This document shows, piece after piece, positions 1 to 29,301 of a stretch of DNA of 29,301 nucleotides. Within the stretch, counting starts at the first letter, position 1. Every line of letters starts with the position of its first letter. Position numbers and translations under genes: made by a program. Source of the DNA: Candidatus Fraserbacteria bacterium (lineage in GTDB: Bacteria; Bipolaricaulota; Bipolaricaulia; RBG-16-55-9); NCBI GenBank assembly GCA_037442925.1, contig JBBIPG010000025.1, forward strand, positions 1 through 29,301, given 5' to 3'. The notes under the pieces are model-generated. The model was not told where the DNA came from. It did not search any database and saw only the letters and a list, made by a program, of their open reading frames with translations.

Positions 1-2
1 AG

Positions 3-659
3 GAGGGACGCCGAGAGATCCTGAGTGTGGCGGTGGCCCCGGCCGAAGAGGAGGCCAGCTGGGCTGAGGTGTTCGCGGATCTACTTAAGCGAGGGCTCGA
101 CCCTCAAGCGGTGCGCTATGTGGTCTCTGACGACCATCGGGGGCTACGGGCAGCTTTGGCTCGCCATCTCCCCCAGGCGCGGTGGCAGTGGTGCCAGACC
201 CATTACCAGCGCAATGCAGGAGCAAAAGTGCCGCAACGAGCGCGAAACGAGGTCCATGCCGGCCTGCGGGATGTGTTCCAGGCGCCGGATCTTCTGCCGG
301 CTCAGCAGCGAGCGCAGCGGCTGGTAGAGGAGTGGCAGAGACGGTTTCCCCAGCTGGCCGCCTGGCTGGAGGAGACGATCGAGCCAGCTTTGACGGTCTT
401 TGCGCTACCGGAAGAGCACCGCAAGCGGCTGCGGACCACTAATGGGCTGGAGCGCTTTGAGCAGGAGCTGAAGCGGCGCAGCCGGGTGGTGCGCATCTTC
501 CCCAACCGGGCCAGCTGTCTGCGGTTGATGACGGCCTTGGCCATGGAGCAGACAGAGGAGTGGCTCACGGGTCCCCGCTACTTGGACATGAGGGTGCTAG
601 AGGAGGTGGTCTTAACCGCAGTGAGTCCTGAAGGAGCCCAATTTACACACCATACTTGA
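3..659 (+). CDS. IS256-family transposase, C-terminal part (5' end outside window)
   Basis: Frame is open from base 3 (EGRREILSV...). Motifs VVSDDHRGL, WQWCQTHYQRN and LRTTNGLERFEQELKRRSRVVRIFPN are typical of the IS256/Mutator DDE family. Confidence 0.95.
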   Translation, partial: EGRREILSVAVAPAEEEASWAEVFADLLKRGLDPQAVRYVVSDDHRGLRAALARHLPQARWQWCQTHYQRNAGAKVPQRARNEVHAGLRDVFQAPDLLPAQQRAQRLVEEWQRRFPQLAAWLEETIEPALTVFALPEEHRKRLRTTNGLERFEQELKRRSRVVRIFPNRASCLRLMTALAMEQTEEWLTGPRYLDMRVLEEVVLTAVSPEGAQFTHHT

Positions 660-666
660 CACAACC
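641..666 (+). mobile_element. Right terminal inverted repeat of IS256 element
   Basis: ATTTACACACCATACTTGACACAACC; reverse complement GGTTGTGTCAAGTATGGTGTGTAAAT resembles IS256-family ends. It contains the transposase stop codon. Confidence 0.75.
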
Positions 667-919
667 GGTCCTCGCATTCCATCACCCCAAGCCGCAGTCC
701 GAGGTTCATGTGGTTGTCATTCCGAAGGCCCACATTGCCTCCATTCTCGACCCCGCGGCCGCTGATGGAACCCTTCTCTCTTCCATGATCCTCGCTATAC
801 AGAATGTTGCTCGCAGCACGGGGCTTGACAGACTTGGGTTCTATGTGAGAGTGAATGCCGCTTCAGAAGGGGTCACCCCCCATATGCACTGGCACATTCA
901 TGGCCCCGGCATTCCGTAG
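667..919 (+). pseudogene. HIT (histidine triad) family protein, N-terminus cut off by IS256
   Basis: VLAFHHPKPQSEVHVVVIPKAHI...TPHMHWHIHG (HxHxH triad). Recognisable HIT sequence begins immediately after the IS end and the usual N-terminal segment is absent. Confidence 0.8.
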
Positions 920-957
920 GTTCGGTTGGATGCCTAACACCTCGCTGGAGCGGCAAG

Positions 958-987
958 TTGACCTTTGAATCTGAGTCATCCTACAAT
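958..987 (+). promoter_or_regulatory. Putative sigma70 promoter
   Basis: TTGACC-N18-TACAAT upstream of the ORF at 1037. Confidence 0.45.
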
Positions 988-1036
988 TCAACCCACAACT
1001 GTTAAGAAGAAAGGAGATGCTTCTGTCTTCCCCCAT

Positions 1037-1597
1037 ATGAAGAAGAAAGAACGCGTGGGAAAAGCGGCAGGCGTGAGTGACGAGGCGGTCTACAAGAGAA
1101 CGGGGAAGCACTGGCACGAGTGGTTCGCGATTCTCGATCAAGCAGGCGCACAGAAGATGAACCACACTCAGATCGCCACGTATTTGTACGAAGAGCACGG
1201 GTGTCCAGGCTGGTGGTCTCAAATGGTGACTGTGGGCTACGAGCAGGAGCGTGGACTGCGGGAGAAACACGAGCGGCCATCGGGATACGAAATCAGTCGC
1301 AGCAAGACGATTGCCGTCCCTATCGCTAAACTCTACCAGGTGTGGCAAGATAAGAAGTCACGCAACCAATGGCTGAAGGATTCAGACATCACCGTGCGCA
1401 AAGCGACTGCCAATAAGTCCATGCGAGTCACGTGGGTGGATGGCAAGACGAGCTTAGATGTGAATTTTTATTCTAAAGGCGATGGGAAGAGCCAAGTCAC
1501 TGTTCAGCATCAAAAACTTGCCAGCGCCAAGGAAGCCGAACGCATGCAGGCATACTGGGGCAAACAGCTTGAAAGGCTCAAGGAAATGTTGAAGTGA
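1037..1597 (+). CDS. DUF4287-like N-terminal domain plus SRPBCC/AHSA1-like domain protein
   Basis: SDEAVYKRTGKHWHEWFAILD...HTQIATYL...GWWSQMVTVGYEQ, followed by a START-like region (SKTIAVP...VTVQHQKL...YWGKQL). The ATG at 1037 was chosen over the TTG at 965. Confidence 0.65.
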   Translation: MKKKERVGKAAGVSDEAVYKRTGKHWHEWFAILDQAGAQKMNHTQIATYLYEEHGCPGWWSQMVTVGYEQERGLREKHERPSGYEISRSKTIAVPIAKLYQVWQDKKSRNQWLKDSDITVRKATANKSMRVTWVDGKTSLDVNFYSKGDGKSQVTVQHQKLASAKEAERMQAYWGKQLERLKEMLK

Positions 1598-1651
1598 GCG
1601 CAGTCTCAAGGATTTCTAAGTAGGCGAACGACTTGGCAACATCATGCGCGT

Positions 1652-1903
1652 ATGTACTTTGAGATCATTGGGGAAATCACTAACATTGAAACCATAGCCG
1701 TCGGCAACGCCATTCGTGATATTCTGCGCTTGAGGAAAAGTTACGGTGCTGGTCGTTGGCGAAAGCTCAAAGGGACTGCTATGGTTCGCCTCTCCACTGG
1801 CAAGATACGCCTGGCTGAAATACACTGGTACGAAGCACATAGTATTGGAAGAAAGCGATTCAAGATCAAGCGATTCTTAGATGAGAACCATGAAACAGCA
1901 TAA
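1652..1903 (+). CDS. Small basic conserved hypothetical protein (possible toxin of a two-gene module)
   Basis: 83 aa with WRKLKG...AEIHWYEAHSIGRKRFKIKRFLD; overlaps the next ORF. Confidence 0.7.
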   Translation: MYFEIIGEITNIETIAVGNAIRDILRLRKSYGAGRWRKLKGTAMVRLSTGKIRLAEIHWYEAHSIGRKRFKIKRFLDENHETA

Positions 1904-2120
1904 GACAAAAACACAGTTCGTAATCTGCATCCGAAATGAAGATTGCGAAGATTTAGAGCTGCGCAAGATTTATCAGGCCTTACCGGACGACTCTGCTTCC
2001 AAGGCCGGTTACATCCGAGTGATTGACGAATCGGGGGAAGATTACCTCTATCCAGCGGACTATTTTGCTCCCGTTGAGCTACCTCAGACTGCTATGAAAG
2101 TCTTTGCAAAGACAGGTTGA
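1881..2120 (+). CDS. Small conserved hypothetical protein (possible antitoxin/immunity protein)
   Basis: 79 aa with FVICIRN...DLELRKIYQ...IRVIDESGEDYLYPADYF. Alternative start at 1890. Confidence 0.7.
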   Translation: MRTMKQHKTKTQFVICIRNEDCEDLELRKIYQALPDDSASKAGYIRVIDESGEDYLYPADYFAPVELPQTAMKVFAKTG

Positions 2121-2138
2121 CCAAATGAAGGGTGCAAC

Positions 2139-2750
2139 TCAGATAAGCTTCAACTCTTTAAGTACACTGAGCACCGGCGGCAGGGGCTCGGCCCAAAGCC
2201 ATTCCAACTTTAGCTCAAACCCCGACAGCACCCCGGAGCGATAGCGTCCGCCTTCCGGGCGTCGGCGGTCGTAGCGCCCATCGTCGCCCAGCACATAGAA
2301 GTCCGCTCGCTTGTCGTCAGGGTCAATCAGCCAATACTCACGCACTCCAGCAGCCTCGTACTCGGCCAGCTTCTCACCTCGATCTCGCAGACGACTCTCG
2401 GGCGAAAGGATCTCTATCGCAAGATCCGCTGGTCCGTCCAGATGGGTTTCTTGAATCCGATGACGATGCTCTTTGGCAATGAAGAGAATGTCAGGCTCGC
2501 GTCCACGTTGTACGCCCGCCAAATACATTTGGAAAGGAGCAGAGCGCACCACTCCCAGGTCATGGACTTCGGCAAAGGCTCGCAGAAGAAAAGCCAAGAA
2601 ATCAGACAGATCCTGGTGTCGATTGAATGCCGGTGCCAAGAGAACCACCTCTCCATCTACCCATTCCACCCGAGTGTCCTCGCCATACCGCTGGAGGAAC
2701 TCCTCGTAGCTAAGCTTCGTCGGTACACCGACTTTGCGCTCGTTTGCCAT
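2139..2750 (-). CDS. Uma2 family (DUF820) PD-(D/E)XK endonuclease
   Basis: EWVDGEV, REPDILFI, GPADLAIEILSPES, KLAEYEAAGVREYWLIDP. AAGGAG RBS before the ATG at 2750. Confidence 0.93.
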   Translation of the reverse strand: MANERKVGVPTKLSYEEFLQRYGEDTRVEWVDGEVVLLAPAFNRHQDLSDFLAFLLRAFAEVHDLGVVRSAPFQMYLAGVQRGREPDILFIAKEHRHRIQETHLDGPADLAIEILSPESRLRDRGEKLAEYEAAGVREYWLIDPDDKRADFYVLGDDGRYDRRRPEGGRYRSGVLSGFELKLEWLWAEPLPPVLSVLKELKLI

Positions 2751-2790
2751 CTGTGTCTCCTTCCTTTTCACTCTACTCCAGCTATGAAAA

Positions 2791-2861
2791 TCTGTCAACG
2801 GATATCCAGTGGATGAACGGATCACAGGTATCTGCTAATCCGTTATCGATCCGTTGACAGA
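2791..2861. repeat. Nested inverted-repeat (REP/MITE-like) element
   Basis: 13-bp perfect IR TCTGTCAACGGAT (2791-2803) / ATCCGTTGACAGA (2849-2861), with inner AACGGAT (2816-2822) / ATCCGTT (2838-2844). Confidence 0.7.
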
Positions 2862-5495
2862 CTCTTGGACAAGCTCTCCCATGATCTCGCGATACATGCG
2901 CTGCAAGAAGGCGTGACGGTCCTCAAACTTAATTAGGTCACTGCGCCCCTGCATCACGATGTGAAACGCAAAGGGACTAGGATGTGAGCTGATCCGTCCC
3001 TCGATCTCGATCTCCCCGGCACGGATCTCATTCAGAATCTGCTGCGCGTGCGCCACGTCCATCGCATCTTCCATAACTTCGCGATACGCCTCTAGCAGAA
3101 TCGGAAACCGCTCATCCATAGCCTCTACGGCATGTTGCAAGATGATCGCCTTCATCTGCTGCCGCCCCACGGACTTTCTCTGACCCTTGTAGTTCTTCAA
3201 GATCATAAGAGCCCGCGTGGCACAATGGCGGAATCTTCGCTTGAGGATCTCTGTGTTGTCCAGAGCGTTCTTCAGAACAGAACGTACATCACGTTCCTTA
3301 AAGAGATCGAAAGCCGCCATCACCCGCACGCTCCCCTGGTACGCCAAATAGAAGCCGTGATCCGTGATGCCGATCTCGACATCTTTGTCTTCGCGGCGAG
3401 AGATGAGCCAAGCCAGCGCCCGACTCAATGCATCATTCACCCTTCTGCCAAAGAGCGTGTGAAAGATCACCCACGTCTTGATGGGACTCTTCCAGCGCCC
3501 TGGCTCAAGCTCCTCTTGGTAGTATTCAATAAGAATCTTGCGTCGGTGCGGGATTTCAGCATAACGTCGCTGCTCTTTGAAATAACGATAGAGCGACTCG
3601 ACCCCTCGCTCATCAAGATACAGATAGCTCCGAATGAACGACTTGATCTTAGTGGAGCTTTGCTCTTCTGCAAACATCCGGTTGAGTTGTGCTCGAAAGA
3701 GCTGGATGTCCAAAGCCAGATCAAAGCTTAACGGAAGCATCTCCGAGAACCAGGAGGGCACGGTAGGGCTTCGACCGTAGGCTGGATCAACTTGAACCGT
3801 CATGCCCCGTGAATACTTGAATTTGTACGTCTCTCCCCCCAACACAAACACATCGCTCTTGCGCAGCATTTCCAGAAACGACTCTTCAATGCTCCCAATG
3901 CGCCGATCACCCGATTTCACAGTCACGTACGACTCGTCGGGAATGGTGCCCACATTCGTGAGATAGAGCACGCGCGCGAGCCGACCCCGTTTGCCGATAA
4001 TGCCCTTGTCGCGGTCGTAATAGATTTTTGCATAGACGCGGCGATCCTCAAGCGAGGCATATTCACCCGCCAAGTATTCGAGGACTTTCTCAAAGTCTTC
4101 CCGTGAGAGATCCCGATAGTTGTAACTACGGGTGACCAACTCATAGAGATCTTCGACGTGAGAGGGGCCGTCGAGCAAGATGCCGAAGATCTGCTGCGCG
4201 AGCACATCCAGACAATTCTGCGGGATGTGGAGCTGATCGAGCTTATGCTCGACAGCACTCTTTAGCATCACAGCGCACTCCACCAGATCGTCTCGATCCA
4301 TCACGACGATCCGCCCCTTGATCGTATCGTGGAGCTTATGGCCGCTTCGCCCCACTCTCTGAAGCGCGCGGGTGACGCTCTTGGGTGAGCCTAACAGAAT
4401 GACCAGATCCACATAGCCAATGTCGATGCCCAGCTCTAACGATGTGGAGGAAACCACTACCCGCAGATCGCCGCTCTTTAAGCGATTTTCGATCTCCAGC
4501 CGTAGCTCTTTGGAAAGTGAACCATGGTGAGCACCGATCACTTCCGTAAAGCGTGGGTAGCGCTCCTTGAGGAAGTGCACCACACGCTCGGTTCCGGAGC
4601 GGGTGTTCGTGAAGATGAGCGTCGTGCGATGCTCATCGATCAGTCGAGCGAGCAGCTCATAGAGATTGCTGTGCAGCTCTTCTGTGGAACAGTGGATAAA
4701 ATCCTCGACGGGACTTAACACTTTAAGATCAAGCACCTTCTCAAAACGGGCATCAACGATAGAGCAATCGCGCCAGGGATCTTCGCTATCGTGGGCGACC
4801 TCCGCGAGGGAGCTCCCGTACTTACGCCCGACTAAGAACTTGGCCACTTCTTCTAGAGGGCTGATGGTGGCCGAAAGACCCAGACGGCTAAATTCTTTGA
4901 TTTCGCTCAGACGTTCCAGCGAGAGCGAAAGATGCACGCCGCGTTTGTTCTCTGCCAAGGCGTGGACTTCATCGACGATTACCCAACGCACATGCTGAAA
5001 ATGCTTCGCAAAACCCTTGGAGGTCAGGGAAATCGCAAAGGACTCGGGAGTCGTAATCAGAATGTGTGGGGCTCGAAGAAGCATCTGTTGCTTGCGGCGG
5101 GCGGGCGTATCGCCGGTGCGCACGGCCACACGGATGCGCAGATCGCGCCCGGAGAGACGTGTAATTCCTTCTAATGGTTCATTGAGATTCTTCTCGATAT
5201 CGTTGCCCAAGGCTTTCAAGGGAGAGATGTAGACGCAGTAGATGTGGTTCTCCAGCTCGCCTCGCTCAGCCAGAGTCACCAGTTCGCTCAAGATGGCAAG
5301 GAAGGCGCTCAACGTCTTGCCTGAGCCCGTGGGAGCAGAAATCAAGCAATTGACTCCCCGATGCACGTTGGGAATGGCAAATCTCTGGGGAGGGCTGAAG
5401 CGCTCAAAGCGCTCTTGGAACCAGCTTCGCACCCAGGGGTGCAAGAGCTGGTAGAGCGTCTCCTCGTCACAGGGTTCTGTCTGATAGCGAAGCAT
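2835..5495 (-). CDS. lhr: Lhr-family SF2 ATP-dependent helicase (Lhr core)
   Basis: SAPTGSGKT, YISPLKAL, DEVH, LSAT, STSLELGIDIG, QRVGRSGH, winged-helix region with NVGTIPDE, PSWFSE and C-terminal RRFRHCA...SPFA; 886 aa. Confidence 0.93.
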   Translation of the reverse strand: MLRYQTEPCDEETLYQLLHPWVRSWFQERFERFSPPQRFAIPNVHRGVNCLISAPTGSGKTLSAFLAILSELVTLAERGELENHIYCVYISPLKALGNDIEKNLNEPLEGITRLSGRDLRIRVAVRTGDTPARRKQQMLLRAPHILITTPESFAISLTSKGFAKHFQHVRWVIVDEVHALAENKRGVHLSLSLERLSEIKEFSRLGLSATISPLEEVAKFLVGRKYGSSLAEVAHDSEDPWRDCSIVDARFEKVLDLKVLSPVEDFIHCSTEELHSNLYELLARLIDEHRTTLIFTNTRSGTERVVHFLKERYPRFTEVIGAHHGSLSKELRLEIENRLKSGDLRVVVSSTSLELGIDIGYVDLVILLGSPKSVTRALQRVGRSGHKLHDTIKGRIVVMDRDDLVECAVMLKSAVEHKLDQLHIPQNCLDVLAQQIFGILLDGPSHVEDLYELVTRSYNYRDLSREDFEKVLEYLAGEYASLEDRRVYAKIYYDRDKGIIGKRGRLARVLYLTNVGTIPDESYVTVKSGDRRIGSIEESFLEMLRKSDVFVLGGETYKFKYSRGMTVQVDPAYGRSPTVPSWFSEMLPLSFDLALDIQLFRAQLNRMFAEEQSSTKIKSFIRSYLYLDERGVESLYRYFKEQRRYAEIPHRRKILIEYYQEELEPGRWKSPIKTWVIFHTLFGRRVNDALSRALAWLISRREDKDVEIGITDHGFYLAYQGSVRVMAAFDLFKERDVRSVLKNALDNTEILKRRFRHCATRALMILKNYKGQRKSVGRQQMKAIILQHAVEAMDERFPILLEAYREVMEDAMDVAHAQQILNEIRAGEIEIEGRISSHPSPFAFHIVMQGRSDLIKFEDRHAFLQRMYREIMGELVQESVNGSITD

Positions 5496-5496
5496 T

Positions 5497-5937
5497 TCAG
5501 TAACGTGCGGTGAGATGCCAGACAGCCAGATAGATCACTTCTCCGGAGGATACGCTGATCAGCCAGAGTGTGATGGAAACAAAAGTGAGCGTTCTATGTT
5601 CCTGGAAGAACGCTTTCCCTTGGCGAAAGGCACGCGTAGCCAGTAACGCCAAGATGACCAAGCCTACGAACATGAGCAACGAGAGAATTCCATGGAGAGC
5701 GCCCAGCACGCCAACCCAAGTGGCCAGCGGTGCAGGATCGTTCTGGGCGATCACGACTGTCCGTGAGACCATATAACTGATGTTGATGAACAGCTCGAAG
5801 GCTAACGTGCCCCAGAGCCATTTCCACTTCAAGGGGCGCCCCCTCAGATTGCTGATGATAACCGTTAGCACCGCTGTCGTGACGAAGAGTTCAGAGATAG
5901 CCGCAAAGGTACTAAAGTAGTACGGGTTCGATAACAT
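5497..5937 (-). CDS. DUF420-like four-helix membrane protein
   Basis: About four hydrophobic segments, LHGILS and H...LWLISVSSG..IY pattern; GGGGAGG RBS. Confidence 0.55.
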   Translation of the reverse strand: MLSNPYYFSTFAAISELFVTTAVLTVIISNLRGRPLKWKWLWGTLAFELFINISYMVSRTVVIAQNDPAPLATWVGVLGALHGILSLLMFVGLVILALLATRAFRQGKAFFQEHRTLTFVSITLWLISVSSGEVIYLAVWHLTARY

Positions 5938-6029
5938 GACTGTCCTCCCCTACTCCACAGATGGGGTCAGCGAGCCGCAAATGTGCCGTGGCCTGATCTA
6001 CTTTCACTGTACTGTCGAGAGCCATATGC

Positions 6030-6905
6030 TCATTGTACTCTCTCTTTCCACCGTGAGGTAGGTGGTGATGCCGTCTGCCGATCAATCCAATCGCGCAGGG
6101 AATCACCTAGGAAGTTGACTGCCGCTGCTAAGCTGAGAATGGCCATGCCAGGGAAGGTCGCTACCCACCACTGAGTGAATACCTTGACTCCTTCGGCGAC
6201 CATCCTGCCCCACTCCGGTTCCGGTGGCACTGCTCCTAAGCCAAGGAAGCTCAGTCCTGCTAGCGCGATGATGGCGTTGCCCAGATCAAGAGTAGCCAAC
6301 ACGATCATCTGGTCAAGAGCATTGGGTAGGATAGCCCGCAGCAGGATGTAAGAATTGGAAGCGCCCAAGACACGTACGGACTCTACATATTCATTCTGCT
6401 TCAGCTTGAGAACGAGCCCTCTGGCCAAGCGGGCATAAGCGGGCCACCAGGACAACACAAGAGCCAAGCCAGCATTCAGAAGGCTTGGGCCTAGGGCAGT
6501 GGCAATCACCATGGCCAGAATGATCGTCGGGAAAGTTTGGAAAACTTCTGTCAAACCCATGAGCGCATTATCTATGTATCCTCCCCAATACCCCGCTACC
6601 GATCCAATCGCTACACCCACACATGCTCCGAAGATGACGATGATGATGGCCATAGGAATCGAGATCCGCCCTCCATACAAGATACGTGTGAGCAGATCGC
6701 GGCCAAGCTGATCCGTTCCGAGCAGGTGGGCCGCCGATGGAGGCTGCAACCGGCTCTGAAAATCCTGCTGCGTTGCACCATACGGAGTGAGGTACGGAGC
6801 GAGTATTGCCATGATAACCCATCCCAGCAGAATCGCGATGCCCACGATACCCAGCATGTGTCTACGGATCAAATGAAATGCCATGGACTTCTTCTTTTCA
6901 CGCAC
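6030..6905 (-). CDS. Peptide/nickel ABC transporter permease (DppC/OppC-like)
   Basis: HLLGTDQLGRDLLTRILYGGRIS, EAA-like loop EYVESVRVLGAS, LSFLGLGAVPPEPEWG, NFLGDSLRD. GTG start at 6905 after AAGGAG. Confidence 0.92.
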   Translation of the reverse strand: MREKKKSMAFHLIRRHMLGIVGIAILLGWVIMAILAPYLTPYGATQQDFQSRLQPPSAAHLLGTDQLGRDLLTRILYGGRISIPMAIIIVIFGACVGVAIGSVAGYWGGYIDNALMGLTEVFQTFPTIILAMVIATALGPSLLNAGLALVLSWWPAYARLARGLVLKLKQNEYVESVRVLGASNSYILLRAILPNALDQMIVLATLDLGNAIIALAGLSFLGLGAVPPEPEWGRMVAEGVKVFTQWWVATFPGMAILSLAAAVNFLGDSLRDWIDRQTASPPTSRWKERVQ

Positions 6906-6907
6906 AA

Positions 6908-7927
6908 CTAGAGCTCCTTGATACGGGGATCCAGATATGTATAGACGATATCTACAGCTAGATTGACCAGGCTGTAGCTGACTGCGATGACCAATGCAGT
7001 TCCCACAATGGCCGGGAAGTCGAGTTTGCCAGCGGCTTGGAAGGCATAACGACCGATACCGGGCCAAGCGAAGATGACCTCCGTAAGGACTGCCCCAGAC
7101 AGGAGTTGTCCATAGGCAAGCCCGATGATCGTAAGGGGAGCCGTCATGGAGTTCTTCAGGACATGCTGGACGAGGATTTTGAACTCGGCGAGTCCTTTGG
7201 CGCGAGCTGTGCGAACGAAATCCTTCTGTAGAACAGTTAATACTTCCGCACGCGTGACCTGAATCACGAGACCCGTGATGTAACTAGCGAGGACGGTGGC
7301 GGGTAAGACCAGGTGAGAGGCTGCATCCCAAAATATCGTGATCTGCCCCCTAAGCAAGCTATCTAGCATGTAAAGACCGGTAGGACCTTGTGGAGCTACA
7401 AAGCCAATGCTCAGGCGACCCGAGCCGGGGAGCCAATTCAGGCGGAAGTAGAAGAGATAGAGCGAGACTAGGCCGAGCCAAAAGACAGGCGTGGAGACAC
7501 CGAGCAGCGAGATGATCCGCGAGACATGATCCCACGGTCGCCCTTTGGTAATCGCTGAGAGGAGGCCCAGGGGCAGACCGATAAACAGACTCAGAACCAA
7601 GGCAACCGTAGCCAGTTCGATCGTAGCGGGTAGATACTGAGCTAGGTCATTTAATACCGGGCGGCCAGAAGAGATGGACTGCCCTAAATCTCCGCGCATC
7701 AAATTGCTTAGATACTGGATGTATTGTGCCTGAAGTGGTAGATCCAATCCCCACTTGTGTCGAAAAGCAGCCACGATGCTGGGGTTCTCCGAGGCGGTCT
7801 GCCCTAAATTGGCTACCACGGGATCTGTCGGCAACACATGCGAGATGACAAAGAGCAATGTAATGATCCCGAGCAGAAGTAAGCTGAGCCGAATGAATCG
7901 CCTAGCCAAGAATAAGGGCCAATACAT
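6908..7927 (-). CDS. Peptide/nickel ABC transporter permease (DppB/OppB-like)
   Basis: GLDLPL..QY, GDLGQS, PATIELA, DFVRTARAKGL, TEVIFAWPGIG, LDPRI. Confidence 0.95.
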   Translation of the reverse strand: MYWPLFLARRFIRLSLLLLGIITLLFVISHVLPTDPVVANLGQTASENPSIVAAFRHKWGLDLPLQAQYIQYLSNLMRGDLGQSISSGRPVLNDLAQYLPATIELATVALVLSLFIGLPLGLLSAITKGRPWDHVSRIISLLGVSTPVFWLGLVSLYLFYFRLNWLPGSGRLSIGFVAPQGPTGLYMLDSLLRGQITIFWDAASHLVLPATVLASYITGLVIQVTRAEVLTVLQKDFVRTARAKGLAEFKILVQHVLKNSMTAPLTIIGLAYGQLLSGAVLTEVIFAWPGIGRYAFQAAGKLDFPAIVGTALVIAVSYSLVNLAVDIVYTYLDPRIKEL

Positions 7928-7950
7928 AAGGCCACCATTGCAGAGGGTTT

Positions 7951-7994
7951 GGTGGGGCCATAACCATAGGCAACTGTTCTGTTATAGCCCCACC
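7951..7994. repeat. Intercistronic stem-loop between binding-protein and permease genes
   Basis: GGTGGGGCCATAAC / GTTATAGCCCCACC, 13 of 14 positions complementary. Typical position for an mRNA-stabilising or attenuating hairpin. Confidence 0.7.
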
Positions 7995-8005
7995 AGTTGA
8001 GCCTC

Positions 8006-9634
8006 TTACTGCTTATTCACAATGTAGGGATCTACTCTCCATTGCGGGTTGAAGACGTAGCCTTGGACGTTCGCTCGGACTGCTACAGGCAGTGCCGGCT
8101 GGATCAGCGATACGAATGGGCCATTGTCCCGCAGGAGCAGTTGAATCTGGCGGAACAACTCTGACCGTCTTGCACTATCGACAGTGACTTGGACTTGTTC
8201 TGCCAACTGTTTCAGCTCCTGGTAACTGGAGGTATTGCTCTCCACGCTCCAGTTGGTCCGCTTGTCATAGATCCCACCGGGCAGGAACGCCGTGTAGTTG
8301 AGGGCATCAAGGAAGTCTGGAGTCCAGAATGAGATGAAGAAGGGAATCTGTCCGGCCCTCAAGCGGGTAAAGAAGGCGTCTACTTGTGTCGGGGTCAACT
8401 GGACCTTGATGCCCACTTCAGCGAGATCGGCCTGCACTTTCTGCGCTAATACATCGAAGTCGATGCCGCCGAAGGTGAAGCCACCGGGATACTCCAGAGG
8501 GATCGAGAAACCCTGGGCAAAGCCTGCTTGCTGAAGCAGACTGCGAGCCCTCTCAAGGTCCCGCTGGGGCGCGAAACTCGCATCGAGAGCTCCGGCAATG
8601 CCCACGGGTATGATCGTGGCAGGGGTCAGACTCCCGGTTCCTCCGAGGCTGTCGATCCCCGGATAGTCCAGGGCATGGCGGATCGCTTGCTCGACTTCCA
8701 CGCGATTGACTGTGCCGCCAGTTAGCGATGGGTCTTTATTGACGCCGAGAAAGATGGTGATCAAGGGGCTTGCAGGGATGACGCGGACCGCGGCATTACT
8801 CTTAAGCTGCTCTACTTGATCAGCTGTGATGTCCAGCGCGATGTCGATGTCTCCCTTCTCGAGAGTAAGACTCTGCACGCCCGCATCAGGTATGTTGCGC
8901 AAGATGTATTGCGCTAATGGAGCTGGCTCGCGCCAAGAGTTCGGATTGCGTTGCAGGACAACTTCAGAGCGGAGATCCGTGCTGACCAAGACGTAAGGCC
9001 CTGTACCAGCAGAATGGCTGTTGAGGAAACTCTCGGCACGATCGGTCTGGTCGGCGTCAGGTCCGCTGGTGCCACCCTGGGCAATCAAGGTCTTGCTATC
9101 GAGTATGGCGAAGTTGCCCACGGTGAGCTTGCTCAAGAGCGCTGGGTCAGGTTGATTCAGCTTCAGCACCACCGTGGCAGGATCAAGAGCCTCGACGGAC
9201 TGAATGGAATCCGCAAGGAACGAGGCAGGGCCTTTCAGTCCCTTGAAACGCTCGATGCTCCAGGCTACGTCAGCGGCTGTGAGTGGATTGCCGCTGGAGA
9301 AGCGAACCCCATCTCTCAGTGTGAAGGTGTAAGTCAGGCCATCGGCCGCGACCTCCCAGGATTTCGCCAGTTGTGGAACGACGTCACCATCTCCGTTGTC
9401 AGGGAGGGTGACCAGCGTCTCGTACAGGGCCTTATTGGTGAGAATAGCCGTCAGCTCGAATGAGCGTCCGGGGTCGAGGGTCTTTAAGTTGAACGATGTG
9501 CCTACGATGAGCGTCTGATCGCGCGAGATCCCTTGGCTAATGGCCCCTGTGCTTAGGGCGAGCGTTAGCGTTACAGCCGTGACGTATAGAAGCCACTTTC
9601 TCCAGTTGACGCCGAGTAGCTTGTTGCTGAGCAT
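8006..9634 (-). CDS. ABC transporter substrate-binding protein, family 5 (DppA/OppA-like)
   Basis: Signal peptide, TLDP, LYETLV, LAKSWEV..DGLTYTFTLRDGVRFSSGNPLTAADV, GTGPY; AAAGGAG RBS. Confidence 0.95.
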   Translation of the reverse strand: MLSNKLLGVNWRKWLLYVTAVTLTLALSTGAISQGISRDQTLIVGTSFNLKTLDPGRSFELTAILTNKALYETLVTLPDNGDGDVVPQLAKSWEVAADGLTYTFTLRDGVRFSSGNPLTAADVAWSIERFKGLKGPASFLADSIQSVEALDPATVVLKLNQPDPALLSKLTVGNFAILDSKTLIAQGGTSGPDADQTDRAESFLNSHSAGTGPYVLVSTDLRSEVVLQRNPNSWREPAPLAQYILRNIPDAGVQSLTLEKGDIDIALDITADQVEQLKSNAAVRVIPASPLITIFLGVNKDPSLTGGTVNRVEVEQAIRHALDYPGIDSLGGTGSLTPATIIPVGIAGALDASFAPQRDLERARSLLQQAGFAQGFSIPLEYPGGFTFGGIDFDVLAQKVQADLAEVGIKVQLTPTQVDAFFTRLRAGQIPFFISFWTPDFLDALNYTAFLPGGIYDKRTNWSVESNTSSYQELKQLAEQVQVTVDSARRSELFRQIQLLLRDNGPFVSLIQPALPVAVRANVQGYVFNPQWRVDPYIVNKQ

Positions 9635-9946
9635 TATGTGTCTCCTTTCACATCTCAGTTGAAGTCGAATGAGTCGATTAACTTACTAACGATGTAAGCT
9701 GGCAACCTCTTAAGTTATGGCAAGCTACGGGGAGAGGGATGTGGTTAAGATCTACGGGATCTTAAAGACCACATCCCACAGTACAGGAGCAATGGTGCGT
9801 ATATCCGTATCTATGAACTGTTAGAGAAGAAATAGCCGGCAGGCGGTACGGCGAGTGTGTTACCTTAGGGGAGACAGACAACACTCTGGCTCTAACAAAG
9901 GCGATCACCCTTCATTGGCAGACCTCCCTTTATCTAAAGTGGGCGT

Positions 9947-9975
9947 ATCATAGCACAGAGAATTCGGAGTGTCAA
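9947..9975 (-). promoter_or_regulatory. sigma70 promoter reading toward the ABC operon
   Basis: Minus strand TTGACA-N17-TATGAT, with an extended -10 TG. Confidence 0.75.
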
Positions 9976-9990
9976 GGGCCCGAATTGACT

Positions 9991-10048
9991 CAACAAAAAA
10001 GCACTCGAAGCGGAGCTTCCTGCAAGTTCCGATGGACTGAAAGTGTGC
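9991..10048 (-). terminator. Probable intrinsic terminator after the rlpA-like gene
   Basis: Minus strand GCAC...CGGAACTT-GCAGG-AAGCTCCG...GTGC followed by TTTTTTGTTG. Confidence 0.5.
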
Positions 10049-10049
10049 A

Positions 10050-10415
10050 TTACGGCCAGTGCACGACTTTTAGGCCCACGCGCGCTGTGCCCTTCTGAAC
10101 GATGCCCAACTCCTGAGCAGCGGCATACGAGAGATCGATGATCCGGCCAGGGATGAACGGCCCGCGGTCATTGATGCGCACGATGACGCTACGGCCGGTA
10201 TCGAGATCGACCACCCTGACAACTGTATTGAAGGGGAGCGACTTATGGGCTGCCGTCATCTGGTTCATGTCGTAGATTTCACCGCTGGACGTCCTCTTGC
10301 CGTGGAAGCCGGGGCCATACCACGATGCAATGCCAACTTGGTCGTAGCTGAGATATTTCACTACGCCCACGATGAGGAACAGCGCCGCAAGACTTGCGAT
10401 CAAGATCTCTCTCAT
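10050..10415 (-). CDS. rlpA: RlpA-family (DPBB) lytic transglycosylase, short form without SPOR domain
   Basis: GIASWYGPGFHGKRTSSGE.YDM..MTAAHKSLPF...VRINDRGPF..GRIIDLS. Confidence 0.92.
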   Translation of the reverse strand: MREILIASLAALFLIVGVVKYLSYDQVGIASWYGPGFHGKRTSSGEIYDMNQMTAAHKSLPFNTVVRVVDLDTGRSVIVRINDRGPFIPGRIIDLSYAAAQELGIVQKGTARVGLKVVHWP

Positions 10416-10632
10416 CTGGAATCACGCCCAAGAAAGTGAGATTTGCTCAGCGATTGTAGTGTGAAGTGAGAGGCTGTGCAAATGCTGACAAGGTTTCACA
10501 AAAGCAGAGTGTGATATAATTACTGCCAAGGAGTCGGGCGGGAAGGAGCGATGTGGTTGCACTTGCCATCCGGCACAGTAATTACGGTTATGGATGTGGA
10601 TATAATCAATGAACCAAAGGAAGGTGAACCGT

Positions 10633-11013
10633 ATGAAAGAGTTTCGCCTCTCACTACCCCATCGACCGGCAGAATTGGCCAATGTGGCAGAAGCCATAGC
10701 GCGCAAGGGTGTCAATCTCAAGTCCGTTGCTGGCCTTACGGAGGGCAACAAGGCGACTATCGCTCTGGTGGGCCATGACGTGAACGCCCTAAGACAAGCT
10801 CTCCAGGAAGCTCGGATTCGCTTTGAGGAGGTCGAGCTTCTCACCGTGGAATTGGAGGACCAGCCAGGACAGTTGGCCGACTTGACCGCCAAGCTCAGTA
10901 CGGCAGGCGTCAATATCACGTCCCTTTACGTGTTGGGAAAGGAGGGCAGCAAAGTCCAGTTGGGGTTGACGACAGATCAGATCCCGAAGGCAAAGAAGGT
11001 CTTGGGGCAGTAA
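10633..11013 (+). CDS. Tandem ACT-domain protein
   Basis: LPHRPAELA...GVNL and LEDQPGQLA...GVNITSLY (two ACT repeats); AAGGAAGGTG RBS. Confidence 0.85.
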   Translation: MKEFRLSLPHRPAELANVAEAIARKGVNLKSVAGLTEGNKATIALVGHDVNALRQALQEARIRFEEVELLTVELEDQPGQLADLTAKLSTAGVNITSLYVLGKEGSKVQLGLTTDQIPKAKKVLGQ

Positions 11014-11023
11014 ACTTCGATCT

Positions 11024-11485
11024 TCAAGCCGGTTTACTCGAGCGCGCCCGCCGTCGAGTCGTTCGGCTAGTGTGAAGTTTTGAGCGATCTGCCGCCACCT
11101 CGGCAAGCGAAAGATTTGCCATCAGATCCCAGACTTTGGGCCGGGCCTCTCGCCAGACATCATGGAGCATACAAGGGTTTTCATCCGAGCAATGGTTGCT
11201 CCAGAAGATGCAGCGCTCAAAGACTTCGGGGCCTTCAATAGCTTCGACGATCTCTTTGATGCGAATCTCTCTGGCAAGCTTGGCTAGACTGTAACCACGT
11301 TCCTTGCCCCGGAAGGAACGAAGGATGCCGTGAACGGTGAGCTTGCGAAAGATCTTGGCGAGGAACATCTGGGGAAGGCCCACAGCTTCTGCCACTTGAC
11401 TGAGCTGCAAGATGGTGCCCGGCGGTTGCTGGGCCAGATAGGCCAATCCCATTAAGCCGTACTGGCTTTCCTTCGACAATTTCAT
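11024..11485 (-). CDS. Rrf2-family transcriptional regulator with Fe-S ligand motif
   Basis: MKLSKESQYGL, FLAKIFRKL...SFRGKERGYSLAK, IVEAIEG, and C-x6-C-x5-C-x2-H (CIFWSNHCSDENPCMLH). Confidence 0.92.
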   Translation of the reverse strand: MKLSKESQYGLMGLAYLAQQPPGTILQLSQVAEAVGLPQMFLAKIFRKLTVHGILRSFRGKERGYSLAKLAREIRIKEIVEAIEGPEVFERCIFWSNHCSDENPCMLHDVWREARPKVWDLMANLSLAEVAADRSKLHTSRTTRRRARSSKPA

Positions 11486-11498
11486 GCTGCTTCCCAGA

Positions 11499-13208
11499 CT
11501 ATCGAATGGGCCACACCTGCGCAAGCTGAAGCATGTTCACGACCATAACGAGGATGAAGAACGCCAAGAAGCTGAACACCAGGACTAACGTGCCGGGCAT
11601 CTTGTGTTCCGCCGGAGCCGGGCTCGTGGGCACCGCTGTGACGACGGGAGGTTCTTGAGAGGCCGGAATCTTCTTGCCCATGAGCAACGAAGCCACCGCG
11701 ATCCCGATGTACATGGCCCCTCCCACCACGGAGATGAGCGCCCCCATGCCAAAGACGGCCAAGGCAATGTACGCTGTGATCGGAAAGGTCGCCACGACGG
11801 GAGCTCCGCTGTACGTGATGTCCGCAACCCTGCGGGGCACACCGAGCCAGCCCGCTGCCATCATTCCTGCAATGAGTAGTAGGAGCCCAATGGCGTAGAC
11901 GTAGGGTTGGAGCGCCGCCAGTCGCTTCCCCACGAGTTCTCTACGGGCGATGAGCGGGATGAGATAGTATGTTAAGCCCATGAAGGCCAGAGTCGTACCG
12001 GCAACGACAGTCGCATGGAAGTGTCCCGGGACAGCCAGCGTGTTGTGCCAGATCATGTTGATCTGCTCATGTCCCAAGGCCACACCCGTTGTCCCTCCCA
12101 GAAACCCGAAAAGAACCATGGATAGTGCCAGAGACGAGAACCCCGGCTCGCGCCAGGGTGCTTTCCTCAGCCATTCGAACACCCCTCGGGTGTAGCCCTT
12201 CGCCCGCTGCGCTATTTCAACCCCAGCCGGAATCGAGAACGCGTGAATCATGCTTCCTAAAACGGCCAGATACATGGCATAACTCGTGTTGAAGAGCTTA
12301 AACGCAATGGATATCCCCGGGTCCACAAGAAGATGGTGCACCGAGCCCAAATTGATGAAGAGGATGTAGAGCACGAACGCAAAGCGGCTCAGTCTCTCAT
12401 TCAGAGGCTTGGCCCCTGTGGTCATGAAAGCCAGTAGATACCAGATCGATACCATGGCCGCGAGGTTGATTTGCTGAGAGGCGTGCCCCAGGGACCAGAA
12501 GTTCAGCCGGTAGACTTCCGGGTCAAGGCTTGTGAGTCCCAGAGACCAGAAGAAGGCAGGCACGAACGTGATCACCCCGCCCAGCAGGGTGAAGGTAGCG
12601 ATGACGGCCGCGGTGATGAACCCGAAGGTCACCAAGGGCACGGAGTTTGTGTAGCGCCCTTCGGCCTTGGCCACTATGACATTGGCGAAGAATAGGCCCA
12701 CAGCGATCAGAGCGCCGACGGCAAACAAGATGGTGCCCAAATAGAACAGGGGATGAGCTCTTAAGGGGACATAGGAGCTGAACATCACATCGCCCTGCCC
12801 CATGAAGATCATGATGTTCGTAAGAGTGGCACCACCTAGCATCAAGCCGTATGCAAACCAGGCAAGGCGAGGCTGAACCAAGCGGGCGTTGAGAACGATG
12901 GCACTGCCAAAGTATAGACCCGCCACTTCGAAGAAGATGATCCAGTAGATGAGCATGTTCATGCCATGAGCTGTGAGGAACCGGTAGAACAGTTCCGGCG
13001 AGGAGGAGAGTAGCCCCACGGTTGGCCAGCGCGTGAGGGCCACCAAGAGCGCCATCACTCCCCCGATGAGCAAGAAAACTACGGCTGTAACCGCATTGGT
13101 CAGGACGAGACGTTCTGCCGCCGCATGGATTCTTAGCCCCGTGACCGGACAGACGCGAGAGACGAAATCCCGTGCACGTCCGAGCGATAGCGCTTCCGAC
13201 GTCATCAC
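11499..13208 (-). CDS. Heme-copper oxidoreductase subunit I, B-family-derived; probable eNOR-type nitric-oxide reductase
   Basis: Multi-pass membrane protein with His ligands in LTAHG, GHASQQ, SVHHLL and PGHFHAT. The HPxVY Tyr is replaced by Gln. Confidence 0.8.
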   Translation of the reverse strand: MMTSEALSLGRARDFVSRVCPVTGLRIHAAAERLVLTNAVTAVVFLLIGGVMALLVALTRWPTVGLLSSSPELFYRFLTAHGMNMLIYWIIFFEVAGLYFGSAIVLNARLVQPRLAWFAYGLMLGGATLTNIMIFMGQGDVMFSSYVPLRAHPLFYLGTILFAVGALIAVGLFFANVIVAKAEGRYTNSVPLVTFGFITAAVIATFTLLGGVITFVPAFFWSLGLTSLDPEVYRLNFWSLGHASQQINLAAMVSIWYLLAFMTTGAKPLNERLSRFAFVLYILFINLGSVHHLLVDPGISIAFKLFNTSYAMYLAVLGSMIHAFSIPAGVEIAQRAKGYTRGVFEWLRKAPWREPGFSSLALSMVLFGFLGGTTGVALGHEQINMIWHNTLAVPGHFHATVVAGTTLAFMGLTYYLIPLIARRELVGKRLAALQPYVYAIGLLLLIAGMMAAGWLGVPRRVADITYSGAPVVATFPITAYIALAVFGMGALISVVGGAMYIGIAVASLLMGKKIPASQEPPVVTAVPTSPAPAEHKMPGTLVLVFSFLAFFILVMVVNMLQLAQVWPIR

Positions 13209-13212
13209 CCGT

Positions 13213-13737
13213 TCACTCCTTTACGAGGATCTTGCCCGTCATCTGGTGATGGGCAAGCCCGCAGTATTCGTTGCAGACAATGGTGTATTCCCCGGCCTCG
13301 CTGGGTGTGAGAATGAGCACATAGTCATAGCCGGGGACGATCTGGAAATTCATGTTCACGGGTTGGAGGGAAAACCCGTGGTTGACGTCGACCGAAGAAA
13401 CGTGAAGGCGGTACGTCTTCCCCTTCGTAAGCTCGAGGATGGGCATCCACTGGAACTGCATGGCCAAGAGATAGACATCCCCTTCGGGGGGACGGACGAT
13501 GGGAATGCCTGCTTCCTCACCGACTTGATAGCGAGCGATGAAATCGTTCGTGAGTTGGCTAAATCGCTCCGGCGAAACCCGATAGGCCAAGTGAGGGGTG
13601 TTCTGTCGGGCCAAAAGATGCCAGAGGGGCATGGTGGAGAAGAGCGCAACGATGAAGACAAGGCTCACCCCCAGCCACAGGCGTTCCTGTCTTCCTAGGC
13701 GTTTCCACCAGACACGTTCCGGCGGCGTAAGAGCCAT
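13213..13737 (-). CDS. CuA-containing subunit II
   Basis: One TM helix, then DVNHGFS...CNEYCGLAHHQM (CuA ligands); AAGGAGGAG RBS. Confidence 0.93.
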   Translation of the reverse strand: MALTPPERVWWKRLGRQERLWLGVSLVFIVALFSTMPLWHLLARQNTPHLAYRVSPERFSQLTNDFIARYQVGEEAGIPIVRPPEGDVYLLAMQFQWMPILELTKGKTYRLHVSSVDVNHGFSLQPVNMNFQIVPGYDYVLILTPSEAGEYTIVCNEYCGLAHHQMTGKILVKE

Positions 13738-13759
13738 TCAGATCTCCTCCTTACGCACG

Positions 13760-14239
13760 TTACTTCAAGCCTTTCATGTACTCGATCAGCGTTTCCAGCT
13801 CCACCGACGAGATTCGTCCTTGGTAATTGGGCATCGCCCCTACTGGGTATCCACGGACGACTTTCGCGTTCGGGTTGAGAATGGATTCCCGAAGATACGC
13901 TTCATCGGCCGTGATGGTCGACCCGTCTGCCAGAGGGATAGAAGCTCCAAAGAGTCCCTTCCAGGTGGGGCCGAATCTCTCCGAGCCATCGGTGGAGTGG
14001 CAGCCCAAGCAGCCGAGGTTGCGAACCAATTCCTCTGCGGATCTTTGAGAGGCCTGTGGCATCGTCGCCGACTCCGCCGCCGGGAGTGGCGGGAGGCTGC
14101 CGATATCCATCAGCCCCCACACGATGTAAATCAGAAAGGGAACCGCGACACCTACCAAAAGTAGAAGGAACATGTCATCAAAGAGGACTTGAATGAGAGG
14201 GACCGGCTCAGCCATCTGGCGTTGCTCGTCCTTGCGCAC
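13760..14239 (-). CDS. Membrane-anchored monoheme cytochrome c (small-subunit-like TM segment fused to cytochrome c)
   Basis: TM segment LFDDMFLLLLVGVAVPFLIYIVWGLMDI, then CLGCH, GPTWKGLFG, YLRESILNP, MP. GTG start after AAAGGAGG. Confidence 0.88.
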   Translation of the reverse strand: MRKDEQRQMAEPVPLIQVLFDDMFLLLLVGVAVPFLIYIVWGLMDIGSLPPLPAAESATMPQASQRSAEELVRNLGCLGCHSTDGSERFGPTWKGLFGASIPLADGSTITADEAYLRESILNPNAKVVRGYPVGAMPNYQGRISSVELETLIEYMKGLK

Positions 14240-14312
14240 CTGGGTGCCTCCTTTGTGTGTGACGCTCCATCTGCTAATGGATGCAAAGGACCGTTTTACT
14301 CCAGTGAGGAAT

Positions 14313-14341
14313 ACTCTAACACATCTGAGGTGGGTTGTCAA
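14313..14341 (-). promoter_or_regulatory. sigma70 promoter of the heme-copper operon
   Basis: Minus strand TTGACA-N17-TAGAGT, with TG just upstream of the -10. Confidence 0.65.
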
Positions 14342-14353
14342 TACCCTACTGTT

Positions 14354-14809
14354 TCACAATGCGCTCACGATCTTATCGAGTAGCACGTGCAGCACGTTCG
14401 GGAGATACAGCCCTACGCCTAGAATGAGCAGACTCCGCTCGTTGAGCCAGGAAGGGGCTTGCTCAGGCAATGCAAAGCCCAGAGAACTCAGTCCCACAAG
14501 CACCAGGCCGAAGACGGTTCCCAAGTAGACCAGACGCGTGAGCGAGCCCAGCATCAAACTGTGGCTCATGCCCCGATGCTTGAAGATCTTAAAATACGGA
14601 ATCCAGATAAACCCAAGTGGTCCCCAACGCCGACGGGTGCTGTTGTGCCGAAGATCCAGATCGGGACTGAGCAGCAAGCTCGAAAGAAGGTACGCCCCTC
14701 CAAAGAGGAGAACTTCCTCCCCATGTGGCGTGAAAACGTAATAGAAACCGGCTAGAAAACCCGGCCATAAGACAAGTTCGACGGCCAGATGGGTCTTTCC
14801 TGAAGGCAT
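14354..14809 (-). CDS. DUF2227-family putative metal-binding membrane protein
   Basis: MPSGKTH, LSPDLDL, RWGPLGFIWIPY, HRGMSH, HVLLD. Confidence 0.85.
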   Translation of the reverse strand: MPSGKTHLAVELVLWPGFLAGFYYVFTPHGEEVLLFGGAYLLSSLLLSPDLDLRHNSTRRRWGPLGFIWIPYFKIFKHRGMSHSLMLGSLTRLVYLGTVFGLVLVGLSSLGFALPEQAPSWLNERSLLILGVGLYLPNVLHVLLDKIVSAL

Positions 14810-14887
14810 GGATTCCCCCTATTGTGGCGGAGAGTAGCAGGATATCCCGTTCTCGTCTAGGAAATCTGTCACCCCAGAGGGCCACGC

Positions 14888-14916
14888 TTGACTCCTAAGG
14901 TGGCGTTCGGTATAAT
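14888..14916 (+). promoter_or_regulatory. groESL sigma70 promoter
   Basis: TTGACT-N17-TATAAT. Confidence 0.85.
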
Positions 14917-14917
14917 T

Positions 14918-14944
14918 TTAGCAATCAACCCTGAAGAGTGCTAA
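14918..14944 (+). promoter_or_regulatory. CIRCE element (HrcA operator)
   Basis: TTAGCAATC-N9-GAGTGCTAA, one mismatch to TTAGCACTC-N9-GAGTGCTAA, directly upstream of groES. Confidence 0.92.
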
Positions 14945-14985
14945 ACAATTCCAAACTGTGATGAGATCAAGCGAAAGGAGGAACA

Positions 14986-15267
14986 ATGGCGAAGAAGCTG
15001 AAACTGAAGCCTCTGGGCAGCCGCGTGCTGGTGCAAGAGGTCAAGGACGAGGAGAAGGGAGGGATCGTCCTCCCTGAGGACGTCGAAACCGCGCGAGACT
15101 ACCTCAAAGCCGAGGTCATCGAGGTAGGCACCGACGCGGAGAAGATCCACGTGAAGAAGGGCGATCGGGTCCTGCTCGACGGCTTCTCCGGCAAGAAGCT
15201 GGAGCTCGGCGGTGAGGAGTACTGGATCGTCAAATCGAGCGATATTCTCGCGATTGAGGAATCATAG
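14986..15267 (+). CDS. groES: Co-chaperonin GroES
   Basis: LKPLGSRVLV, GGIVLP, VKKGDRVL, DILAI; AAAGGAGG RBS. Confidence 0.97.
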   Translation: MAKKLKLKPLGSRVLVQEVKDEEKGGIVLPEDVETARDYLKAEVIEVGTDAEKIHVKKGDRVLLDGFSGKKLELGGEEYWIVKSSDILAIEES

Positions 15268-15282
15268 CGGAGGAGGAGTGAT

Positions 15283-16905
<1,623 letters not shown>

Positions 16906-16935
16906 AAGTAAGAGTCGCAAGAGACGCAGGAAGGT

Positions 16936-16987
16936 GAGGGGCTCCCTCTGTGGCGCTATAATCCAAGCGTCGCAGAGGGAGTTTCTC
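16936..16987 (+). terminator. Long hairpin after groEL (terminator-like) overlapping the patatin RBS
   Basis: GAGGGGCTCCCTCTGTGGCGCT-ATAATCCA-AGCGTCGCAGAGGGAGTTTCTC, about 22-bp stem including G-U pairs. Confidence 0.6.
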
Positions 16988-16991
16988 GTCT

Positions 16992-17852
16992 ATGAGCAGA
17001 CCCAAAGTTGGCTTGGCCCTCGGAGGTGGAGGAGCCCGAGGGTACGCTCATTTGGGCGTCATCCGCACGCTTTGCAGGCACGACATCCCCATTCATATCA
17101 TCGTGGGGACCAGCATGGGAGCGGTGATCGGCGGAGCCTATGCCTGCGGTGTGGACCTCACGAAGCTGGAGCGCATCATCAAGACGCTCGATCTCAACCG
17201 CATGCTCCGCTTTCCCAAGAGCTCGCTGCGCGGGCTGGTGGGCAACACGGCCTCGGAGTATCTGCTTAAGCGGCGCGACTGGCGCAAACGAGATCACGAG
17301 GGCACACAAGCCCTCATCGAGTTCTTCAACGTCTTTACTCAAGGCAAGTCCTTCTCGGAACTCAAGACGTGCTTTGCCGTCGTGACGGTGGATATCGACA
17401 GTGGCGAGGAGGTTGTGCTCCGTGAGGGGCCTGTCGCGCGCGCGGTGGCGGCGGGGATCGCCATTCCGGGAATCCACTATCCTGTGGAACATCGAGGTCG
17501 CTTCCTCATCGATGGGGGGCTCATCAACCGGGTGCCCGCGGACGTGGCCTTCTCCCTGGGAGCCGATGTCGTGCTGGCCGTGAACGTGAGCGCTGGACTT
17601 GCCTCGGGTGGGGTGACCAGCGTGGAGGTGCTGATGCAAGCAGAGTCCATTGTGCTGAGGGAGATGACGCGACTGAGATTGATGTTGCTTACGCAGCGTG
17701 TCGGCGATCGACTCCTGTTGATTGAGCCCCCTGTGGAACATGTCAAGACCCTTTCTTTAGATAAAGTTGAGCCTCCGATCCGTGCGGGTGAGGAGGAGAC
17801 CTCGCGCCGCATGGAAGAGATTCGTGCGCTGATCGCGCGGTACAGCCACTAG
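16992..17852 (+). CDS. Patatin-like phospholipase (RssA/NTE family)
   Basis: GGGGARG, GTSMG nucleophile elbow, DGG. Confidence 0.95.
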   Translation: MSRPKVGLALGGGGARGYAHLGVIRTLCRHDIPIHIIVGTSMGAVIGGAYACGVDLTKLERIIKTLDLNRMLRFPKSSLRGLVGNTASEYLLKRRDWRKRDHEGTQALIEFFNVFTQGKSFSELKTCFAVVTVDIDSGEEVVLREGPVARAVAAGIAIPGIHYPVEHRGRFLIDGGLINRVPADVAFSLGADVVLAVNVSAGLASGGVTSVEVLMQAESIVLREMTRLRLMLLTQRVGDRLLLIEPPVEHVKTLSLDKVEPPIRAGEEETSRRMEEIRALIARYSH

Positions 17853-18493
17853 TTCGCCTTCTTGCGGGAGTTTTCCGCTCGGGGCGTTCCGTTGATCAGA
17901 TTTCCGTTCTTGTCCTTCCCGTTGCGGATCACTCCATCGTTGGAAGCCCAGAGGCTGTCGGAATCGGAGGTCATGGGGTCGATTCTCTCCATGCTGGCGC
18001 GAGGTACTTGCCCTTGGGCGTCGCTGCCTGCGGGCCACTCGCCTCCATTGCCGTTGGCTGTATCGATGACGTTGCCATTGGGGTCTTTGAGCACGAGGGT
18101 CTCGCCGCCGTTTCGCAAGGCACCCGTGTAGATGAGATCAGCCTTGATGTCGCTTACGCTGTCATCGTCTGTACGCTCCAGCAGGTAGAACCCGCGAGCG
18201 GAGATGACGCTCGTACGAACCTCCTTGGTATCGTCTTTGACTTCTCCCAGATGAATGATCACCTCTCCATCGGCCCAGCTGAGCGTCCAGCCCCTAAGGT
18301 CGATGTCTCGGCTGGAGTTGTTGCGCAGTTCAATCCACTCGTCGGTGGAGCTGGCGGCTGTGCCACTCCAAGCTACTTCGTTGATCACGATCTGGGGAAC
18401 ACCCGGCGGCTGAGCCGTCGTCACCATACCTCCACCGGGCCAGGCGAGCAGAACGACCAGAAGACACGCTGCTGCGAAGAGCTTACACTTCAT
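17849..18493 (-). CDS. Secreted lamin-tail-domain (LTD) protein
   Basis: Signal peptide; IVINEVAW, DEWIELRN, IDLRGWTL, LRNGGE, SMERID, GTPRAENS. Confidence 0.88.
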   Translation of the reverse strand: MKCKLFAAACLLVVLLAWPGGGMVTTAQPPGVPQIVINEVAWSGTAASSTDEWIELRNNSSRDIDLRGWTLSWADGEVIIHLGEVKDDTKEVRTSVISARGFYLLERTDDDSVSDIKADLIYTGALRNGGETLVLKDPNGNVIDTANGNGGEWPAGSDAQGQVPRASMERIDPMTSDSDSLWASNDGVIRNGKDKNGNLINGTPRAENSRKKAN

Positions 18494-18560
18494 GATGAAC
18501 CTCCTTTTAGTAGATACCGTGCTATGTGTATACCGCGTTAGTATCTTTTATGCAAGACAT

Positions 18561-18588
18561 ATTATAACACATCCAAGATAAAAGTCAA
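18561..18588 (-). promoter_or_regulatory. sigma70 promoter for the LTD gene
   Basis: Minus strand TTGACT-N16-TATAAT, with TG extension. Confidence 0.65.
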
Positions 18589-18698
18589 GAGCCAGGCGAA
18601 GCGGAATCACCTCTGGACGAGACCAGGCGAAAAACGTATACTGCAAGACAGCGAAACGTCCATAGTTCAACATCACCATACCACCGAGGAGGTATCCG

Positions 18699-19148
18699 AT
18701 GAAGACCTTCGCTCGACCCAAGCGTTCATGGGTTCTGGTAGTGGTCCTCGTAGGACTAGGAGCCTTGCTTGGGTTATTGCTATCCGGTCTATCTGCGGGA
18801 AGTGCACAGAGCGGAAACTCTCTGCTTGTTCAGTCGGTCGTAAGCGCGCGGACGGCCGGCCCAGGAAATGTAGATGCCGCTTCTCTCTATGTGACCGTTC
18901 AATCCAGCGCAGGTTTGCTGGACGGGCTTACGGCGTCGAATTTCTCAGTCTTTGCGGAACAACTGCCGCCGCAGGGCTGCTTGGTCAGTGTGAGCCAGCT
19001 ACGCACGCAGAACCCCGGTGTCTATCGTCTGGATGTCGTTCCGGGTGTTGCTGGGTGCACCTGGAGGGCAGGGGATTACGTGCTGTCTGTTAGTGTGAGA
19101 TCGGGGTCGCAGAGCGGCGCGGCTGTGGTGCTTATGACGATCCGATGA
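18699..19148 (+). CDS. Secreted hypothetical protein, probably beta-sandwich
   Basis: GAGGAGG RBS, signal peptide, beta-rich mature part with two Cys. Confidence 0.75.
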   Translation: MKTFARPKRSWVLVVVLVGLGALLGLLLSGLSAGSAQSGNSLLVQSVVSARTAGPGNVDAASLYVTVQSSAGLLDGLTASNFSVFAEQLPPQGCLVSVSQLRTQNPGVYRLDVVPGVAGCTWRAGDYVLSVSVRSGSQSGAAVVLMTIR

Positions 19149-19331
19149 CGTCCTCCCAGCCACATCTAGAGCAGCGCAAGACAGAGTGGCTTGAGTATCA
19201 GCCGTTTGAGGACTTTCATGAAGTGATCCGATTGCTAGACGCTTTGAGCCTGTAGCTACCAAACTGATATCAGTTGCCATCAGACCCGTTGCGCAGTGGC
19301 GCCCGTCTATAGGTTCCTTCCTGAGCCATCC

Positions 19332-19360
19332 TTGACAGCTCTCTGGAGCCCTTCTATAAT
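19332..19360 (+). promoter_or_regulatory. topA promoter
   Basis: Consensus TTGACA-N17-TATAAT. Confidence 0.85.
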
Positions 19361-19402
19361 ACCGAACACTTATTTTGTACTAGCTGAAGGAGATGTCGAA
19401 CT

Positions 19403-21724
19403 GTGAGTAAGCTCGTCATCGTCGAATCCCCCACCAAGGCCCGCACCATCGAACGCTACTTGGGCAAGGGATTCAAAGTCTTAAGCTCCATGGGCCACGT
19501 GCGCGATCTCCCCGAAAGGGAACTCGCCGTGGACATCGAGAGCGATTTTGAGCCCAAGCTCATCATCACCAACAAGAAAGCCGTCACCCAACTGAAAAAA
19601 GCTGTCGAAGCAGCCGATGCCGTGTATCTAGCCACGGACAACGACCGCGAGGGCGAGGCCATCGCCTATGATCTCTACGAGGTGCTTGACCACAAGCGCA
19701 AGAAGAAGTATCTGCGCGTCGTCTTCAACGAGATCACCCAGCGCGTCATCTTAGAAGCCATTGAGTCCCCCACAAAGATCGACATGAAGAAAGTCGAAGC
19801 CCAGAGGGCCCGCCGCATTCTGGATCGATTGATGGGTTATTTGATCAGCCCGCTCCTCTCAAAAACGCTCTCCGGCAGCAAGTACGAGGGTCTTTCGGCT
19901 GGGCGCGTCCAGAGCGTCGCGCTCAAATTCATCTGCGACCGCGAGCTGGAAATTCAGGCCTTCGTGCCGGAAGAGTATTGGACCATCGACGCCAAGCTCG
20001 CCGATAGCTCAGAATTCCTAGCACGTCTTGAGCGCTATCAAGACAAGAAACCGAAAGTACCCACCCAAGCCGAGGCGGAGCGCATTCGCCAAGAGCTTCA
20101 CAAACTCGCTGCATCTCCAGGTTTTCTTGTTACAGAGATCCAAGAAGAAGAGGGGCATCGAACTCCACCGCCACCGTTCATCACCAGCACCCTGCAACAG
20201 TCGGCTTCCTCCATGATTAGGTTCGCGCCTCGCAAGACGATGCAGATCGCCCAGCAGCTCTACGAGGGCATTGCCCTGGAAGCGGGACACGAGGGCCTCA
20301 TCACGTACATGCGCACGGATTCGCTCCGCATCTCGGACGTAGCGCGTAAAGATCTACGGGCTTTTGTTCGAGGCACGTACGGCGAGAAATATCTTTCAGA
20401 AAAAGAGCGGGTCTTCAAGAACAAGAAGGCAGCCCAAGACGCACACGAGGCCATCCGCCCCACCGATGTGAAGCGAACACCGGAGTCAATCAAGCAATAT
20501 CTCAGCGCAGATCAATATAAGCTTTACAAGCTCATCTGGGAGCGTTTCGTCGCCACACAGATGGCCGATGCGCTCTATCACAAGAAAGAGGTGGACATCA
20601 CAGCCGGTGACTATCTCTTCGTCGCCAAGGGGAGCCAGCTCGTCTTCGACGGATTTCTGAGAGTGTGGAAACTACCCCCCCTCAAAGATGAAGGCGTGGA
20701 GATCCCGTCAGTGAAGGTGGGTGAGCGCCTCAACCTGTTGGGGATCTTGCCAGAACAGCACTTCACGGAGCCGCCGAATCGCTATAGTGAAGCGAGCCTC
20801 GTGAAAACTCTAGAAGAGAAGGGCATTGGGCGTCCAAGCACATATGCGGCCATCGTTTCGACGATTCAAGAGCGCGGATATGTCAACAAAGAGAAGGGTG
20901 GGTCGCTGCGCCCCACGCTCTTAGGCTTCATCGCCACCGACTTTCTCAAAGACTACTTCCCGCTCACTGTGGCTGAGGATTTTACAGCTCATATGGAAGA
21001 AGATCTCGACAAGATCAGCAATGGAGAGCTTACGCGCGTCCAAGTGCTGAAGGAGTTTTACGAGCCTCTGTCTAAGAGGCTCGATCAGGTGAAGCGCGAG
21101 CTCAGCCAAGACAGCCCCACATTCCACGTCTTGACGGATGTGAATTGCCCGAACTGTGGAGCCCCAATGGAGGTTCGCTTCTGGAAGGGCAGCGTCTTTT
21201 TGGGTTGCTCGCGCTATCCCGAATGCAAACAGACCGTCAATTTCCCGGAAGATATAGAATATGTCTATCATGGCAAGAGAGTTCAAATTAGCGACAAACT
21301 CAAGACATATCAACAAGAGAAGAAGGAGATGGAGAGAGAAGTAGAGGAGCAGCGTTGCCCCAACTGTGGATCGCCCATGGAATTGCGAGACGGGAAATTC
21401 GGGCGCTTCTACGGTTGCTCGCGCTATCCCGAGTGCAAGACGACACTGCCCATCTCCACGGGCGTTCCTTGTCCTCTCTGCGGCCGTGACATCGTGGAAC
21501 GCTATTCGAGGAAAACCCGAAAACCCTTCTATGGCTGTGCGGGCTATCCCGACTGCAAATTCGCCGTAAATGAAAGACCCGTGAAGATTTGCCCCGACTG
21601 CGGAGAAGGCGTGCTGGTCCGGCGCGAAAGCGAGAGCGGCGAAGTCTTAGTTTGCAGCAACAAGAAATGCAAACATAGTGAAGCCATAGAGCCCGTTGTT
21701 ACTGCTACGTCTGTGGAGGTTTAG
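19403..21724 (+). CDS. topA: DNA topoisomerase I (type IA) with C-terminal zinc ribbons
   Basis: LVIVESPTKA, ATDNDREGEAI, SAGRVQS, ITYMRTDS (catalytic Tyr), QDAHEAIRPT, GIGRPSTYA, and four CPxC zinc-ribbon-type starts. Confidence 0.99.
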   Translation: MSKLVIVESPTKARTIERYLGKGFKVLSSMGHVRDLPERELAVDIESDFEPKLIITNKKAVTQLKKAVEAADAVYLATDNDREGEAIAYDLYEVLDHKRKKKYLRVVFNEITQRVILEAIESPTKIDMKKVEAQRARRILDRLMGYLISPLLSKTLSGSKYEGLSAGRVQSVALKFICDRELEIQAFVPEEYWTIDAKLADSSEFLARLERYQDKKPKVPTQAEAERIRQELHKLAASPGFLVTEIQEEEGHRTPPPPFITSTLQQSASSMIRFAPRKTMQIAQQLYEGIALEAGHEGLITYMRTDSLRISDVARKDLRAFVRGTYGEKYLSEKERVFKNKKAAQDAHEAIRPTDVKRTPESIKQYLSADQYKLYKLIWERFVATQMADALYHKKEVDITAGDYLFVAKGSQLVFDGFLRVWKLPPLKDEGVEIPSVKVGERLNLLGILPEQHFTEPPNRYSEASLVKTLEEKGIGRPSTYAAIVSTIQERGYVNKEKGGSLRPTLLGFIATDFLKDYFPLTVAEDFTAHMEEDLDKISNGELTRVQVLKEFYEPLSKRLDQVKRELSQDSPTFHVLTDVNCPNCGAPMEVRFWKGSVFLGCSRYPECKQTVNFPEDIEYVYHGKRVQISDKLKTYQQEKKEMEREVEEQRCPNCGSPMELRDGKFGRFYGCSRYPECKTTLPISTGVPCPLCGRDIVERYSRKTRKPFYGCAGYPDCKFAVNERPVKICPDCGEGVLVRRESESGEVLVCSNKKCKHSEAIEPVVTATSVEV

Positions 21725-21727
21725 CTC

Positions 21728-22126
21728 ATGCGCCCAGCGGATTTCACATACGTCGTGGAATCGAAACGAGGAGCCCGCGAGGCACTGGTTTCGGTGTGGA
21801 AGGCAGCGATGGCCGCCGGATGGACGGTCGTAGGAGATTATGATCTCACGGGATTGCTCGTTGGAAGTGGCAGCTCAAGAGAGATCAAGAGTATTGATAT
21901 CTGCCGCCCGGAATTGGCACGACCCTTTGTGGAAGCCGAGATGCTCACGGCGCTCTGTATGCCCTGTAGCGTCTTGATCTGCTCTGAGAACGGGGTGACG
22001 AAGCTGGCCGCCATGCGCCCAAGCGTGGTGATGCCCAAGCTCTTTGAGAAAGCAGCCCAAGCCGTGGGCGGTCTCTCCAATCAAGTGGATCGGGAGTTGA
22101 AAGAGATTCTGGAGGCCGCCAAGTGA
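21728..22126 (+). CDS. DUF302-family protein
   Basis: GWTVVGDYDL, IDICRP, LCMPCSVLI, AAMRP, VDRELKEIL. Confidence 0.8.
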   Translation: MRPADFTYVVESKRGAREALVSVWKAAMAAGWTVVGDYDLTGLLVGSGSSREIKSIDICRPELARPFVEAEMLTALCMPCSVLICSENGVTKLAAMRPSVVMPKLFEKAAQAVGGLSNQVDRELKEILEAAK

Positions 22127-22151
22127 AGGTAAAGTGTTGTGAGTGATTCTT

Positions 22152-22940
22152 ATGGGTAGGCTAAAACAAGCACAGAAGGAGCAAGTTCGAAACGTCTTTA
22201 CACATCAAGCCGATTCGTATGCAGCGAATAAACCCGCCATGGATCGGGTTTCATACGAGTGGATGCTCAAGCTGAGCTGGGTTCAGCCCAGCGATCGCGT
22301 GCTGGATGTGGCTACAGGGCCGGGCTTTATTGCCTTGCTCTTTGCCGAACGTGCTCAGTATGTGACAGGCATGGATCTCACACGCGCTCTATTGGAGAAG
22401 GCCAAGGGGTTCCAGCGTGAGCGAGGTCTGGCAAACGTGACCTTTCTCGAGGGGGATGTGGAGTTTCTTCCCTTTGCGGAGGGCACGTTCAATCTGGTCA
22501 CATGCCATAAGGCGTTCCATCACTTCCCGCGTCCAGAACAAGTTCTAAGAGAACTTCATCGCGTGCTCAAGAAGGGCGGACGGCTGGTGTTGGGCGACAC
22601 GCTCTCTTCGGAAGATCCCAAGAAGAGCGAACTGCACAATCGCTTAGAAAGAATGAGGGATTCCTCGCATGTCAAGATGTACCCACTCTCGCGGCTTCGG
22701 GTGATGATCGAGCGTGCCGGTTTCAAGATCGAAGATGTCGCGAAATTTCACGACGAGCGAGACTTTGAGACCTGGATGAAGACGATCACTCCCCCGCAAG
22801 AGATCATCGAAAAGATCCGACACATCATGCTGGATAGCGTGGAGGAAGACCGCACGGGACAAAGGCTACGTGTAGAGGACGGAAAACTCTACTACACGAG
22901 GTTTTCTGCGGTGGTTGCGGCCCTTAAGAGTGAGGGCTAG
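22152..22940 (+). CDS. Class I SAM-dependent methyltransferase
   Basis: VLDVATGPG, GMDLT, GDVEFLPF, AFHHFP, RVLKKGG, RDSSH. Confidence 0.92.
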   Translation: MGRLKQAQKEQVRNVFTHQADSYAANKPAMDRVSYEWMLKLSWVQPSDRVLDVATGPGFIALLFAERAQYVTGMDLTRALLEKAKGFQRERGLANVTFLEGDVEFLPFAEGTFNLVTCHKAFHHFPRPEQVLRELHRVLKKGGRLVLGDTLSSEDPKKSELHNRLERMRDSSHVKMYPLSRLRVMIERAGFKIEDVAKFHDERDFETWMKTITPPQEIIEKIRHIMLDSVEEDRTGQRLRVEDGKLYYTRFSAVVAALKSEG

Positions 22941-23347
22941 CTTCGCGCTGCCTGGTCGATGATCGCCTTCACTTCCTCATCGACTTGCTTGGCTTGCTCA
23001 CGGAGCTTCGCAGCGACCCCACTGAAAATTTGCGGCAGCACGGCACTGGGCCGCATCGCGGCGATCTTCGTCTTGCCCTTGTCCGAGTAGATGAGGACAC
23101 TACAAGGCATGCAGAGTGCCGTCAAGCGTTCGGCGCTCATGAAGCGATGGGCGTGAGCGGGAGCGCAGATGTCGAGGGATTTCACTTGTTCTGTTTGCGG
23201 AAACCCTTTGGCAGCGAGAATCTCAGAGAAGTCGTAGTCTCCAAGGATCCCCCACTTGGCCGCTTCTGTCGCTCTTCTTACTGCAATCACGGCTTCCTGA
23301 AAACTCTTGCCTGTCTCTACCGCGTAGACAAACTCCGTTGATGCCAT
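22937..23347 (-). CDS. DUF302-family protein (paralogue of 21728..22126)
   Basis: WGILGDYDF, LDICAP, LCMPCSVLI, AAMRP; AAGGAGG RBS. Confidence 0.85.
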   Translation of the reverse strand: MASTEFVYAVETGKSFQEAVIAVRRATEAAKWGILGDYDFSEILAAKGFPQTEQVKSLDICAPAHAHRFMSAERLTALCMPCSVLIYSDKGKTKIAAMRPSAVLPQIFSGVAAKLREQAKQVDEEVKAIIDQAARS

Positions 23348-23449
23348 AGACCCTCCTTGCGTACATTATGACCAGAAACAGGCGGAGCAAACAACCAGCA
23401 CGGCCCTTGCAACGTGACGGAGGGACTGTTACAGTGATCTACACCCAGG

Positions 23450-23535
23450 GCCGGGGTGGCGAAACCGGTACACGCGGCAGACTTAAAATCTGCTGGGCTT
23501 AACGGCCCTTGCGGGTTCGAGTCCCGCCCCCGGCA
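23450..23535 (+). tRNA. tRNA-Leu (anticodon TAA), CCA not encoded
   Basis: GCCGGGG/CCCCGGC acceptor stem, GCAGA-CT-TAA-AA-TCTGC anticodon arm, long variable arm, GGTTCGAGT T-arm; followed by CCC rather than CCA. Confidence 0.97.
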
Positions 23536-23551
23536 CCCCTCTACGGTAACT

Positions 23552-26140
23552 TCAGCGCAGCACCATCATCTTGCGAATGGTGCTCTGCCAGATCTCTCCC
23601 GAGTAGCCGCGCACGATGACGACGTAGAGATAGACTCCGTTGGCGAGCGGTCGACCACTTTGATCCAGAGGCATCCAGCGCAAGGAAGATCCAGCTGATT
23701 CGGCAGCGAAGCGCTTTCTGCCCTCGAGATCAAATCCCTCTACCCGGACGGAGGCAATGCCTTGGCCTACCACACGAAGTTGCCAAAGAGTATGATCTAT
23801 CGGGTATGCGCTCACGGATCGGATCTCTAAGGGCATGACGGTTGCCTTGGCTTGCGGTTTCAGTGTGTAGGGTATCTGCTGGCCCTTGGGGTCCAAGAGA
23901 TATTCGATGTGCAGCTCAGGAGCGGCGTCAACTACTTTCGTCTGAAAGATGATCTGCAAGGCATCTCGTTCTCGAGAGCCCCGGCCCGGCGGAGCTAACA
24001 TGACAAATCTCGCCTCGCCCCGCGTATTGTCGATCTTAGACGCGAGGAGCTTGTAGTCGTTTCGGCCTTGCATCGATCGGATCTGCTGCAATTGAGGATC
24101 GAACCGTATGCGTCCTTGTAGACCTCCCACGGAATGGCCGTTGGAGTCGATCTGCACGATGAGGCGTGACGAGTCAAGAATAGAAGTGAAGCTGACTTGA
24201 GCTAGCGGCTCTGAGGGGCGAAGGAATCTCAGTAAACTCTCGAGGAAAGACCTCTGTGGTTTGTTGGATAAGGCGGCTGCGCTCGGGCCCTCGAACGTAA
24301 TGGCTAGCTCAGCGATCCTGGCCACATCGGAAGAATCTAGATCATCACAGGTAGGTACGAGATTGGGATTTGTCTGGCGAGGTGCCCCATCGGAGATGAC
24401 CACATCAGCGACGGACTTCTGCTCGTTACTGAGGGCAAAGGGACTTCCTGAATCTTCGGGGATCTCTTGAGGCGGATCTGCCAAGCAGTATGTGACGATA
24501 GCACTTGCCAGCCAGAGCGCGTCGCGCACGGTGGGTCGGCTATCTCGGTCGATATCCCCCGGGAACAGCAGCGTAACGCTTCCCGAGACCACGATCACTT
24601 CGGATGTGATATCCATGCCGTTAGCATCCGTAATGCTCTCTGCCTGAAGCAGAAGGATGCTCCGCTGACCCGGCTGACCTGACTTGGACTTGGAAATCTT
24701 CAGGGAGGCTACAGTTGCATCTGTTTTCGCCGAGGGCATTTGAGAAACATTCAGCGCAAAACGGAGCAGTCCGGCGCGATTGTCCTTAAGAAGAGTGGAA
24801 GCTTGATAGGAATTCTGCCCCACAACATCATCGATCTGGATGACGTTGGGATCGAACTGAATGGAAGCCGTTTGAGCTCCTAGGCCCGGCTGAGGGAAGG
24901 CAGAGATCTCTATGGGCACTTCGCTACCTGCGATCTGCATGTCCGGAACACGTAGGACACCCTGGCCTATGATGATAACTAGGCTGGTCTGAAGGGAAGG
25001 CGCTGCGCTGGGATCAATGGGGAACCCCGAGGGTTCCTCTACCATCGTGAAGATGATCTTGAGGTGTATGGTGCGCCCCTTCATCGCACCCAGTGCTACT
25101 TTGGCCTTGATAGCATAGTCTTTGCAGGACTCGCCCGCACCAGGATCGGTGATGCTCGCTGTCGTAACGAGCGGAATTCCCGATCCACCACGATTGAAGT
25201 TCGAATTGAGACTGCCACCGCTTATCTGCCCTAGTGATGAATTGGTGGTAAGATCCACCAGACTAAAAGAATCAAAGTCGCTGATGACCGCTGTGCCCAG
25301 AGGCCCTTGAACTAACGTCAGCTCCTTTAAGAGTAAATCATGGCCGTTCGCATCGTGATCACAGACGCGGAAGCGGGCTACTGTGTCCTCACCGCCGGTC
25401 TTTATGGAAGCAGGAATGCCGCCGGAGTTCTCCTCAATGCGATTGATTCCTCCGTTAAAGACGAAGTCCGGTATGCTGTCTGTGATTGAGTTGGTGAAGG
25501 TAGTAAGAAGAGGAGGGCTCCCAGCGCTCTCCTCAAACTCGACAGTTACCCGCAGTCGCACCGTGTGATTCTGAGAAGTGTTCAGCAAGGTGCTTGTGTC
25601 AGCAACACGTACCGCGACTTGGAAGGTCTTCTCACCATCATCTGGGATCACTCGTGACCCAAATGACGGAGCAGGCGGCGGGACGGCGAGATTGGGGTCA
25701 CAGACCGCTTCGAAGGCGACATTTGGATTGAAACTCGCTACGGGGGTATCTACAGGGGCAATTGCTTGTCCCGCTTCATCCAGACATGCAACCTCAATAA
25801 TATCCAGATCCGTGGCTGTTCCCAAATTTTCTATCATCATAAATGTAATGATGACGTCGCTACTGTCATTCGCCAGGGGATCGACATCCTTGATCTTGAA
25901 TTGGAAGACCTCCTTCCCATCTCCTATGGAGAAGGATGAGGTTTGAACCATGGGGGCGCCCATGCCGGGTTCGAGGATCAGACCCGTGGGCGGGACCAAG
26001 GGAACTTCTGTCATCTGCACCTGTCCGTAGCCCGTGATAGATGGCAGAAGGGCTCCCACGAACACCCAGATCAGCAACCCGTAAAGACACTGACGTCTTC
26101 TGTTCTCCGGATTCACATATCGGAGATGGCTGAGCCTCAT
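23552..26140 (-). CDS. Large secreted/surface protein: repeated beta domains, cohesin-like and dockerin-like modules, C-terminal sorting-like domain
   Basis: Signal peptide; IQFDPNVIQI and IRFDPQLQQI cohesin-like segments; GDIDRDSRPTVRDAL dockerin-like loop; terminal LANGVYLYVV...RKMMVLR. Confidence 0.7.
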   Translation of the reverse strand: MRLSHLRYVNPENRRRQCLYGLLIWVFVGALLPSITGYGQVQMTEVPLVPPTGLILEPGMGAPMVQTSSFSIGDGKEVFQFKIKDVDPLANDSSDVIITFMMIENLGTATDLDIIEVACLDEAGQAIAPVDTPVASFNPNVAFEAVCDPNLAVPPPAPSFGSRVIPDDGEKTFQVAVRVADTSTLLNTSQNHTVRLRVTVEFEESAGSPPLLTTFTNSITDSIPDFVFNGGINRIEENSGGIPASIKTGGEDTVARFRVCDHDANGHDLLLKELTLVQGPLGTAVISDFDSFSLVDLTTNSSLGQISGGSLNSNFNRGGSGIPLVTTASITDPGAGESCKDYAIKAKVALGAMKGRTIHLKIIFTMVEEPSGFPIDPSAAPSLQTSLVIIIGQGVLRVPDMQIAGSEVPIEISAFPQPGLGAQTASIQFDPNVIQIDDVVGQNSYQASTLLKDNRAGLLRFALNVSQMPSAKTDATVASLKISKSKSGQPGQRSILLLQAESITDANGMDITSEVIVVSGSVTLLFPGDIDRDSRPTVRDALWLASAIVTYCLADPPQEIPEDSGSPFALSNEQKSVADVVISDGAPRQTNPNLVPTCDDLDSSDVARIAELAITFEGPSAAALSNKPQRSFLESLLRFLRPSEPLAQVSFTSILDSSRLIVQIDSNGHSVGGLQGRIRFDPQLQQIRSMQGRNDYKLLASKIDNTRGEARFVMLAPPGRGSRERDALQIIFQTKVVDAAPELHIEYLLDPKGQQIPYTLKPQAKATVMPLEIRSVSAYPIDHTLWQLRVVGQGIASVRVEGFDLEGRKRFAAESAGSSLRWMPLDQSGRPLANGVYLYVVIVRGYSGEIWQSTIRKMMVLR

Positions 26141-26252
26141 AGTTGCCTTGCTTGTAACGGGAGATCACCCGAAAGGGAAGAACATCGAACACCTCACGCC
26201 GTCCCCGTTGTCCCTTGCCCCAATGATGTTCTCCCGTGGGCTCGTCCCTCAG

Positions 26253-26281
26253 TTGCGGGCTTCTTCTCTTGCTGATATAAT
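26253..26281 (+). promoter_or_regulatory. Promoter of tRNA-Met
   Basis: TTGCGG-N17-TATAAT, ending 11 nt before the tRNA. Confidence 0.6.
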
Positions 26282-26292
26282 GCTCAAGAACG

Positions 26293-26368
26293 TGCGGGGT
26301 GGAGCAACAGGAAGCTCGTCGGGCTCATAACCCGGAGGCTGCCGGTTCGAATCCGGCCCCCGCAACCA
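26293..26368 (+). tRNA. Initiator tRNA-Met (CAT)
   Basis: CAT anticodon, three consecutive G-C pairs in the anticodon stem (GGG/CCC), A11-U24 pair, encoded CCA. Confidence 0.95.
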
Positions 26369-26370
26369 GC

Positions 26371-27606
26371 TTACTTACGGGACGGCAACGTCTCATACAT
26401 CACTCCAGCAACGGTCACACCGGAAAGAAACGTCAGACTTCCAATGGCCGCAATTGCAACGTTCAGATTGAACGCATCGGCCAAAAATCCTGCAGCAAGC
26501 GCACCCACCGCATACCCCCCATCGCGCCATAAGCGATAGACGCCCACAGCCGAAGCACGCCAGTCCGGATGGGCCACGTCCGAGACTGCCGCGAGAAGCG
26601 TGGGATAGACAAGCGCTGTACCCAACCCCAAGAGCACAGCACCCCCCAGCCAGAGCCAGAGACCTTGGCCAATCACAAAGAGCCAGATGCCGATGGCTTG
26701 AACTCCCATTCCGCTGGCGATCATCCACTTGCGTCCCCAACGATCACTGAGCGCCCCCGTGAACAGCTGGGTGAGTCCCCACACACCCGGATAGGCTGCG
26801 GTGATGAGCCCCACTTGGTCAAGCGGCAAGCCAGCGCCGGCCAGAAAGAGTGGCAGCAAGCCCCACACCATTCCATCGTTGAGGTTATTGACCATCCCGG
26901 CTTGGCTGGCAGCGAAGAGCGCCCGATCCTTCCAACTGGTGAGGAATAGAACCTTGGAAAACGATCTGCTTTGCGGGCTTTCGTGCCAGGTGCGCGTTTC
27001 GTGTCGAACATGCCAACTCGTCTCTTTTACAAAGAAGAGCGAAAGCAGCAAGCCTAGCACAACAAACGTCAAGCCCGGGTAGAAAGGCAGCGGTCGCAAA
27101 CCATAGGCGGCTGCCAGATATCCCGTCATCAGGGCCGCAAGGGAGACGGCCACATAACCGGCAAACTCGTTCAACCCCATCGCGAGCCCCCGTCGCTTGG
27201 GACCCACAAGATCGATCTTCATGATCACCGTCGTGGACCAGCAGAGTCCCTGATTGATCCCCAAGAGCACGTTCGCAAAGATCACCCAACTCCAGCTAGG
27301 GGCAAGGATGATCAAGAGTGGCACGGGCAATCCTGCTACCCACCCCGCAATCAGAATGGGCTTTCTACCCCATTGATCGGAAAATCGCCCGGCAAAGAGG
27401 TTGGCAAGAGCCTTGACCACACCGAAACTGATGAGGAAGGTGAGAATGGCAGACTTAGAAGCGAGACTGAAGTCCGTCTCCGCGATCAAGGGGATGACGG
27501 TACGTTCGAGGCCGACCATGGCTCCGACGAAGGCATTAACCACAACGAGCAGCGTGAACTGTTGCCAGTTGGCTCGCAGCCCTAGGGAGACCGGCTTTGC
27601 TGACAT
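26371..27606 (-). CDS. MFS transporter
   Basis: About 12 TM segments; motif A twice (GRFSDQWGRK and GALSDRWGRK). Confidence 0.93.
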   Translation of the reverse strand: MSAKPVSLGLRANWQQFTLLVVVNAFVGAMVGLERTVIPLIAETDFSLASKSAILTFLISFGVVKALANLFAGRFSDQWGRKPILIAGWVAGLPVPLLIILAPSWSWVIFANVLLGINQGLCWSTTVIMKIDLVGPKRRGLAMGLNEFAGYVAVSLAALMTGYLAAAYGLRPLPFYPGLTFVVLGLLLSLFFVKETSWHVRHETRTWHESPQSRSFSKVLFLTSWKDRALFAASQAGMVNNLNDGMVWGLLPLFLAGAGLPLDQVGLITAAYPGVWGLTQLFTGALSDRWGRKWMIASGMGVQAIGIWLFVIGQGLWLWLGGAVLLGLGTALVYPTLLAAVSDVAHPDWRASAVGVYRLWRDGGYAVGALAAGFLADAFNLNVAIAAIGSLTFLSGVTVAGVMYETLPSRK

Positions 27607-27612
27607 GGCCTG

Positions 27613-27906
27613 TCAGGCGTACTTGGTCAAGATCTTCACAATGTCAGAGAGCTGGGCGCGTACGGCAGTGGGATTGGCTCCGTCGCCATCGAGGATGGTG
27701 CGCTCCAACATACGGGCGATCAGATCCGAGAACGTCTTACTGATGGCTTCGCGGACGGCAGCCAACTGTTGCGCAACTTGCTCACAGCTCTGCTCGCGCT
27801 CGATCATCTGGCGAATGCCGCCGATCTGACCCTCGATGCGTGCCAAGCGTGTTACGAGTTCCTTCTTATCTGCTGGAGAGAGGCACTTCAGTTTCATCGT
27901 CTTCAT
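27613..27906 (-). CDS. CsoR/RcnR/CstR-family transcriptional repressor
   Basis: RLARIEGQIGGIRQMIE...CEQVAQQLAAVREAI. Confidence 0.9.
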   Translation of the reverse strand: MKTMKLKCLSPADKKELVTRLARIEGQIGGIRQMIEREQSCEQVAQQLAAVREAISKTFSDLIARMLERTILDGDGANPTAVRAQLSDIVKILTKYA

Positions 27907-27918
27907 GATCGTTCTCTC

Positions 27919-29148
27919 TTATGAATGTGCTTTGGCGAGAGCACAGACGTTTCGGCCCAGTTCCAGCTCAGCAGCCTTTTCACCATCGGCTAGTAACAAC
28001 CCGGCATTCACTCGCTTGATGTCCACATACTGAGGCGGGAATTGCGGCAGGCTACTCAGAATATACTTCACGAACTCCCTCTCGCTCTTCTGAGCCATAA
28101 GTAGTCCTTCATTCTTCTTCGAGAGTTCGCCTAAGGTCGCCAGGAAGCATCCATCGGCATTTGCCTCGCGCGGGCTGCTGAAGTGTCCCGGCAGCACGGT
28201 CATCTCCTTGGGTAGCTCAGAGAGTTTTCGTAGGGAGCGATAGTGCAGGGGAGCCCAGGTCTCTCCTCGACCGCCGAGATCAGGCCGAGCGATTGATTCC
28301 AGAAAGATGCTGTCACCCGTGAACAGATATTTCCCGTTCAACACATAGGCAACGTTCCCCAACGTGTGACCGGGAATGTGAATCGCTTTGATGGATGCCT
28401 TGCCAATGGAAAACTCTTGGCCGTCGCGCAGAGGCTCGAAAGCGATCTGAGCGGGCAGGACGTCTATAGGGTGAATGCCATCGTAGGGATGCAAGTAGTA
28501 GGACACGTGGAGCTGCTCGGCCAGCATAGGACCACTGCTGATGTGATCTGCGTGGGCATGGGTATCCAGTACGAGTGCGATCTGTAGATTCTTCTCCCGT
28601 GCGAAGTTCAAGTATTTCTCAGCATGTCGCAATGGATCGATGACAACCGCATGTCCTTGGCTAGCAATCACGTAGCTCAGGCAGCCGCGCGCAGGTCGAC
28701 TCACTTGATAGACACTGAGTTCATGACTTTCGACAACGGGTTTGAATTCATAGAGGTTGCCCCAGGCATCGAGGTTGCCCCAGGCATCCATTCCGCCTTT
28801 TAAGCTGATGGCATCGTAGCCCAGCATTTGGAGGCCTTGAGCGATCAACTTTGACGTATTGCCCATGTCGCAGACGGCCACGATGGGCTGATCTTTTGGG
28901 AGTTGTTTGGCAAGCTCTTTTTGCGTGTGGGTGACGATAGATCCCAGGGGATCGTCTTTGCCTCCGTGCTTGAAGATCTCGGTGTAGGGAACGTTCAGCG
29001 TGGGTGGGTTCTTACGGTCTTCGATCTTCCAAGCGGAGAATGCCTCGCGGCTGCGCACGTCGAATATGTAGAGTTTTTCATCTCGATCCAAATGCTCTTT
29101 GAGTTCTTGGGCGGTCCACTCTTTCAGAGGAGCTTGTCTTGCGGGCAT
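27919..29148 (-). CDS. Rhodanese-MBL-fold fusion (persulfide dioxygenase/sulfurtransferase-like)
   Basis: N-terminal rhodanese (DVRS, VCDMGNTS, LKGGMDAW), then MBL domain (DTHAHADH, PGHT, FTGDSIF, RPDL, LPGH), ending ELGRNVCA. GAGGTG RBS before the ATG at 29148. Confidence 0.9.
   Translation of the reverse strand: MPARQAPLKEWTAQELKEHLDRDEKLYIFDVRSREAFSAWKIEDRKNPPTLNVPYTEIFKHGGKDDPLGSIVTHTQKELAKQLPKDQPIVAVCDMGNTSKLIAQGLQMLGYDAISLKGGMDAWGNLDAWGNLYEFKPVVESHELSVYQVSRPARGCLSYVIASQGHAVVIDPLRHAEKYLNFAREKNLQIALVLDTHAHADHISSGPMLAEQLHVSYYLHPYDGIHPIDVLPAQIAFEPLRDGQEFSIGKASIKAIHIPGHTLGNVAYVLNGKYLFTGDSIFLESIARPDLGGRGETWAPLHYRSLRKLSELPKEMTVLPGHFSSPREANADGCFLATLGELSKKNEGLLMAQKSEREFVKYILSSLPQFPPQYVDIKRVNAGLLLADGEKAAELELGRNVCALAKAHS
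28753..28788. repeat. Perfect 18-bp tandem duplication
   Basis: GAGGTTGCCCCAGGCATC twice; in frame, giving DAWGNL-DAWGNL. Confidence 0.95.
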
Positions 29149-29185
29149 CGTTTCACCTCGGCTGTTGTAGTTGCAGAAGTATAGC

Positions 29186-29201
29186 ATACCCCTGGGGGTA
29201 G
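29186..29201 (-). promoter_or_regulatory. CsoR-family operator within the operon promoter
   Basis: Palindrome TACCCC-TG-GGGGTA (29187-29200), next to a minus-strand extended -10 TGC-TATACT (29178-29186). Confidence 0.85.
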
Positions 29202-29301
29202 GTAGTGTAGAGTTTGGTGTGTAAAAAGGGGTGAGGTAGAAATGTTGAGACACCAAGAGGGCTCCTTCAAGATGAGTCATCACACTCACAAAGGAGGTCC
29301 T

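Follow-up and report, generated by a model that had tools for sequence, protein, structure and literature searches.

A predicted eNOR-type nitric oxide reductase with a fused cytochrome c in a Candidatus Fraserbacteria genome

The window analysed here (29,301 nucleotides of a Candidatus Fraserbacteria contig, C25) encodes subunits I and II of an enzyme with the fold of a ba3-type oxidase. As subunit I has Gln in place of the Tyr that forms the His-Tyr cross-link, the locus raises the question of whether the enzyme reduces oxygen or nitric oxide. Both open reading frames described in the original prediction are present (13208-11499, minus strand, 569 aa; 13737-13213, minus strand, 174 aa). They lie in a group of four genes that very probably encodes an eNOR-family heme-copper enzyme, likely to reduce NirK-made NO to N2O and so likely to carry out the last nitrate-to-N2O step, in a host that also encodes an aa3 oxygen reductase. 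The genes, with the helix VI motif, are as follows.

11499..13208, minus strand: eNOR subunit I, COX1 fold, 569 aa from GTG (568 aa from ATG at 13205)
12462..12488, minus strand: helix VI motif GHASQQINL of subunit I; H242 codon at 12485-12483, Q246 codon (cross-link Tyr position) at 12473-12471
13213..13737, minus strand: eNOR subunit II, 174 aa, one N-terminal membrane helix and a CuA cupredoxin
13760..14239, minus strand: small third subunit-cytochrome c fusion, 159 aa from GTG at 14239, behind the ribosome site AAAGGAGG
11024..11485, minus strand: Rrf2-family regulator, 153 aa from ATG at 11485, 13 nt past the subunit I stop

The fusion gene and the regulator gene come in addition to the two genes of the original prediction.

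Subunit I and the eNOR family

Subunit I is a COX1-fold protein (Pfam; E-value: 8e-65). As predicted, it keeps all six His metal ligands (residues 81, 242, 291, 292, 396 and 398). Helix VI reads WSLG-H242-ASQ-Q246-INL, and this stretch aligns opposite the His...Tyr motif of Thermus ba3 and Aquifex 7DEG; the cross-link position in GHASQQINL is thus held by Q246, and the replacement of the Tyr is confirmed. The channel residues are Q246, Y257, S319 and H322, with Val253 at the Y244 position. In the alignment of 292 non-query rows (near-duplicates included), Gln246 is found in all 272 homologues with at least 40% identity and gives way to Tyr or Phe in the 20 homologues below 40%. Because 272/272 of the closer homologues share it, the Gln is neither chance nor a sequencing error. 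Y257, S319, H322, H242, H291, H292 and H396 are each present in the same 272/272, and position 253 is Val or Ile in every one. At position 398, 248 of them have His and 24 have Lys, which corresponds to the His/Lys low-spin site described for some eNORs (PMC11214002).

The structure model of subunit I (pLDDT 91.7) has ba3 oxidases as its top structural matches. The nearest solved relatives are B-family oxidases, Thermus thermophilus ba3 (1XME) and Aquifex 7DEG, and the fold is shared with these B1 enzymes at a TM-score of about 0.78-0.80. Six His ligands, a CuA-bearing subunit II, a K-like channel and a small third helix (predicted here) are common to both types. The window enzyme differs from ba3 in sequence (~25% identity), in the replacement of Y237 by Gln, T312 by His and Y244 by Val, and in belonging to a separate clade.

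A subunit I phylogeny had been named as a check in the original prediction. The tree comprises 57 rows hand-picked from 293 aligned, and its long branches meet near the root (a warning given by the tool). The query falls inside a 44-row Gln clade (support 100/99); nine Tyr-bearing B1 rows (100/100) and two A-family rows stand apart. The Gln clade includes L042 and L051; by name, their genomes correspond to entries scored ENOR=1 and B1=0 in Dataset S6 of PMC11214002, and the species of origin of three B1 rows are scored there as B1 and not as ENOR. When the longest branches were left out (23-row tree), a clade uniting the query with B1 was rejected (p-AU 2.2e-5), and subunit I is accordingly placed outside the Tyr-containing B1 rows.

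The reference enzyme of the family is the eNOR of Rhodothermus marinus DSM 4252 (WP_012842681.1, Dataset S4 of PMC11214002), with which the Gln at the Tyr site is shared. For this enzyme, Dataset S1 gives Q245, Y256, S318, H321 and E(II)21 and leaves the Y244 equivalent blank; the Gln that the original prediction named for it is the Q-245 listed there against Y-237 of ba3 (PMC11214002). Compared by these listed residues, R. marinus positions 245, 256, 318 and 321 correspond to 246, 257, 319 and 322 of the window enzyme (offset +1), the channel-entry Glu in subunit II and the CuA subunit are also shared, and the query agrees with eNOR at each of the five listed positions and in the missing sixth. 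The R. marinus sequence was neither among the 120 matches listed in the protein searches nor in the genome scan or plasmid search. Among the Dataset S6 rows listed, neither Thermomicrobium roseum nor Deinococcus psychrotolerans was found.

Other assignments were excluded by residues. The helix VI Tyr required of a B1-family ba3 O2 reductase is replaced by Q246. A bNOR or sNOR would need Asn at the Tyr position, as listed in Dataset S1 (PMC11214002), and Thr at the T312 position, where Gln246 and His322 are found here. An nNOR, cNOR or qNOR would need Glu at the Tyr position (listed for nNOR in the same dataset), and a gNOR would need an active-site His to Asp change and a subunit II lacking the CuA ligands; the window enzyme retains every His and CuA ligand. 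For bNOR, sNOR, gNOR and nNOR the exclusion is by residues only, the tree being without references for these families and for R. marinus.

Because of the residue match, the 100/99 clade and the rejection of B1, the enzyme can be classified as a new member of the already described eNOR family, and the sequence data support the eNOR-type assignment made in the original prediction. The family itself is published and common: it was proposed in 2008 and characterised in 2021/2024, with 547 GTDB genomes counted in 2024 (PMC11214002). Gln at the helix VI Tyr site has been used as an ingroup criterion, and the frequent mislabelling of Gln-type enzymes as cytochrome c oxidase has been remarked upon (PMC8756737). 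Most database names of the homologues, among the matches listed, are indeed cytochrome c oxidase. Such a name, given by standard pipelines, would hide the likely completion of the nitrate-to-N2O pathway by an uncultured host, and the annotation is corrected here. The R. marinus eNOR reduces NO (kcat 0.68/s) and does not reduce O2, and the function of the family is known from this one purified enzyme of low turnover (PMC11214002). By analogy with this single characterised relative, the window enzyme would reduce NO and lack O2 activity.

Subunit II and the cytochrome c-bearing third subunit

The subunit II gene stands directly upstream of the subunit I gene. Its product has a full CuA site (H120, C155, E157, C159, H163 and M166), as had been stated, and the six ligands are invariant in 82/82 aligned rows (81 of 135 prepared relatives plus the query). 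E18 is likewise invariant in the 82 rows and matches the channel-entry Glu E(II)21.

The product of 13760..14239 has one membrane helix, predicted to be subunit-IIa-like, followed by a C-terminal monoheme cytochrome c with a CLGCH motif and a candidate Met ligand in GAMP. A small third-subunit gene is found at 149 of 164 related loci (147/148 where the upstream DNA suffices). At 147 of the 149, the protein stops at most 20 residues past the helix; the other two have long C-terminal fusions, which are the same cytochrome c in L010 and a cupredoxin in L011. Full-length matches to the small subunit-cytochrome c protein are limited to the source genome (G000) and G093 among 35 genomes of the order, and domains like the fused cytochrome c occur in 26 of the 35, many beside oxidase genes. 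The subunit IV-like gene of the aa3 operon of the source genome (G000:C27:7869-8582, minus strand) also has a C-terminal cytochrome c, 43% identical to that of the eNOR operon.

The closest PDB entry to the cytochrome domain is 1w2l, the caa3 cytochrome c domain of R. marinus (E-value: 1.4e-22), which is thus its closest solved relative. The cytochrome c domain of caa3 is a tethered donor to CuA. That domain belongs to subunit II in caa3, whereas in the window it is attached to the small third subunit of a predicted NO reductase. The R. marinus eNOR differs from the window enzyme in this fusion, and the operon described here is also without ctaA and ctaB.

Residues 8-58 of the third subunit were predicted to form a complex with subunit I (0.83 versus 0.00 for the best control), with runs agreeing in at least 98% of contacts and a partner pLDDT of at least 77; the mark used is reached by 116/157 solved pairs and 2/215 mismatched pairs. 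This score may stem from likeness to solved ba3 complexes that contain subunit IIa. In the prediction, the third-subunit helix is parallel to helix V. In the standard topology, a helix so oriented has its C-terminus outside, on the CuA side, and the fused cytochrome c is therefore predicted to lie outside on that side.

No description of this operon or of the cytochrome c-small subunit fusion was found among the papers listed on eNOR, nitrite or NO reductases or denitrification in Bipolaricaulota, Fraserbacteria or Acetothermia, and no paper was found on subunit IIa, NO reductase and a cytochrome c domain together. The fusion and the host lineage are small extensions of the known eNOR family. 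A more elaborate reading, to which an even chance is given, is that of a self-wired "c-eNOR" with four redox sites, in which the conserved one-helix third subunit carries a caa3-type cytochrome c as tethered donor, an NO-sensing Rrf2 repressor regulates its own operon, and the host represents a Bipolaricaulota lineage for which no eNOR was listed before. The L011 lineage would have fused a cupredoxin independently at the same place, and the third subunit would in this reading be a docking arm for electron donors. An eNOR with a built-in cytochrome c donor would be a convenient construct for studying electron entry and possible proton pumping.

Regulator, candidate promoter and related loci

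The regulator has the conserved Rrf2 domain (Pfam; E-value: 2e-31) and passes the Rrf2 superfamily model (108 bits, cut-off 73). It falls below the cut-offs for both NsrR (58 bits versus 182, NF008240) and IscR (67 bits versus 208). C92, C99, C105 and H108 are likely to be its Fe-S ligand set. An Rrf2 gene is found at the equivalent place in 2/164 related loci, L010 and L097. In L097 (a Thermus thermophilus plasmid, 4866-10684), the genes after a His/Lys-type eNOR are Rrf2, DUF542 and cupin genes resembling nsrRST, and a NirK-like gene lies close by; the eNOR seems to occupy the place of cNOR in the published nic cluster. The Rrf2 protein of this plasmid (140 aa) is 32% identical to that of the window over 90 aa. 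NsrR(Th) of the Thermus nic cluster is an Rrf2 protein with three C-terminal Cys encoded beside an NO reductase, as here; in contrast to that cluster, the window operon has no nsrS or nsrT, and its operator candidate differs from the published palindrome (PMC5748679). That the window protein senses NO is a guess from context, namely from the genes of nsrRST size and kind that come after the eNOR on the Thermus plasmid. Two features were found upstream of the operon.

14313..14341, minus strand: sigma-70-like promoter candidate TTGACA-N17-TAGAGT, upstream of the four-gene operon, 10/12 consensus match
14297..14313, no strand: imperfect palindrome TAYTCC-N5-GGARTA, covering the -10/+1 region of the promoter candidate

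The promoter pattern was found at 5 sites versus 1.5 +/- 1.3 in shuffles. The palindrome is, speculatively, a putative operator for the Rrf2 protein. Its pattern was derived from 14297..14313 itself, and its single occurrence in the genome hence carries no weight as evidence; no such palindrome was seen ahead of the related L111 operon. The FNR box has three exact matches in the genome, none of them near the eNOR, nar or nirK genes.

Four of 184 genomes of the phylum match subunit I at E-values of 1e-20 or lower. Three carry the Gln enzyme (G000, G093 and G102), and the fourth has a Tyr-bearing B1 enzyme. The G093 locus is the same DNA as the window and so is no second case. The eNOR of G102 groups with Chloroflexota and Acidobacteriota proteins, apart from the query, and because of this clustering separate acquisitions of the two eNORs are suggested. 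None of the 8 Bipolaricaulota rows among the Dataset S6 rows listed (PMC11214002) has an eNOR. The nearest named related locus is in a Ca. Fraserbacteria MAG (L010, 67%), so that the poorly cultured phylum of the original prediction is probably right; as Fraserbacteria belong to the Bipolaricaulota, the host is likely a member of that phylum. A metagenome scan gave no relative above 61% identity. In L010 and L111 the order is nirK, small subunit-cytochrome c, subunit II, subunit I and Rrf2, with ctaB divergent; nirK is the first gene of the eNOR operon in these two and is inside the fetched flanks at just 2/164 related loci.

A second COX1-like open reading frame is present at 12 of the 164 loci, one being an ordinary A-family oxidase; none is present in this window. 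At some eNOR loci the second COX1-fold gene encodes 460-480 aa (L011:6755-8182, L017:6803-8239, L019:6807-8258, L069, L085 and L087) and at L046 975 aa; the equivalents of H81, H242, H396 and H398 are kept in these second proteins and the helix VII His pair is absent. L094 (G093:C27:150692-152251) and L106 (an Azospirillum plasmid) encode COX1-fold proteins with Tyr at the H291 and H396 positions, whose long branches join the tree as sister to the eNOR clade. A second COX1 match of ~460-500 codons is found in 16/35 genomes of the order (two were tested, and both are cbb3-like). The source genome is without such a match, and its second COX1 gene is the eNOR.

Genome context and role in the host

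The source genome (2.07 Mb in 86 contigs, 94% complete) has two COX1-fold genes, the eNOR and an A-family oxidase; as there are only these two, no cNOR or qNOR was found. The A-family aa3 oxidase on C27 has the motif GHPEVY and scores 647.9 bits, just below the TIGR02891 cut-off of 670.75. Its operon also encodes subunits II-IV, CtaA (128.7 bits, above the cut-off) and a CtaB-like protein, and a Sco-like gene is present in the genome. The original prediction had expected a shift from aerobic respiration to NO reduction. This claim is unsupported because the same genome encodes the A-family oxidase with adjacent ctaA and ctaB; the eNOR would supplement aerobic respiration, adding partial denitrification, instead of replacing it.

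Contig C2, separate from the eNOR operon on C25, carries narG, narH, narJ, narI and two narK genes, followed directly by nirK. NarG (1335 bits, cut-off 1084) and NarH (649 bits, cut-off 524) are above their cut-offs, and NarI (90 bits) is under its cut-off of 106. NirK scores 346 bits versus a cut-off of 296 and has an extra N-terminal cupredoxin and an HSIDLH loop. For NirS, the source genome gave 12 short propeller fragments (best 35.7 bits) and no full cd1. For NosZ, TIGR04246 gave only CuA/propeller fragments of at most 37 bits in the source genome (this model scores above 830 bits in 2/11 genomes, the source genome not among them), the clade III model gave a best score of 79.5 versus 700, and PF18764 matched neither the source genome nor a positive control. 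The absence of NosZ and NirS is that from a 94% complete assembly. Thus, of the genes that had been named for a genome search, nirK, ctaA and a ctaB-like gene are present, whereas NirS and NosZ were not found. Because no NosZ is detectable, the host would be a net source of N2O.

The R. marinus host likewise has an A-family oxidase and nitrate and nitrite reductases; it differs from the present host, which has NarG and not NapA and in which no NosZ or NirS was found (PMC11214002). Heme a synthesis requires O2 (PMC11214002). Given this requirement, the host is likely a facultative aerobe that respires oxygen and, where oxygen is low, converts nitrate to N2O by denitrification.

Further redox genes were noted in the same genome. 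A large multiheme cytochrome cluster at G000:C19:5900-23200 (3 to 18 CxxCH per cytochrome) also includes genes for a molybdopterin enzyme, a Rieske protein and cytochrome b. An octaheme cytochrome gene (G000:C2:65905-67386), weakly similar to HAO/hydrazine dehydrogenase (65 bits versus a cut-off of 900), lies upstream of a formate dehydrogenase operon, and its product could share in nitrite or NO chemistry. A partial match to cytochrome bd subunit I (59 bits, covering positions 2-235 of the 418 in the model) lies at G000:C6:29531-30235 (plus strand), surrounded by cupredoxin-like and cytochrome c genes; it is not clearly a bd oxidase.

A working scheme for the enzyme, with an electron path modelled on R. 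marinus eNOR and on the fold of ba3, would run as follows. Cytochrome c would donate electrons to CuA, from where they would reach the low-spin heme (H81/H398) and then the site of the high-spin heme (H396) and the metal (H242, H291 and H292). There, 2 NO + 2 H+ + 2 e- would be converted to N2O + H2O; because this is a two-electron reaction, no His-Tyr cofactor would be needed. Cytoplasmic protons are predicted to enter via E18(II)-S319-H322-Y257-Q246, and this uptake would conserve energy. According to the prediction, the small subunit lies against helices V-VII and its C-terminus points outward, which would hold the cytochrome c close to CuA in the manner of caa3. The hemes would be a-type, made in trans by the O2-dependent CtaA and CtaB encoded on C27, a dependence that would link the enzyme to growth at low oxygen. 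Control of the operon would lie with the Rrf2 protein, which would respond to NO or Fe-S status.

The enzyme could be an eNOR by family and yet serve here mainly in NO detoxification, for example by shielding the aa3 oxidase, uncoupled from growth on nitrate. This would suit an operon that is unlinked to nar and nirK and has its own Rrf2 regulator, the patchy occurrence of eNOR in the phylum (3/184 genomes), and the case of G102, a genome of the same family as the host (85% complete) that has an eNOR and no nirK match at E-values of 1e-40 or lower. It is nevertheless unlikely to be the main role, given that the genome encodes the whole path from nitrate to NO and has no second HCO-type NO reductase, that the putative proton channel is intact and that nirK heads the eNOR operon in L010. 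Detoxification and denitrification are not mutually exclusive.

It is highly improbable that the enzyme is a B-family oxygen reductase in which the cross-link has moved to another Tyr, as in the C family. The best structural match is the ba3 fold, the commonest database name is cytochrome c oxidase, and Y310 and Tyr281 (helix VII, 10 residues before the His pair) are invariant in 272/272 homologues. However, in two cbb3-like proteins of relatives (L139 and L140) the Tyr is 6 residues before the helix VII His pair, and this C-family position holds Ile285 in the window enzyme and Ile or Leu in 272/272 homologues. The rejected B1 placement and the aa3 oxidase already encoded in the genome also argue against a moved Tyr, as do reports on the family: according to PMC11214002, the Tyr has not migrated in these families and eNOR shows no O2 activity, and its reference 37, by title, describes a Magnetospirillum member without cytochrome c oxidase activity. 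That the catalytic residue was lost by decay to an inactive oxidase is hardly credible, since the subunit I reading frame has no stops or frameshifts, its five departures from >90%-conserved columns (an N-terminal residue, a two-residue insert, V/I and S/A) are trivial, the Gln is fixed across phyla, and the promoter candidate, ribosome sites and four genes are intact.

Two further features of the window were noted. An 862-aa protein is encoded at 23552-26140 (minus strand), its sole Pfam match being one cohesin domain (E-value: 2e-11), and the C-terminal part of a Mutator-family transposase is encoded at the contig start (27-659, plus strand).
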